Assembly (NCBI GenBank): GCA_949289455.1
Contig: CASEOA010000021.1
Location: 5,282-69,281 of the forward strand
Reading direction: 5' to 3'
Origin: an uncultured Eubacteriales bacterium
Lineage (GTDB): Bacteria > Bacillota > Clostridia > Oscillospirales > Oscillospiraceae
Length of the DNA stretch: 64,000 bases
Shown here: positions 1-64,000 of the stretch, piece by piece
How the letters are laid out: each line of letters starts with the position of its first letter
Numbering within the stretch: position 1 is the first letter of the stretch
The notes under the pieces: model-generated
Seen by the model: the letters and a program-made list of their open reading frames with translations, nothing else
Database searches by the model: none
What the model was told of the DNA's origin: nothing
Program-made: the position numbers and the translations under genes

Positions 1-301
1 GGTGCGGGGGCTCAGCATGGTGCTGGGCTGCGTCATCCTGGCGGCGGGTATGTCCCTGGTTATCAACAGCCGGGCGGGCACCGGCCCCAACGACCTGGTG
101 GCTATCATCCTGTCCGACAAGCTCCATCGGTTCCAGTTCCGGTGGGTGCGGATGGCCTGTGATGTGTGCTTCCTGGCGGTTGGTTTTGTACTGGGAGGCA
201 CCGTGGGGGTGGGTACCGTGGTGGCCGCCCTGCTCATCGGGCCGGTGGTGCAGTTCTGGCTGCCCCGCACCGCCCCGGTGATGCATTGGATTGACGGATA
301 A
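1..301 (+). CDS. YczE/YyaS/YitT family membrane protein, 5' partial
   Basis: Hydrophobic ORF running in from the window edge, with GTGPNDL and GGTVGVGT motifs typical of the family; followed by a hairpin terminator. Confidence 0.75.
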   Translation, partial: VRGLSMVLGCVILAAGMSLVINSRAGTGPNDLVAIILSDKLHRFQFRWVRMACDVCFLAVGFVLGGTVGVGTVVAALLIGPVVQFWLPRTAPVMHWIDG

Positions 302-303
302 GT

Positions 304-335
304 AATAGGGCTGCCGGAAAACCGGCAGCCCTATT
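304..335 (+). terminator. Intrinsic terminator hairpin
   Basis: AATAGGGCTGCCGG-AAAA-CCGGCAGCCCTATT perfect stem. Confidence 0.7.
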
Positions 336-343
336 GTTATGAC

Positions 344-380
344 AAAAACAAAAAAGGCACCTGCGGAAGCAGGTGCCTTT
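344..380 (-). terminator. Terminator downstream of tRNA-Ser
   Basis: AAAGGCACCTGC-GGAA-GCAGGTGCCTTT with an A-run on + (U-tract on -). Confidence 0.75.
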
Positions 381-472
381 TGGCGGAGAGAGAGGGATTC
401 GAACCCTCGAGACGCTATTAACGCCTACACGATTTCCAATCGTGCGCCTTCGACCAACTCAGCCATCTCTCC
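381..472 (-). tRNA. tRNA-Ser (anticodon GGA), long variable arm, encoded CCA
   Basis: Reverse complement GGAGAGATGGCTGAGTTGGTCGAAGGCGCACGATTGGAAATCGTG...GGTTCGAATCCCTCTCTCTCCGCCA: acceptor stem, TTCGAA T-loop, GGA anticodon, G discriminator. Confidence 0.97.
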
Positions 473-520
473 ATGGTGAGTGCTCTACCGTGCGCCTGCA
501 CAGGACAGGCAACGGACTAT

Positions 521-548
521 ATTATAGCAGATTTTTTCCGTCCGTCAA
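521..548 (-). promoter_or_regulatory. Sigma-A promoter for tRNA-Ser
   Basis: Minus strand TTGACG-16 nt-TATAAT with TG extension. Confidence 0.7.
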
Positions 549-856
549 GAGGGAAAACGAAAAAAATCAAAAAAGATGAGGGGAAAATGAAGTGGGGAAA
601 GGCGGTAACATAATATCTGCAATATTGTATACTAAACTGGGCGTACAGAGCGCTTTTTGGGGAATTTGCGCCGAGAAAATAATCTGTAAACCACTAAGGA
701 CAATGTGTGCACTTGGCACCAAAGAATGTTTCTTTTTGTTATCGTTTGTAGTCATTTGCACAAGCGAAAAAAGAGGAAAAGTTGCGTTGCAAAAAAATAT
801 ATTACGCTGAAAGCCTTGCGGCACAAGGGGTTCAGAAAAAGGTGGAAAATTTCCTA

Positions 857-938
857 TTGACTTTTTGGATGCAAAGCGGTTACAATATGGTTACAATCCA
901 GCGACGCAAAAGTTACAACCTGGATTTGAAAAGTAACA
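857..938 (+). promoter_or_regulatory. Sigma-A promoter overlapped by phased GTTACA repeats (WalR-like box)
   Basis: TTGACT(857)-18-TACAAT(881); GTTACA at 879, 890 and 912, GTAACA at 933; 879-895 reads TGTAAC-N5-TGTAAC on the minus strand. Confidence 0.55.
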
Positions 939-990
939 ACCACAACAACAACCTGAATAGAACAACATTTCAATAGGAGGATTCTAAACC

Positions 991-1806
991 ATGAAAAAAC
1001 GAGCCCTTTGCGCGCTCGCCGGTCTGGCGCTCTGCATTTCTCTGACCGGCCCGGTGTACGCGGCTGAGAGCGGCGTTAATTTTGAGGTTAACGGTACGCC
1101 CTTGGTATCGGACATTACTCAAAAGGTTGAGGATGAGACCACCTACGTTTCCTACTGGCCTGTGGTGCAGGCCCTCTACCCCACCGCAAAGGCGGAGTGG
1201 GTCAACGGCCAGGCGGTGGTGACCGCCCCCGGCCTGAATTTGCAGATCGCCCCCGGCGCCAAGTATATCGTGTGCAACGGCCGCTACCTCTACATTCCCG
1301 AAGGGGTCCAGACCAAGAACGGCCTGCTGCTGGTGCCTGTGCGGGTGCTGTGCAAGGCCCTGGGCGCCACGGTGGAGTGGGTCGGCTCGGAGAACCTGGT
1401 GGCCATCACCAGCGGCTCCGGCCCCATCCAGTCCGGCGACACCTACTATAATCAGGAGGATCTGTACTGGCTCTCCCGCATCATCTACTCTGAGAGCGGC
1501 AACCAGTCCCTGACCGGCAAGATTGCCGTGGGCAACGTGGTGCTCAACCGGGTGGCCAGCAGCAAGTTCCCCAACACCGTGTACGGCGTCATCTTCCAGC
1601 GCAACCAGTTCTCCCCCGCCGGCAACGGCCTGATCTACCGCGCCCCCAACGCCGAGAGCGTGGTGGCCGCCAAGCTGGCCCTGGAGGGGGTCAACACCGC
1701 CGGCAACGCCCTGTACTTCATCAACCCCTCCATCTCCTCCAGCTCCTGGTTCAACCGCAACTGCACTTATGTGGCTACCATCGGCGCCCATACCTTCTAT
1801 GCCTGA
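991..1806 (+). CDS. Secreted cell wall hydrolase (copper amine oxidase N-terminal/stalk domain + SleB/Hydrolase_2 domain)
   Basis: Signal peptide; LLVPVRVLCKALGATVEW; LSRIIYSES...AVGNVVLNRV...FPNTVYGVIFQ..QFS...ALYF..IGAHTF; AGGAGG RBS. Confidence 0.9.
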   Translation: MKKRALCALAGLALCISLTGPVYAAESGVNFEVNGTPLVSDITQKVEDETTYVSYWPVVQALYPTAKAEWVNGQAVVTAPGLNLQIAPGAKYIVCNGRYLYIPEGVQTKNGLLLVPVRVLCKALGATVEWVGSENLVAITSGSGPIQSGDTYYNQEDLYWLSRIIYSESGNQSLTGKIAVGNVVLNRVASSKFPNTVYGVIFQRNQFSPAGNGLIYRAPNAESVVAAKLALEGVNTAGNALYFINPSISSSSWFNRNCTYVATIGAHTFYA

Positions 1807-1825
1807 GGAGCTGTAAGCTGATTCT

Positions 1826-1858
1826 AAATCTGCCGTCCGCCGGACGGCAGATTTTTTT
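1826..1858 (+). terminator. Intrinsic terminator
   Basis: AAATCTGCCGTCC-GCC-GGACGGCAGATTT plus T-run. Confidence 0.85.
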
Positions 1859-1939
1859 CTCTCCCGCAGAAAATGGGACACATCTCTTCCCCCCGGCGGC
1901 ATATACTGATATGTAGATCACTGGGAAGGAGGGAGCCAT

Positions 1940-2047
1940 GTGGAGCAGCATCCCCATGATGATACCGTCCGGCGGACCGGCTCCGGCGGAGACGTGGATG
2001 ATCTGATCTTCTGCGCCGATCCGGTCTGGACCGTCAGCGACCGCTAA
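1940..2047 (+). CDS. Putative 35-aa small protein (MEQHPHDDTVRRTGSGGDVDDLIFCADPVWTVSDR)
   Basis: AAGGAGG 7 nt before GTG; the stop is followed directly by a terminator (2046-2074); upstream CACA-N17-CATATACT. Confidence 0.5.
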   Translation: MEQHPHDDTVRRTGSGGDVDDLIFCADPVWTVSDR

Positions 2048-2156
2048 AAACCGCCCGCCTCCGGGCGGTTTTTTGGTGGCCTTCTCTTTACATCGTTGGC
2101 GGGTTTGGATATAATAGTAGGGCTATGGACTGAGTTTGATGAAATGAGTGTGAGTT

Positions 2157-3278
2157 ATGTTACAGTTCGATGAATATAAGGTAAAGCTCAACAACCTCCG
2201 GCCCGAACTGGACGATCTGGATCAGGCCCTGGGCCTGGACGCCGCCCGCCGGGAGGTGGAGATGCTGGAGTCCGAGTCCGCCTCTGATGGATTTTGGGAT
2301 AACCTGGAAAAGGCCCAGAAGGTGCAGCAGCGGGTGAAGAACCTGCGGGACAAGATTGACGGTCAGGAGAAGCGTAAGGGCCAGTGGGAGGATCTGATGA
2401 CCCTGTGCGAGCTGGGCAACGAGATGGAGGATGAGAGCTTGGTGCCCGAGCTGGAGGAGGGCTTTGCCAAGCTGGAAGCCGACATGGAAGAGGCCAAGCT
2501 GTCCACTCTCTTTACCGGAGAATACGACAATTCCAACGCCATCCTCACCTTCCACGCCGGGGCCGGCGGCACCGAGGCCCAGGACTGGGCCCAGATGCTC
2601 TTCCGCATGTACACCCGCTGGGCGGAGCGCCACGGCTTTACTTGCAAGACCCTGGACTATCTGGACGGGGACGAGGCGGGCATCAAGAGCGCCACCATCC
2701 TCATCGAGGGTGAGAACGCCTATGGCCACCTGCGCAGTGAGCACGGGGTCCACCGGCTGGTGCGGGTGTCCCCCTTTGACGCCAACGCCCGGCGGCAGAC
2801 TTCCTTTGCCGCCCTGGAGGTCATGCCCGACCTGCCCGAGGACGCTGACGTGGAGATCCGGCCGGAGGACTATGAGATGCAGGTGTTCCGCTCCTCCGGC
2901 GCCGGCGGCCAGCACATCAACAAGACCTCCTCTGCCGTCCGCCTCATCCACCACGCCACCGGCATCGTGGTGTCCTGCCAGACCGAGCGCAGCCAGTTCC
3001 AGAACAAGGACACCTGCCTGCGGATGCTGCGGGCCAAGCTGGTGGAGCTCAAGATGCAGCAGCACGCCGAGAAGATCTCCGACATCAAGGGAGTCCAGCT
3101 GAAGATCGAGTGGGGCAGCCAGATCCGCTCCTACGTGTTCATGCCCTACCAGCTGGTGAAGGATAACCGCACCGGGTACGAGACCAGCAACGTCAACGGG
3201 GTCATGGACGGCGATCTGGACGGCTTCATCAACGCCTACCTGAAGGCGGAGGCCACCGGCAACTGGGCGGAGAAGTAA
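2157..3278 (+). CDS. prfB: Peptide chain release factor 2
   Basis: SPF recognition motif, GGQ motif, GAGGTEAQDW, WGSQIRSY; a single open frame. Confidence 0.98.
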   Translation: MLQFDEYKVKLNNLRPELDDLDQALGLDAARREVEMLESESASDGFWDNLEKAQKVQQRVKNLRDKIDGQEKRKGQWEDLMTLCELGNEMEDESLVPELEEGFAKLEADMEEAKLSTLFTGEYDNSNAILTFHAGAGGTEAQDWAQMLFRMYTRWAERHGFTCKTLDYLDGDEAGIKSATILIEGENAYGHLRSEHGVHRLVRVSPFDANARRQTSFAALEVMPDLPEDADVEIRPEDYEMQVFRSSGAGGQHINKTSSAVRLIHHATGIVVSCQTERSQFQNKDTCLRMLRAKLVELKMQQHAEKISDIKGVQLKIEWGSQIRSYVFMPYQLVKDNRTGYETSNVNGVMDGDLDGFINAYLKAEATGNWAEK

Positions 3279-3281
3279 GCC

Positions 3282-4400
3282 ATGATCCGGGTACTCTATC
3301 TGCTCAACTACGCCGGCGAGGGCGGAACTGAGCGGTATGTGGAGCTCCTGGCCCGGGATATGGGGGAGAAGGGGCTGGTGCAGCCCTTTTTCGCCTATAA
3401 CCAGGACGGCCTGCTGGTGAAACGGCTGGAGGCCATGGGGGTCCCCTGCCGCAGGCTGGAGATGAAGGGCCGGTTTGACCGGAAGGCCGCCCGGGCCCTG
3501 GCCGCTCTGTGCCGGGAGTGGAAGATCGACCTGATCCACTGCCACTACCTGCGGGAGCACTACATCGCTCTGCTGGCCAAAAAGCTGTGCCGGGGTGTGA
3601 AGGTGGTATACACCAACCACATCATTGTGAAAAACGACCCGGTGACCCGGCTGACCAACCGGCTGCTGGACGGTTGGCAGGATCAGATGATCGCCGTGTG
3701 CAACATGGGCAAGGCCCAGCTGGTGGCCAACGGCTGGAGCGGGGACCGCATTCGGGTGGTGTTCAACGGGGTGAATCCCGCCCTCTGGGCGGGGGGCCGG
3801 GAGGACTCCACCCTGCGGCGGGAGCTGAACATCCCCGATGACCGGTTTGTCCTCCTCTGCGTGGGCCGGTTTGACGACTACAAGCGGCAGGACTTTCTCC
3901 TGCGCAGCCTGAAAGAGCTGGCGGACGGCACCGATACCCCCTTTACCCTGGTGCTGGCGGGCAACGGTCCCAAGCAGGCGGAATGTGAGGCCCTGGCCCA
4001 GTCTCTGGGTCTGGGGGACAAGGTCCGCTTTTTGGGTTACCGCACCGACGTGAAAAATTTGTATCACGGCAGCGACCTGTATGTGAGCTGTTCCCGGTGG
4101 GAGGCCCTGTCCTTCGTGATCCTGGAGGCCATGGCCGCCGGGCTGCCGGTGGTGGCCACCAACGTGGGTGGCACTCCCGACCTGGTGAACCAAAAAACGG
4201 GCTGCGGCCTGCTGGTGGACTTTGAGGATACCAAGGGCATGGCGGCGGCCATCCGGCGGTTCATGGAGGAGCCGGAGCTGCGGCGGCAGTGCGGGGCCCA
4301 GGCCCGGCAGGCCGTACACACCTACTTTGAGATGAGCAAGATGGTGGAGGCCACCTATACCGTCTATGAAAAGGCGCTCCATCCCGGCGCCAAGGAGTAA
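3282..4400 (+). CDS. Glycosyltransferase family 4 (GT-B)
   Basis: GGTERYV N-terminus; EALSFVILEAMAAGLPVVATNVGG (EX7E motif). Confidence 0.92.
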   Translation: MIRVLYLLNYAGEGGTERYVELLARDMGEKGLVQPFFAYNQDGLLVKRLEAMGVPCRRLEMKGRFDRKAARALAALCREWKIDLIHCHYLREHYIALLAKKLCRGVKVVYTNHIIVKNDPVTRLTNRLLDGWQDQMIAVCNMGKAQLVANGWSGDRIRVVFNGVNPALWAGGREDSTLRRELNIPDDRFVLLCVGRFDDYKRQDFLLRSLKELADGTDTPFTLVLAGNGPKQAECEALAQSLGLGDKVRFLGYRTDVKNLYHGSDLYVSCSRWEALSFVILEAMAAGLPVVATNVGGTPDLVNQKTGCGLLVDFEDTKGMAAAIRRFMEEPELRRQCGAQARQAVHTYFEMSKMVEATYTVYEKALHPGAKE

Positions 4401-4408
4401 GGAGCACT

Positions 4409-5947
4409 ATGACGATTGCGAAAAACAGCCTGTTGATCCGCTTCATCCTGGCCATCTGGCTGGGCTTGAAGGAGGCGCTGCCGGAGAGCCTGGTGGGCCG
4501 GGGCTGCCAGCGGCTGGCCGACTGGGCCAACCGCCAGGCGTCGGGCAGCGTGATCTGCCGCTTTGTGTGGCGGGAGGGGCGTCTGCCCGCGGCCTGGCCA
4601 AACAGTATAGCCTGCCGGTGTGTTACCGGCCTGTTAAACATCCCCTGCGCCATAGTCAAAACCATCTGGAAGGCGGGGGAGCCGGTGTGGCGGGACAGCC
4701 TGTTCTGCCGGGCGGTCACCGCCCTGGGCGGCGGCACCTTCTTCTTCCTGGGCCTGTTTATGTTGGCCATGCTGGCCGCGCCCCATGAGCTGTGGAACAA
4801 CCTATACGGCCTCTTGGGGGCGGCGGGGCTCACCGTCCTCTTTGTCCTGGGTAGCGCTTCCCACAGGCGGTACCGGCTGGAGGTGGATACTCTGGGGCCC
4901 TACATGTTCTTCTACGGGTGCCTGATTTGCCTGGCCCTGCTGGGCTCGGCCTCCACCGGCCTGTCCCTGCGGTTCTTCCTGTTCCATGTCACCTGCTTCC
5001 TGCTGATGCTGGTGGTGGTCAGCGGGGTGCACAAGTATGAGCAGCTCCAGCTGACGGTGGCCCTGGCGGTGCTGGGCATCTCGGTGGCCGCCGTGTACGG
5101 CTGCTATCAGGGCTACCAGGGGGTGGAGGTTATCGCCTCCCTCCAGGATATGACGGTAAACGAAGGAATGCCCGGGCGGGTCTACTCCTTCTTTGACAAT
5201 CCCAACAACTTTGCCGAGCTGCTGACCATGCTGCTCCCCCTGGATCTGGCCCTCTTCCTCAATTCCCAGTGGCGGGGCAAGCTCCTGTCCCTCCTCTCTC
5301 TCTGCTTTGGAACGGCGGCCATCGGCATGACCTACGGCCGCTCCTGCTGGATCGGCGCGGCGCTGGCGGTGGTGGTTTTCCTGGCTCTGATGGACTGGCG
5401 GTGGGTGCCGGTGATTATCCTGGCGGGGATTGCCGCGCTGCCCTTCCTGCCCACCTCTATCTACAACCGGATTCTCACCATCACCAACACGGAGGACAGC
5501 TCCGTCCAGTACCGGTTTGAGATCTACTCCACCAGCTGGAACCTGTTGAAGGACAACTGGCTCAAGGGTGTGGGCCTGGGCAGCGACGTGACCCACCGGG
5601 CCTTTTCGGTGGGGGCCTATCCCACCATTTCCGATGGCAACTACCCCCTCCACTGCCACAACAACTATATGCAGATGTGGCTGGAGACCGGCATCCTGGG
5701 TATCCTGTCCTTCCTGGCCCTGCTGCTGTGGCAGCTGAAGGAGGGTGTGAAGGCCTTCCACCGGTCCCTGGACCCCCGGGTGAAGCGGCTGCTGGCCGCC
5801 GCCATCGGCGCGTTCTGCGGCATTATGGTGGTGAGCGTGGCCGAGTACACCTGGTATTATCCCCGGAATATGTTCACCTACTGGTTTTTGTTCGGGGTGA
5901 TCGCTGCCTGTGTCAAGCTGGTACGGCTGGAGCAGAAGCGGAAGTAA
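4409..5947 (+). CDS. O-antigen ligase/Wzy_C family membrane protein
   Basis: Many TM helices; GRVYSFFDNPNNFA, TYGRSCW, GVGLG, HCHNNYMQMWLETGILG. Confidence 0.9.
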   Translation: MTIAKNSLLIRFILAIWLGLKEALPESLVGRGCQRLADWANRQASGSVICRFVWREGRLPAAWPNSIACRCVTGLLNIPCAIVKTIWKAGEPVWRDSLFCRAVTALGGGTFFFLGLFMLAMLAAPHELWNNLYGLLGAAGLTVLFVLGSASHRRYRLEVDTLGPYMFFYGCLICLALLGSASTGLSLRFFLFHVTCFLLMLVVVSGVHKYEQLQLTVALAVLGISVAAVYGCYQGYQGVEVIASLQDMTVNEGMPGRVYSFFDNPNNFAELLTMLLPLDLALFLNSQWRGKLLSLLSLCFGTAAIGMTYGRSCWIGAALAVVVFLALMDWRWVPVIILAGIAALPFLPTSIYNRILTITNTEDSSVQYRFEIYSTSWNLLKDNWLKGVGLGSDVTHRAFSVGAYPTISDGNYPLHCHNNYMQMWLETGILGILSFLALLLWQLKEGVKAFHRSLDPRVKRLLAAAIGAFCGIMVVSVAEYTWYYPRNMFTYWFLFGVIAACVKLVRLEQKRK

Positions 5948-6036
5948 CACATAAAGGGCGTGCTCGGGCACGCCCTTTTCCTATGGCCGGTATGGACCGG
6001 AATTGTGATATACTGTAAACAAGGGAGGTGAAAGCC

Positions 6037-6603
6037 ATGCTGAACTGGGACGAGCTGCAAGGGGCCTGCATGGCGTGCAGCCGGTGCGGTCTGGCGGATA
6101 CCCGTCACAACGTGGTGTTCGGGGAGGGCAACCGGCAGGCGGAGGTCATGTTCATCGGGGAGGGCCCCGGGGAGCAGGAGGATCTCACCGGTCGGCCCTT
6201 TGTGGGCCGGGCGGGGCAGCTGCTGGACGATATGCTCACCATGATCGACCTGGACCGTACCAAGGTGTATATTGCCAACATGGTGAAGTGCCGCCCCCCA
6301 GGCAACCGGGACCCGCTGAATATTGAGCAGGAGGCCTGCATCGGCTATCTGCGCAACCAAACCGCCCTGATCCGGCCTAAGATCATCATCTGTCTGGGCC
6401 GCATTGCCGCTATGCGCCTGATGAAGAGCGACTTCAGGATCACCCGGGAGCACGGCGTGTGGATGCAGAAGGCGGGGGTGTGGATGATGGCCATGTTCCA
6501 CCCCTCCGCCCTGCTGCGGGATCCCTCCAAGCGGCCGGAGAGCTTTGTGGATCTGAAATCTCTCCAGGCCAAGATCCGGGAGGTCTGTACCCACACCTAT
6601 TGA
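6037..6603 (+). CDS. Uracil-DNA glycosylase family 4 (Fe-S)
   Basis: CxxCx[34 protein letters not shown]; GGAGG RBS before ATG 6037. Confidence 0.95.
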
Positions 6604-6607
6604 GCAA

Positions 6608-6648
6608 AACAGGAAGGAGCTGCCTATCCCTGGCAGCTCCTTCCTGTT
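6608..6648. terminator. Bidirectional terminator
   Basis: AACAGGAAGGAGCTGCC...GGCAGCTCCTTCCTGTT between convergent genes. Confidence 0.75.
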
Positions 6649-6943
6649 ATCTGTTATGGGGCTGCCGCAGCAACGTACAGCCGTTTAAAAGCAGGCTCAC
6701 CGCCGTCAGCACCCCGGCGGCCAGCAGCATGGCACGGGCGGTGTCCATCAGGGTGCTCCAATCCTGGCATTGGATACCGCCATAAAAGTAGGCGCAGGCC
6801 AGCAGCACGGCCAGGGTACAGCAGCTCAGGCTGCACACGCTGAGCCGCAGATCCCGCCGGACCAGCCCGGCCAGTCCCAACCCCCAGGCCAGCAGACCCA
6901 GGCCCAGAGCGCCCAATAGGATCATAGCCACCAATACCGCCAT
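6647..6943 (-). CDS. Hypothetical membrane protein (about 3 TM)
   Basis: Hydrophobic 98 aa, GGAGG upstream, 3 nt after the HTH gene. Confidence 0.65.
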   Translation of the reverse strand: MAVLVAMILLGALGLGLLAWGLGLAGLVRRDLRLSVCSLSCCTLAVLLACAYFYGGIQCQDWSTLMDTARAMLLAAGVLTAVSLLLNGCTLLRQPHNR

Positions 6944-6946
6944 AGC

Positions 6947-7159
6947 TCACGTCTCCTCCGGCACGTATTCCAGAATGTCCCCGGGCTGGCAGTCCAGGGC
7001 CTTGCAGATGGCCTCCAGGGTGGTGAAGCGCACCGCCCGGGCGTGGTTGTTTTTCAATATGGACAGGTTGGCCAGGGTGATGTCCACCCTGGCGGACAGC
7101 TCGTTGAGGCTCATCTTCCGCCTGGCCATCATCACGTCCAGGTTTACAACGATGGGCAC
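6947..7159 (-). CDS. Cro/CI-type HTH regulator (YozG-like, HTH_26)
   Basis: MPIVVNLDVMMARRKMSLNELS..V.IT.ANLSILKN...A.RF.TLEAIC.ALDCQPGDILEY. Confidence 0.93.
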   Translation of the reverse strand: MPIVVNLDVMMARRKMSLNELSARVDITLANLSILKNNHARAVRFTTLEAICKALDCQPGDILEYVPEET

Positions 7160-7171
7160 GGGAACACCTCC

Positions 7172-7759
7172 TCAGATGGTCAGGTCGTTGTCCGCCTTCA
7201 GCTCCGCCGCCTGGCGGAAGAGGGCGGACATGACCAGACAGAGCAGCCCGGCCAGAAAGAAGAGCGGAACAAAGAGCATATTATAGCTGAACAGGGGTGC
7301 GGCGGAGTGGATATAGCATATCCTCCAGAGTACACGAGCCAGGGCAGCCCCAGAGATCAGGAAGCAGAATAGTGCCGCCCGCTGAAGGCAGATCGCGTTT
7401 TCCATGCGGAAAGGAGTGCCCTGGAGGATGGTATCCAGCACCCGGCGGCCCTGCCACAGGATAGCCGCTGTGCACACGCCGCAGAAGAGCAGGAAGAGGG
7501 TAAGCACCAAGGTGTACGGGGCAAGATCACCCCAGCCGGATACCAGTACCAGATAAAGTATGGTGCCCGGGGCGTATGTCAGGTCTGAGGAGGCGCCGGC
7601 GGTCCCCAGACCGTGGAGCAGCGCCGCTAAGGAAAAGCCACAGCTGGATACCGCGGACAGAATGGGAACCAGCGGCAGAACCAGCAGATTGCACACAAAG
7701 GTAATGGTGACCAGTATTTTCAGCGCATGGGCCAGCTTCTGGACGCCGGTTCGTTTCAT
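7172..7759 (-). CDS. DUF2975 family membrane protein
   Basis: G.PF..EN motif, C-terminal F..A.ELK.DNDLTI, paired with the YozG-like HTH; AGGAGG before ATG. Confidence 0.88.
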   Translation of the reverse strand: MKRTGVQKLAHALKILVTITFVCNLLVLPLVPILSAVSSCGFSLAALLHGLGTAGASSDLTYAPGTILYLVLVSGWGDLAPYTLVLTLFLLFCGVCTAAILWQGRRVLDTILQGTPFRMENAICLQRAALFCFLISGAALARVLWRICYIHSAAPLFSYNMLFVPLFFLAGLLCLVMSALFRQAAELKADNDLTI

Positions 7760-7779
7760 AGCATCTCCTCCTTTGGGCC

Positions 7780-7830
7780 AATATATCACCGGACACATTG
7801 TTTGTCAATGTATTTTTATTGATTATCAAT
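7780..7830 (-). promoter_or_regulatory. Promoter of the DUF2975-HTH operon with two ATTG-N5-CAAT operators
   Basis: TTGACA-17-TATATT on the minus strand; palindromes at 7797-7809 and 7818-7830. Confidence 0.6.
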
Positions 7831-7953
7831 ATTGTATAGCAAGGAAGTGAGGGGAATATGGTTTTTCTTGCATTGGGCCCGGGTTTCTAGTATAATAATT
7901 TGGATTATGGAGGCGGCCTCGCCGCCGGGATATGATACAAGGAAGTGCAGTTA

Positions 7954-10374
7954 ATGAAGTACGATTTTGCCGCCATTGAACCCAAGTGGCAGAAGAAATG
8001 GGCGGAGGAAAAGACCTTCCGCTGCGAGAACCACAGCGACAAGCCCAAGTTCTACGCCCTGGTGGAGTTCCCCTACCCCTCCGGTCAGGGCCTCCATGTG
8101 GGCCACACCCGGCCCTATACCGCCATGGACGTGGTGGCCCGCAAGCGCCGGATGGATGGCTACAATGTGCTGTTCCCCATGGGCTATGACGCCTTCGGTC
8201 TGCCCACCGAGAACTACGCCATCAAGAACCACATCCACCCCGCCAAGGTGACCCACGACAACATCGAGAACTTTACCCGGCAGCTCCATATGCTGGGCTA
8301 TTCCTTTGACTGGGACCGGGTCATCAACACCACCGACCCTGCCTACTACAAGTGGACCCAGTGGATCTTCCTCCAGCTGTGGAAGAAGGGCCTGGCCTAC
8401 AAGACCACCATGCCCGTGAACTGGTGTACCTCCTGCAAGTGCGTGCTGGCCAACGAGGAGGTGGTGGAGGGGGTCTGCGAGCGGTGCGGCGCTCCCGTGG
8501 TCCGCAAGGAGAAGAGCCAGTGGATGCTCAAGATCACCGAGTACGCCCAGCGGCTCATCGATGACCTGGACGACCTGGACTTTATCGAGCGGGTGAAAAT
8601 CCAGCAGAAGAACTGGATTGGCCGCTCCACCGGCGCCGAGGTCACCTTTAAGGCCACCACCGGTGAGGATATCGTGGTGTTCACCACCCGGCCGGACACC
8701 CTTTTCGGCGCCACCTATATGGTCCTCTCTCCCGAGCACGCCCTGGTGAAGGGCTGGCTGGAGAGCGGAAAGCTGGCCAACGCTGATGAGGTACGTGCCT
8801 ATCAGGCAGCCGCCGCCTCCAAGTCTGACCTGGAGCGCACCGAGCTCAACAAGGAAAAGACCGGCGTGTGCCTGGACGGCGTACGGGGCGTCAACCCTGT
8901 CAACGGCAAGGAGATCCCCATCTTCATCTCCGACTATGTGCTGGCCACCTACGGCACCGGTGCCATCATGGCCGTGCCCGCCCACGACGACCGGGACTGG
9001 GAGTTCGCCAAAAAGTTCGGCTGCGAGATCATTGAGGTGGTCTCCGGCGGGGAGGACGTGCAGAAGGCCGCCTTTACCGCCAAGGACGAGACCGGCATCC
9101 TGGTCAACTCCGACTTCCTCAACGGCCTCACCGTCAAGGACGCCATCCCCGTCATCACCAAGTGGCTGGAGGAAAAGGGCATCGGTGCGGCCAAGGTGAA
9201 CTACAAGCTGCGGGACTGGGTGTTCTCCCGCCAGCGGTACTGGGGCGAGCCCATCCCCATGGTGTACTGCGAGAAGTGCGGCTGGCAGCCCCTCAGCGAG
9301 GATCAGCTGCCCCTGCTGCTCCCCGACGTGGACTCCTACGAGCCCACCGACGACGGCGAGTCCCCCATCTCCAAGATGACCGACTGGGTGAACACCACCT
9401 GCCCCCACTGCGGCGGCCCTGCCAAGCGGGAGACCGACACCATGCCCCAGTGGGCCGGCTCTTCCTGGTACTTCCTGCGGTATATGGACCCGGACAACGA
9501 CAAGGCCCTGGCCTCCAAGGAGGCCCTGGACTACTGGAGCCCGGTGGACTGGTACAACGGCGGCATGGAGCACACCACCCTCCACCTGCTGTACAGCCGG
9601 TTCTGGCACAAGTTCCTCTATGACATCGGCGTGGTGCCCACCAAGGAGCCCTACCAGAAGCGCACCTCCCACGGTATGATCCTGGGTGAGGGCGGCGAGA
9701 AGATGTCCAAGAGCCGGGGTAACGTGGTCAACCCCAACGACGTGGTGGCCCAGTACGGCGCCGACACCATGCGAACCTATATCATGTTCATCGGAGACTT
9801 TGAGAAGGCTGCCTCCTGGAGCGACAATGCCGTCAAGGGCTGCAAGCGGTTCCTGGACCGGGTGTGGAACCTGTCGGAGAACCTGACCGAGGGCATGGAC
9901 TACACCGCCGCCAACGAGAGCGCCATCCACAAGGCTATCAAAAAGGTGGCCGACGACATCGAGGCCATGAAGTTCAACACCGCCATCGCCGCCCTCATGG
10001 CCCTGGTCAACGACTTCTATGCCAACGGCTGCTCCAAGGGGGAGTATAGAACCCTGCTGCTGCTGCTGTCCCCCTTCGCCCCCCACATGGTGGAGGAGCT
10101 GTGGGAGAATCTGGGCTTTGCCGCCGAGGGCATGGCCTGCCAGCAGAGCTGGCCCGCCTACGACGAGAGCAAGACCATCGCCGCCCAGGTGCAGATGGCC
10201 GTCCAGGTGTGCGGCAAGCTGCGTGCCACCGTCACCGTGCCCATGGACAGCAACGAGGCCACGGTGGTGGCCGCCGCCATGGCCGACCCCAAGGTGCAGA
10301 AGTTCACCGAGGGCAAAAAGCTGGTCAAGACCATTCTGGTGCCCAACAAGCTGGTCAACCTGATCGCCAAATAA
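7954..10374 (+). CDS. leuS: Leucine--tRNA ligase
   Basis: FPYPSG.GLHVGH, TTRPDT/GTG editing domain, [16 protein letters not shown]; the start may instead be GTG 7945; promoter TTGCAT-17-TATAAT at 7868-7896. Confidence 0.98.
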
Positions 10375-10385
10375 TCTGGCCGAAG

Positions 10386-10425
10386 AAAAACAGGGCTGCT
10401 GCGTGATTTGCAGCAGCCCTGTTTT
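10386..10425 (+). terminator. leuS terminator
   Basis: AAAACAGGGCTGCTGC...GCAGCAGCCCTGTTTT. Confidence 0.8.
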
Positions 10426-10622
10426 GCGGCCCGGAGGGGCGGATAAGGGGGCGGAATATTCCTGGGGACCCCTGTGATGAATGTACAGGCGGGCGGGGAC
10501 AGAGCCCCGCCCCTACAGGTGCAACCACCATCCCGTCTCCCGTCAGACCTTCCCCCCATAGGGGGGAAGGTGGCCCGAAGGGCCGGATGAGGGGGCGGTC
10601 ATGGACAAAACCCCGCCCCATA
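10426..10622 (-). repeat. Mosaic of extragenic palindromic repeats (GTAG-type REP plus CCCTCATCCGGCCCTTCGGGCCACCTTCCCC-type element)
   Basis: Minus strand GTAGGGGCGGGGCTCTGTCCCCGCCC (10491-10516); double-hairpin element 10548-10595; degenerate copies at 10426-10452 and 10593-10622. Confidence 0.7.
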
Positions 10623-10625
10623 ACG

Positions 10626-10672
10626 ACAGACCCGCCGCAGAATGGTTCCATTCTGCGGCGGGTCTGTTTTTT
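10626..10672. terminator. Hairpin terminator downstream of kal
   Basis: ACAGACCCGCCGCAGAATGG..CCATTCTGCGGCGGGTCTGT 20-bp stem. Confidence 0.75.
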
Positions 10673-10685
10673 AACGGAACGTCAA

Positions 10686-11087
10686 TCAGTGCTCCTTGCG
10701 CTGGCACTTCTTGGGGGTGACGCAGGTGCCCTCGGCAATGGCCACCACGATGGGCTCATCCAGGAAGTCGGCGGCGGAATCGCTGATGTCGGGCCGGGGA
10801 ACGGCCACCTTCCGGGCCTCAAACTTCATCTTACGGGAGGTGTTGCCGATATGGGTGATTTCGCCATACGCCTCGATGAAGTCGCCCGCATACACGGGGG
10901 CCTTGAACTCAATGTTGTTGTAGGCACAGAACAGGCCCTCGTCGCCGTCGCACTGGATCAGCAGCTCGGTGGCCACGTCGCCAAAGAGATGTACCATGTG
11001 AGCGCCGTCCACCAGGTTGCCGCCGTAGTGGGCGTCCTTGGCGGACATGCGCAGGCGGATCATCGAGGTGTATTTTTTCTCTTCCAT
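10686..11087 (-). CDS. kal: 3-aminobutyryl-CoA ammonia-lyase (hotdog fold, lysine fermentation)
   Basis: [18 protein letters not shown]....[31 protein letters not shown]; family also includes beta-alanyl-CoA ammonia-lyase. Confidence 0.88.
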
Positions 11088-11149
11088 GTCGATTCCACTC
11101 CTTCGTCATTTTGTGAGAACAGAACAAAAGGGACAGGGGATGTAATCCC

Positions 11150-11178
11150 ATTGTACGTCCAAATGACGGGCTTGTCAA
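11150..11178 (-). promoter_or_regulatory. Sigma-A promoter for kal
   Basis: Minus strand TTGACA-17-TACAAT. Confidence 0.75.
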
Positions 11179-11200
11179 CAGAAGAAATGTGTGCTATAAT
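11172..11200 (+). promoter_or_regulatory. Sigma-A-like promoter facing antisense into the murC 3' end
   Basis: TTGTCA-17-TATAAT with TGTG extension. Confidence 0.5.
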
Positions 11201-11224
11201 TTATCTCTTTAGCGCAAAAAAGGG

Positions 11225-12595
11225 CTATTTCCCGACCAGAGCCTCGCCGGCGGTGTAGATGTCCCCGGCCCCCACAGTGAGGATCAGGTCTCCGGGCTGG
11301 GCCACCTCCCGCAGCTTGGCGGTGACCTCCTCCAGGGTGGCGCAATAGATGCTGCCGGGGATCTGGCCGGCCAGATCCTTGGAGGAGATGCCGATGTCGT
11401 TGGTCTCCCGGGCAGCAAAAATCTCTGCCAAAATGGTCAGGTCGGGCTGGCGAAGTACCTGGACAAAGTCGTCAAAGAGGGCCTTGGTGCGGGTATAGGT
11501 GTGGGGCTGGAAGGCACAGATCACCCGCTCATAGCCCAGGGTGTGGGCGGCAGACAGCAGGGCCTGAAGCTCACCGGGGTGGTGGGCGTAGTCGTCGTAC
11601 ACCTCGGCGCCGTTGTAGCTGCCCTTGTGCTCAAACCGGCGGCCGGCACCCCGGAAGGCGTTGAGCCCTTCGCTCACCGCCTTGGGGGACACCGCCAGGG
11701 CGATGGAAGCGGCGGCGGCGGCCAGGGCGTTTTTCACGTTGTGCTCCCCGGGCACCCGCAGGCCCACCCGGGTAAAGAACTGGTCCCGGTAGATGATGTC
11801 GAAGGTGGGCAGGCCCCGGTGCCAGGTCAGGTTGGCGGCGTGGACGTCCCCCTCCTCCAGGCCGAAGGTGAGGATGGGCCGGGACTCCCCCTCCAGGGTG
11901 TGCATGGTGTTGGCGTCGTCGGCGTTGGCCACGATGAGGCCGTGCTCGGGCACCAGGTCGGCAAAGGCCCGGAAGGAGTGCTCCACGTCGTCCAGGTCCT
12001 TGAAGAAGTCCAGGTGGTCGGCCTCGATGTTGAGGATCACCGCCACGGTGGGGAAGAAGGACAGGAAGGAGTTGCAGTATTCGCAGCTCTCCAGGATGAT
12101 GGTATCTCCGTGGCCCACCCGGTAGCCCGAGCCCAGCAGGGGGAGGGTGCCGCCGATCATGACGGTGGGGTCCATCTGGGCGGCCATGATGATGTGGGTG
12201 CACATGGAGGTGGTGGTGGTTTTGCCGTGGGTGCCCGAAATGCACAGGGCGTTTTTGTAGCCCCGCATGATGGAGCCCCAGGCCTGGGCTCGCTCAAAGA
12301 CGGGGATGCCCTGGGCTCGGGCGGCGGCGATCTCAGGGTTGGAGTCGTGGACGGCGGCGGTGCGGATCACCAGCTCCGCGCCGGTGATATTTTCCGCCCG
12401 GTGGCCGATGGCCACGGGGATGCCCAGGGAGCGCAGATGCTCCACCGTGGCGCTCTCGTTCATGTCGGAGCCGGTGATGACCATGCCCGCCTTGTGGAGC
12501 ACCTCTGCCAGGGGGGACATGGACACGCCGCCGATGCCCACCAGATGGGCATGATGGCCGGCGGTGATATAGTCATGGATGTTGGTCTGTTCCAT
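11225..12595 (-). CDS. murC: UDP-N-acetylmuramate--L-alanine ligase
   Basis: GIGGVSMS, GTHGKTTTT, DDYAHHP.E, FQPH.YTRT, GAGDI. Confidence 0.97.
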   Translation of the reverse strand: MEQTNIHDYITAGHHAHLVGIGGVSMSPLAEVLHKAGMVITGSDMNESATVEHLRSLGIPVAIGHRAENITGAELVIRTAAVHDSNPEIAAARAQGIPVFERAQAWGSIMRGYKNALCISGTHGKTTTTSMCTHIIMAAQMDPTVMIGGTLPLLGSGYRVGHGDTIILESCEYCNSFLSFFPTVAVILNIEADHLDFFKDLDDVEHSFRAFADLVPEHGLIVANADDANTMHTLEGESRPILTFGLEEGDVHAANLTWHRGLPTFDIIYRDQFFTRVGLRVPGEHNVKNALAAAAASIALAVSPKAVSEGLNAFRGAGRRFEHKGSYNGAEVYDDYAHHPGELQALLSAAHTLGYERVICAFQPHTYTRTKALFDDFVQVLRQPDLTILAEIFAARETNDIGISSKDLAGQIPGSIYCATLEEVTAKLREVAQPGDLILTVGAGDIYTAGEALVGK

Positions 12596-12696
12596 GGGGT
12601 TTACACACCCTTTACTTCAGATTATAATGTTGCCAGACATATTATAAAACATTATAGGCAAATAGCAAGGGGAAGATACCGCGGGAGGTGTAGAAA

Positions 12697-13704
12697 ATGG
12701 TCGTATGGCCCATTCCGGCAGGGGTGTCGGCCTGCCTGGAGCGGCTGCGGCGGGCGGGGTATGCCGCACACCCGGTGGGCGGGTGTGTCCGGGATCTGCT
12801 GCGGGGGGAGCGGCCGGAGGACTACGATGTGTGCACCTCCGCCAGACCGGAGCAGGTGACGGCCCTCTTTGCGCACACCGTCCCCACCGGCATCCGCCAC
12901 GGCACCGTCACCGTCCTGACGGCGGACGGGCCGGTGGAGGTGACCACCTTCCGCCGGGAGGAGGGCTACGCCGACGGCCGCCACCCGGACGGGGTGGCCT
13001 TTGACGTGGGGCTGGAGGAGGACCTGGCCCGGCGGGACTTTACCGTCAACGCCATGGCTCTGGGCCCGGACGGGGAGGTCATCGACCCCTTTGGCGGTCA
13101 GGCCGACCTGGCCGCCGGAGTGATCCGCTGCGTGGGGAATCCGGACGCCCGCTTCCGGGAGGACGCCCTGCGGATGCTGCGGGCGGTGCGGTTTGCCGCC
13201 AAGCTGGGCTGTACCATCCAGCCGGACACCCGGGCGGCCATCCTCCGCAACGCCGGGCGGACAGCTCTGGTGTCGGGGGAGCGGATCAAAGGGGAGCTGG
13301 AGAAAATCCTGGTGTCCCCCGCCCCGGAGTGGGCGGGAGAAGTGGTGCGCTGGGGCCTGCTGGCCCACCTGTGGCCGGTGCGGGACTGCCCCGACCTGAC
13401 CGGGCTGGGGGCCCTGCCCCCCCGGCCCATCCCCCGGTGGCGGGGGTTCTGCCAGGCCACCGGCTTCCCCCTGGGGTGCCTGCCGGTGGAGCGGGCCCTG
13501 AAGCGGGGGGTGTACCACCCGGAGCTGGAGGTGGTGCGCCAACTGGCCCTGACCGGCGGGGAGCTGGCCGCCCTGGGGTGGCAGGGCAGCGAAATCGGCA
13601 GGCTCCAGCGGCGGCTGGCCGCCCATGTGCTGGCCCACCCGGAGGACAACCGGCGGGCGGTGCTGCTGGCGCTGGCGGAACAGGAGAGGAGGGAGGCCCC
13701 ATGA
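12697..13704 (+). CDS. cca: tRNA nucleotidyltransferase (CCA-adding class II, no HD domain)
   Basis: VGGCVRD..DYD, EVTTFR, EDLARRDFTVNAMA, EDALRMLRAVRF, ERI..EL.K. Confidence 0.88.
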   Translation: MVVWPIPAGVSACLERLRRAGYAAHPVGGCVRDLLRGERPEDYDVCTSARPEQVTALFAHTVPTGIRHGTVTVLTADGPVEVTTFRREEGYADGRHPDGVAFDVGLEEDLARRDFTVNAMALGPDGEVIDPFGGQADLAAGVIRCVGNPDARFREDALRMLRAVRFAAKLGCTIQPDTRAAILRNAGRTALVSGERIKGELEKILVSPAPEWAGEVVRWGLLAHLWPVRDCPDLTGLGALPPRPIPRWRGFCQATGFPLGCLPVERALKRGVYHPELEVVRQLALTGGELAALGWQGSEIGRLQRRLAAHVLAHPEDNRRAVLLALAEQERREAP

Positions 13705-15191
13705 GGCGGGGCGGGATTTTAATGCACATCACCTCCCTGCCCTCCCCCTGGGGGGTGGGCACCCTGGGGGCGGAGGCCAGAGACTTTGTGGACTTCCTCC
13801 AGGCGGCGGGCCAGTCCCTGTGGCAGGTGCTCCCCCTGGGGCCCACCGGGTACGGGGACTCCCCCTACTACAGCTTTTCCACTTACGCAGGTAACCCCTA
13901 TCTCATCGACCTGGAGCTGCTGGCGGCGGAGGGGCTGCTGAAGCGGTCGGAATACCAGGGGCTGGACTGGGGGACGGACCCGGCCCAGGTGGACTATGGC
14001 AAGGTGTACCAAAACCGGTTTCCCGTGCTGCGGCGGGCTTGCGGGCGGCTGCTGGCGGCACCGCCGGAGGATTTTGGGGATTTTTGCGGGGAAAACGCCT
14101 TCTGGCTGGAGGACTACGCCCTGTTCATGGCCTGCAAGGAGGCCCGCGGCGGCCAGCCCTGGACGGCGTGGGAGCTCCCGCTGGGGACCCGGGAGGGGGC
14201 GGCCCTGGCCCGGGCGAGGCGTGAGCTGGCGGAGGAGATCCGCTTCTGGAAGGGGGTGCAGTACCTCTTTTTCCGCCAGTGGCGGGCTCTGAAGGAGTAC
14301 GCCAACCGCCGGGGGGTGTATCTGGTGGGGGATCTGCCCATCTACGTCCCCGGGGACAGCGTGGACGTGTGGGCCGGGCGGGAGCAGTTCCAGCTGGACG
14401 AGGCCCTCCGGCCCACCGAGGTGGCGGGCTGTCCCCCCGACGGCTTTTCCGCCCACGGCCAGCTGTGGGGCAACCCCCTGTTTGACTGGAAGCGGATGGC
14501 GGGGGAGGGCTACCGCTGGTGGGTCAACCGGATCGGCTACCAGTTCCGGCTGTACGACGTGCTGCGCCTGGACCACTTCCGGGGGTTTGACAGCTACTAC
14601 GCCATTCCGGCGGGCCAGTGCACCGCCGCCGGAGGCCGGTGGCGGCCCGGGCCGGGGCTCCAGCTCTTCCGGGCGGTAGAGGAGGCCCTGGGGCAGAAAA
14701 CCATCATCGCCGAGGACCTGGGGTTCCTCACCCCCTCGGTGCACCGGCTCCTGGCCCAAACCGGGTTCCCCGGCATGAAAGTGCTCCAGTTCGCCTTTGA
14801 CCGCCGGGACGGGGAGGGGGCGGTCTATCTGCCCCAAAACTATCCGGTCAATTCGGTGGCCTATGTGGGTACCCACGACAACGACACGGTTCAGGGCTGG
14901 CTCACCAGCGGCCCGCCGGAGGACGTGGCCCGGGCCCGGGCATACCTCCGCCTGAACCGGGAGGAGGGGGAGCACTGGGGCATGATGGGGGCCGTCTGGG
15001 CCAGCCCCGCCAAGTGGGCGGTGGTGCAGATGCAGGATGTGCTGGGCCTGGGCAGCGAGAGCCGGATGAACACTCCCTCCACCTGCGGAGGCAACTGGCG
15101 CTGGCGGGCTCTGCCCGGCTTTGCCGCCCCCGCCCTGGCCCAAAGGCTCCGCCGCCAGATGGAGCTTTATGACAGATTGCCCCGGGAATAA
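13701..15191 (+). CDS. malQ: 4-alpha-glucanotransferase (GH77), copy 1
   Basis: WQVLPL, GDLPIY, GQLWGNP, RLDHFRG, IAEDLG, GTHDNDT; ATGA overlap with the cca stop. Confidence 0.95.
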   Translation: MRRGGILMHITSLPSPWGVGTLGAEARDFVDFLQAAGQSLWQVLPLGPTGYGDSPYYSFSTYAGNPYLIDLELLAAEGLLKRSEYQGLDWGTDPAQVDYGKVYQNRFPVLRRACGRLLAAPPEDFGDFCGENAFWLEDYALFMACKEARGGQPWTAWELPLGTREGAALARARRELAEEIRFWKGVQYLFFRQWRALKEYANRRGVYLVGDLPIYVPGDSVDVWAGREQFQLDEALRPTEVAGCPPDGFSAHGQLWGNPLFDWKRMAGEGYRWWVNRIGYQFRLYDVLRLDHFRGFDSYYAIPAGQCTAAGGRWRPGPGLQLFRAVEEALGQKTIIAEDLGFLTPSVHRLLAQTGFPGMKVLQFAFDRRDGEGAVYLPQNYPVNSVAYVGTHDNDTVQGWLTSGPPEDVARARAYLRLNREEGEHWGMMGAVWASPAKWAVVQMQDVLGLGSESRMNTPSTCGGNWRWRALPGFAAPALAQRLRRQMELYDRLPRE

Positions 15192-15192
15192 G

Positions 15193-15220
15193 AAAAAAGT
15201 GCGCGTCAGCGCACTTTTTT
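15193..15220. terminator. Bidirectional terminator
   Basis: AAAAAAGTGCGC-GTCA-GCGCACTTTTTT. Confidence 0.85.
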
Positions 15221-15230
15221 CTTTGGCCTG

Positions 15231-18200
15231 TTACAGCATGGCGTACAGCAGCTTGGCCACCTCGGCCCGGGTGATGGAGTCGTTGGGCCGGATCAGGTTG
15301 TTGTTGCCGGTGACCACGCCCAAAGTCACCAGGGTGCGGGCGTAGGGCAGGGCCCAGGCGGGCACCGAGCCCGCGTCGGCAAAGGTGAGCCGCTCCGCGG
15401 GGTAGCCCTGGGCCAGGGTGCGGCCCAGGATGGTCATGACCTCCGAGCGGGAGATGGTGGCGTCGGCGTTGACCCACAGCTGGCCGTCGCCGGAGGCCCC
15501 CTGGAGGATGCCCAGGCTGTACATGGCCTTTACCTCGTTGAGGGCCCAGGCGGGGATCTCGTCGGCGTCGGCAAAGGGGAGCTCCACGTCGGCGTAGGAC
15601 TCCAGATCCAGGCCCATCCACCGGGCCACCAGGGCGAAGAACTCCGCCCGGGTGATGTTCTTGCCGGGCTGGAACTGGGGGGTGTCCCCGCCGGTGCCCT
15701 GGGAGATCCCCTGGTAGTACAGGAAGGCGGCGTACTGCTCCGCCCAGTTGCCGGCGGTGTCCCCGAAGGGGTTGGCGCTGGCGGCGGCGGCCCGGTCCGC
15801 CGAGCCCCGGCCCAGGTTGCCGCTGGCGTCGGCGGCGGTGACGGTGACCCGGTGGATGCTGTTGTCGGCGGCGGGCAGGGTGGCGGTGAGGGTGCCGGTG
15901 CTCTCGTTCCAGCTGCCGGAGAGAACCTTGCCGTCATAGGTGAGGGTGATGTTGCCCTGGGGGATGGACTGGTCCAGGTTATCGGTGACGGTGGCGGTGA
16001 CCTGATTGCCCGCCACCTTGACCGTCACGGTGGGGGCGGTGGCGTCGGTAATCTTCTGGTTGGCGGTGGTGAGCTGATCCAGCCAGATGGTCCCGGTCTG
16101 CCGGCCGGCCACGCCGCCGTAGCTCACGTCCAGGCTGGACAGGGCGGCGGTATTGGCGGGGAGCTGGACCAGCACCTGCTGCCAGCCGGTGAAGCTCAGG
16201 GTGGCCAGTGAGAATTGGGTGGCCTGGCCCTGGCTGTCCAGGGCGGTGGCCTTCAGAACATTGCCCGAGCCGTCGCCGTATACCCACAGCCCCAGCCAGC
16301 TCTCTCCGGAGGGGATGGTCAGGTCAGCGGACAGGCTGGCGGGGGCGGCGGACACGTCGTAGGACAGCTTCAGGCTCTGGCGGCCGTTGTGGACGTAGTC
16401 CAGGCCGGTCTCCGCCGAGGCCGTGGCTGTGGCGGAGCTGGTGTAGGCGGACAGATCTCCCTCCATGGTGTCCAGGGTCTTGATGTGGCTGGCCACGGTC
16501 ACCGGGATGGTCACCGTCTTGTCACCGGCGGTAACGGTGAGATTGCCGCTGCCGCTGGCCTGCCCGGCGGTGAGCAGGCCGTTGGCGTCCACCGTGCCCA
16601 CCGACGGGTCCAGGGTCCAGGTAAAGCAGCTGTCCTGGGCGGTGAGGGCCAGGGTGCGGTAGGTGGCGGAGGCGGTCAGGTCCACCTGCTGGCCGGGCTC
16701 CAGGCTGAGGGCGGTGACCTGCTTGCCGGTGGACTGGTTTTTCACCGTAAGGGTGGCAGGGGTCTGGACCACCGTCATCCAGGCTGAGCCGGAGGCGGTG
16801 CCGTCCGAGGCGGTGACCAGATAGGTGCCGCTCTCATGACCGGCGGTGTACAGCCCGGTGGCGCTCACTGTGCCGCCCCCCTGGGACACCGACCAGGTGA
16901 CCGGGTTGCCGGTGGTGGGGTAGTAGCCTGTGTCCACTCCGGCGGCGGACAGCTGTACCGAGGCCCCCGCCAGCACCATGTCGTCGGTGGGGGTGACGTA
17001 GTAGCTGCCCACCACGCCGGTGGGTTCCAGGTTGGTGGTGAGGAAGATGGCGGTGCTGTTGGACCGCTGGGAGCCGTCGGAAGGCCGGTTGACGATCTGC
17101 ATTCCCTCCCCGTCGGGGTAGGCGGCCCCAATGGTGGTGGAGCCGCCGCCGTCCATGCTCAGGGCCTCCACGCAGCCCAGCTCGATGAGCCGCTGGGCCA
17201 CCTGACTCAGGGTGCAGCCCACGCTGTAGCCGTTCTGCTTGCCGTCCAGGGTGTACAGGATCACGGTGCCGTCGGCTTTCACCCCCACGGCGGTCCAGGC
17301 GGTGCGCTCGGTGGGCAGGCCGGAGGCCACCTGGCCGTTGGAGACGATGTGGTAGGTGCCGCCGATGGCCTGGTTCACGGTGTTCCACCGCTGGTCGGTG
17401 CTGGTCACCGACAGGGTGACGGTGTCCCCCGGCTGGAGGGCCCGGAGCTGGGCCAGGATCTCCGCCTTGTCCGCCCCGTTCATGGTGAGGATGGCTTTGC
17501 CCTCGGGGATTTCGATGCTGCCGGTGGACTCCAGCACCTGCTCCACGGTGTACTGCACCTGCTTGCCGATGGTGGGCTGAGTGGCATAGGCGCCGGTGCC
17601 GTCGATCACCGGGGAAAGGATCACGTCCACCCCGGCGGAGGTGTTCTGGGTCTTGGTGGCAAAGTCGGAGGTCAGCAGGGTGAGGCCGCCGCTGGTGTCG
17701 GCGGCGGTGAGCTTGCGCACCTTGTTAATGGCCCCGCCCAGGTTGTAGGTCTGGCCGCCGAAGGTGACGGTGGTGGTGAGGGTGGGCTGGCCGATGAAGG
17801 CGGTGCCGTCGGCGTTGAAGCCGATGGCCCAGGCGTTTCTGTAGTAGGGGGTGGCCCGGATCACCCCGTCGGTGACCAGCAGGCCCACGGTGGCCCCGGT
17901 GGACAGGACGTACCAGTCCCCGTTGACCCCGGACACCACGTTTTTCCCCTGGCTCTCCAGGTTGCGGGCCATGGCGCTGAGGGTCATCCGGTCCAGCACC
18001 TTGTTACCGTAGGCCACGGTGGGGGTGACGCCGGTATTGGGGGTGTAGGCGATGTAATACTCATGGCGCAGGTCGCTGTAGGTATCGCTCCAGAAAATAT
18101 TCTCCCCCAGGCTTGTCCCCTGAGACAGGGGGAGCTGCATGGTATGTATATCCCAGCCCAGGGCGTAGGAAGCGGAGACAGCGGTGACGGTGACGGCCAG

Positions 18201-18242
18201 GGCCAGCGCCAAGGCGGCGGCCCGCCGGAAAAAGTGCTTCAT
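15231..18242 (-). CDS. Secreted phosphodiester glycosidase (NAGPA family) with Ig-like repeats and three C-terminal SLH domains
   Basis: Signal peptide; GVNGDW, TAVGVKADG, DGGGSTT, NRPSDG; ITRAEF/ISRSEV/ITRAEV SLH motifs. Confidence 0.88.
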   Translation of the reverse strand: MKHFFRRAAALALALAVTVTAVSASYALGWDIHTMQLPLSQGTSLGENIFWSDTYSDLRHEYYIAYTPNTGVTPTVAYGNKVLDRMTLSAMARNLESQGKNVVSGVNGDWYVLSTGATVGLLVTDGVIRATPYYRNAWAIGFNADGTAFIGQPTLTTTVTFGGQTYNLGGAINKVRKLTAADTSGGLTLLTSDFATKTQNTSAGVDVILSPVIDGTGAYATQPTIGKQVQYTVEQVLESTGSIEIPEGKAILTMNGADKAEILAQLRALQPGDTVTLSVTSTDQRWNTVNQAIGGTYHIVSNGQVASGLPTERTAWTAVGVKADGTVILYTLDGKQNGYSVGCTLSQVAQRLIELGCVEALSMDGGGSTTIGAAYPDGEGMQIVNRPSDGSQRSNSTAIFLTTNLEPTGVVGSYYVTPTDDMVLAGASVQLSAAGVDTGYYPTTGNPVTWSVSQGGGTVSATGLYTAGHESGTYLVTASDGTASGSAWMTVVQTPATLTVKNQSTGKQVTALSLEPGQQVDLTASATYRTLALTAQDSCFTWTLDPSVGTVDANGLLTAGQASGSGNLTVTAGDKTVTIPVTVASHIKTLDTMEGDLSAYTSSATATASAETGLDYVHNGRQSLKLSYDVSAAPASLSADLTIPSGESWLGLWVYGDGSGNVLKATALDSQGQATQFSLATLSFTGWQQVLVQLPANTAALSSLDVSYGGVAGRQTGTIWLDQLTTANQKITDATAPTVTVKVAGNQVTATVTDNLDQSIPQGNITLTYDGKVLSGSWNESTGTLTATLPAADNSIHRVTVTAADASGNLGRGSADRAAAASANPFGDTAGNWAEQYAAFLYYQGISQGTGGDTPQFQPGKNITRAEFFALVARWMGLDLESYADVELPFADADEIPAWALNEVKAMYSLGILQGASGDGQLWVNADATISRSEVMTILGRTLAQGYPAERLTFADAGSVPAWALPYARTLVTLGVVTGNNNLIRPNDSITRAEVAKLLYAML

Positions 18243-18340
18243 AGGGAACCTCCTTGTGATATGAAAACGGTGAAACTTACGTTATGTTAACACAAAACCC
18301 TCCGCTTGTAAAGGCGAAGGGTTTTGAGAAAACAACCGGA

Positions 18341-19543
18341 TTACGGCTCTTTTGGAGGCATTCCCTGCTTGAGCCGGGGGAGGGTCTTTTCCAGGGTGGC
18401 CTCCTCCTGGATCACCAGCAGGTCGCTGATAAGCTGGTTGGACACCAGGAAGCCTTTGGGGGTCAGGTTCCATCGGCGGTCGTGGCGCTCAGCCCAGCCC
18501 TGGCGCTCGTACTCCTCCAGCTTCTGTTCGATGGGATCGAAGTTGAGGAAGAACTCTCGCCGGTACTCCCACTCCTCGATGCCCCGGGTGGTGCGCAGGC
18601 GGAGCATCAGGTATTCGCTGCCCCGCTCCCGGGCGGGGATCAGATCGGAGGAATCAATGACCACGCCGCCGCCCAGCACACCGGAGATATAGGTCTCCAG
18701 ATCCCGGACGAAGGAGTACCGCCGGCCGCCGAAGTCGGAGTGGGCCCCAGGGCCGAAGCCGATATAGGGCCTGCCCATCCAGTAGCGCAGGTTGTGCCGG
18801 GACTGGCAGCCCGGCTTGGCAAAGTTGGAGATCTCGTACTGACGGTAGCCCTCCCGGGCCAGCCGCTCCACGGTCCACAGGTACATGTCGGCCTGGGCGT
18901 CGTCGTCGGGCAGGATTTCTCCCCGGGACACCCGGTAGTCCAGGGGGGTGCCCTCTTCCACCTTCAGGCCGTAGCAGCTCAGGTGCTCCGGCTTCAGAGT
19001 GAGTACCTGCTCCACCGTGTCCTGCCAGCCCTCCATAGTCTGGCCGGGCAGGCCGTAGATCAGGTCCAGGCTCAGGTTTTGGAATTTTGCCGTCCGGGCG
19101 GCCGCTACCGCTGCCACCGCCTGCTGATAGGTGTGGGGCCGGTGGAGATTTTGCAGCTCCCGGTCACAGGCCGACTGCACCCCCAGAGAGATCCGGTTGA
19201 ACCCGGCCCGCCGGAGGGTTTGGAGCATTTTCTGATCCACGCTGTCCGGATTGCACTCCACAGTGATCTCAGCGTCCTTGGCAAGGTCGAACCGCTTTGC
19301 GATAAACCGCAGCAGTTCCCGCAGCCGCTTCTCCCCGTAAAAGCTGGGGGTGCCCCCGCCGAAGTAGACGGTGTCCACCTGCCAGCCCCGGGTGAGGGGA
19401 GCGGTTTCCTTCATGTGGGCCAACAGGGCCTTCTGGTAATCGTCCATCCGCCCCTCCTGCCCCGCCAGGGAGTAAAAGTCGCAGTAATCACACTTGCTGC
19501 GGCAAAAGGGGATGTGGATATAGATGCCCAGTTTTTCTGCCAT
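18341..19543 (-). CDS. hemW: Radical SAM heme chaperone HemW (HemN-like)
   Basis: YIHIPFCxxxCxYCDF, GGGTPS, YEISNF, HNLRYW. Confidence 0.92.
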   Translation of the reverse strand: MAEKLGIYIHIPFCRSKCDYCDFYSLAGQEGRMDDYQKALLAHMKETAPLTRGWQVDTVYFGGGTPSFYGEKRLRELLRFIAKRFDLAKDAEITVECNPDSVDQKMLQTLRRAGFNRISLGVQSACDRELQNLHRPHTYQQAVAAVAAARTAKFQNLSLDLIYGLPGQTMEGWQDTVEQVLTLKPEHLSCYGLKVEEGTPLDYRVSRGEILPDDDAQADMYLWTVERLAREGYRQYEISNFAKPGCQSRHNLRYWMGRPYIGFGPGAHSDFGGRRYSFVRDLETYISGVLGGGVVIDSSDLIPARERGSEYLMLRLRTTRGIEEWEYRREFFLNFDPIEQKLEEYERQGWAERHDRRWNLTPKGFLVSNQLISDLLVIQEEATLEKTLPRLKQGMPPKEP

Positions 19544-19666
19544 AGGCGGCGCCTCGCTTCCTGTGGTACAAATCTGCTTTTCCTACTAGTATACAACAAA
19601 ATCCCCGCTTTGAAAAGCGGGACGGCGGTGGTATACTGAAAAAAACATCAGCGGGAGGGAAATGTC

Positions 19667-20561
19667 ATGGGAGAGCGGCAGGCCCGGCGGCTGGCCCTGA
19701 CGGTGACGGCAGGCCAGGCGGGGGAGAAGATCGACACCCTGCTGCGGCGGGAGATGGGGCTGTCCGGCACCGTCATCAAGCGCATCAAGTGGCTGGAGGA
19801 CGGCATCCTGCTGGACGGGGTCCGGGCCATCACGGGCCAGCGGGTGAGGGAGGGGCAGGTGCTCTCTGTCCGGCTGGCCGACCCCGACCACCGGGGGGAC
19901 ATGGTGCCCACCCCCGGGCCGTTGGATATTGTGTACGAGGACGGGGATCTGCTGGTACTCAACAAGGCCCCGGGGGTGCTGGTGCACCCCGGCCCCGGCC
20001 ATTACGCCGATACCATGTGCAATTTCATCGCCCATTACTATCAGCAGCAGGGCATTGTGGCCGACGTCCACCCGGTTCAGCGGCTGGACAAGGGGACCTC
20101 GGGGCTGATGGTGGTGGCCAAGCACCCACATGCCCAGGAGAAGCTGAAGCTCCAGCTCCACACCCCCCAGTTCCGGCGGATCTACCTGGCGGTGTGCGAC
20201 GGGGCGCCCGGCCCCGCCCAGGGGACGGTGGACGCCCCCATCGGCCGGGTGCCCGGCTCTCTGATGGAGCGTCAGGTGGACCCACTGGGACAGGCGGCCC
20301 GTACCCATTACCGGGTGCTTCACACCGAGGGTGGCCGGGCGTTGGTGGAGCTGGAGCTGGACACCGGCCGCACCCACCAGATCCGGGTGCATATGGCTCA
20401 CCTGGGCTGTCCCCTCACCGGGGATTTCCTATACGGCAGGGAGGATCAGGCCCTCATCTCCCGGCCTGCCCTCCACTCCTGGAAGCTTTCTCTCCTACAG
20501 CCCATCAGCGGGGAGAGGCTGAGCTGGACCCAGCCTCTCCCCGCTGACATGGCGGCGCTGT

Positions 20562-20587
<26 letters not shown>
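19667..20587 (+). CDS. RluA/RluD family pseudouridine synthase
   Basis: S4-like N-terminus, [27 protein letters not shown]. Confidence 0.95.
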
Positions 20588-21029
<442 letters not shown>

Positions 21030-21053
21030 GGTAACTTCCTCCTCAATGTGATC

Positions 21054-22265
21054 TTAAGTCTCGTCGGTCACCTGCTCCAGCAGGTGGCCCATTTTTTCCC
21101 GCTTGGTCCACAGGTAGAAGTGGTCGTGCTCCTGGGGGGCGATCTCGATAGGTACCCGCTGGGAGATCTCCAGGCCGAAGCCGGACAGGCCGTAGATCTT
21201 GTCCGGGTTGTTGGTGAGCAGCCGCAGCTGGCGCACCCCCAGATCCCGGAGGATCTGGGCCCCGATCCAGTACTCCCGCAGGTCGGGGGCGAAGCCCAGC
21301 TTGATGTTGGCCTCCACCGTGTCATAGCCCTGCTCCTGGAGGGTGTAGGTTTTCAGCTTGTTGATCAGGCCGATGCCTCGGCCCTCCTGGCGCATGTAGA
21401 GTACCACACCCCGGCCCTCCTGGTTGATGCGCTCCATGGCTGCGGCCAGCTGCTGGCCGCAGTCGCACCGCTGAGAGCCGAACACGTCGCCGGTGAGGCA
21501 TTCCGAGTGGACCCGGCACAGCACCCCCATGCCGTCTCCGATGTCCCCCTTCACCAGGGCTACATGGCTCTCCCCGGTCAGGTCGTTGGTGTAGCCGTAG
21601 ATGGTAAAGTCCCCAAACTTGGTGGGCATGTTGGCCACCGCCTCCCGCACCACATGCTTGTCGTGGAGGCGGCAGTAGTCCTGGAGATCCTTGATGGTGA
21701 TGACCTTGATACCCCACTGCTCCGCGTGCTGCAAAAGCTCGGTGGTGCGCATCATGGTGCCGTCGTCCCGCATGATCTCGCAGCACAGGCCGCACTCGGC
21801 CAGCCCGGCGTGGCGGCACAGGTCCACCGTGGCCTCGGTGTGGCCGTTGCGGGCCAGCACGCCTCCCCGGCGGGCTACCAGGGGGAACACGTGTCCGGGC
21901 CGGCGGAACTCCTCCGGCTTGGCGTCGGGTGCGGCGCACCGGCGGCAGGTGAAGCCCCGCTCCTCGGCGGAGATGCCGGTGGTGGTGTCGGCGTGGTCAA
22001 TGGATACGGTGAAAGCGGTCTGGTGGTTGTCGGTGTTCACTTTCACCATCTGCTCCAGCCCCAGCCGGGTGGCCACCGCCGCCGACATGGGGGTGCAGAT
22101 AAGCCCCTTGGCGTGGACCGCCATAAAGTTCACATTTTCCGTAGTGGCGAACTGGGCGGCGCAGATCAGATCCCCCTCGTTCTCCCGGTCAGGGTCGTCG
22201 ATACACATGATAAGATGGCCGGCCCGCAGTTCCTCCAGGGCCTCCTCAATGGTGGCGTATGCCAT
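21054..22265 (-). CDS. ribBA: Bifunctional DHBP synthase / GTP cyclohydrolase II
   Basis: [42 protein letters not shown]. Confidence 0.97.
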
Positions 22266-22280
22266 ACTGGCTCTCCTCCT

Positions 22281-22910
22281 TTAAAATCCGTGCCGGGCCA
22301 GAAACTCCATGGTGATGCCGCCGGAGGTCTGCTCCGGTTTGCCCATGAGCTTGGCCACATATTTGCCAATGATATCGGTTTCCAGATTGACGGGGTCCCC
22401 CGGCCTGCGCTCCAGCAGGGTGGTCTGGGCCCCGGTGTGGGGGATGATAGACACCGAAAAGTCCTGGTCGGTGACGGCGGCCACTGTCAGGCTGATGCCG
22501 TCAATGGCGATGGAGCCCTTCTCCACAATGCCTGCCAGCAGCTCCGGGGGCGCGGAGATGGTGACCCACACCGCATTGCCCTCCCGGCGGAGGGAGGCCA
22601 CCGTTCCGGTGCCGTCGATGTGGCCGGAGACGATGTGGCCCCCGAACCGGCCATCGGCGGCCATGGCCCGCTCCAAATTGACCTTGGAGCCGGGGCGCAG
22701 GGCCCCCAGACCGGTGCGCCGGAGGGTCTCGGGCATCACGTCGGCGGTGAAGCCCCCGGCGGACAGATGGGTCACCGTCAGGCACACCCCGTTCACCGCG
22801 ATGGAGTCCCCCAGCTTGGTGCCCTCCAGCACGGTGCGGGCGGCCAGCTCCAGCCGGCCAGGCGCCACGTGACGGACGGTGCCCAGCTCCTCAATGATCC
22901 CTGTGAACAT
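22281..22910 (-). CDS. ribE: Riboflavin synthase alpha chain
   Basis: MFTGIIE, SIAVNGVCLT, GGHIVSGHID. Confidence 0.97.
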   Translation of the reverse strand: MFTGIIEELGTVRHVAPGRLELAARTVLEGTKLGDSIAVNGVCLTVTHLSAGGFTADVMPETLRRTGLGALRPGSKVNLERAMAADGRFGGHIVSGHIDGTGTVASLRREGNAVWVTISAPPELLAGIVEKGSIAIDGISLTVAAVTDQDFSVSIIPHTGAQTTLLERRPGDPVNLETDIIGKYVAKLMGKPEQTSGGITMEFLARHGF

Positions 22911-23997
22911 CCTGTATCACCTCGTATTCCAACAGCAGGTCCTCCCCCAGGGGGGTGCACACCGGCGGCGACAGCCGCCAGCACTGGTCGGGGGAGTCCA
23001 CCCCCCGGCCCTCCACCGGGCTCTTGGCGTCCGCGCCTCCGAAGAGCTTGGGCGCCAGGTAGCAGTACACCTTGTGGACCAGCCCCTGCCGCAGCATGGA
23101 CTCGTTGAGTCCGCCGCCCCCCTCCAGGAGAACGCCGTCGATCTCCCAGCGGCCTAGCTCTGCCATCAGGGCGGGCAGATCCACCTGCCCGTCGGGGCCG
23201 GGCAGGTCCAGCACCGTCACCCCCAGATCCTCCAGGGCCTGTTTTTTCTGGGGCGGGGGGGAGGCGCAGGCCACGATGGTGGGCACCTCCCCGGCGGTGC
23301 GGCACAGGTTGGACTCCAGGGGAATGCGCAGGTGAGAGTCGCAGATGATCCGCACCGGATTTCTCCCGCCGTCCATCCGGCAGGTGAGCCGGGGGTCGTC
23401 CTGGAGCACCGTGCCGATGCCCGCCAGAATACCCCGGTATTGGTGGCGGAGGGTCTGGACATGGGCCCGGGCGGTCTCGCCGGTGACCCACTGGGACAGG
23501 CCGGTGTGACAGGCGATCTTGCCGTCGGCGGTCATGGCGTATTTCATGGCCACATAAGGGGTCTTGTGGGTGATGTAGTGGAAAAACACCGGGTTGAGGG
23601 TGTCGCACTCCCCCCGCATAAAGTCCTCCTCCACCTGGACCCCCGCCTGCCGCAGCAGGGCGGCCCCTTTGCCGTGGACAAGGGGGTTGGGGTCCCGGGA
23701 GCCGATGACCACCCGGGAAATACCCGCCTCCAGGATGGCCTGGGTGCAGGGGGGCTGGCGGCCTTGGTGGCAGCAGGGCTCCAGGGTGACGTACAGGGTA
23801 GCTCCCCCCGGGTTCTCCGTACAGGACGCCAGTGCCTCCCGCTCGGCGTGGAGGCCGCCGCATTTTTGGTGCCACCCCTGGCCGATGATTTGGCCGTCTT
23901 TTACCAGCACCGCCCCCACCAGGGGGTTGGGGCTGGTCCAGCCCATTCCCCGGCGGGCCAGGTCGATGGCCAGGGCCATATAATCATGATCGTGCAT
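22891..23997 (-). CDS. ribD: Bifunctional deaminase/reductase RibD
   Basis: PNPLVG, HAE, TLEPCCH....PC, EGGG; AAGGAAGG RBS before ATG 23997. Confidence 0.96.
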   Translation of the reverse strand: MHDHDYMALAIDLARRGMGWTSPNPLVGAVLVKDGQIIGQGWHQKCGGLHAEREALASCTENPGGATLYVTLEPCCHQGRQPPCTQAILEAGISRVVIGSRDPNPLVHGKGAALLRQAGVQVEEDFMRGECDTLNPVFFHYITHKTPYVAMKYAMTADGKIACHTGLSQWVTGETARAHVQTLRHQYRGILAGIGTVLQDDPRLTCRMDGGRNPVRIICDSHLRIPLESNLCRTAGEVPTIVACASPPPQKKQALEDLGVTVLDLPGPDGQVDLPALMAELGRWEIDGVLLEGGGGLNESMLRQGLVHKVYCYLAPKLFGGADAKSPVEGRGVDSPDQCWRLSPPVCTPLGEDLLLEYEVIQDVHRDH

Positions 23998-24020
23998 GGG
24001 GATTCCTTCCTTTCCGGGGC

Positions 24021-24052
24021 AAAAAAAGCGCCCCGAATACCTTCGGGGCGCT
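24021..24052 (-). terminator. Riboswitch expression-platform terminator
   Basis: Minus strand AGCGCCCCGAA...TTCGGGGCGCTTTTTTT between aptamer and ribD. Confidence 0.85.
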
Positions 24053-24103
24053 GAAAAAACTGGTGCGGGCGGGGAAAACAGTTGGTTGAAAAACCATTCC
24101 CGT

Positions 24104-24220
24104 CTGCGTCTTCTTCCATCCAGACTATACTGTCGGTTTTGGAATTGCACCAAATCCTGCGCTGACGCGCTCGCGGACTATACCGCCGATCGGGAATTTC
24201 ACCCTGCCCTGAAGACTGTG
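24104..24220 (-). ncRNA. FMN riboswitch (RFN element)
   Basis: Minus strand GTCTTCAGGGCAGGGTGAAATTCCCGATCGGCGGTATAGTCCGCGAGC...CCGACAGTATAGTCTGGATGGAAGAAGAC upstream of the rib operon. Confidence 0.97.
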
Positions 24221-24238
24221 TATGAACTTGTCGCAATT

Positions 24239-24267
24239 ATCATAGCACTGTGGGAAAGAGATGTCAA
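24239..24267 (-). promoter_or_regulatory. Sigma-A promoter of the rib operon
   Basis: TTGACA-17-TATGAT with TG extension. Confidence 0.8.
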
Positions 24268-24271
24268 CCGG

Positions 24272-25657
24272 TTATTTATCCACGCTGGGGATCTCGGTGG
24301 TGTCCACCTCGTCCAGGTGCTTGAGGTAGTACTTGGTGTCCTTGGCAATGACGTTGGACAGCAGGAGCACGGCGATCAGGTTGGGGATGGCCATAAAGGC
24401 GTTGAGGATGTCGGCGATGGTCCACACCAGATCCAGGGCCAGCACAGGACCCACCACCACGATGGCCACAAAGATGATCTTGTAGACCAGGGTGGCCTTC
24501 TTGCCCCACAGGTACTGGGCGCACCGCTCGCCGTAGTAGGACCAGCCCAGGATGGTAGACCAGGCGAAGGTGATGATGCCCACCACCAGGATGATGGGGC
24601 CCATGACGGGGATCTGACTGAAGGCGGCGGTGGTAAGCTGGCCGCCGTTGGCGATGGTGTCCATATTGATCTGGGGATTTTTCATGATGGTGGACACCAG
24701 CACCAGCCCGGTCATCAGGCACACCACCACGGTGTCCCAGAAGGTGCCGGTGGCGGATACCAGGGCCTGGCGTACCGGGTTGCGGGTCTGGGCGGCGGAG
24801 GCCACCAGGGGAGCGGAGCCCATACCGGACTCATTGGAGAACAGGCCACGGGCCACACCAAAGCGCATGGCGATCATGAGTCCCTGTCCAACCAGACCGC
24901 CGGCCACGGCCCCGGGCTGGAAGGCCAGATTGAGGGTAGCGCCGATGGCGGGGATGATGAAGTCGTAGTTGATGCCCAGGATGATGATACAGCCCAGCAC
25001 GTAGAAAATGGCCATGAAGGGCACCAGCTTTTCACACACGCTGGCGATAGACTTGATGCCGCCGATGATGACGACAGCGGTGAAGATGCCGCCCACAATG
25101 CCTACGGCGATGGGAGGAATGCCCAGGGGGATGTTGTTTTCCACCACTTCAGCGATGGCGTTGATCTGGGTGCCGCAGCCGATGCCGAAGGAGGCCAGGG
25201 TAGCCAGAATGGCGAAGAGGACGCCCAGCCACTTCAGGCCCAGGCCCCGCTCCAGGGCGTACATGGCGCCGCCCTGCATTTTGCCGTCAGGGGTGCGTAC
25301 CCGGTACTTGACGGCAATGAGGGATTCGGCGTACTTGGTGGCGATGCCGAACACGCCGGCAATCCAGCACCAGAACACGGCGCCGGGGCCGCCCAGGAAG
25401 ATGGCGGTGCCCACGCCGATGATGTTGCCGGTGCCGATGGTAGAGGCCAGGGCGGTGGTGAGGGCCTGGAACTGGCTCACGTCGCCGGGGGCGTCCGGGT
25501 CGCGGGTGACCGACAGGCGGATACCGGTGAAGGTCTTGCGCTGGATAAAGCCGGTGCGCACTGTCATGAACAGGTGGGTGCCCAGCAGCAGCACGATCAT
25601 GGGGATGCCCCAGATGTAGTCGTCCAGCCAGGTCAGGAATTGGTTGAATGCTTCCAC
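24272..25657 (-). CDS. Alanine/glycine:cation symporter (AGCS/AlsT family)
   Basis: IGTGNI.GV..AI..GGPGA.FW, RGLFSNESGMGS, DTVVVC. Confidence 0.93.
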   Translation of the reverse strand: MEAFNQFLTWLDDYIWGIPMIVLLLGTHLFMTVRTGFIQRKTFTGIRLSVTRDPDAPGDVSQFQALTTALASTIGTGNIIGVGTAIFLGGPGAVFWCWIAGVFGIATKYAESLIAVKYRVRTPDGKMQGGAMYALERGLGLKWLGVLFAILATLASFGIGCGTQINAIAEVVENNIPLGIPPIAVGIVGGIFTAVVIIGGIKSIASVCEKLVPFMAIFYVLGCIIILGINYDFIIPAIGATLNLAFQPGAVAGGLVGQGLMIAMRFGVARGLFSNESGMGSAPLVASAAQTRNPVRQALVSATGTFWDTVVVCLMTGLVLVSTIMKNPQINMDTIANGGQLTTAAFSQIPVMGPIILVVGIITFAWSTILGWSYYGERCAQYLWGKKATLVYKIIFVAIVVVGPVLALDLVWTIADILNAFMAIPNLIAVLLLSNVIAKDTKYYLKHLDEVDTTEIPSVDK

Positions 25658-25677
25658 GTTGTCTCCTCTTTTCTCTC

Positions 25678-27861
25678 TTATTTATTTTGCTCCAGCCATT
25701 TTTTCAGCTGTTCCGCCATAGCAGAGCTGCCGGTGTCCTGTTTCTGCTCCTGCTGCTGGAGATAGCGGCGCACATCCCCCTTGCCGGCGGACTTGGATTC
25801 CCGCCGCTTTTTGAAGTCGCTGAGCCGTTCCCGGTAGCCGCATACACAGGCGAAGATCTGCTTGTCCCCCTCTCCCCGCAGCTCCATTTTCTTGTGGCAG
25901 TTGGGGCAGCGGGCGTTGGTGGTCTGGGTCACCGAGCGGCGGTAACCGCACTCCCGGTCGGGGCACACCAGCAGCTTGCCCCGCTTGCCCTTGACGCTGA
26001 GCAGGAACTTGCCGCAGTCGGGGCACTTTTCCCTGGTCACGTTGTCGTGGGTATAGGTGGCGTCGCTGGCCTTCACCTCTGCCACCAGATGGGAGGCGTA
26101 GCCCCGCATCTCCCCTACAAAGGCGTCCTCCTGTTCCTTGCCCTGGGCGATGTCCCCCAGCCGCTTTTCCCATTTGGCGGTGAGGGAGGCCGAGCGCAGG
26201 TCGGCGGGGGCCAGCCCCACCACCTGAACTCCCTTGGAGGTGGGGACCAGCTCCTTGCCCCGCCGCTCGATGTAAAAGGCGGAGAACAGCTTTTCGATGA
26301 TGTCCGCCCGGGTGGCGGGAGTGCCCAGGCCGCCGGTCTCCTCCAGGATCTTGCTCTGGGCCTTGTCGCTGACCTGGGCGGCGGGGTGCTCCATGGCGGT
26401 GAGGAGGGTGGCCTCGGTGTACCGCTTGGGGGGCGATGTCTTGCCAGCGTTCACCTTTGCGGAGCGCACCGGCAGCTTGTCTCCCTGCCGCAGCTCGGGG
26501 AGGGCCTGCTCCCTGTCCTCCGGGTCGTCCTCCTCGTCCTCCAGGGCAAAGGTGCGGTCGTATGCCGCCTTCCACCCCTGCTCCTTGACAATCTTCCCCC
26601 GGGCGTGGAAGCTCTCCCCGTCGATGGTCAGCTTCAGGGTGACCTCCTCATACGCAAAGGGAGGCAGCAGCACCGCCAAAAACCGGCGGGCCACCAGGTT
26701 GAAGATGTTGCGCTCCGGGCCGGACAGCCGCCACAGCTCCACCTGCTCCTCGGTGGGGATGATGGCATGGTGGTCGCTGACCTTGGCGTTGTTCACCAGG
26801 TATCGGGTCTGGAGGGGCCGATGGGCCATGATCTGCCGGGCCAGGGGGGCGTATTCGTCGATCATCACGCTGCGCAGCCGCTCGGGCAGGGTGGGTACTA
26901 CGTCGTCGGAGATATACCGGGAGTCGGTACGGGGGTAGGTGAGGATCTTGTGGACCTCATACAGGTTCTGCATCACCGACAGGGTCTCCTTGGCGGAGTA
27001 GGCGTATTTTTTATTGGCGTCCCGCTGGAGCTCTGTCAGGTCGTAGGCCGCCGGCGGCGGGGTCTGCTTCCAGGTCCGCTTGACCTCGGTGAGGACGGCG
27101 CTTTTGCCCGTCAGCCGGGCGGCCAGGGCCTCCGCCTGGGCCTTGTCAAACAGCCGGGCCTGGCCGTTCTTGTCCCGCCAGGTGGCGGAAAAGCCGTCCA
27201 GCTTGACAGAGACGGTATAAAATTCCCTGGGCTGGAACCTGCGGATCTCTTCCTCCCGATCCACGATGAGGGCCAGGGTGGGGGTTTGGACCCGCCCGGC
27301 GGAGAGCTGGGCGTTGTACTTGCAGGTGAGGGCCCGGGTGACGTTGAGGCCAACCACCCAGTCGGCCACGCTGCGGGCCCGGGCGGAGTGGTACAGGTTG
27401 TCGTAGTCGGCGGCGGGGCGCAGGTGGGCAAAGCCGTCCTTGATAGCCTTGTCGGTCTGGGAGGAGATCCACAAACGCTTGGCCGGCTTCTTCCAACCGG
27501 CCTTTTCCATGATCCATCGGGCCACCAGCTCCCCCTCCCGGCCGGCGTCGGTGGCGATGACCAGGTCGGACACGTCCCCCCGGCGCATGAGGGCCTGCAC
27601 CGCCCGGAACTGCCGGCCGGACAGGGGGATGACCACCGTTTTCATCTTCTCCGGCAGCATGGGCAGGGTGAGCAGATCCCACTTGGCCCAGGCCTTGTCA
27701 TAGTCCTCCGGAGGGGCCAGCTCCACCAGATGGCCCAGGGCCCAGGTGACGATATACCGCTCGCCCTCCAGACAGCCCTCGCCGGATTTTTTGCACCCCA
27801 GCACCCGGGCCAATTCCCGACCTACCGAGGGCTTTTCCGCTAAAACCAGTGTTTTTGCCAT
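25678..27861 (-). CDS. topB: DNA topoisomerase III
   Basis: LAEKPSV, ATDAGREGE, SAGRVQTPTL, TYPRTDS, GLGTPATRA, C-terminal Zn ribbons. Confidence 0.95.
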   Translation of the reverse strand: MAKTLVLAEKPSVGRELARVLGCKKSGEGCLEGERYIVTWALGHLVELAPPEDYDKAWAKWDLLTLPMLPEKMKTVVIPLSGRQFRAVQALMRRGDVSDLVIATDAGREGELVARWIMEKAGWKKPAKRLWISSQTDKAIKDGFAHLRPAADYDNLYHSARARSVADWVVGLNVTRALTCKYNAQLSAGRVQTPTLALIVDREEEIRRFQPREFYTVSVKLDGFSATWRDKNGQARLFDKAQAEALAARLTGKSAVLTEVKRTWKQTPPPAAYDLTELQRDANKKYAYSAKETLSVMQNLYEVHKILTYPRTDSRYISDDVVPTLPERLRSVMIDEYAPLARQIMAHRPLQTRYLVNNAKVSDHHAIIPTEEQVELWRLSGPERNIFNLVARRFLAVLLPPFAYEEVTLKLTIDGESFHARGKIVKEQGWKAAYDRTFALEDEEDDPEDREQALPELRQGDKLPVRSAKVNAGKTSPPKRYTEATLLTAMEHPAAQVSDKAQSKILEETGGLGTPATRADIIEKLFSAFYIERRGKELVPTSKGVQVVGLAPADLRSASLTAKWEKRLGDIAQGKEQEDAFVGEMRGYASHLVAEVKASDATYTHDNVTREKCPDCGKFLLSVKGKRGKLLVCPDRECGYRRSVTQTTNARCPNCHKKMELRGEGDKQIFACVCGYRERLSDFKKRRESKSAGKGDVRRYLQQQEQKQDTGSSAMAEQLKKWLEQNK

Positions 27862-27987
27862 ATAACATCTCCTAACCGCCGGAGACCGGCGTTTTCAGGG
27901 GTTTTTCAGCCTTGACTTTTCCCGCGTCCTTTGCTATGTTGAGGATGATAAGAGGTCCTTCCGCATTGAGACAGAAAGGAGCTCCCT

Positions 27988-28179
27988 ATGTTGTTTTTAC
28001 TGACCGGAATGCAGATCAAGATGAGCCAGAGCTTGGTCCCGGGGGGATGGATGGCCCATGATGAGAAGGTCTGCCGCAGGCGGGCCAGGGACGCTGAGTG
28101 GAAGTTCCGGGTGTCCAAGGGCTACGAGAAGGACACCATGTGGAACCGGTTTAAATTCCGCATGACCCATAAAGATTGA
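27988..28179 (+). CDS. Hypothetical 63-aa basic protein
   Basis: GAAAGGAG RBS, promoter TTGACT-17-TATGTT, host-like GC3 codon usage, downstream hairpin with T-run. Confidence 0.65.
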   Translation: MLFLLTGMQIKMSQSLVPGGWMAHDEKVCRRRARDAEWKFRVSKGYEKDTMWNRFKFRMTHKD

Positions 28180-28217
28180 GATATTCCCTTGCCGCGGGCG
28201 CTGCCCGCGGTATTTTT

Positions 28218-28544
28218 TTACAGTGCCATGCTCCAGTTGCCCAGCTCATCCAGGATGGGGATGAGCCGCTGGCAGGGCTCGGTGATGCGGTACTCCACCC
28301 GCACCGGCACCTCCAGATACTCCTGCCGTTCCACCAGGCCGTCCTCCTCCAGCTCCCGCAGGGCGTTGGCCAGCACCGTGTTGGACACCCCGTCCAGGGT
28401 CTTTTTCAGCTGGTTGTACCGGGTGGGGCCGTTGTTGTATAGGGAACAGAGGATCTGCATCTTCCATTTGCCGCCGATGAGGGCCAGGGCGTGGTTCAGG
28501 GGGCAGGTCTCCATGCAGGGACAGTTGTCATGGTTGACGGCCAT
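28218..28544 (-). CDS. HxlR family winged-helix regulator
   Basis: CP...AL.LIGGKWK..I, L...LRELEEDGLV.R, VP.RVEY. Confidence 0.93.
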   Translation of the reverse strand: MAVNHDNCPCMETCPLNHALALIGGKWKMQILCSLYNNGPTRYNQLKKTLDGVSNTVLANALRELEEDGLVERQEYLEVPVRVEYRITEPCQRLIPILDELGNWSMAL

Positions 28545-28561
28545 CAGGTCAGTTCCTCCTT

Positions 28562-28624
28562 ACCTGGTAGTTTTTTTCTGCGTTCTTGCGCACAGGAAAT
28601 ATAGGTACTATAATACTACCAGGT
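28562..28624. promoter_or_regulatory. Promoter (TTGCGC-17-TATAAT) enclosed by a 10-bp perfect inverted repeat
   Basis: ACCTGGTAGT 28562-28571 and ACTACCAGGT 28615-28624. Confidence 0.6.
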
Positions 28625-28662
28625 CATGAAAAAGAAAAGAGTTTTTTCAGGAGGGGAACCTT

Positions 28663-29274
28663 ATGCCGCCCTATCTCACCGGTTTGACCATTGGCCTGGC
28701 CTATGTGGCCCCCATCGGGATGCAGAATCTGTTTGTCATCAATTCTGCCCTCACCCAGCCCCGGCATAAGGCCCTGCTGACAGCCCTCATCGTGATTTTC
28801 TTCGACATTACCCTGGCCCTGGCCTGTTTCTTCGGCATCGGCGCCCTGATGGAGCGGTTCACCTGGCTCCAGCTGGTGATTTTGCTGGTAGGGGGCGCCA
28901 TCGTGGTGTGGATCGGGATTGGCCTGCTGCGGGACAAGCCTACCATGGATCACGATGTGGACGTGAATATCTCCCTGCCCAAGGTGGCGGCACGGGCCTG
29001 TGTGGTCACCTGGTTCAATCCCCAGGCCATCCTGGACGGCACCATGCTCTTCGGCGGCTTCCGGGCGGACAACCCCGGCGCGGTGAGCACCCAGCTGATC
29101 CTGGGCTCCTCCACCGCCTCTTTCCTGTGGTTTTTCGGCATCACGGTGCTGATCTCCCTGTTTTCCGCCAAGTTCAACGACAAGATCCTCCGGGTCATCA
29201 ACGTGGTCTGCGGCATCATTATCATCTTTTACGGCGGCAAGCTGCTGTGGAAGTTTTTCCAGATGGTCCTTTGA
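28663..29274 (+). CDS. LysE/ArgO family amino acid exporter
   Basis: APIGMQN.FVI, VTWFNPQA.LD, about 6 TM. Confidence 0.9.
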   Translation: MPPYLTGLTIGLAYVAPIGMQNLFVINSALTQPRHKALLTALIVIFFDITLALACFFGIGALMERFTWLQLVILLVGGAIVVWIGIGLLRDKPTMDHDVDVNISLPKVAARACVVTWFNPQAILDGTMLFGGFRADNPGAVSTQLILGSSTASFLWFFGITVLISLFSAKFNDKILRVINVVCGIIIIFYGGKLLWKFFQMVL

Positions 29275-29304
29275 GGCCAACTCAGTTCGGTATAATAACA
29301 GCAT

Positions 29305-29341
29305 AAAAAATCCGCGGATCAATCAGATCCGCGGATTTTTT
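29305..29341. terminator. Bidirectional terminator
   Basis: AAAAAATCCGCGGATC...GATCCGCGGATTTTTT. Confidence 0.85.
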
Positions 29342-29348
29342 GATGGAA

Positions 29349-30011
29349 TTAAGGCAGCAGTGTGGGGATCAGCTCCGCCAGGGCAGTGGCCAGCCGGGCG
29401 TGGGCCCCCCGGGTCAGGTGCATGAAGTCAATGTGGTTGCAGTCGAGGCCCAGGGTGTTGGCGTCCAGGAAGTGGCAGCCGTTTCGTTCGGCCACCTCCC
29501 GGTACACCGGGGCCAGTCCCCGGGTGATCTCCACGCAGCGGGGGCCCATCTCACCGGCCACCGGAGAGGTGAGCACCCCTGGCTCGATGGACTTGGGGGC
29601 CACGATGAGGATGTTGGGGCGGGCTCCGCCCCAACAGTCGGTGGCCATGGCCTGCTGCACCAGCCGTTCCATCCCCCGGCCAATGACATAGGCGTTGGCG
29701 GAAAACCGCTCCTTGGCGTCGTTGGTGCCCAGCATGATCACCAGCAGGTGGATGGGGCGGTGGCTTTTCAGGATGGGCCGCAGGTGGGCCAGGGCACACA
29801 GACCCTCCTCCACCGGGTCGTCAAAGACAGTGGTGCGGCCGGACATTCCCTCTTCCAGCATCAGATAGCCCTCCCCCAGGGCTTTTTGCAGCAGGCAGGG
29901 CCAGCGCTCGTCCTCGTTGAACCGGCGCAGAACCCCGTCGGCCCCGTCGGCAGGGTCGGCGCAGTAGCCGTGGGTGTTGGAGTCCCCCAGACAGAGGATG
30001 TGGCGGCGCAC
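29349..30011 (-). CDS. SGNH/GDSL hydrolase (candidate sialate O-acetylesterase)
   Basis: GDSNT, GMSGRT, LGTND and DFMH blocks; GTG immediately after the ROK stop. Confidence 0.85.
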   Translation of the reverse strand: MRRHILCLGDSNTHGYCADPADGADGVLRRFNEDERWPCLLQKALGEGYLMLEEGMSGRTTVFDDPVEEGLCALAHLRPILKSHRPIHLLVIMLGTNDAKERFSANAYVIGRGMERLVQQAMATDCWGGARPNILIVAPKSIEPGVLTSPVAGEMGPRCVEITRGLAPVYREVAERNGCHFLDANTLGLDCNHIDFMHLTRGAHARLATALAELIPTLLP

Positions 30012-31391
30012 TTACTTGAGCTCGGGCAGGGAGGCGGCGGCCACGGACTGGCCCACCCGGCGGGCCTTCTCGTCGGGCAGGGTGGGGTTGATCTGACCGG
30101 CGATCTCAGGATACTCGTCGGCCAGGACGTTCTTGCAGGTCTCCAGGATGATGTCGCCGCCCTTGCCGGACATGACCCGGCCCAGCAGCAGCACATGTTT
30201 GAAGCCATAGAAGTGGTGATACAGCGCCAGGGAGTGGCCCAGGTACACGCCGATGGAGCGGTAGAGGGCGGCGGCGCCGGGATCATCGGCCTCCATGGCC
30301 TTCTGGACCACCTTCAGCTTCTCGGCGGGGGAGAGGGCGGGGTCCAGCTCAATGCCGGCGGCGGGGGCCAGCTTGATGACGCCGTCCTGGGAGAAGTACT
30401 TCACGCCGCAGCCGATGTCCCCAGACCACTCGTCCTCCATGGCGTTGGGGGACACGTCCACCGGGGCGAAGGCCAGCTCGTTGAGCCAGCCGGTGATGTT
30501 GCCGTTGGCGTCCACGAAGCCCACGGCCTCGCTGGTGCCCATGGCGATGCCCAGGATGTTGTTCTCCTCCAGGCTCATGGCGCCGGCCAGGGCGGACACG
30601 TCGCCGTCGTTGGCCACCACATAGGGTACGTCGCCGAAGGTGTCCTTGATGGCCCGGATGTAGATGTCCTTCACCTTGGCGTCAAAGTCCTCCTTGGGCA
30701 CCTTGAGGAAGAGGGAGGCCACCATGGTGCGGTTCTCGATGTAGATGCCGGCGGAGGACACGCCCACCGCGTCCACCCGGGGCATGTGCTCGGCGGCGGA
30801 CTTGAGGGCGGCCACAATGCCGTCATAGTGGTAGTCGGGATCGGCGGTGGTCTTGGGGAACCAGACCACCTCTTCGGAGAACACGGGCTGGCCGTCGATG
30901 ACGGCGGACACCTTCCGGTCGGAGCCGCCGGCGTCAAAGCCGATGCGGCAGCCGGCCAGGTGGCGGCCTACCGCCTGGGGATTGCTGTACTCGGCGGGAA
31001 CGGCGTCGCAGTACACCACCTCAAAGGGCTTCTCATACACATTGGACATGAAGTCGGCGTCAAAGGCCCGCTTGCCGCCCACGCAGTAGGTGGCCTTCAT
31101 GGCCTCGTAGATATCCTTGTCGCCGCTGATGTACACCTTGAAGCCGCCCATATACCACAGCATGGACTTGATAATCCGATCCACATAGTAGATATCGGCC
31201 TCGGCCATGTCGGGGGTGCCGTGGATGAAGGTCTTGTAGACGGCCACCTCGCCGCCGGCCCGCTCCACCGCCAGGTCCAGGGGCTTTTTGGCGTCCTTCA
31301 GGAAGGAGGCGCGGAATTTGCCCAGGGGGAGGAAGCCGGGGTCCAGCTCAGGTACGTTTTTGACGGGGACTTCAATTCCAAGATGTTTCAT
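30012..31391 (-). CDS. Atypical ROK family sugar kinase (candidate GlcNAc/ManNAc kinase)
   Basis: GFDAGGSD, VGVSSAG, VANDGDVSALA, MGTSEAVG; about 145-aa non-HTH N-terminal extension; no CxCGxxGC motif. Confidence 0.8.
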   Translation of the reverse strand: MKHLGIEVPVKNVPELDPGFLPLGKFRASFLKDAKKPLDLAVERAGGEVAVYKTFIHGTPDMAEADIYYVDRIIKSMLWYMGGFKVYISGDKDIYEAMKATYCVGGKRAFDADFMSNVYEKPFEVVYCDAVPAEYSNPQAVGRHLAGCRIGFDAGGSDRKVSAVIDGQPVFSEEVVWFPKTTADPDYHYDGIVAALKSAAEHMPRVDAVGVSSAGIYIENRTMVASLFLKVPKEDFDAKVKDIYIRAIKDTFGDVPYVVANDGDVSALAGAMSLEENNILGIAMGTSEAVGFVDANGNITGWLNELAFAPVDVSPNAMEDEWSGDIGCGVKYFSQDGVIKLAPAAGIELDPALSPAEKLKVVQKAMEADDPGAAALYRSIGVYLGHSLALYHHFYGFKHVLLLGRVMSGKGGDIILETCKNVLADEYPEIAGQINPTLPDEKARRVGQSVAAASLPELK

Positions 31392-31485
31392 AGGAATCCT
31401 CCTTATATATGTGAGAAGATGACAAATCGCTCTACGTATAGGCTATCAGTTTTTTTCAATCTGTCAAGGGAATTTTCACATTTCT

Positions 31486-31498
31486 GAAAATTATTTTC
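31486..31498. promoter_or_regulatory. Putative NanR (RpiR-family) operator
   Basis: Palindrome GAAAATTATTTTC between divergent ROK and AGE promoters (TTGACG-17-TATGAT at 31509-31537). Confidence 0.65.
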
Positions 31499-31584
31499 CA
31501 AAATCCTCTTGACGGGAACTGTACCGGCAGGTATGATGGTCTTAACGGGAGGGCTCTCCCAATCATGAAAGGTGGACTGATACA

Positions 31585-32796
31585 ATGGATATCACTGCTC
31601 GTCTGCAGGATCATCAGAAGTGGATCAGAGAGGAGCTGGAGCGGAGCATTTCGTTCTGGCTGAAGAACGGCATGGACCCGGTGAACGGCGGCGTGTACAC
31701 CTGCCTGGACCGGGAGGGCAAGATCTTCTCCACCGACAAGAGTGTGTGGATGCAGGGCCGCTGTGCCTGGACCTTTGCCTACCTGTGCCACACCTACGGG
31801 GTGAAGGAGGAGTGGCTGGCCGCCAGCAAGAGCTGTCTGGACTTTATGGAGAAGTACTGCATCAACCGTGAGGCGGGCAACCGGATGTACTTCACCGTTA
31901 CCGGGGACGGCAAGCCCCTGCGCCAGCGCCGCTACTGCTTCTCCGAAGGCTTTTACGCCATCGCCAACGCCGAGTACTACGGAGTCACCGGCGACAAGGT
32001 CTGCCTGGAGCGGGCCCGGGCCGCCTATGACCTGATCTGGAACCTGAACAACGGCCTCATCCAGGACCCCACCGGCATGGGTCCCAAGACCATCCCCGAG
32101 ACCAGGTCCGGCCGTGCCCTGGCCAACCCCATGATCTATCTGAATATCACCTCCGTGCTCCGCCGGGTGGACCCGGAGCAGGCCGAGCTGTACAACCAGC
32201 GGGCCTCCCAGTGCGTGGATGAGATCTTCCGCTACCACTATAAGCCCGAGCTGGGCTGCACCCTGGAGAGCGTGGGCCCCAACGGCGAGTTCCGGGGCGA
32301 CGTCACCGAGGGCCGGGTGGTCAACCCCGGCCACGACATCGAATGCTCCTGGTTCCTGATGGAGGACGCCAACCTCCGGGGCAACAAGGAGCAGCACGCC
32401 ACCGCCGTTAAGATTTTTGACCAGGCCATCAACGCCGGCTGGGACAAGGAGTACGGCGGCCTGCTCTACTTCATTGACTGCCTGGGCCGTCCGCCCGAGG
32501 CCTATGAGCACGACATGAAGCTGTGGTGGCCCCATGACGAGACCCTCATCGCCTCTATCATGATCTACCGGGACACCGGGGACGAGAAGTACCTGGGCTG
32601 GTTTGAAAAGACTCTGGAGTACTGCAAGCAGTATTTCTCCGATCCGGAGTACGGCGATTGGTTCGGCTACCTCCGCCGGGATGGCAAGCCCACCGAGCCT
32701 CCCTGCAAGGGCTCTACCTTCAAGGGCCCCTTCCACCTGCCCCGAATGCTTATTATGTGCGACGTGATGATCGGCCAGATCATGGAGCGGAATTGA
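31585..32796 (+). CDS. N-acylglucosamine 2-epimerase (AGE family; ManNAc to GlcNAc)
   Basis: DKSVWMQGR, NPGHDIECSWF, KLWWPH.E, KGPFHLPR. Confidence 0.93.
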   Translation: MDITARLQDHQKWIREELERSISFWLKNGMDPVNGGVYTCLDREGKIFSTDKSVWMQGRCAWTFAYLCHTYGVKEEWLAASKSCLDFMEKYCINREAGNRMYFTVTGDGKPLRQRRYCFSEGFYAIANAEYYGVTGDKVCLERARAAYDLIWNLNNGLIQDPTGMGPKTIPETRSGRALANPMIYLNITSVLRRVDPEQAELYNQRASQCVDEIFRYHYKPELGCTLESVGPNGEFRGDVTEGRVVNPGHDIECSWFLMEDANLRGNKEQHATAVKIFDQAINAGWDKEYGGLLYFIDCLGRPPEAYEHDMKLWWPHDETLIASIMIYRDTGDEKYLGWFEKTLEYCKQYFSDPEYGDWFGYLRRDGKPTEPPCKGSTFKGPFHLPRMLIMCDVMIGQIMERN

Positions 32797-32806
32797 GAGG
32801 GCGGCC

Positions 32807-33661
32807 ATGCCCATCGTCAATGTCTTTGAGAAGATCAACGGTGAGTACTATCAGCTGACCAGCGCCGAGAAAAAGGTGGCCGACTACGCAGTCATCCACC
32901 AGCAGCAGACCCAGTTCATGTCCATCTCCGAGCTGGCGGAGGAGGCGGGGGTGGCCGAGGCCACCATCTCCCGCTTCTGCAAGCGGCTGGGGTATAAAGG
33001 ATACAGCGCCTTCAAGCTGGCCATTGCCAACGCCACCGCCGGTCGGCAGGAACCGGGAGCTATCCGGCGGGAGGGCCTGGAGGAGGACAGCCTGGAGGGG
33101 ATCTGCCGGGCGGCCTACGAGAATGATGTGGACGCCCTGCGGCAGACCATGGAGCTGCTGCGGCCTGAATTCATCCGCAAGGCGGCGGATATGATCGCCT
33201 CCGCCGGGCGGGTGCTGTGCATGGGGCAGGGGGGGTCCATGATCCTGGCCCAGGAGTGTGCCCACCTGTTCAGCACCATCCAGATGAATTTTCAAGCAGT
33301 GATGGACTCCCACATGCAGGCCATTGCCGCCTCCCAGCTGACGGCAGGGGACGTGGTGATCTACTTTTCCTACTCCGGCTCCACCACCGCCCTGCTGAAA
33401 AACCTCCAGCTCATCCAGGAGCGGAAGGCCCGCTCCATCCTGGTGACTCGGTTTCCCAAATCCCCCGGCGCGGCCTACGCCGACGTGGTGCTCCAGTGCG
33501 GCGCCCGGGAAGGCCCTCTCCAGGGGGGGTCGGTGGCCGCCCGGGTGGCACAGCTCTATCTTATGGACGTGCTGTTCCGGGAGATCTGCCGCCGGGATCC
33601 GGAGGGCTGCCGCAGCAGGCAGGAAATGGTAGCTGAAGTGCTTTCTGATAAGCACATTTGA
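32807..33661 (+). CDS. RpiR/MurR family regulator (NanR-like)
   Basis: SISELAEEAGV.EATISRFCKRLGYKGY HTH; SIS domain SYSGST. Confidence 0.93.
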   Translation: MPIVNVFEKINGEYYQLTSAEKKVADYAVIHQQQTQFMSISELAEEAGVAEATISRFCKRLGYKGYSAFKLAIANATAGRQEPGAIRREGLEEDSLEGICRAAYENDVDALRQTMELLRPEFIRKAADMIASAGRVLCMGQGGSMILAQECAHLFSTIQMNFQAVMDSHMQAIAASQLTAGDVVIYFSYSGSTTALLKNLQLIQERKARSILVTRFPKSPGAAYADVVLQCGAREGPLQGGSVAARVAQLYLMDVLFREICRRDPEGCRSRQEMVAEVLSDKHI

Positions 33662-33679
33662 CCACGGACGGCGGATTTT

Positions 33680-33759
33680 GAAAAAAATTTGCAGAGTCGA
33701 TAAAAAAAGAAAAAAATCAGCGTTTTACTATTGACAAATCCTGAGCTGAACTGTACAAT
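33680..33759 (+). promoter_or_regulatory. Promoter of the sialic acid uptake/catabolism operon with a degenerate operator
   Basis: TTGACA(33731)-17-TACAAT; GAAAAAAATTTGC at 33680-33692. Confidence 0.65.
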
Positions 33760-33826
33760 CTACACAACGGGTTACCGCAAAGGTAATCACATTCTTATTC
33801 AAAAAAATAAGAGGAGGAAGTATGAA

Positions 33827-35179
33827 ATGAAGAAACGGATTCTTGCGCTCCTGCTGGCCGCTTCCATGTCCCTGGGCCTGGCGGCCTGCGGCGGCGGTGG
33901 CGGCACCACCCAGACTCCCGCCGGCGGCGAGAGCAGCACCCCCTCCGGCGGCGGCGACACCAGCTCCGTGGAGCTGAGCCTGTGGGCCTTCAACATCGGC
34001 GGCTTCACCGACGCCGCTGCCTGGGACTCCATCGTGGCGGCCTTTAAGGAGGCCAACCCCGGCATCAACGTGACCGTGACCCCCATCAACTACCAGGACG
34101 GCGACCAGAAGCTGACCACCGCTATCAGCTCCGGCAACGCCCCCGACATCATCTTTGAGGGCCCCGAGCGCATCGTGGGCAACTACGCCCGTGAAGATCT
34201 GATGGTGGACCTGTCCGACCTGTGGACCGCCAGCGGCTCCGATATCGCCGAGGGCATCTCTTCCGTGTCCCAGCTGGATGGTACTTACTACATGTATCCC
34301 CTGAGCGTGGCTGCCCACTGCATGGCCATCAACTACGAGGCCTTTGAGGCCGCCGGTGCTCTCCAGTACCTGGATGAGACCACCCGTACCTGGACTACCG
34401 ATAACTTTGTGAAGGCCATGGAGGCCATCCGTGACGCCGCTGCCGCCGGTACCATCAACATCACCGTGCCCGGTATCATCTACTGCGGCGCCCAGGGCGG
34501 CGACCAGGGCACCCGTGCTCTCGTCAACAACCTGTACTCCGACTACTATGTCAACGAGGACGGCACCTCCTACCTGGCCAACAGCGAGAACAACGTGAAG
34601 GCTCTCAAGCTGCTGCAGGATATGGTGAACAACGGCTCCATGAGCGCCAACGCCAGCTTCGCCGCTTCCGACGAGCTGCAGGCTTTTGCCAACCAGACCT
34701 GCGCCGTGAGCTTCTGCTGGAACTACTCCAACTACACTCAGTACGCTGAGCAGACCCAGTTCACCCCCTTTGCCATGGCTTTCCCCTCTGACGACGGCAC
34801 TCCCGAGCTGGAGATGGCCGGCCCCTACGGCTTCGGCGTGTTCAACAACGGCGACCAGACCAAGATCGACGCCGCCAAGAAGTTTGTGGACTTCGTGTGC
34901 AACGACCAGACCACCGGCACCGAGGCTGTGAAGGTCACCGGTTTCTTCCCCGTCCACAGTGACTGGGGCGATGTCTATGCTGACGCCGAGGACGCCGACG
35001 TCCGCGCTCCCTTCGCTCTGATGAGCGACTATCTGGGCCGGTACTACGCCCTGACCGGCGGCTGGACCGAGCAGCGCGCCCTGTGGTGGCCCATGCTCCA
35101 GGCGATCATGACCACCGGCGCCGACGTGCAGACCGCGGCCGATGACTTCGTGACCCAGGCCAACGCCAACATCGGCTAA
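33827..35179 (+). CDS. Carbohydrate ABC transporter substrate-binding lipoprotein (probably sialic acid)
   Basis: Lipobox LAAC, CUT1 SBP features (APDIIF, DG..Y.YP), GAGGAGG RBS, nan context. Confidence 0.88.
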   Translation: MKKRILALLLAASMSLGLAACGGGGGTTQTPAGGESSTPSGGGDTSSVELSLWAFNIGGFTDAAAWDSIVAAFKEANPGINVTVTPINYQDGDQKLTTAISSGNAPDIIFEGPERIVGNYAREDLMVDLSDLWTASGSDIAEGISSVSQLDGTYYMYPLSVAAHCMAINYEAFEAAGALQYLDETTRTWTTDNFVKAMEAIRDAAAAGTINITVPGIIYCGAQGGDQGTRALVNNLYSDYYVNEDGTSYLANSENNVKALKLLQDMVNNGSMSANASFAASDELQAFANQTCAVSFCWNYSNYTQYAEQTQFTPFAMAFPSDDGTPELEMAGPYGFGVFNNGDQTKIDAAKKFVDFVCNDQTTGTEAVKVTGFFPVHSDWGDVYADAEDADVRAPFALMSDYLGRYYALTGGWTEQRALWWPMLQAIMTTGADVQTAADDFVTQANANIG

Positions 35180-35206
35180 ACCCCCTATTCCAAGAAGGTT
35201 GACCCG

Positions 35207-35258
35207 ACCTGAGCAAATCTGTGCCCGCTCCCTGTGAGGGGGCGGGCACAGTTGCTGA
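35207..35258 (+). other. Intercistronic stem-loop after the SBP gene
   Basis: CTGTGCCCGCTCCC...GGGGGCGGGCACAG with no U-tract; typical mRNA stabiliser position. Confidence 0.55.
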
Positions 35259-35310
35259 TATCTGGCAATCCTAAGGTACCAAAATATGTGTTGAAAGAGG
35301 GGAGATACTT

Positions 35311-36240
35311 ATGGCGCAGAATGCCGTAGCAACCGGCAAGAAACCAAAGAAGGAAAAGCGTTCTCAGTTCTCCGGAATGAGTAAGGCGCTGGTTCGGAGA
35401 GAAACCATCTCCGCCTACCTGTTCCTGCTGCCCAGCTTGGTGTTCTTTATTGGTTTCGTTGTCATTCCCATGTTCATCTGCGTATTCTACAGCTTTATGG
35501 AATACGGCCTGGGCGGCATCAAGGGCTTTGCCGGCCTGGATAACTACATCAAGCTCTTCCAGGACCCTGTGTTCCACCAGGGCTTCCTGAACACTCTGCT
35601 CATCGTGGTGATCGCGGTGCCTTGTGTCACTGCCTTCTCCCTGTGGGTGAGCTCCGCCATCTATAAGATGCACGCCTTCACCCGCTCCTTCTTCCGCTGC
35701 GTGTTCTACCTGCCGGTGGTTACCGGCTCGGTGGCCATCACCGTGGTGTGGAAGTGGATCCTGCACCCCTACAACGGCATCCTGAACCAGCTGACCGGGA
35801 CCACCGGCTTTGACTGGCTGGGCAATTCGTCCACCGCCGTCTGGTTCATCATCCTGATCCTGTTCACCACCTCCATCGGCCAGCCCATCGTGCTGTACGT
35901 GGCGGCCCTGGGCAACGTGGATCAGTCCCTGGTGGAGGCCGCCTCCGTGGACGGCGCCACCAAGCTCCAGGTGTTCTGGAAGATCAAGTGGCCTCAGATC
36001 ATGCCCACCACCCTGTACGTGCTGGTTATCACCACCATCAACTCCTTCCAGTGCTTCGCGCTGATCCAGTTGTTGACCAAGGGCGGGCCCATGAACGCCA
36101 CCATGACCATCATGTACCAGGTCTACGACACCGCTTACCGGCTCAACGACCTGGGCTACGCCAACGCCATCGGCGTCATCCTGGCCATCATCATCGCGAT
36201 CTTCTCTGCCATCCAGTTCAAAGTGGTCAAGACTGATTAA
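35311..36240 (+). CDS. Carbohydrate ABC transporter permease 1
   Basis: GLDNY, EAASVDGA (EAA loop), about 6 TM. Confidence 0.93.
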   Translation: MAQNAVATGKKPKKEKRSQFSGMSKALVRRETISAYLFLLPSLVFFIGFVVIPMFICVFYSFMEYGLGGIKGFAGLDNYIKLFQDPVFHQGFLNTLLIVVIAVPCVTAFSLWVSSAIYKMHAFTRSFFRCVFYLPVVTGSVAITVVWKWILHPYNGILNQLTGTTGFDWLGNSSTAVWFIILILFTTSIGQPIVLYVAALGNVDQSLVEAASVDGATKLQVFWKIKWPQIMPTTLYVLVITTINSFQCFALIQLLTKGGPMNATMTIMYQVYDTAYRLNDLGYANAIGVILAIIIAIFSAIQFKVVKTD

Positions 36241-36254
36241 AGGGGGGTGAGAAC

Positions 36255-37097
36255 ATGAAAGCTAAAACTGATTTGAGCGGTACTTCTACCGGTTATAAGG
36301 TATTTGCCGTGGTGGTTCTGATCCTGCTGGCGCTGTTCTTCCTGTTCCCCCTGTACTGGATCGTCACCGGCTCCTTCAAGGACGCCATCGAGATCAACGC
36401 CAAGTATCCCGTCTGGTTCCCCATGAGCCCCACCACCGACAACTATTCCCGGCTGTTTGAGCACGAAGCCTTCCTGTGGCTGTTCAACATCGTGTTTATC
36501 TCCGCCATGGCCATGATCCTCACCTGCCTCACCGCCGCCTTTGCCGGCTACGCGCTGGGCAAGAAGCGGTTCTATGGCCGGAGCATTCTGTTTACCATCA
36601 TCATCTGCGCCATGGCCCTGCCCAAGCAGGTTATCGTTATCCCCCTGCTGCAGGAGATGACCTTCTTCCACATGAACAACAACCTGTGGGCGGTCATCCT
36701 GCCCACCGTAGGCTGGCCCTTCGGCGTGTTCCTGATGAAGCAGTTCTCCGAGACCATCCCCAACGAGATCCTGGAGGCCGCCCGTGTGGACGGCGCCGGC
36801 GAGCTGCGCACTTTCTTCAGCGTGGTCTTCCCCATGATCAAGCCCGGCATCGGCGCTCTGGCTATCTTCACCTTCGTCAATACCTGGAACGACTACTTCC
36901 TCCAGCTGGTCATGCTGACCAGTGAGTGGAACTGGACCCTGCCCCTGGCCATCGCCAACCTCCAGGGCGAAATGTCCTCCGACTTCGGCCTGATTATGGC
37001 CGGCGCCGCCCTGGCCGCCATCCCCATCGTGGTGGTGTTCATCGCCTTCCAGAAGTACTTCACCCAGGGCATCGCCATGGGCGCTGTCAAGGGCTAA
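36255..37097 (+). CDS. Carbohydrate ABC transporter permease 2
   Basis: EAARVDGA, WNDY, FQKYFTQGI..GAVKG. Confidence 0.93.
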   Translation: MKAKTDLSGTSTGYKVFAVVVLILLALFFLFPLYWIVTGSFKDAIEINAKYPVWFPMSPTTDNYSRLFEHEAFLWLFNIVFISAMAMILTCLTAAFAGYALGKKRFYGRSILFTIIICAMALPKQVIVIPLLQEMTFFHMNNNLWAVILPTVGWPFGVFLMKQFSETIPNEILEAARVDGAGELRTFFSVVFPMIKPGIGALAIFTFVNTWNDYFLQLVMLTSEWNWTLPLAIANLQGEMSSDFGLIMAGAALAAIPIVVVFIAFQKYFTQGIAMGAVKG

Positions 37098-37140
37098 GTT
37101 TCCACCCGCTCTATCAATCATTTGAGAGAAGGTTTTTAAC

Positions 37141-38046
37141 ATGAGCGATCTGAAAAAATACCAGGGCGTGATCCCCGCCTTCTATGCCTGCTATGACGAG
37201 GCCGGCAACATCTCCCCCGAGGGCGTAAAGGCCCTCACCCGCTACCTCATCGGCAAGGGCGTCAACGGCCTGTATGTGGGCGGCTCCTCCGGCGAGTGCA
37301 TCTACCAGAGCGTGGAAGAGCGCAAGGTGGTGCTGGAGAACGTGATGGCGGAGGCCAAGGGCAAGGTGGTTATCATTGCCCACGTGGCCTGCAACAACAC
37401 TGCCGACAGCATGGAGCTGGCTGCCCACGCCGAGAGCCTGGGCGTGGACGCCATCGCCGCCATTCCCCCCATCTACTTCCACCTGCCCGAGTACGGCATT
37501 GCCCAGTACTGGAACGACATCTCCTCCGCCGCCCCCAACACCGACTTTGTGATTTACAACATCCCCCAGCTGGCCGGCGTGGCCCTGACCCCCTCTCTGC
37601 TGGCTGAGATGCAGAAGAATCCCAAGGTCATCGGCGTGAAGAACTCCTCCATGCCCGTCCAGGACATCCAGATGTGGAAGGACGCCGGGGTCATCGTGTT
37701 CAACGGGCCCGACGAGCAGTACATTTCCGGCCTGGCCATGGGCGCCTGCGCCGGCATCGGCGGCACCTACGCCGTCATGCCCGAGCTCTTCCTGAAGGTG
37801 TACGAGCACTTCCAGAAGGGCGAGATGGAGCCCGCCCGGGAGATCCAGAACGAGATCTGCCGGATCATCTACAAGATGTGCTCCGCTCACGGCAACCTGT
37901 ACGCCGTGATGAAGGGCATCCTGGCCAAGAGCGGCGTGGTGTGCGGCTCCGTCCGCAAGCCCATGCCCGGTCTCATTGACAGCGACGCCGCCGTGGTGGA
38001 CGAGTCCTACGCCATGATTACCGCCGCCATCGCCAAATACTGCTGA
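37141..38046 (+). CDS. nanA: N-acetylneuraminate lyase
   Basis: GVIPAFYACYD, GSSGECIYQS, IYNIPQ, GVKNSS, NGPDEQ, GGTY. Confidence 0.9.
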   Translation: MSDLKKYQGVIPAFYACYDEAGNISPEGVKALTRYLIGKGVNGLYVGGSSGECIYQSVEERKVVLENVMAEAKGKVVIIAHVACNNTADSMELAAHAESLGVDAIAAIPPIYFHLPEYGIAQYWNDISSAAPNTDFVIYNIPQLAGVALTPSLLAEMQKNPKVIGVKNSSMPVQDIQMWKDAGVIVFNGPDEQYISGLAMGACAGIGGTYAVMPELFLKVYEHFQKGEMEPAREIQNEICRIIYKMCSAHGNLYAVMKGILAKSGVVCGSVRKPMPGLIDSDAAVVDESYAMITAAIAKYC

Positions 38047-38112
38047 TCGGTTCAAACACAGGGGCGGGCTGTCCGCCCGCCCCAAATTTGAAAAGCTAGG
38101 AGTATGCTTATC

Positions 38113-38865
38113 ATGCGTATTTATCAATCGGAAGATTATAAGGCCATGAGCCGCCGGGCCGCCAACATCATCTCCGCCCAGGTCATCTACAAGCCCGACT
38201 GTGTACTGGGCCTGGCTACTGGCGGTACCCCCGTGGGCACCTACAAGCAGCTGGTGGAGTGGTACAAGAAGGGTGACCTGTCCTTTGCCGAGGTGCGGTC
38301 CGTCAACCTGGACGAGTATGTGGGCCTGTCCCCCCATCACGAACAGAGCTATCGCTACTTCATGCAGGATAACCTGTTCGACCACATTGACATCAAGCCG
38401 GAGAACACCCATGTGCTCAACGGCCTGGCCAAGAATCCCGAGGCGGAGTGCGCCGCCTACAACAAGCTGATCCAGGATCTGGGTGGCATTGATTTGCAGC
38501 TGCTGGGCATGGGCCACAACGGTCATATTGCCTTCAACGAGCCGGGCGACGACTTTGGCCTGGAGACCCATCTGGTCACCCTCACCGACCGCACCATCGA
38601 CGCCAACACCCGTTTCTTTGAGAGCCGGGACGAGGTGCCCCGCCACGCTCTGAGCATGGGCATCAAGAATATCATGCACGCCCGGCGGATTCTGATGGTG
38701 GTCAGCGGCGAGGACAAGGCGGAGGCTGTGTACAACGCCTTTGCCGGCCCCGTCACCAGAGACGTCCCCGCCTCTATTCTGCAACTCCATCCCGATGTGA
38801 CCCTGGTGGGCGACAAGGCCGCCCTCAGCAAGCTGGTGGAAGCGGGTGTGCCCGTATGCGGATAA
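38113..38865 (+). CDS. nagB: Glucosamine-6-phosphate deaminase
   Basis: LGLATGGTP, NLDEY, G.G.NGHIAFNEP, PASILQLH. Confidence 0.96.
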   Translation: MRIYQSEDYKAMSRRAANIISAQVIYKPDCVLGLATGGTPVGTYKQLVEWYKKGDLSFAEVRSVNLDEYVGLSPHHEQSYRYFMQDNLFDHIDIKPENTHVLNGLAKNPEAECAAYNKLIQDLGGIDLQLLGMGHNGHIAFNEPGDDFGLETHLVTLTDRTIDANTRFFESRDEVPRHALSMGIKNIMHARRILMVVSGEDKAEAVYNAFAGPVTRDVPASILQLHPDVTLVGDKAALSKLVEAGVPVCG

Positions 38866-39977
38866 CCGGCGGTCAGGTCTTTGACCTGCATGAGGGTTTT
38901 GTCCAGCGGGACCTGTGTTTCGACGGACGGCTCATCACCAATTCCAGCAGCGACGGGGAGAGCTATGACGCCTCCGGCTGCTATGTGATCCCCGGCCTCA
39001 CCGACGTGCATTTCCACGGCTGCAAGGGCCATGACTTCTCCGATGGCGACCCCGAGGGCCTGGAAATCATGGCCCAGTACGAGCTGTCCCGGGGCGTGAC
39101 TCAGATCTGCCCCGCCGGCATGACCCTGCTGGAGGAGCAGCTCACCAAGGTATGCCAGACTGCCGCCGCCCACAAGGCGGCCGACAAGCCCGGCGCCGCC
39201 CTCTGCGGCATCAACCTGGAGGGCCCCTTCCTCTCCATGGCCAAGAAGGGCGCTCAGAATGGCGATTGGCTCCATGCCCCCGATGTGGATATGCTCCATC
39301 GCCTGATGGCGGCCTCCCGCGGCCTGGTAAAGCTGGTGTCCCTGGCGCCCGAGGAGCCCGGCGCCATGGAGTTCATCAAGGCCGTGGAGAGCGAGGTCAC
39401 CATCTCCATTGCCCACACCACGGCGGACTATGATACCGCCATGGAAGCCTTCCGCCTGGGAGCCCGGCAGGCTACCCACCTGTTCAATGCCATGCCCGCC
39501 TTTACCCACCGCGCCCCCGGCGTGGTGGGGGCCGCCCTGGACAATCCCCAGGTGCGGGTGGAGCTCATCTGCGACGGCGTCCACATCCACCCCTCGGTGG
39601 TGCGGGCGGTATTCAAGATGTTCGGCGCCCAGCGGGTGATCCTGATTTCCGACACCATGCGGGCTGCCGGTATGCCCGACGGGGACTACACCCTGGGCGG
39701 CCAGGCGGTGCAGGTGAAGGGCAAGTACGCCACCCTGGCCGACGGCACCCTGGCCGGCTCGGTCACCGACCTGATGAGCTGCATGAAGACCGCTGTGTCT
39801 TTCGGCATCCCGCTGGCTGACGCCGTGCAGGCCGCCGCCGTCAATCCGGCCCAGGCCATTGGCGTCTTCAGCCGGGTGGGCAGCCTGGAGCCCGGGAAGC
39901 GGGCCAATCTGGTCATCCTGGATCAGGACCTGAACGTAAAAGACGTATTCTACCGCGGCCAGCTGGTTCGCGGCTGA
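38856..39977 (+). CDS. nagA: N-acetylglucosamine-6-phosphate deacetylase
   Basis: PGL.D.HFHG, LEGPF, AHT, THLFNAM, DG.HIHP, GTLAGS. Confidence 0.96.
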   Translation: MRITGGQVFDLHEGFVQRDLCFDGRLITNSSSDGESYDASGCYVIPGLTDVHFHGCKGHDFSDGDPEGLEIMAQYELSRGVTQICPAGMTLLEEQLTKVCQTAAAHKAADKPGAALCGINLEGPFLSMAKKGAQNGDWLHAPDVDMLHRLMAASRGLVKLVSLAPEEPGAMEFIKAVESEVTISIAHTTADYDTAMEAFRLGARQATHLFNAMPAFTHRAPGVVGAALDNPQVRVELICDGVHIHPSVVRAVFKMFGAQRVILISDTMRAAGMPDGDYTLGGQAVQVKGKYATLADGTLAGSVTDLMSCMKTAVSFGIPLADAVQAAAVNPAQAIGVFSRVGSLEPGKRANLVILDQDLNVKDVFYRGQLVRG

Positions 39978-40048
39978 ACGGACAGCAACCCCCAATTCTG
40001 GCCTCCCGGTTCTACTCCATTTCCCATAGGGCCGGGGGAGTCGTAAAA

Positions 40049-40170
40049 AAGGAGGAATCCCGCCGGGCCGGCGGTGCGGCAGTGTGGAGACCTGTCGTAA
40101 TGTCCCTGGAGTTTCGCTCTCCCGGGATAAGAGGGTATTTGCGGAGGCATTGCCCTTACGGCTCACGCAT
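40049..40170 (+). ncRNA. Putative structured cis-regulatory leader of the ABC ATPase gene
   Basis: Four consecutive hairpins between AAGGAGG (40049-40055) and ATG 40171; alternative long-range pairing TGCG/CGCA (manual pairing only). Confidence 0.5.
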
Positions 40171-41292
40171 ATGGCAACTGTGGTTCTGAAAGGCATCAAG
40201 AAGATTTATGACAACAAGGTGACCGCCGTCCACGACTTCAACCTGGAGATCGCCGATAAGGAGTTCATCGTGCTGGTCGGACCCTCCGGCTGCGGCAAGT
40301 CCACCACCCTTCGGATGGTGGCCGGCCTGGAGGACATCTCCGAGGGCGACCTGATCATCGGCGGCAAGCGGGTCAACGACGTGGAGCCCAAGGACCGTGA
40401 TATCGCCATGGTGTTCCAGAGCTACGCTCTGTATCCCCACATGACGGTATACGAGAACATGGCCTTCGCCCTGAAGCTGCGGAAGGTGCCCAAGGAGGAG
40501 ATCGACAAGAAGGTGCGGGAGGCCGCGGCGATTCTGGACATCACCCAGTACCTGGAGCGCAAGCCCAAGGCGCTGTCCGGCGGCCAGCGTCAGCGTGTGG
40601 CCATTGGCCGCGCCATCGTCCGTGATCCCCAGGTCTTCCTGATGGACGAACCTCTGTCCAACCTGGACGCCAAGCTGCGTAACCAGATGCGTGCGGAGAT
40701 CATCAAGCTGCGCCAGCGCATCAACACCACCTTCATTTACGTGACCCACGACCAGACCGAGGCCATGACCCTGGGCGACCGTATCGTCATCATGAAGGAC
40801 GGTTTCATCCAGCAGATCGGCACGCCTCAGGAGGTGTTCGACCGTCCCGCCAACCTGTTTGTGGCCGGGTTCATCGGCTCTCCCCAGATGAACTTCTTCG
40901 ACGGCAAGCTGACCAAGAAGGACGGCAAGTATCAGATTGCCGTGGCCGACGCCGTCATTGAACTGGCGGACAAGGCCCAGAAGATCCTGTCCGATAAGGG
41001 CGCCGGCGAGATGGACATCGTGGCCGGCATCCGTCCCGAGCACATTTCCTTCGCCGCTGTGGCCGGTCCTCACACCGTGTCCAGTACGGTGGACGTGTCC
41101 GAGATGATGGGCAGCGAAGTCTACCTCCATGTGACTGCCGCCGGCAAGGACGTGGTGCTGCGCATCCCCACCACCGACCTGCCTGAGGAGCACCGGGCTG
41201 GCATCCCCTATGGCACCGAGATCAACTTTGCGTTCCGCCCCGAGCTGGTTCATCTGTTTGATCCCCAGACCGACAAAAACCTGCTGTATTGA
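40171..41292 (+). CDS. Sugar ABC transporter ATP-binding protein (MsmK/MalK/UgpC family)
   Basis: GPSGCGKST, LSGGQRQR, MDEPLSNLD, VTHDQ, GIRPE. Confidence 0.95.
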   Translation: MATVVLKGIKKIYDNKVTAVHDFNLEIADKEFIVLVGPSGCGKSTTLRMVAGLEDISEGDLIIGGKRVNDVEPKDRDIAMVFQSYALYPHMTVYENMAFALKLRKVPKEEIDKKVREAAAILDITQYLERKPKALSGGQRQRVAIGRAIVRDPQVFLMDEPLSNLDAKLRNQMRAEIIKLRQRINTTFIYVTHDQTEAMTLGDRIVIMKDGFIQQIGTPQEVFDRPANLFVAGFIGSPQMNFFDGKLTKKDGKYQIAVADAVIELADKAQKILSDKGAGEMDIVAGIRPEHISFAAVAGPHTVSSTVDVSEMMGSEVYLHVTAAGKDVVLRIPTTDLPEEHRAGIPYGTEINFAFRPELVHLFDPQTDKNLLY

Positions 41293-41303
41293 TCCTTCCA
41301 CAG

Positions 41304-41336
41304 AAAATCCCCGGCGCGTATGCGCCGGGGATTTTT
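41304..41336. terminator. Bidirectional terminator
   Basis: AAAATCCCCGGCGC-GTAT-GCGCCGGGGATTTT. Confidence 0.85.
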
Positions 41337-42879
41337 ATGCCAGAGGGGCCAGGACCCGGAGGATGGAGCGGAAGAGCCGCCGTGGCCAGGATCGGGCCAG
41401 GCAGTGCTCCAGGGTGATGGGGGTGCACTGGAGCTGGGAGGCCAGGAAGTCGGCCTTGATATCCAGAATGGAGGGGTCCCGGTAGAGGAGCACGGCGTTT
41501 TCAAAGTGGAGGAACATACTGCGGTAGTCCATATTGATGGTGCCCACCACCCCGTACTTGTCGTCGGCCACCACGTTTTTGGCGTGGACGAAGCCGGGGG
41601 TGTACTCCAGAATGGTGACCCCCGCCTCCAGCAGGGGCTGGTAGTGGGCCCGGGTGAGCTCAAAGACGGTGGGCTTGTCCGGAATGTGGGGGGTCATGAT
41701 GCGCACATCCACCCCTGACTTGGCGGCGTTGCACAGGGCGGTATTCACCGCACTGCTCACGATCAGGTAGGGGGTCATGAAGTAGATATATTTTCTGGCC
41801 CGGGCGATGAGATTGAGGTAGACCGCCTCTCCCACCGGCTCGTTGTCCAGGGGGTTGTCGGTATAGGGCTGGACAAAGCAGTCTTTACCCAGCTGGGCCT
41901 CCAGCGGCAGAGAGGTGGGCCGAAAGGCGTGATAATCCTCTGTTACCTCCCGGATATACTCCCACATGGTGAGGAACATCACCGTCATGCTCCAGGCGGC
42001 CTCCCCCTTCACCAGGATGGCGCTGTCCTTCCAGTGGCCAAACCGGAGTTTTTGGTTGATATACTCGTCGGCCAGATTGATACCGCCGGTGAAAGCGGTG
42101 TGGCCGTCGATGATACAGAACTTCCGGTGGTCCCGGTTGTTCATGCGGATGGAGATCACCGGGCGAAAGGGGTTGAAGCAGCAGCAGGGGATGCCGGTCT
42201 CCGCTTCAAACCAGGTGGCAAAGTGGGCCGGCAGGGTGGCCAGGGAGCCCACGTCGTCATAAATTACCCGTACATCTACCCCGGCGGCGTGCTTTTCTTT
42301 CAGAATATCCACAACGCTGTCCCAGAACCGGCCGGGAGCGATGATGAAGTACTCCAGAAAAATGTATCGCTCCGCCTTGCGCAGCTCCTCCAGCATTACA
42401 GGAAAAAGGTCGTCTCCCAGAGGAAAATACCGGGTCCAGGTGTTGGTGTACACCGGACAGCGGGCGCAGTACTCCAGATAGCGGGCCAGGGTCACCTCAT
42501 CCGTCCCCAGCTTAGCCAGGTGCTCTGCTTTGTTGTCGCCCTCCAGCTGCTCCAGCATAGTGCGGTCCATGCCCGCCATCTTCCGCTGCTGCCGGGGGGA
42601 GAGCCGGTTGCCGCCGCACAGCAGGTAGAGCAGCCAGCCGAACATGGGAAAGAGAAGGATGGGAATAATCCAGGCGATCTTGTACCCTGGATCGGTTTGG
42701 CGGCTGACGATGACCAGCACCGCCAGGGCGGACAGTACCACGCAGATCCAGTAGACATAGACGTAGTAGCTGGAGATCCATATCGTAGGCACCAGCAGCA
42801 CCAGCAGCTGTAGGACGATCAGCAGGGAGACCATGACCGTCCGCTGAAAGAGAAATGAGGTAATCTTTTTGACGTTCAA
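41335..42879 (-). CDS. cls: Cardiolipin synthase
   Basis: Two HKD motifs (RDHRK....DG, HAK....D), N-terminal TMs; TTG start with AAGGAGG. Confidence 0.93.
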   Translation of the reverse strand: MNVKKITSFLFQRTVMVSLLIVLQLLVLLVPTIWISSYYVYVYWICVVLSALAVLVIVSRQTDPGYKIAWIIPILLFPMFGWLLYLLCGGNRLSPRQQRKMAGMDRTMLEQLEGDNKAEHLAKLGTDEVTLARYLEYCARCPVYTNTWTRYFPLGDDLFPVMLEELRKAERYIFLEYFIIAPGRFWDSVVDILKEKHAAGVDVRVIYDDVGSLATLPAHFATWFEAETGIPCCCFNPFRPVISIRMNNRDHRKFCIIDGHTAFTGGINLADEYINQKLRFGHWKDSAILVKGEAAWSMTVMFLTMWEYIREVTEDYHAFRPTSLPLEAQLGKDCFVQPYTDNPLDNEPVGEAVYLNLIARARKYIYFMTPYLIVSSAVNTALCNAAKSGVDVRIMTPHIPDKPTVFELTRAHYQPLLEAGVTILEYTPGFVHAKNVVADDKYGVVGTINMDYRSMFLHFENAVLLYRDPSILDIKADFLASQLQCTPITLEHCLARSWPRRLFRSILRVLAPLA

Positions 42880-42905
42880 GGGGACCTCCTTTTTGGCGAG
42901 AGGGG

Positions 42906-45900
42906 TTACTTGACCACCACATTCTCCCGACCCAGCAGCTCCTCCAGCTCAGCCACCAGTGCGGGGTGGACCAGGCAGGGCGAGACCAGCAGCTTTCCGG
43001 TGTCGGCGCAGCGTACCGTAAGCCGTTCCTGACCGGGGAACATGGTGAGAACCAGGCGGATCCTGTCCCAAATAGGGTTCTGTACCCCCGGTATGCGGAT
43101 GTACAGCCGCTTGGTTTGCGTCTGCTGCGCTGGAGGTGGAACGTCGCTGTTGATGTGGTCCAGTGGGCGGATGCGGTCACACATGAGCTGAGGGGCCTTT
43201 TCATCCCGGACCGAGATGCGGCCCTCGGCCAGCAGAGGCACATTTTCCTTCAGATAGGGTCCGCACTCCCCCAGGACTTTGGAGAACACCAGCAGTTCCA
43301 TAGAGCCGGTGTCGTCCTCCAGGGTGACATAGGCCATCAGGGTGTTGTTCCGGGTGGTGCGGGTGCGGGAGGCGGACACCACGCCGGCGATGGTCACCCG
43401 CTGCTCGTCCCGGAAGGTGGTAGGCCCGTCGTCCTGGTCGAAGTCGGACACGATAGCCCCGATGGACACCGCCTTCAGCCGCTTCACCAGCGCCCGGTAC
43501 TCGTCCATAGGGTGCCCCGACAGGTAGAGGCCGGTGGTGGCCTTCTCCATGCTCATCAGCTCCTGCCGGGAGAATTCAGGGATATTCTTCAGGCTAAGCT
43601 GGGGGGCGGACTGGGGCTCATCCCCGCCGCCGCCGAAGAGGTCAAATTGACCCTCCAGATTTTTCCGCTTATTTTGGGCAATGGTGTCCACCAGGGACTC
43701 GTAGGCATCCAGCAGCTGGGACCGGGGGATGCCCATGCTGTCAAAAGCGCCGCACTTGATAAGGCTTTCCAGTACCCGCTTGTTCAGGTCGGCGTCAAAC
43801 ATCCGTTGGCAGAAGTCGGGGAAGGAGTGGAAGGTGGCCTTTTGCCGCTCTTTCAGCACATCATTGATAAAGCCCCGGCCAACCCCCTTGACCGCCGCCA
43901 GGCCGAAGCGGAGATTTTGACCGGATACGGTAAAATCGGCCTCCGACTCGTTGATGTCGGGGGGCAGCAGAGGAATGCCGCACTCCTTGCACTCGGCGAT
44001 ATACTCGGCCACCTTTTCGCTGGAGTCCAGCACCGAGGTGAGGAGGGCGGCCATATACTCCTTGGTATAGTGGCATTTGAACCAGGCGGTCTGGTAAGCC
44101 ACCACAGCGTAGCTCACGGCGTGGGCCTTGTTAAAGGCGTACTCGGCAAAGGCCTCGATCTCATCATAGATGTCCTCGGCGGTCTGCTGGGGGATACCGT
44201 TGGCAATGCAGCCGGCAATGCCCCGGTCGGAGTCGCCGTGGACGAAGGTGTGCCGTTCCTTCTCAATCTGGGCCCGCTTTTTTTTGGAGATAGCCCGGCG
44301 CACCATGTCGGCCTGACCCATGGTGTATCCCGCCAGCTGGCGGAAGATCTCAATAACCTGCTCCTGATAGACAATACAGCCGTAGGTTACCGACAAGATG
44401 GGCTCCAGGGTGGGATGCTTGTACTTTACTTGCTCCGGATTGTGCTTGCAGGCGATGAACCGGGGGATGGAGACCATGGGGCCGGGCCGGTAGAGGGCGA
44501 TAATAGCGGTGATGTCCTCCAGGTTGTGGGGCTTGAGCCCCACGCATACCCCGGTCATGCCGGTGGATTCCATCTGGAACACGCCGGAAGTCTTGCCATC
44601 GGATAACATCTGAAAGACCGACTGGTCGTTGTCCGGTATGTCCGCCAGGGAAAAGTCGGGCCGAGTCTTTCGCACCAGGGCAATGGTATCCTCCAGCACG
44701 GTCAGGTTGCGCAGGCCCAGAAAGTCCATCTTCAGCAGGCCCAGCTCCTCCAGGGTAGTCATGACGTACTGGGTGACCACCGAGTCGTCGTTCTTGGCCA
44801 GGGGCACATAGTCCACCACCGGCCGGCGGGTGATGACCACCCCGGCGGCGTGGGTGGAGGCGTGGCGGGGCATACCCTCGATGGCCTTGGCGGTGTCGAT
44901 CAGGCTCTTGACCTGAGGGTCTCCCTCATAGGCGTCCCGCAGGGGTTTGGACAGCTGCAAGGCGGTGTCCATGGTGATGGGCTTGTTGTCCGGGCCTCTG
45001 GTGGGTACCTGCTTGGCCACCGTGTCCACCTCGGCGTAGGGGATATTCAGGGCCCGGCCCACGTCCCGGATGGCCGCCCGGGGGGCCATGGTACCGAAGG
45101 TGACGATTTGGGCCACATGGTCGGCGCCGTACTTGTCCTGGACGTACTCGATCACCTCCTGCCGCCGGCGGATGCAGAAGTCAATGTCGATATCGGGCAT
45201 GGTGACCCGCTCGGGGTTGAGAAAGCGCTCGAAGAAGAGGGAGTACTTCATGGGGTCCACGTTGGTGATGTTCATGCAGTAGGCCACCATGGACCCCGCC
45301 GCCGAGCCGCGGCCGGGCCCCACCGGGATGCCCTGGCGTTTAGCATACCCAATAAAATCGGACACGATGAGGAAATAGTCCACAAAGCCCATCTGCCGGA
45401 TGACCCCCATCTCGTAGGTCAGCCGGTCCCGGTAGCCTTCCGGATCGCTGGGATACCGGCGGGCATAGCCCTCCTCACACAGCTTCTGGAAATAGGCGTC
45501 GCCGTCAGAATATCCCTCCGGCAGCTTGAACTCCGGCAGGTGGTAGGTGCCGAACTGAAAGTCCATGTTACACAGGTCGGCGATTTTCAGGGTGTTTTCC
45601 ACCGCCTCCGGCCAGTCGGGGAAGAGGGCGGCCATCTCCTCGGTGGACTTGACGTAGAGCTCGCTGGTTTCCATCTTCAGCCGGTTGGGATCGTCCACCG
45701 TCTTGCCCATCTGGATGCACATGAGGATGTCCTGGGTCTGGGCGTCCTCCCGGCGGAGGTAGTGGGCGTCGTTGGTGACCACCAGTGGGATGCCGGTCTC
45801 CTGGTGGATGCGGATGAGCCCCTGGTTGATGGCCGGGTCGTTGGGCAGATTGTGATCCTGGAGCTCCAGGTAATAGCCGTCTGCCCCGAAGAGATCCCGC

Positions 45901-46382
45901 ATCTCCAGGGCAATGGCCTTGGCCCCCTGGTAGTCTCCAGCCAGGATGCGCCGGGGTACCTCCCCGGACTGGCAGGCCGACAGGGCGATGAGTCCCCCAG
46001 CGTGCTGCCGCAGCAGTTCCTTGTCGATGCGGGGGCGGTTGTAGAAGCCCTCGGTAAAAGCCAGGGAGTCCAGGTAGCACAGGTTGCGGTAGCCCTCCTC
46101 GTTGCGGCACAGGAGGATCAGGTGGTATGCCCCGGCGTCCAGTTCATGGACCCGGTCGGTGCGGCCCCGGGGAGCCACATACACCTCGCAGCCGATGATG
46201 GGCTTGATTCCCTCCGCCTTGCAGGCCTTGTAGAAGTCCACCACCCCGTACATGACCCCGTGGTCGGTGATGGCCACGGCGGGCTGGCCCAGCTCCTTCA
46301 CCCGCTTGACCAGCAGGGGGATGCGGCAGGCCCCGTCCAGCAGGGAAAACTCGGTATGGACGTGCAGGTGGACAAAGGACAT
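42906..46382 (-). CDS. dnaE: DNA polymerase III alpha subunit
   Basis: HLHVHTEFSLLDG PHP domain, GPGRGSAAGS, MPDIDIDF, FNKAHA, OB fold. Confidence 0.98.
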   Translation of the reverse strand: MSFVHLHVHTEFSLLDGACRIPLLVKRVKELGQPAVAITDHGVMYGVVDFYKACKAEGIKPIIGCEVYVAPRGRTDRVHELDAGAYHLILLCRNEEGYRNLCYLDSLAFTEGFYNRPRIDKELLRQHAGGLIALSACQSGEVPRRILAGDYQGAKAIALEMRDLFGADGYYLELQDHNLPNDPAINQGLIRIHQETGIPLVVTNDAHYLRREDAQTQDILMCIQMGKTVDDPNRLKMETSELYVKSTEEMAALFPDWPEAVENTLKIADLCNMDFQFGTYHLPEFKLPEGYSDGDAYFQKLCEEGYARRYPSDPEGYRDRLTYEMGVIRQMGFVDYFLIVSDFIGYAKRQGIPVGPGRGSAAGSMVAYCMNITNVDPMKYSLFFERFLNPERVTMPDIDIDFCIRRRQEVIEYVQDKYGADHVAQIVTFGTMAPRAAIRDVGRALNIPYAEVDTVAKQVPTRGPDNKPITMDTALQLSKPLRDAYEGDPQVKSLIDTAKAIEGMPRHASTHAAGVVITRRPVVDYVPLAKNDDSVVTQYVMTTLEELGLLKMDFLGLRNLTVLEDTIALVRKTRPDFSLADIPDNDQSVFQMLSDGKTSGVFQMESTGMTGVCVGLKPHNLEDITAIIALYRPGPMVSIPRFIACKHNPEQVKYKHPTLEPILSVTYGCIVYQEQVIEIFRQLAGYTMGQADMVRRAISKKKRAQIEKERHTFVHGDSDRGIAGCIANGIPQQTAEDIYDEIEAFAEYAFNKAHAVSYAVVAYQTAWFKCHYTKEYMAALLTSVLDSSEKVAEYIAECKECGIPLLPPDINESEADFTVSGQNLRFGLAAVKGVGRGFINDVLKERQKATFHSFPDFCQRMFDADLNKRVLESLIKCGAFDSMGIPRSQLLDAYESLVDTIAQNKRKNLEGQFDLFGGGGDEPQSAPQLSLKNIPEFSRQELMSMEKATTGLYLSGHPMDEYRALVKRLKAVSIGAIVSDFDQDDGPTTFRDEQRVTIAGVVSASRTRTTRNNTLMAYVTLEDDTGSMELLVFSKVLGECGPYLKENVPLLAEGRISVRDEKAPQLMCDRIRPLDHINSDVPPPAQQTQTKRLYIRIPGVQNPIWDRIRLVLTMFPGQERLTVRCADTGKLLVSPCLVHPALVAELEELLGRENVVVK

Positions 46383-46394
46383 GGGGATACCTCC

Positions 46395-46679
46395 TTAGTT
46401 GCGGGTGTTGTGATCCTCCAGAATGGCGCCGCACCGGGGACAGCGGGGGATTTGGAGGCGGGTGTGGGGCCCAAACCGGGCTGGAATAGGCCAGCCGCAG
46501 TGGGGGCAGCGCTTTGCCAGGGAGAGCCCCAGCAGAACAAGAAAGAGCAGCAGGCAGCCCAGTCCGCCAAAGACCAGAGCCAGGGCCAGGGGGCGGATCA
46601 GATCCAGAAAAGCCCCAGCCAGCATGGCGGCCAGACTGAGACAGCTTAACAGGAGAAAGAGACGGGGAGAGCGGCGCAT
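46395..46679 (-). CDS. Small 2-TM protein with C-terminal zinc ribbon (CPHCG...CPRCG)
   Basis: AAGGAGG RBS, two hydrophobic helices, two CxxC pairs. Confidence 0.75.
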   Translation of the reverse strand: MRRSPRLFLLLSCLSLAAMLAGAFLDLIRPLALALVFGGLGCLLLFLVLLGLSLAKRCPHCGWPIPARFGPHTRLQIPRCPRCGAILEDHNTRN

Positions 46680-46709
46680 GGTTACCTCCTTTCCCAAAGG
46701 ACGGGTGGC

Positions 46710-46991
46710 TTAGTCCAACTTGACCTCGTTGCCGCACTGGACGCAGCAGGTGCGGTCGCCCCTGGTCTCCAGGGTACGCTTGGTCAGGCTGAACAGGCTG
46801 GCCCCGCAGTGGGGACAGCGCAGCCGGCTCAGGCAGAGGATGGTGAGGAAGGCCACCGGGATCAGGCCCACCAGAAAAGCGGGGAAGAACCAGACGGGGG
46901 GCGTGGGGATAAAGAGAATGGCCAGGCCCGCCAGGGCCCAGATCCCCCACAGCACCGCGGGGATGATCAGCCATTTGCGATCGACTTTCAT
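46710..46991 (-). CDS. Small 2-TM protein with C-terminal zinc ribbon (CPHCG...CVQCG)
   Basis: GAGAGGA RBS, same architecture as the neighbouring gene. Confidence 0.75.
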   Translation of the reverse strand: MKVDRKWLIIPAVLWGIWALAGLAILFIPTPPVWFFPAFLVGLIPVAFLTILCLSRLRCPHCGASLFSLTKRTLETRGDRTCCVQCGNEVKLD

Positions 46992-47015
46992 GACAGCACG
47001 TCCTCTCACAAGAGA

Positions 47016-47909
47016 TTATCCCTTTGCCAGCTCCAGCAGCTTGCGCAGCCGGTGGTTGAAGGCGGATTTGGAGACCGGAGGGTCGCAGAGCTCGGCCAGC
47101 TGGGACAGGGTGAGCTCCGGGTGGGCCATCCGCAGGTCCACCGCCTCTTTCAGCTTGTCCGGCAGGCCCTCCAGCATCCCCCGTTCCTCCAGGGTGTAGA
47201 TGGCCTCCATCTGGCCCTGGGCGGCGTCCACCGCCTTGTCCAGGTTGGCGGCGTCGCAGTTGACCCGGCGGTTGATGCTTCCCCGCAGGTCCTTCTCCGC
47301 CTTGGCGTTCATGAGATCCATGGCGGACAGGGGGGCTCCCATGGCGGTGAGGACATCCTCAATGGCGTTGCTCTGTTTAAAGTAGGTGATGGCGTTGGCC
47401 TTGCGGCGGCTCTCCTTGGGGGAGAAGCCCATCTCCAGCAGCAGGGCGTGGAACTCCCGGCTCACCGACAGGTGGGAGGTGGAGAGCTCCAGGTGATAGC
47501 GCTTGGCCGGGTCGGTGACCGAGCCCCCCGCCAGGAAAGCCCCCCGGAGGAAGGCGGAGCGGCAGTGGCTCTCCTCCACCACGGCGAAGTTGATGTGGTG
47601 GGCCAGGGTTTCCGCCGGATCGTGGCCGTAGACCGCCCACAGGGCGGACAGCTTGTCCGGATCGGTGATGGAAAAGACGCGCTTGCCCGCCCCCGCAGCG
47701 GGCAGACGGTCAAAGCGCGTCTGGAAGGCCTTTTGAAACAGAGCGGGCAGGCGCTGGGCAAAGTCGGGGGATTCGGTGGTGATGCGCACCTGGGTTGGGG
47801 TGGACAGGGAACAGAACAGGAGCACCCCGTAGGCCTCCGCCTGGGCGCAGCACTTCCGGTTCAGGGGGGCCCGGCAGAGCTCCCCCTTGACCTGGGCGGA
47901 AAACGACAT
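47016..47909 (-). CDS. whiA: DNA-binding protein WhiA
   Basis: MSFS..VK.EL, FLRGAFLAGGS.TDP...YHLE, NRRVNCD.ANL.K, SKS..NHRLRKL. Confidence 0.96.
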   Translation of the reverse strand: MSFSAQVKGELCRAPLNRKCCAQAEAYGVLLFCSLSTPTQVRITTESPDFAQRLPALFQKAFQTRFDRLPAAGAGKRVFSITDPDKLSALWAVYGHDPAETLAHHINFAVVEESHCRSAFLRGAFLAGGSVTDPAKRYHLELSTSHLSVSREFHALLLEMGFSPKESRRKANAITYFKQSNAIEDVLTAMGAPLSAMDLMNAKAEKDLRGSINRRVNCDAANLDKAVDAAQGQMEAIYTLEERGMLEGLPDKLKEAVDLRMAHPELTLSQLAELCDPPVSKSAFNHRLRKLLELAKG

Positions 47910-47920
47910 GGGCGGCCTCC

Positions 47921-48937
47921 TTACAGTACCCGGGTGTTGGCCCGATCCTGATAGATCTCCATCACCGCGGCGGACAGCCGGGCAAAGGAGTGGCGGGCGT
48001 AGTTCAGGGTCTCGGAGGCCAGGGGGCGGGTGATCAGCTCCACCCCCAGGGCCTCGATGGCCTCTTTGTCCACCACGATGGGGACGGCGTCCTCCTCCCG
48101 GTACCGTTCCACCAGGCCGGGCCGTACCGGGGCGGAATTGCACAGGCAGATGTCGATGAGCCCCGGGCCCGAGTGGTCCAGCAGGGCCTTTACGTGGTCG
48201 GAGGCAGTCATGCCCTCGGTCTCGCCGTCCTGGGTCATGATATTGCAGATATAGATTTTCAGGCAATGGGAGGCGCACACCGCATCGGCGATGCCGTCCA
48301 CCAGCAGGTTGGGGATGACGCTGGTATACAGAGAGCCGGGACCCAGCAAAATCAGGTCGGCGCCCTGGATGGCCTGGATGGCCTCGGGCAAGGCGGCGGG
48401 GTGTTCGGGCAGCAGGTGGATAGACTGGATGCGGCAGTCCTGGGCTTTTTTGAAGTCGCAGATCTTGGACTCGCCCTGGATTTTGGTGCCGTTTTCAAAC
48501 GTAGCCTCCAGCACCACGTCAGCGTTGGTAACCGGCAGTACCCGGCCGGTGATGGCCAGTACCTGGCTCATTTTGGATACCGCCTGATCGAAGGAACCGG
48601 AGATGCCGTTGAGAGCGGCCAGGATCAGGTTGCCGAAGGACTGGCCGGTCAGATTACCGGAGCCCTCGGGAAAGCGGTAGGTGAGCAGCTGCTGCATCAC
48701 AGGCTCAGCGTTGGCCAGGGCCTCCATGCAGTGGCGGATGTCCCCCGGCGGGGGCATACCAAGATCCTGGCGCAGCATCCCGGAGCCGCCGCCGTCGTCG
48801 GCTACGGTGACGATGGCGGTGAGGTTTTTGGTGTGGCTTTTCAGTCCCCGCAGCATGGTGGACAGCCCGGTGCCTCCGCCGATGGCAACCACCTTGGGCC
48901 CGTTGGCCCAGCGGTGCTCATAATAGGATTGATACAT
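47921..48937 (-). CDS. yvcK: UDP-GlcNAc-binding gluconeogenesis factor YvcK/GlmR
   Basis: IGGGTGLS, VTVADDGG.SG, PPGDIR, GPGSLYTS..PNL. Confidence 0.95.
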   Translation of the reverse strand: MYQSYYEHRWANGPKVVAIGGGTGLSTMLRGLKSHTKNLTAIVTVADDGGGSGMLRQDLGMPPPGDIRHCMEALANAEPVMQQLLTYRFPEGSGNLTGQSFGNLILAALNGISGSFDQAVSKMSQVLAITGRVLPVTNADVVLEATFENGTKIQGESKICDFKKAQDCRIQSIHLLPEHPAALPEAIQAIQGADLILLGPGSLYTSVIPNLLVDGIADAVCASHCLKIYICNIMTQDGETEGMTASDHVKALLDHSGPGLIDICLCNSAPVRPGLVERYREEDAVPIVVDKEAIEALGVELITRPLASETLNYARHSFARLSAAVMEIYQDRANTRVL

Positions 48938-48950
48938 GGCGGCTCCTCCC

Positions 48951-49811
48951 TTATGACCGGGTCATGTCCCGGTGATTTTCGGCGGCCTGATAGCCCTTCT
49001 GCCGGATAAATTCCGCCAGGGCGTGGGTGATGGCCACTGACCGGTGGTGGCCGCCGGTGCAGCCCACGGCGATGACCAGGGCGGTCTTGCCCTCGGCCAC
49101 ATAGAGTGGGAGCAGGAAACCAATGAGATTTTCCAGATAATTCATAAAATCGGTGGTCTGGCGATAGCTGAATACAAAGTCGTACACCCCCGCATCCAGT
49201 CCGGTCTGGTGGCGGAGTTCAGAGATATAGTAGGGGTTGGGGAGAAAGCGCACATCGAATACCAGGTCGGCTTCGATGGGGATGCCGTGCTTGAAGCCGA
49301 AGGAGGTGACGTTGACGGTCATTTCCGGGGCGTCTCCGGCGTGGCCAAAGAGCCGCAGCACCTCTCCCCGCAGCTTGGCGGTGGACAAGGCGGTGGTGTC
49401 GATGATGTACTCCGCCCGCTGGCGGACAGGGGAGAGGACGGTGCGCTCCAGCTGGACGGCCTCGTTAAGGGAGTCTGCGGAGGCCGCCAGGGGATGGCTC
49501 CGGCGGGTCTCCTTGTACCGTTTGATGATGGACTCCACGCTGGCCTCCACAAAGAGGATCTTGTAGTCGCAGCCCATGGTGTGCAGCTCGTCCAGGGCGG
49601 AGAACAGGCCGTCGAAGGTCTGCCCGCCCCGGATGTCGGTAACCAGGGCCACCCGGTCATACCGGGCGGGAGCGGCCATGCACAGCTCGGCAAATTTGGG
49701 GATCAGCGGGGCGGGCATGTTGTCCACCACGTAAAAGCCGATGTCCTCCAGAAAGGAGGCCGCCTTACTTTTGCCCGCGCCGGACAGGCCGGAGATGATG
49801 ATAAAATCCAT
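48951..49811 (-). CDS. rapZ: RNase adapter RapZ/YvcJ
   Basis: GLSGAGKS, ETRRSHPL, SFGFKHG.P, DVRFLPNP, GCTGG.HRSV. Confidence 0.96.
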   Translation of the reverse strand: MDFIIISGLSGAGKSKAASFLEDIGFYVVDNMPAPLIPKFAELCMAAPARYDRVALVTDIRGGQTFDGLFSALDELHTMGCDYKILFVEASVESIIKRYKETRRSHPLAASADSLNEAVQLERTVLSPVRQRAEYIIDTTALSTAKLRGEVLRLFGHAGDAPEMTVNVTSFGFKHGIPIEADLVFDVRFLPNPYYISELRHQTGLDAGVYDFVFSYRQTTDFMNYLENLIGFLLPLYVAEGKTALVIAVGCTGGHHRSVAITHALAEFIRQKGYQAAENHRDMTRS

Positions 49812-49822
49812 GGCAGCTCACC

Positions 49823-50737
49823 TCAAAATCCCAAAAACTTCACTTCGGGCTCCAGGGCCACCCCGGTTTCCCGGAGAACGGTGTCCTGGATCAGGGCCAT
49901 GAGCCGGCGCACGTCGTCGGCGGTGGCGCCGCCCCGGTTGACCACAAAGCCGCTGTGCTTTTCCGATACCTGGGCCCCGCCGATGCCCACGCCCTTCAGA
50001 CCGCACTGCTCGATGAGGGCGGCGGCAAAATGGCCCTCCGGCCGCTTGAAGGTGCTGCCGGCGCTGGGCAGGTCCAAGGGCTGCTTGGTGCGGCGCTTCT
50101 GGGCCAGCTCATCCATTTTGATCTTGATAAGGGAGGGGACGCCCTGGGCCAGTTCAAACTCGGCCTCCAGAATGAGCCACTGGGGGTGGTCGGTAAAGAT
50201 GCTGTGCCGGTAGGTGAGGGCGCATTCCTCCACAGGCAGGGTGACCACCTCACTGGACTCATTGAGAAAGGTGACGGAGGTGAGCACCTGAACCAGCTCT
50301 CCGCCGTAGGCTCCGGCGTTCATAGTGACCCCGCCTCCCAGGGTGCCGGGAATACCGTGGGCGAACTCCAGACCGGTGAGTCCCATTCCCCAGGCCGCCA
50401 TGGCCAGTCGGGCCAGGGGAATGCCGCTCTCCGCCCGCAGGCGGCGGTTCACCACCCTGGTCTGATCCAGGCCGGTGGTCTTGACGATAAAGCCGTCGAA
50501 CCCCTGGTCGGACACCAGCAGGTCGCTGCCGTTGCCCAGGAAGAAGGGGGTGATGTCCAGGGCCCGGGCGGCCTGGACGGCGGCTATTGCTTCCTTCCGG
50601 CTTTTGGGCAGGGCCATGAGCCGGACGGGGCCGCCGATGCGGAAGGTGGTGTGCCCCTTCATGGGCTCCTGCTCCCGCAGCTCCAGGTTGGGGACGGTCT
50701 GCTTCAGTTGTTGGATCAGAGCGGTATAACGGTCCAT
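49823..50737 (-). CDS. murB: UDP-N-acetylmuramate dehydrogenase
   Basis: HTTFRIGG, GIPGTLGG...MNAGAYG, PSAGS.FKRP, SEKH; AAGGAGG before ATG 50737. Confidence 0.96.
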   Translation of the reverse strand: MDRYTALIQQLKQTVPNLELREQEPMKGHTTFRIGGPVRLMALPKSRKEAIAAVQAARALDITPFFLGNGSDLLVSDQGFDGFIVKTTGLDQTRVVNRRLRAESGIPLARLAMAAWGMGLTGLEFAHGIPGTLGGGVTMNAGAYGGELVQVLTSVTFLNESSEVVTLPVEECALTYRHSIFTDHPQWLILEAEFELAQGVPSLIKIKMDELAQKRRTKQPLDLPSAGSTFKRPEGHFAAALIEQCGLKGVGIGGAQVSEKHSGFVVNRGGATADDVRRLMALIQDTVLRETGVALEPEVKFLGF

Positions 50738-50777
50738 AAAAGCCTCCTTGGCTGGATGAAAAGTGGGTTGAACAGGA

Positions 50778-51536
50778 TTATCTGAGGCCGAAAGCCTCAA
50801 ATTCCGCCTGACTGCCCCGGAAAATGTTCAGGTCGATGAGGGGCTGGGCGCCGTGGTAGCCCTCCAGCCGGGCGGAGTGGGAATATTGCCAGAAATCCCA
50901 CCGGGGCACCAGTGGGAACACGGTGGGGCTGGAACACCAGATGGGGTAGGCGGCGTATTTGGCCTCGTTGAGGTAGGAGTAAAAGGAGCGGTAGGTCACG
51001 TAGAGAATGGGTTTCACTCCGTAGTTGGCCTCCAGGGCCTCCAGCAGGGGGTCCAGGATGGCCTGGACCCTGGCTTTGTCCGGTGGATTTTCCAGGTAGC
51101 CGCCGTAAAATTCGATGTCCACCACCGGCGGCAGGGCTCCGGCGGTCACCGGTACCACCGAGATGAAGTTTTCCGCCTGGGTTTCGCCGGGGCTGTCATA
51201 GCTGAGAAAGTGGTAGGCCCCCGGACGCACACCGGCGGCTTGGGCTCCGGCCCAGTTGTCGGCAAAGGCCTTATCCTGGAGGGCGGAGCCCTCCGTGGCC
51301 TTGATGAAGGCGAAGTCCACCCCCTGCCCGGCAAGCACCGGCCAGTCCACCGTGCCCTGGTAGGAGGACACGTCCACTCCGTAGACCTCCCACTGCTCCG
51401 GGGCGGTCTCGTGGGAAAAGAGAATCAGGCCGCGCCAGCGCAGCAGCCATACCGTCAGCAGGAGGAGGGCCGTTACCATCAGCAGAATCAGGGCCACCCA
51501 CCGCAGTATGCGCAGAAAGGCTCTCAAATGCATCAC
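50778..51536 (-). CDS. GH25 muramidase (lysozyme) with N-terminal anchor
   Basis: GVDVSSYQG, FIKATEG, GAYHF, PPVVDIE, WQYS, DLN. Confidence 0.92.
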   Translation of the reverse strand: MMHLRAFLRILRWVALILLMVTALLLLTVWLLRWRGLILFSHETAPEQWEVYGVDVSSYQGTVDWPVLAGQGVDFAFIKATEGSALQDKAFADNWAGAQAAGVRPGAYHFLSYDSPGETQAENFISVVPVTAGALPPVVDIEFYGGYLENPPDKARVQAILDPLLEALEANYGVKPILYVTYRSFYSYLNEAKYAAYPIWCSSPTVFPLVPRWDFWQYSHSARLEGYHGAQPLIDLNIFRGSQAEFEAFGLR

Positions 51537-51637
51537 CAGTTCATAGAAAAATTCATTCTATCTTATCATACCCGCAAGCGGGGGAAAAGGCAAGCAAAAA
51601 CAAACGGGATACCGCGGCGGCGGTATCCCGAAAACGG

Positions 51638-52933
51638 TCATTTTTTCTGGCCGGAGAGGATAAGCCCCAGGGCCGCGCCCACCAGGGCGGGGAGCACCCA
51701 GCCCAGGCCCATGGACGCCAGGGGGATGGCGTTCAGGAAGGAGAGGGGGAGCCCCGCATTCTTCAGGGCGTAGAGCAGGCTGGCCACGCCGGTGCACAGG
51801 ATGGTCACCGGATAGACCAGCCGCCGCCCCTCCAGCCAGGGCTGGAAGAGGGACAGGAGGATGAGCATAATGGCCATGGGGTAGAGCACCCCCAGCACCG
51901 GGGCGGACACCGAGATGATCTGGGCCAGGCCCGCGTTGGAGATCACCATGCTCACCAGGGCGAAGAGCACCGCCCAGCCTTTGTAGCTCAGTCTGGGGAA
52001 CAGGCTGTGGAAAAACTCCCCGCAGGAACTGATGAGTCCCACACATACATTGAAGCAGGCGATGAGGAAGATGCCCGCCAGCAGGGCGTTGCCCATGGGG
52101 CCGAAGAGCAGCCCCACAACATTGGTAAGGGCGGCGGCCCCGTCGGCTGGGTTGGGGACGGCGCCGCCGGACAGGGCTCCCACATGGGCCAGCATGGCGT
52201 ACACCGCCAGCAGCATGGCCCCGGCGATGAAGCCTGCCCGGACGGTGCCACGCACTACGGCGTGTTCCTCCTCCACCCCTCTGGCCCTGATATTTACGGC
52301 GATGACGATGCCAAAGGCCAGGGCGGCAATGGTGTCCATGGTCTGGTAGCCCTCCAAAAAGCCCTTCACCACCGGGTGGGTCAGGTAGTCTCCGGTGGCG
52401 GAGCCGTAGCCCTCCAGGGGGTTGACCAGGCAGCCCACAAAGGCCGCCACGATCAGGGCCACCAGGATGGGGCAGAGGATTTTACCCAGCCGGTCGGACA
52501 GCTTTTCCGGCCGGAGGGCCAGGGCCAGGGCGGCGGCGAAAAATGCCAGGGAGTAGACCAGCCGCAGCAGGGTCTGGGGGACAGCCGCTCCGTCGAGCAG
52601 GGGAAGGGCCATCTCAAAGGAGGTGGTGGCGGTGCGGGGAATGGCCAGACAGGGGCCGATGGCCAGGTAGGCCGCGATGGTGAAGGCACGGGAGAACAGG
52701 GGGTGAACCCGGCTGCACAGGGTGTCCAGACCGCCGGAACGGGCCACCGCCACCACCCCCAGCACTGGAAGGCCCACGGCGCTGACGGCCAGGCCCAGAA
52801 AGGCGGGCCAGGTGGCGGTTCCCGCCTGAGCGGCGATACCGGGAGGGAAGATCAGGTTGCCCGCCCCGAAGAACATGGAGAATAATGTGAGGCCCACCAG
52901 GAGCAGGCCCTTTCCTTTCAGCTGCATGTCCAT
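51638..52933 (-). CDS. brnQ: Branched-chain amino acid:cation symporter
   Basis: FSMFFGAGNLIFPP, IGP..AIPRTA, GYQTMD..AAL.FG. Confidence 0.94.
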   Translation of the reverse strand: MDMQLKGKGLLLVGLTLFSMFFGAGNLIFPPGIAAQAGTATWPAFLGLAVSAVGLPVLGVVAVARSGGLDTLCSRVHPLFSRAFTIAAYLAIGPCLAIPRTATTSFEMALPLLDGAAVPQTLLRLVYSLAFFAAALALALRPEKLSDRLGKILCPILVALIVAAFVGCLVNPLEGYGSATGDYLTHPVVKGFLEGYQTMDTIAALAFGIVIAVNIRARGVEEEHAVVRGTVRAGFIAGAMLLAVYAMLAHVGALSGGAVPNPADGAAALTNVVGLLFGPMGNALLAGIFLIACFNVCVGLISSCGEFFHSLFPRLSYKGWAVLFALVSMVISNAGLAQIISVSAPVLGVLYPMAIMLILLSLFQPWLEGRRLVYPVTILCTGVASLLYALKNAGLPLSFLNAIPLASMGLGWVLPALVGAALGLILSGQKK

Positions 52934-52968
52934 CGTTCCTTTCCTGCGGCAAAATGGCGTATATGTGG

Positions 52969-53006
52969 AAAAACAGCGGCATACCATAGGTATGCCGCTG
53001 TTTTTT
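52969..53006 (-). terminator. Ferredoxin terminator
   Basis: AAAAACAGCGGCATACC-ATA-GGTATGCCGCTGTTTTT. Confidence 0.8.
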
Positions 53007-53021
53007 GATTGGATGTACCAG

Positions 53022-53192
53022 TTAGCCCTGGGAAATAGCACCCGTGGGGCAGGTGTCGGCGCAAGAACCGCAATCAATGCAGGAACCGGCGTCGATCACA
53101 TAGTGGTCATCGCCCTGAGAGATAGCACCCACGGGGCAAGCGCCCTCGCAAGCGCCACAGCTCACGCAAGAATCGCTGATGACATAGGCCAT
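53022..53192 (-). CDS. Clostridial 2[4Fe-4S] ferredoxin
   Basis: MAYVISDSCVSCGACEGACPV...CIDCGSCADTCPT; two CxxCxxCxxxCP motifs; GGAGGT RBS. Confidence 0.97.
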   Translation of the reverse strand: MAYVISDSCVSCGACEGACPVGAISQGDDHYVIDAGSCIDCGSCADTCPTGAISQG

Positions 53193-53333
53193 CGGATCCA
53201 CCTCCAAACTCTAAAGCTAAGGCTATTGTATCATAACTTTTGAAAAATGCAATGCTAAAATTGCTGGACGATGGGTATATTTTTTCCTGGCGGGTAAAAC
53301 TAAGGCAGAGCCAGGCGGGAAGGGGGAGAAACT

Positions 53334-53513
53334 GTGAAACAAGCATCCGGCTTCCGCATGGAGGCGGCGGGCAGTCTGACGCCCGAACTGAACGGGGCGC
53401 CCCGCAGCGGGGCCCATACCCGCAGAACAAAGGAAAAGGGGCGTGAGAAACCCAATGAAGCCCGTAAAACGCAAGCGTCTGTTCCTCCCATGGAGGAGGG
53501 AACGGCGAGGTGA
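53334..53513 (+). CDS. Possible 59-aa hydrophilic ORF upstream of the clpC-like gene
   Basis: AAGGGGGAG RBS then GTG; the stop overlaps the clpC RBS (GAGGTGA). Confidence 0.35.
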   Translation: MKQASGFRMEAAGSLTPELNGAPRSGAHTRRTKEKGREKPNEARKTQASVPPMEEGTAR

Positions 53514-53517
53514 GACC

Positions 53518-55995
53518 ATGAGCGACACCCGATTCACCCAGCGGGCCCAGGCGGCCCTCCGGCTGGCCCAGGAGAGTGCGGCCGAGCTGGGCCACGGCTA
53601 TGTGGGCAGTGAGCATCTGCTGCTGGGCCTGGCCCGGGAGGGCCAGGGGGTGGCGGCCAAGGTGCTCCAGGCCGCCGGCCTGGAGCCTGAGGGCCTGAAA
53701 CAGGGGGTGGCCGACCTGGTGGGCCGGGGCGCCCCCGGCGGTCTGCCCTCCCAGGGCCTGACCCCCCGGTGCAAGAAGATCATCGAGCTGGCCCTGTCCG
53801 AGGCGGTGCGGCTGGATCATCACTATGTGGGCACCGAGCACCTGCTGCTGGGCATTCTTCGGGAGGGGGATGGAGTGGCGGTGCGGGTACTGTCCGCCGC
53901 CGGGGTGGAGGCCCGGCGGCTGCGGGCCGACGTTACCGCCGCCATGGGCGGGGAGCCCGCCCCGCCTCCCTTCCGGGGGAGCGGCAAGGCCCGCACCGAG
54001 CGGGACTACCCCGGAGAGTCCAAGCTGCTGGAGCAGTTCGGCCGGGACCTGACCCGGATGGCCGCCGGGGGCCTGTTGGACCCGGTGGTGGGCCGGGACC
54101 GGGAGATCCGCCGGGTGGTGCAGATCCTGTCCCGGCGGCAGAAAAACAACCCTGCCCTCATCGGGGAGCCGGGGGTGGGCAAGACCGCCGTGGCCGAGGG
54201 GCTGGCCCGGATGATGGCCGCCGGCCAGGTGCCCGATGAGCTGCGGCGGAAGCGGCTGTTTTCCCTGGATCTGTCCTCCATGGTGGCGGGCACCAAGTAC
54301 CGGGGGGACTTTGAGGAGCGGGTGAAAAACATCCTCTCCGAGGTGCGCCGGGTAGGGGATGTGATCCTCTTCATCGACGAGCTCCATACCATCGTGGGGG
54401 CGGGCTCCGCCGAGGGGGCCATTGACGCCGCCAACATCATCAAGCCCGCTCTGGGCCGGGGGGAGCTCCAGGTCATCGGAGCCACCACCACCGAGGAATA
54501 CCGCCGGTATATTGAAAAGGACGCCGCCCTGGAGCGGCGGTTCCAGCCGGTGCTGGTGGGGGAGCCCGACCGGCAGACGGCGGAGGCCATCCTGTTCAGC
54601 CTGCGGGACCGGTACGAGGCCCACCACCGGCTCACCATCACCGACGAAGCGGTGCGGGCGGCGGTGGCCCTGTCCAGCCGATATATCGGGGACCGCCGCC
54701 TGCCCGACAAGGCCATCGACCTGATGGACGAGGCGGCGGCCCGGGTGCGGCTGGACCGGCTCAGCGCGCCCCCCGACCTCCAGGCCCTGGAGGACAAGGT
54801 GGCTCAGGCCCGGGGGGAGAAGGAGGAGGCCATCCGCAGCCAGGACTTTGAAAAGGCCGCCATGCTGCGGGACGCGGAGGAGGACTTCCGCCGGGAGCTG
54901 GCCCAGCAGCAGGCCCTGTGGCGGGCGGGGCAGAACACCGGGGCGGTTACCGCCGAGGATGTGGCCTCGGTGGTGTCCGGCTGGACGGGAGTGCCGGTGA
55001 CCACCCTGACCCAGGCGGAGAGCGACCGCCTGCTCCGGCTGGAGGAGGAGCTCCACCGCCGGGTGGTGGGCCAGGAGGAGGCGGTGCGGGCGGTGGCCAA
55101 GGCGGTGCGCCGGGGCCGGGTGGGCCTGAAGGAGCAGGAGCGCCCCACGGGCTGCTTCCTCTTTTTGGGCCCCACCGGCGTGGGCAAGACCGAGCTGAGC
55201 CGGGCCCTGGCCCTCACCCTCTTCGGCAGCCAGGAGGCCCTGTTCCGCTTTGATATGTCGGAATATATGGAAAAACACACCGTCTCCCGGCTCATCGGCT
55301 CGCCCCCCGGCTATGTGGGCCATGAGGAGGGAGGACAGCTCACCGAGAAGGTGCGGCGGCGGCCCTACTGCGTGGTGCTCTTTGACGAGATCGAAAAGGC
55401 CCACCCCGACGTGTGGGGCATTTTGCTCCAGATCATGGAGGACGGGACGGTCACCGACGCCCAGGGCCGGAAAGCCGACTTCCGCAACGCGGTGGTGGTG
55501 CTTACCTCCAACGTGGGGGCCAGCCGCATTACCGCCAAAGGAGCACGGCTGGGCTTTTCCGCCGCCCATCACCGGGACGGAGAGACCCGGACGCCGGAGG
55601 AGCTGCGCTCCGCCGTGCTGGAGGACCTGAAAAAGGTATTCCGGCCGGAGTTTCTCAACCGGCTGGATGAGACCATCGTGTTTACCCAGCTGGGCCGTGC
55701 CGAGATCAAGGTTATCGCCAAGCGGATGCTGGCCCAGGTGGGGGAACGGATGCAAGCCCTGGGTGTGACCCTGACCTGGACCGACGGAGCCCTGGAGGCC
55801 CTGGCTGGGCTGGGCTTCGACCCAGACTACGGAGCCCGGCCCCTCCGCCGGGCCATTCGCGCCCAGGTAGAGGACCCGGCCGCCGAGCTGCTGCTCAGCG
55901 GTCAGGCGGCGGCGGGAGACACCCTGCGCATCGACGGCGGGCCGGAGGGCCTCACCGTCCAAAAGCAAGAAAGAGAAAAGGAGAACCAACTATGA
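53518..55995 (+). CDS. clpC: ClpC-like ATP-dependent Clp protease ATPase subunit
   Basis: Double Clp-N (EHLLLG twice), GEPGVGKT, UVR-like M domain, GPTGVGKT, GARPLRR, LGF loop. Confidence 0.88.
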   Translation: MSDTRFTQRAQAALRLAQESAAELGHGYVGSEHLLLGLAREGQGVAAKVLQAAGLEPEGLKQGVADLVGRGAPGGLPSQGLTPRCKKIIELALSEAVRLDHHYVGTEHLLLGILREGDGVAVRVLSAAGVEARRLRADVTAAMGGEPAPPPFRGSGKARTERDYPGESKLLEQFGRDLTRMAAGGLLDPVVGRDREIRRVVQILSRRQKNNPALIGEPGVGKTAVAEGLARMMAAGQVPDELRRKRLFSLDLSSMVAGTKYRGDFEERVKNILSEVRRVGDVILFIDELHTIVGAGSAEGAIDAANIIKPALGRGELQVIGATTTEEYRRYIEKDAALERRFQPVLVGEPDRQTAEAILFSLRDRYEAHHRLTITDEAVRAAVALSSRYIGDRRLPDKAIDLMDEAAARVRLDRLSAPPDLQALEDKVAQARGEKEEAIRSQDFEKAAMLRDAEEDFRRELAQQQALWRAGQNTGAVTAEDVASVVSGWTGVPVTTLTQAESDRLLRLEEELHRRVVGQEEAVRAVAKAVRRGRVGLKEQERPTGCFLFLGPTGVGKTELSRALALTLFGSQEALFRFDMSEYMEKHTVSRLIGSPPGYVGHEEGGQLTEKVRRRPYCVVLFDEIEKAHPDVWGILLQIMEDGTVTDAQGRKADFRNAVVVLTSNVGASRITAKGARLGFSAAHHRDGETRTPEELRSAVLEDLKKVFRPEFLNRLDETIVFTQLGRAEIKVIAKRMLAQVGERMQALGVTLTWTDGALEALAGLGFDPDYGARPLRRAIRAQVEDPAAELLLSGQAAAGDTLRIDGGPEGLTVQKQEREKENQL

Positions 55996-56507
55996 AAAAA
56001 GCCATCCTGTTCACCCTGACCCTGGCCCTGCTGCTGGGAGGGTGCGGCGACAAGAACAAGAACACCGTGGAGTCCATGACGCCAGAGGAGCGCACCCAGC
56101 GCTATGAAACCGCCATCCAGGCCGCCCGGGACGAGGACGCCAACAGCGCCTTCCCCATCATCACCTCGGTGGAGGACGACATGGGCCAGGCCGCCTTTGA
56201 CCTGCTGGGCCTGAAGGCGGAGGACGTGGAGGCCTGCGCCCTGTCGGTGTCCATGATGAACGTCAAGGCCTATGGCATCGCCGCCGTCTGCCCCAAGGCG
56301 GGCCGGGAGGAGGCGGTGCGCAGCGGCCTCAACGATTTTATCGCAACCCAGAAGGGTAATTTTCAGCACTATCTGGCCGACCAGTACGACATTGCCGACA
56401 AGGCCAGGCTGGGCACCCTCACCGACGGCACCATATTGCTGGTGATGTGCCAGGGGCAGGACCAGGTATACGAGAGCATCCGGAAATCCATTGAGGAGAC
56501 GACCTAA
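55992..56507 (+). CDS. DUF4358-like lipoprotein
   Basis: Lipobox LGGC; F..YL.DQY.I...A motif; ATGA overlap with clpC. Confidence 0.7.
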   Translation: MKKAILFTLTLALLLGGCGDKNKNTVESMTPEERTQRYETAIQAARDEDANSAFPIITSVEDDMGQAAFDLLGLKAEDVEACALSVSMMNVKAYGIAAVCPKAGREEAVRSGLNDFIATQKGNFQHYLADQYDIADKARLGTLTDGTILLVMCQGQDQVYESIRKSIEETT

Positions 56508-56624
56508 CAGCGGGGGCGCCAGCGGGAGAAACGCGGCGCCCCTTCCATTTTCCGGCTTGCGGGATGAAACGGAAGAGGGTATAATAATGAGGTCTTTCGA
56601 CAACGAAGAAGTGGAGGCCTGTTT

Positions 56625-58112
56625 ATGCAAGTGATGCAAGCGAGAGCCAGCGGGATTCTGCTGCCCGTCTTTTCCCTGCCGGGGCCCTACGGCATCGGCA
56701 CCCTGGGTCAGCCCGCCCGGCGTTTTATTGACTTTTTGGCGGAGGGCGGCCAGAAATTCTGGCAGATCCTGCCCCTGGTGCCCCCTGGCGGCGGAGACTC
56801 CCCCTACATGTCCGCCTCCTCCTTTGCGGGAAATCCCATGTTCCTGGACCTGGATGAGCTGGCCCAGGAGGGGCTGCTCACTTGGGAGGAGCTGAACACC
56901 GCCCGCCGGGACGACCCGGATCGGGTGGACTATGCCTGGCTGCACGCCACCCGTATGCCCCTGCTCCGCCGCGCCTTTGAGCGGGGCCGGCAGAAATACG
57001 CCGCTCAGCTGGCCAAGTTCGCGCTGGAGGAGGAGGACTGGCTCCCTGATTACGCCCTCTTCCTGGCCCTCAGGGCCCACTTTGACGGCAAGGAGCTGGC
57101 GGCCTGGCCCGATGAGGCCCGGCTGCGCCGGCCGGCGGCCATGGCGGCCTATCGGGCGGAGCTGGCGGATGAATGTGAATTCCAGGTCTTTTTGCAGTAT
57201 CTCTTCTTCCGCCAGTGGACAGCGGTAAAGTCCTATGCCAACTCCAAGGGCGTGTCCATCATCGGGGATCTGCCTATCTACGTCTCCCCGGACAGCGCCG
57301 AGGTGTGGGGCAATCCGGAGCTCTTCCAGCTCAAGGAGGATATGCGCCCCTCCTGCGTGGCCGGGGTGCCCCCAGACGCCTTCTCGGACGTGGGCCAGCA
57401 CTGGGGCAACCCCTTGTACGACTGGGACTATCACAAAAAGACCGGCTTTGCCTGGTGGAAGCGGCGGGGCGCTCAGATGGCCCGGCTGTACGACGTGGTG
57501 CGCATTGATCACTTCCGTGCCTTCCATACCTACTGGTCCATCCCCCAGGGGGCCAAGGATGCCCGGGAGGGCCACTGGGAGAAGGGGCCCGGAGACGCTC
57601 TGCTCAATGTGCTGAAAAAGGTGCCCGGCCTGGCCCTCATTGCCGAGGACCTGGGAGACCTGGACGCCGATGCCCTGGCCTACATCGCCAAAAGCGGCCT
57701 GCCCGGTATGAAGGTGCTGGTCTATGCCTTCGACCCGGTGGGGGAGAGCGCCTATCTGCCCCACAACTGCCCCCGGGACGCGGTGATCTACACCGGTACC
57801 CACGACACCCCCACCTTTGTCCAGTGGCTGTTTACCGAGGCCAGCCCTGCCGAGCGGCAGTACGCCTTTGACTACCTGCGGCTGCGGGAGGACGAGGGCT
57901 ACGGTTGGGGAGCCGTGTGCGGGGCCTGGATGTCCCCCTGCCGGCTGGCGATTGCCCCCTTCCAGGACCTGCTGGGCCTGGGAGGCGACGCCCGGGTCAA
58001 CGCCCCCGGCACCATGGGCCCCCAGAACTGGTCCTGGCGGGTGCGGGCTGACGCATTCAACCCCTCGGTGTCCGGAAAACTGGCCCACATTACCCGTACC
58101 TACCGCCGCTGA
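56625..58112 (+). CDS. malQ: 4-alpha-glucanotransferase (GH77), copy 2
   Basis: WQILPL, GDLPIY, GQHWGNP, RIDHFR, IAEDLG, GTHD. Confidence 0.95.
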   Translation: MQVMQARASGILLPVFSLPGPYGIGTLGQPARRFIDFLAEGGQKFWQILPLVPPGGGDSPYMSASSFAGNPMFLDLDELAQEGLLTWEELNTARRDDPDRVDYAWLHATRMPLLRRAFERGRQKYAAQLAKFALEEEDWLPDYALFLALRAHFDGKELAAWPDEARLRRPAAMAAYRAELADECEFQVFLQYLFFRQWTAVKSYANSKGVSIIGDLPIYVSPDSAEVWGNPELFQLKEDMRPSCVAGVPPDAFSDVGQHWGNPLYDWDYHKKTGFAWWKRRGAQMARLYDVVRIDHFRAFHTYWSIPQGAKDAREGHWEKGPGDALLNVLKKVPGLALIAEDLGDLDADALAYIAKSGLPGMKVLVYAFDPVGESAYLPHNCPRDAVIYTGTHDTPTFVQWLFTEASPAERQYAFDYLRLREDEGYGWGAVCGAWMSPCRLAIAPFQDLLGLGGDARVNAPGTMGPQNWSWRVRADAFNPSVSGKLAHITRTYRR

Positions 58113-58145
58113 ATAGTACCATAGAGCCATAGGAATTGTTGAAAT

Positions 58146-58179
58146 TGCGCCTGCCGCCCCGCCGCGGCAGGCGCATTTT
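58146..58179 (+). terminator. malQ2 terminator
   Basis: TGCGCCTGCCGC...GCGGCAGGCGCATTTT. Confidence 0.7.
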
Positions 58180-58316
58180 CGTCAGTTATTCCTTCTGAAT
58201 ACGGAATTTCCCGCATTTTATTGGAATAGGCTTGTAATAAAATTAGTTTTGATATATTATTATGGGTGCGAAATTCTGAATGAAATGAAACAGGGTAAAG
58301 GATACCAGGTGAGTAT

Positions 58317-61253
58317 ATGAGTCTTCGGATTGGAATTGACATTGGCTCCACCACGGTCAAGGTGGTGGTACTGGACGAGGGGAACCAGCTGCTGTTCCGC
58401 TCCTACGAGCGGCACTACTCCAAGGCCCGGGAGCGGGCGGCGGAGACCCTGCGTTCCATTGAGGAGAAGCTGCGGGGCCAGCAGGTGCGCATCGCCATCA
58501 CCGGCTCCGCCGGCCTGGGTGTGGCCAAGGCGGCGGGCATCGACTTCGTGCAGGAGGTGTACGCCACCGCCGCCGCTGTCAACACATTTATCCCGGACAC
58601 CGACGCGGTTATTGAGCTGGGGGGCGAGGACGCCAAGATCATCTTCTTCGGCGGCGCTCTGGAGGAGCGGATGAACGGCTCCTGCGCCGGGGGTACCGGC
58701 GCTTTCATCGACCAGATGGCCACCCTGATGAACGTGACGGTGGATGAGCTGGATGCGCTTTCCATGAAGCATGAGAAAATCTATCCCATCGCCTCTCGCT
58801 GCGGCGTGTTTGCCAAGAGCGATATCCAGCCCATCCTCAACCAGGGCGGGCGGAAGGAGGATGTGGCCGCCTCCATCTTCCAGGCGGTGGTGGACCAGAC
58901 GGTGGCCGGCCTGACCCAGGGCCGGGAGCTGAAGGGCAAGATCGTCTTTCTGGGCGGGCCCCTCCACTTCATCGCCGGTCTGCGCCAGCGGTTTGTGGAG
59001 ACCCTGAAGCTGGACGAGGAGCACGCCATCTTCCCCGAGGACGGGGACTGCTTTGCCGGCATCGGCGCCGCCCTGTGCGCCACCGACTTTGACGAGTGCT
59101 CCTTTGACGACATGCTGGAGCGGCTGGAGAAGAGTGTGGACAGCGTGGGCCTGGTGGACACCATGGAGCCCCTGTTCAGCAGCCAGGCCGATTACGACGC
59201 CTTCCTGGCCCGGCACAACGCCATGCATCCCCCGGAGGTGGATATCCACACCTATTCCGGCGATGCCTGGCTGGGCATTGATGCCGGTTCCACCACTACC
59301 AAGATGGCCCTCATCACCGCCGACGGCGGGCTGCTGTACACCTATTACCAGTCCAACCTGGGCAACCCGGTGGCGGTGGTGCTGGACCAGATGCGGAAAA
59401 TTTACCCCCTGTGCGGCGACCGGATCACCATCAAGGGCGCGGCGGTTACCGGCTACGGCGAGGACCTGATCAAAAACGCCTTCAACTGCGACGCCGGTCT
59501 GGTGGAGACTGTGGCCCACTACAAGGCGGCCGCCCACTTCAACCCCGACGTGGACTTTATCATCGACATCGGCGGCCAGGACATGAAGTGCTTCAAGATC
59601 CGCAACGGCGCGGTGGACTCCATCATGCTCAACGAGGCCTGCTCTTCCGGCTGTGGCTCCTTCATCGAGACCTTTGCCAAGGCCCTGGGCTACAACATTG
59701 CCGACTTTTCCAAGCTGGGCCTGCTGGCCAAGCACCCGGTAAACCTGGGCTCCCGGTGCACCGTGTTCATGAACTCCTCCGTGAAGCAGGCCCAGAAGGA
59801 TGGGGCCAGCGTGGAGGACATTTCCGCCGGCCTGTCCATCTCCATCGTGAAAAATGCGGTGTACAAGGTCATCCGGGCGGCCTCCGCCGACGACCTGGGC
59901 CAGCACATCGTGGTCCAGGGCGGCACCTTCCACAACGACGCGGTGCTCCGGGCCTTTGAGCTGGAGCTGGGCCGCAACGTGACCCGGCCCACCATTTCGG
60001 GCATCATGGGGGCTTTTGGCGCCGCCCTGTTCGCCCGGGACCTCCACCTGGACAAGAGCGCCATCCTGCCGGAGGCGGCCCTGGCTACCTTCAGCCACAC
60101 CGCCAAGCCCACCACCTGCAACCTGTGCACCAACCACTGCTCCCTCACCGTCAACACCTTTGACGGCGGCCGCCGGTTCATTTCGGGCAACCGCTGTTCC
60201 CGCCCCCTGGGCAAGCCCAAGGCGGAGAACCCCGACCTGATGGTGTACAAGTACAAAAAGCTCCGCGCCCTGGAGGGCAAGGGCTCCGGCACCGGGGTCC
60301 GGGGAAAGATGGGCATTCCCTTCGGCCTGAATATGTACGAAAACCTGCCCTTCTGGTTTACCTTCTTCACCCACCTGAACTTTGAGGTGGTGCTCTCTCC
60401 CGAGTCCTCCCGCAAGCTCTATCTGAAGGGGCAGCACACCATCCCCTCGGATACGGTGTGTTATCCCGCCAAGCTGCTCCACGGCCATGTGGAGGCCCTG
60501 GTGGAGGCGGGCGTGGACGCCATCTGGTACCCCTGCATGTCCTACAACAACGACGAGGGCATCGGGGACAATCACTACAACTGCCCGGTGGTGGCCTATT
60601 ACCCCGAGCTGCTGGCCGCCAACGTGCCCCTGCTGAAGCAGACCAAGTTCCTCAACCCCTATGTGGGCCTGTGGCGCCACAAGGACTTTGGCAAGCGGAT
60701 CTCCAAGCTGCTGGGGGAGGAGTTCAACATCCCCCGGCGGGAGGTGGAGTCAGCGGTCAAGGCGGCCTATGCCGCCTACGAGGCCTACGTGCACGATATC
60801 CGGGAGACCGGCAAGCTGTACATCGAATATGCCCGGGCCAACCACATGCCCATCATCGTGGCCTGCGGCCGTCCCTACCACATTGATCCGGAGATCAACC
60901 ACGGCATCAACGACCTGATCACCTCCTTTGGCTTCGTGCTGGTCACCGAGGATGCCCTCAGCTATCTGGAGGGCTACGCCCCTCGGAAGGTGCTCAACCA
61001 GTGGACCTTCCAGTCCCGGATGTACAATGCCGCCCGGTATGTGTGTACCCAGCCCGACATGCAGGTGGTGCAGCTGGTGAGCTTCGGCTGCGGCACCGAC
61101 GCCATCACCACCGACGAGCTGCGGGATATCCTGGAGAGCGGCGGCAAGCTGTACACCCAGCTGAAGATCGACGACATCAGCAACCTGGGGGCGGTGCGCA
61201 TCCGGGTGCGCTCCCTGATGGCCGCTATGGACGCCCGGCAGGCCCGTCAGTGA
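58317..61253 (+). CDS. CoA-substrate enzyme activase: two ASKHA (BadF/BcrA-D) ATPase domains + DUF2229
   Basis: GIDIGSTT and GIDAGSTT, MNGSCAGGTG, LNEACSSGCG, RCGVF/RCTVF, CxxCxNxC..GNRC, CYPAK, GRPYH. Confidence 0.9.
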   Translation: MSLRIGIDIGSTTVKVVVLDEGNQLLFRSYERHYSKARERAAETLRSIEEKLRGQQVRIAITGSAGLGVAKAAGIDFVQEVYATAAAVNTFIPDTDAVIELGGEDAKIIFFGGALEERMNGSCAGGTGAFIDQMATLMNVTVDELDALSMKHEKIYPIASRCGVFAKSDIQPILNQGGRKEDVAASIFQAVVDQTVAGLTQGRELKGKIVFLGGPLHFIAGLRQRFVETLKLDEEHAIFPEDGDCFAGIGAALCATDFDECSFDDMLERLEKSVDSVGLVDTMEPLFSSQADYDAFLARHNAMHPPEVDIHTYSGDAWLGIDAGSTTTKMALITADGGLLYTYYQSNLGNPVAVVLDQMRKIYPLCGDRITIKGAAVTGYGEDLIKNAFNCDAGLVETVAHYKAAAHFNPDVDFIIDIGGQDMKCFKIRNGAVDSIMLNEACSSGCGSFIETFAKALGYNIADFSKLGLLAKHPVNLGSRCTVFMNSSVKQAQKDGASVEDISAGLSISIVKNAVYKVIRAASADDLGQHIVVQGGTFHNDAVLRAFELELGRNVTRPTISGIMGAFGAALFARDLHLDKSAILPEAALATFSHTAKPTTCNLCTNHCSLTVNTFDGGRRFISGNRCSRPLGKPKAENPDLMVYKYKKLRALEGKGSGTGVRGKMGIPFGLNMYENLPFWFTFFTHLNFEVVLSPESSRKLYLKGQHTIPSDTVCYPAKLLHGHVEALVEAGVDAIWYPCMSYNNDEGIGDNHYNCPVVAYYPELLAANVPLLKQTKFLNPYVGLWRHKDFGKRISKLLGEEFNIPRREVESAVKAAYAAYEAYVHDIRETGKLYIEYARANHMPIIVACGRPYHIDPEINHGINDLITSFGFVLVTEDALSYLEGYAPRKVLNQWTFQSRMYNAARYVCTQPDMQVVQLVSFGCGTDAITTDELRDILESGGKLYTQLKIDDISNLGAVRIRVRSLMAAMDARQARQ

Positions 61254-61287
61254 CCGGACGATAGCATGAGCGAAAGGACAAAGTTCA

Positions 61288-62601
61288 ATGGCTGAATTAG
61301 TATATGACAAGACCGGCCGCCTTCTGTTTACCAAGGAGATGAAGGAGGAGTACACCATCCTCTTTCCCACCATGCTGCCGGTGCATTTCGGATTGATCGC
61401 CAAGATATTTCAAATGGAAGGCTACAAACTGGAGATGCTCACCACCAACCACCGCAACATTGTGGACGAGGGGCTGAAGTATGTCCACAACGATACCTGC
61501 TATCCCGCCCTGCTGGTCATCGGCCAGCTCATCGACGCGGTGAAAAGCGGCAAGTACGACCCCCACAAGGTGGCTCTGCTCATTACCCAGACCGGCGGCG
61601 GCTGCCGGGCCTCCAACTACATCCACCTGCTGCGCAAGGCGCTGGTCAAGGCGGGGCTGGAGTACATCCCGGTGATTTCGCTGAATCTGTCCGGCCTGGA
61701 GCACAACCCCGGCTTCAAGCTGGATCTGAGCTCTCTGCGCAAGGCGGTCTTTGCCCTGGTGTACGGCGATATCATCGTCCAGTGCGCCAATCAGGTGCGG
61801 CCCTACGAGGTGAACCCCGGCCAGACCGAGCGTACCATCAAGCGGATGGAGGGTTTTCTGCTGGGGCAGATGAAGCGGGGCCGGGGCCTCAACTTCAAGA
61901 GCATGGTCAAGCACTTCGACCACATCGTGGCCGCCTTCAAGGCTGTCCCCGTCCACGGGGAGCCCAAGGTCCGGGTGGGCGTGGTCGGTGAGATTTACAT
62001 CAAATACTCCCCCCTGGGCAATAATAATCTGGAGCAGTTCCTGCTGGACGAAGGGGCGGAGCCGGTGGTGCCCGGCCTTACCGACTTCATTATCTTCAAA
62101 ATCTACAACCGGGAAGTGGATGTGGACATCTACGGGGGCAAGTGGGCTAAAAAGGCGGCCTGCGGCGCCTTCCGCCACTATGTGGAAAAGTGCGAGCAGG
62201 CCATGGTGGACGCCATGAAGCGGGGCGGCTTCCGGGCCCCCGGCACCTTTTCCGACCTCCGCCGCCTGATCCAGGGCTACCTGGGGGAGGGCAACAAGAT
62301 GGGGGAGGGATGGCTGCTCACCGCCGAGATGCTGGAGCTCATCCACTCCGGCACCCCCAACATCGTGTGCACCCAGCCCTTCGGCTGCCTGCCCAACCAT
62401 ATCGTGGGCAAGGGCATGATCCGTAAGCTAAAGGACGACTATCCCAACTCCAATATTGTGGCCATCGACTACGACCCCGGCGCCACCAAGATCAACCAGG
62501 AGAACCGCATCAAGCTGATGCTGGCCAACGCCAGAGGCCTGGCCAAGCAGGAGGCGGAGCGGCAGCAGAAGGAGCAGGCCGGGGAGGCCGTCCATGCCTG
62601 A
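61288..62601 (+). CDS. 2-hydroxyacyl-CoA dehydratase-like subunit
   Basis: NDTCYPA, QTGGGCRASNY, VGVVGEIY, GEGWLL, QPFGCLPNH; own GAAAGGA RBS. Confidence 0.85.
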   Translation: MAELVYDKTGRLLFTKEMKEEYTILFPTMLPVHFGLIAKIFQMEGYKLEMLTTNHRNIVDEGLKYVHNDTCYPALLVIGQLIDAVKSGKYDPHKVALLITQTGGGCRASNYIHLLRKALVKAGLEYIPVISLNLSGLEHNPGFKLDLSSLRKAVFALVYGDIIVQCANQVRPYEVNPGQTERTIKRMEGFLLGQMKRGRGLNFKSMVKHFDHIVAAFKAVPVHGEPKVRVGVVGEIYIKYSPLGNNNLEQFLLDEGAEPVVPGLTDFIIFKIYNREVDVDIYGGKWAKKAACGAFRHYVEKCEQAMVDAMKRGGFRAPGTFSDLRRLIQGYLGEGNKMGEGWLLTAEMLELIHSGTPNIVCTQPFGCLPNHIVGKGMIRKLKDDYPNSNIVAIDYDPGATKINQENRIKLMLANARGLAKQEAERQQKEQAGEAVHA

Positions 62602-63154
62602 GCTCCACTTTGTGGACGCCTCCACCGAGGCGCATTTTAAAGCCATGAGCGCCATCCACTGCCGGGGCTGGCGGACCGCTTACCGGGGAGCTGTGCCGGA
62701 TGACTACCTCAGAGAGGTCATCACCGAGGAGCACTGGGTGCCTTATTTCCGGGATGACTATAGTACCAAGCGATGCAAAGGCCTTTTGCTTTACGAAAAT
62801 GACCATCCGGTGGCCTGCTGTACTTACGGCCCCATCCGTTCCGGTTCCAGTCCCCGCCAGAGCGCAGAAATGGTAATTGATTCCTCAAACTACCCCGGTT
62901 GGGGTGAGGTAATCTCCCTTTATACAGAGCCTGGCAGAACCAGTTCCGGGTTTGGAGGGATTCTGCTGGAGGAGGCTGTGGATCGTTTGCGGGCGGCGGG
63001 CTATCCCGGCTGTACCCTGTTTGTGCTGGAGGAGAACCAGGGGGCCAGGCGGTTCTACGAGCGCCACGGTTTTTCCTGGGATGGTACGGTTCAGCTGGTG
63101 CCCTTTCCCCATGGGATAGTGTGCCGCGATCTGAGATATGTAAAAACGCTATAA
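62594..63154 (+). CDS. GNAT family N-acetyltransferase
   Basis: W..AYRG..P, EV.SLY..P....GFG, L.VLEEN..ARRFYE..GF. Confidence 0.88.
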   Translation: MPELHFVDASTEAHFKAMSAIHCRGWRTAYRGAVPDDYLREVITEEHWVPYFRDDYSTKRCKGLLLYENDHPVACCTYGPIRSGSSPRQSAEMVIDSSNYPGWGEVISLYTEPGRTSSGFGGILLEEAVDRLRAAGYPGCTLFVLEENQGARRFYERHGFSWDGTVQLVPFPHGIVCRDLRYVKTL

Positions 63155-63240
63155 CGCCCCCCGGGCTGCCACGCCGAGGGGGAGAATACAATCGGGGCGT
63201 GCGTCTGCACGCCCTGATTTTGTCTTTAAGGGGGAATTCT

Positions 63241-64000
63241 GTGGAGGAAAATAAAATGGGGGTCATGCCGGTACGCCGGCTGGTGCTGAGCATGTCCTGG
63301 CCCATGGCCCTGTCCATGCTGATTCAGGCTTTGTACAACCTGGTGGACAGCCTGTTTGTGGTGCGGCTGAGCCGGGACGGGTTTGAGGCCCTGGCCCTGG
63401 TGTACCCGGTGCAGATGCTGATGGTGGCGGTGTGCGTGGGCACCGGCGTGGGGTTCAACGCCCTGCTGGCCCGCCGCCTGGGCCAGCGGCGGCAGCGGGA
63501 CGCGGAGCGGGTGGCCGCCAACGGCTACTTTGTGTATACCATGTGCTGGCTGGGCTTTCTGGTGCTGGGGGTGGGCTTTGCCCGGCCCTTTCTGACTCTG
63601 TTCTCCAATGTGCCCCAGCAGGTGGAATATGGAGCCCAGTACCTGACCATCGTCACCGGCCTGTCCATCGGGGTGTGTATGCAGTTTGCCGGGGAGCGAA
63701 CCCTCCAGGCCACCGGGGACATGGTGGGCCCCATGCTGATCCAAGGCATTGGAGCGGTGGTCAACCTGGTGCTGGACCCCCTGCTCATCTTCGGCATCGG
63801 CCCCTTTCCCCGGCTGGAGGTGGCGGGAGCCGCCCTGGCCACGGTGATGGGCCAACTGGTAGGGTTGGCCGCCGGCTTTTTCCTGGTAAAGCGCAGCAAG
63901 CTCATCCGCCTGTCCTTCCGAGGGTTCCGGCCGGACGGGGAGATCATCCGGGCCATCTTCAAGGTGGGCTTTCCCGCTATCCTCATGCAGGCCCTGTCCA
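63241..64000 (+). CDS. MATE family efflux transporter, 3' partial
   Basis: GTG start with AAGGGGG RBS: MEENKMGVMPV.RL...MSWP..LSMLIQALYNLVDSLFV; NLVLDPLLIFG, GAALATV. Confidence 0.92.
   Translation, partial: MEENKMGVMPVRRLVLSMSWPMALSMLIQALYNLVDSLFVVRLSRDGFEALALVYPVQMLMVAVCVGTGVGFNALLARRLGQRRQRDAERVAANGYFVYTMCWLGFLVLGVGFARPFLTLFSNVPQQVEYGAQYLTIVTGLSIGVCMQFAGERTLQATGDMVGPMLIQGIGAVVNLVLDPLLIFGIGPFPRLEVAGAALATVMGQLVGLAAGFFLVKRSKLIRLSFRGFRPDGEIIRAIFKVGFPAILMQALS

Follow-up and report, generated by a model that had tools for sequence, protein, structure and literature searches.

The leader that precedes the sugar-importer ATPase gene described here is, with near certainty, an ordinary full-length member of the malK-I family of cis-regulatory RNAs; it belongs to an already catalogued RNA family and is no new class. 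Taken as a whole, the best explanation combines this membership with a split ribosome-binding site and is a tentative one, put at somewhat less than an even chance. The leader lies in a window of 64,000 nt, i.e., the whole stretch of DNA analyzed, from an uncultured Eubacteriales bacterium. A previous sequence-only reading of this window had pointed to a displaced Shine-Dalgarno (SD) sequence and several hairpins upstream of the gene, and had conjectured a conformational switch of translation.

Identity and Distribution of the Leader RNA

The leader region was compared with the Rfam models by cmscan. A full-length match to malK-I (RF03069) was found at 39997-40176 on the plus strand, with 131.3 bits against a gathering cut-off of 60.3 and an E value of 1e-24; model positions 1-181 are all covered and the match is not truncated. 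The sequence-only reading had proposed such a comparison with the malK and msiK models, and its candidate malK-I was borne out over the full model, while no other Rfam family matched the leader region at E ≤ 1. The 3′ end of the motif is codon 2 of the ATPase gene. The Rfam consensus helices, namely a 5′ hairpin and an outer helix around three hairpins, are formed in the window (6/7 pairs for the outer helix), and the conserved blocks of the family are all present, i.e., the CUCCA loop, AAGGAGGA, GGUGCGGCAGUGUGGAGACCUGYCGUAA, GCGGAGGC, and AUGGCA. Only one copy of malK-I can be found in the genome (2.25 Mb, 84% complete).

Related leaders were gathered in two alignments. The first, A1, comprises 53 leaders aligned with MAFFT, and the second, A2, comprises 69 further matches aligned to a covariance model built from A1. 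After removal of duplicates, they amount together to 118 distinct leaders, mostly Oscillospiraceae according to the record labels. Within the same GTDB family, malK-I occurs in 51 of the 150 sampled genomes, usually as one copy each; of about 140 sampled genomes that represent 29 other families of this order, a single one has it. It is also found at 69 of the 80 closest MalK loci, where it ends at or slightly before the point at which the protein match begins. The features discussed below are the following, all on the plus strand:

39997-40176, plus strand: full malK-I RNA motif (cmscan, RF03069 model positions 1-181)
40002-40039, plus strand: P1 hairpin, with a 13-bp stem (40002-14/40027-39) and a conserved anti-SD-like CUCCA loop (40015-19)
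40049-40055, plus strand: conserved SD-like AAGGAGG, 115 nt from the downstream AUG, within an A-rich linker
40060-40074, plus strand: S1 helix CCGC/GCGG, 4 bp (40060-63/40071-74), whose loop 40064-70 holds the S2 5′ strand
40065-40070, plus strand: S2 5′ strand GGGCCG, pairing with 40159-64 as a long-range closing helix
40075-40099, plus strand: P3 hairpin (hairpin 2 of the sequence-only reading), almost invariant, with apical loop GUGGAGAC and GGAG at 40086-89
40102-40128, plus strand: P4 hairpin, variable in sequence, 9/9 pairs with two-sided changes in A1 and A2
40131-40157, plus strand: P5 hairpin, with apical GC-GGAG-GC and GGAG at 40143-46
40159-40164, plus strand: S2 3′ strand CGGCUC, stopping 6 nt short of the AUG
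40171-41292, plus strand: malK/msmX-type ABC ATPase gene of the CUT1 sugar importers, 373 aa (Pfam ABC_tran, OB_MalK, TOBE_2)

The window alone cannot show that these features exceed chance, since its fold energy is unremarkable compared with shuffles (z = -1.25, the single-sequence fold picking S1 and not S2) and AAGGAGG occurs 31 times on its two strands, mostly within genes. Across the leaders, paired cells in the nested Rfam helices amount to 84.7% in A1 and 87.9% in A2, versus about 66% after shuffling and about 40% when the partners are slid, and 0 of 500 shuffles reached the observed pairing. The covariation test in related leaders, also suggested by the sequence-only reading, was thus positive in both the 53- and the 69-leader alignments.

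The ATPase Gene, Its Neighborhood, and Its Start Codon

The closest relatives of the ATPase carry the labels Flavonifractor, Vermiculatibacterium, Pseudoflavonifractor, and Oscillibacter, i.e., Oscillospiraceae. The leader starts 20 nt after the stop codon of a nagA-like gene, the last one of a sialic-acid/GlcNAc cluster encoding an AGE-family epimerase, an RpiR regulator, a binding protein, two permeases, and nanA-like, nagB, and nagA products; the cluster itself lacks an ATPase gene. In the window, the sequence before the leader yielded no sigma-70-like promoter. In other genomes, the motif lies either 20-40 nt behind a nagA or permease gene or 10-35 nt behind a clear -10 box. Being placed behind genes or behind promoters, the element works in differing transcript contexts. 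In the window, no U run follows any leader hairpin, and no terminator-like site was found on the plus strand, so that a terminator or attenuator is unlikely. Together with the varied transcript contexts, the missing U runs suggest control of translation rather than of termination.

On comparative grounds, ATG 40171 is the start of the gene. The ATPase aligns from residue 1 with the solved chain 7x0q_A (E 1.5e-133), and its match to MsmX from B. subtilis (6yir, E 1.6e-131) begins at its residue 2. AUG is the start in 117 of the 118 leaders. Counted from the invariant P3 loop, the AUG may lie in any of the three reading frames (44/42/32 leaders), and an in-frame stop can be found within 120 nt upstream of the AUG in 57/118. 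Given the spread of frames and the frequent in-frame stops, the leader is not coding, and GTG 40084 and TTG 40150, which the sequence-only reading had named as starts that would speak against it, are not starts, in agreement with the alignment from residue 1. A leader peptide was likewise rejected, as no start follows the SD, the frame is unconserved, and in-frame stops are frequent. ATG 40100, at the junction of P3 and P4, is out of the malK frame and not conserved.

Architecture of the Leader

From 5′ to 3′, the layout is P1, then an A-rich linker with AAGGAGG, then a P3-P5 domain closed by the 6-bp S2, whose 5′ strand is clasped by S1, and finally the AUG. The four hairpins of the sequence-only reading are all present (40060-74, 40075-99, about 40102-28, and 40131-57), as is a GGAG in each of the last three (40086-89, 40108-11, and 40143-46), although the middle GGAG is not conserved and the last is variable. 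P1 shows two-sided changes in 13/13 pairs in A1 and A2, and a CUCC core is found in its loop in 104 of 117 leaders. P3 is paired in 99.1% of cells in A1 and 99.7% in A2, with a two-sided change in 4 or 5 of its 10 pairs, and all eight bases of its loop are invariant in A1. For P5, the paired cells reach 91.6% in A1 and, for its two segments in A2, 92.1 and 98.0%, and most of its pairs covary; the GGAG of its loop is missing in 25/117 leaders. The P1 loop could form at least six contiguous pairs with the P3 loop GUGGAG in 96/117 leaders, while with the SD it reaches only 4 bp in most leaders. As the bases of the P1 and P3 loops concerned are all invariant, covariation is unable to test this contact. 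From the complementarity, a kissing contact between the CUCCA of the P1 loop and the P3 loop, or a decoy switch, is possible.

The closing helix S2 is strongly conserved. Its inner five pairs are 99-100% paired, with at most 1/53 (A1) and 2/69 (A2) cells unpaired per pair and many two-sided changes, and its strands occur in 39 distinct combinations in A1 and 41 in A2. The tail between S2 and the AUG measures 5-7 nt in 51/53 and 52/60 leaders. The sequence-only reading had proposed that a loop-out fold bulges the insert and brings the SD close to the AUG. A conserved helix does bulge the three hairpins and leave few unpaired nucleotides between the SD and the AUG, but this helix is 40065-70/40159-64 and not the one proposed. 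The proposed fold was also said to exclude hairpin 2, whereas the conserved S2 is compatible with P3.

S1 corresponds to hairpin 1 of the sequence-only reading, which proves to be real as a 4-bp helix, while its inner pairs (40064-65/40069-70) are formed in only 39/53 and 33/53 leaders; the latter overlap S2, are specific to the CCGCCGGGCCGGCGG subgroup, and were rejected. When three registers are allowed, S1 is fully paired in 117/117 leaders, versus 85.2 ± 2.4 after shuffling of the 3′ strands (0/5000 as high) and 3-5/117 in shifted registers. Seven combinations can be found, namely CCGC/GCGG, CCGU/ACGG, CCGU/GCGG, CCCC/GGGG, CCCU/GGGG, and CCCG/CGGG, with CCUU/AGGG and CCGA/UCGG once each. 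Since the S2 5′ strand forms the loop of S1, the two helices either coexist as an H-type pseudoknot or alternate. The commonest geometry has 1-2 nt between the S1 and S2 strands, 5-6 bp in S2, and no spacer before the S1 3′ strand, although exceptions exist; judged from the sequences, it fits a classical H-type pseudoknot. In 12/117 leaders, there are zero unpaired bases between S1 and S2. With nested energies, folds forced to hold S2 or S1 differ by a median of 0.1 kcal/mol, and such energies can therefore not decide whether both helices are formed together; in the minimum-energy folds, S2 appears in 19/53 leaders and S1 in 19/53.

S1 and S2 may compete with each other, but the leader alignments revealed no other conserved helices that would exclude one another. 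The sequence-only reading had favored a different competition, that of hairpin 2 with an “on” fold made of TGCG 40075-78 against CGCA 40166-69 and lengthened by pairing of 40081-85 to 40158-63. The two tetramers are indeed complementary in the window. In the 53 leaders, however, 65.9% of the cells of this helix are paired versus 66.1% after shuffling, without any two-sided change, and sliding the partners by -3 and +3 columns gives 54-58%; moreover, the tail at 40166-69 is not conserved and the fold would disrupt P3, which is 99% paired and nearly invariant. With a conservation no better than chance, the helix is refuted by comparison, and such a fold is highly improbable. The conformational translation switch built on it stays a conjecture.

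The Displaced Shine-Dalgarno Sequence

The AAGGAGG sequence is found about 115 nt upstream of the AUG across the 118 distinct leaders. In A1, G55, G56, and A57 are invariant and A52-54 and G58-59 are conserved at 90% or above, in a linker consisting of 57% A. As the sequence-only reading had remarked, no ATG, GTG, or TTG stands at normal spacing from AAGGAGG 40049-40055, and this displacement is common to the family. It had also stated correctly that ATG 40171 is without a proper SD: the 22 nt before it give -1.7 kcal/mol with the anti-SD, the genome-wide median being -7.15 kcal/mol with crude gene calls. An SD-like tetramer within 20 nt of the AUG can be found in 12/113 leaders (6/53 and 6/60), and in the six leaders of A1 it lies in or beside the S2 3′ strand or the tail (e.g., L012 and L028).

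Related ATPase genes without the motif were taken from genomes of the same family (7 genes), from this genome (one paralog), and from 9 further orthologs. In all 17, a GGAGG-like SD precedes the start by about 6-13 nt. One of them reads AAAAGGAGGAAAATATAC-ATGGCG, which resembles the flanks of malK-I minus the domain.

The spacer from the SD to S1 varies from 4 to 12 nt, and in the window 4 + 6 unpaired nucleotides surround the pseudoknot. For the family, spacer and tail together have a mean of 13.8 ± 2.4 nt, the usual spacing being 5-10 nt, and their lengths are weakly anticorrelated (rho -0.25). The SD has a mean unpaired probability of 0.42 in nested ensembles, i.e., a moderate accessibility.

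A Possible Split Ribosome-Binding Site and Its Alternatives

In the proposed mechanism, the SD 115 nt upstream would serve the AUG only once the domain closed by S1 and S2 is folded and bulged out. Translation would be on with the domain folded and off with the domain unfolded or misfolded, and a ligand or protein stabilizing or destabilizing the domain would set the output of the shared ATPase. Related genes rely on a normal SD; if an SD is needed here as well, the upstream AAGGAGG is usable only through the folded domain. The near invariance of AAGGAGG, the rarity of a proximal SD, and the plain SD of the motif-less relatives speak for a split site, as do the missing U runs and the precedent of T4 genes 38 and 25. 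Against it, the sum of spacer and tail exceeds the usual 5-10 nt and is weakly compensated in length, and, by geometric inference, stacking of S1 on S2 would put the 5′ entry and the 3′ exit at opposite ends of a stack of about 10 bp, which adds to the distance between the SD and the AUG. To our knowledge, no proven looped-out spacer approaches a bulged domain of about 100 nt. The moderate accessibility of the SD, the 12/117 leaders with zero unpaired bases between S1 and S2, the indecisive nested energies of these two helices, and the negative result with the few ligands tried in 2017 (PMC5737381) weigh against it as well. From comparative data of this kind, the split ribosome-binding site is a possible mechanism, to be regarded with some reserve. 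It can further be speculated, though with doubt, that no known natural split ribosome-binding site is more extreme than that of malK-I, in which a domain of about 100 nt, held by a clasp of S1 (4 bp) and S2 (5-6 bp) and perhaps by a CUCCA/GUGGAG kissing contact, would respond to a carbohydrate or energy signal and thereby dose the shared ATPase.

Other explanations attribute a different role to the same conserved parts. The leader could be an off-switch riboswitch, where a metabolite stabilizes the S1/S2 pseudoknot and so blocks the start region, AAGGAGG being a standby or loading site or a part of the fold, and where in the free state translation would proceed from a weak local context or from ribosomes coming from upstream. 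The highly conserved, aptamer-like core formed by P3 and the junctions is consistent with such a switch, as are the pseudoknot abutting the AUG at a tightly kept 5-7 nt, the position of the proximal SD-like tetramers of six A1 leaders (L012 and L028 among them) in or beside the S2 3′ strand or the tail, and the nearly equal energies of the S1- and S2-forced folds. Most leaders, however, have no usable SD near the AUG, and once the domain opened, the nearest SD would be 115 nt away from the AUG, while the motif-less related ATPase genes examined all rely on a normal SD; the main text of the original description also reports no ligand (PMC5737381). The off-switch is rather unlikely. 

The conserved tips of P3 and P5, G(U/C)GGAG(A/G)C, could instead be read by a regulatory protein, perhaps the ATPase itself via its OB/TOBE domains or another RNA-binding protein, which would trap or admit a ribosome bound at the SD. 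Such an operator would account for the resemblance of the two apical modules and for their invariant or near-invariant bases, and would suit a shared-subunit product whose level is plausibly under feedback, but the GGAG of the P5 loop is absent from the 25 leaders mentioned above, no candidate protein was found, and MalK-type ATPases are not known to bind RNA. CsrA, which would be the obvious protein to read GGA loops, was excluded: searches for PF02599 had no match in this 84%-complete genome nor in 4/5 other genomes with malK-I, one of these four being from the same genus and 99% complete, while control searches in E. coli, B. subtilis, and T. maritima were positive. Despite the precedent of thrS and rpmE, whose non-contiguous initiation regions contain operator hairpins (PMC7297116), a protein operator is unlikely. 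Lastly, the domain might sense no signal at all and be a constitutive part of the initiation region or a module that stabilizes or insulates the mRNA, needed because the gene follows operons or its own promoter. The position of the motif 20-40 nt behind upstream genes (nagA, permease) and behind promoter-like -10 boxes agrees with this, as does the lack of a conserved alternative pairing. On the other hand, the conservation of P3 and the junctions exceeds what a spacer or stabilizer needs, and about two thirds of the genomes of the same family, together with all motif-less related ATPase genes examined, manage with a plain SD, which makes an unregulated element improbable.

Whichever mechanism applies, MsmX/MalK-type ATPases power many sugar ABC importers at once. 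As one ATPase energizes many importers, its level is a point of control over the use of carbohydrates in gut Oscillospiraceae. The copy in the window is itself an ordinary, textbook example of a catalogued RNA family. For malK-I, an orphan motif since 2017, an SD beyond a pseudoknot-closed domain, together with the plain SD of the motif-less relatives, provides a directly testable model. The present analysis newly quantifies S1, contrasts the leaders with motif-less genes, rejects the TGCG/CGCA helix, and excludes CsrA.

Comparison with Known Systems

Like malK-I, the translational riboswitches of the H-type pseudoknot class (e.g., preQ1-II and SAM-II) have a small pseudoknot by the start site with its 3′ strand near the AUG. 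Pseudoknots of the preQ1-II/SAM-II type bury the SD, whereas in malK-I the SD lies outside, 5′ of the pseudoknot, and the long loop carries three hairpins. With regard to the gene controlled, the actinobacterial msiK motif is an orphan RNA in front of the same class of ATPase genes.

In 2017, malK-I, -II, and -III were described as RNAs that lie near the SD of malK genes and probably regulate them in cis, and the main text of that description gives no ligand among the few tried for malK-I (PMC5737381). As far as it is presented there, malK-I (Weinberg et al., 2017, Nucleic Acids Res 45:10811, PMC5737381) is matched by the window in every helix and block, in its position upstream of a malK-type ATPase, and in the Clostridia-type genome. 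The 115-nt displacement of the SD and the S1 helix are unmentioned in the main text (PMC5737381), and S1 may already stand in the Rfam pseudoknot annotation or in a figure or the supplement of the 2017 paper. A literature search brought up no later work on the function of malK-I. From the same account, malK-II and malK-III are likewise orphan cis-regulatory RNAs before sugar-importer ATPase genes, with distinct structures (PMC5737381).

In thrS and rpmE from E. coli (PMC7297116), as in malK-I, the elements of the ribosome-binding site are split by a stable conserved structure, which in these two genes is a site of control. The structure there parts an AU-rich enhancer from the SD, which itself stands beside the AUG, and the regulators are known proteins, whereas in malK-I it is the SD that is displaced. 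The nearest parallel to a looped-out spacer can be found in genes 38 and 25 of bacteriophage T4, where a hairpin reduces the spacing between the SD and the AUG from 22 to 5 nt and from 27 to 11 nt, respectively, and is required for translation (PMC3014915). The T4 case relies on one small hairpin and is experimentally proven, while that of malK-I would involve a bulge of about 100 nt with three hairpins and a pseudoknot, leaving about 10-19 unpaired nucleotides. In both systems, the SD is too distant from the AUG in the linear sequence; a conserved intervening structure would shorten the spacing in malK-I as it does in T4 (Nivinskas et al., 1999; Malys and Nivinskas, 2009; reviewed in PMC3014915).

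Genomic context of the malK-I leader

The sialic-acid/GlcNAc utilisation cluster upstream of the malK-I leader (RF03069) encodes an AGE-family 2-epimerase, an RpiR regulator, a binding protein, two permeases, a nanA-like aldolase, nagB and nagA, and lacks an ATPase gene of its own; the malK gene downstream of the leader is its obvious energiser. Neither of the two ORFs that follow malK has a Pfam match. The window also holds a tRNA gene and an FMN riboswitch, and on contig C15 the source genome encodes another MalK-type ATPase (56% identity) that lacks malK-I.

Features in the window and on contig C15
384-472 (-): tRNA gene (RF00005), 57.7 bits
24104-24220 (-): FMN riboswitch (RF00050), 110.8 bits
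31585-39977 (+): sialic-acid/GlcNAc utilisation cluster
41320-41718 (+): ORF downstream of malK, 132 aa
41929-42813 (+): ORF downstream of malK, 294 aa
C15:12836-13918 (+): second MalK-type ATPase

Variation among malK-I leaders

Some leaders form a subgroup with a CCCCC-AAWU box 5-15 nt ahead of the start of the Rfam motif, just upstream of the 5' hairpin P1 (window 39989-39998; also L007, L008, L025, L029, L039 and L044); the box occurs both after nagA and after a promoter (L044). No conserved partner for the box was found; the motif may extend in the 5' direction to include it.

In some orthologues (L109, L111, L113, L122-L124, L127, L132 and L136; also L143 and L146), the protein match begins only at residue 11 and the leader AUG is found some 100 nt farther upstream, which implies a putative insertion of about 25 residues close to the N-terminus, Lys/Glu-rich in L143 and L146.

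One compared genome, G024, harbors two divergent malK-I copies (L033 and L034), both with CCCG/CGGG as helix S1. The tip of their last hairpin, P5, reads GCAAGUUC in place of GCGGAGGC, showing that the P5 GGAG is dispensable. In the C15 paralogue, the ATG follows a normal GGAGG at a distance of 9 nt.
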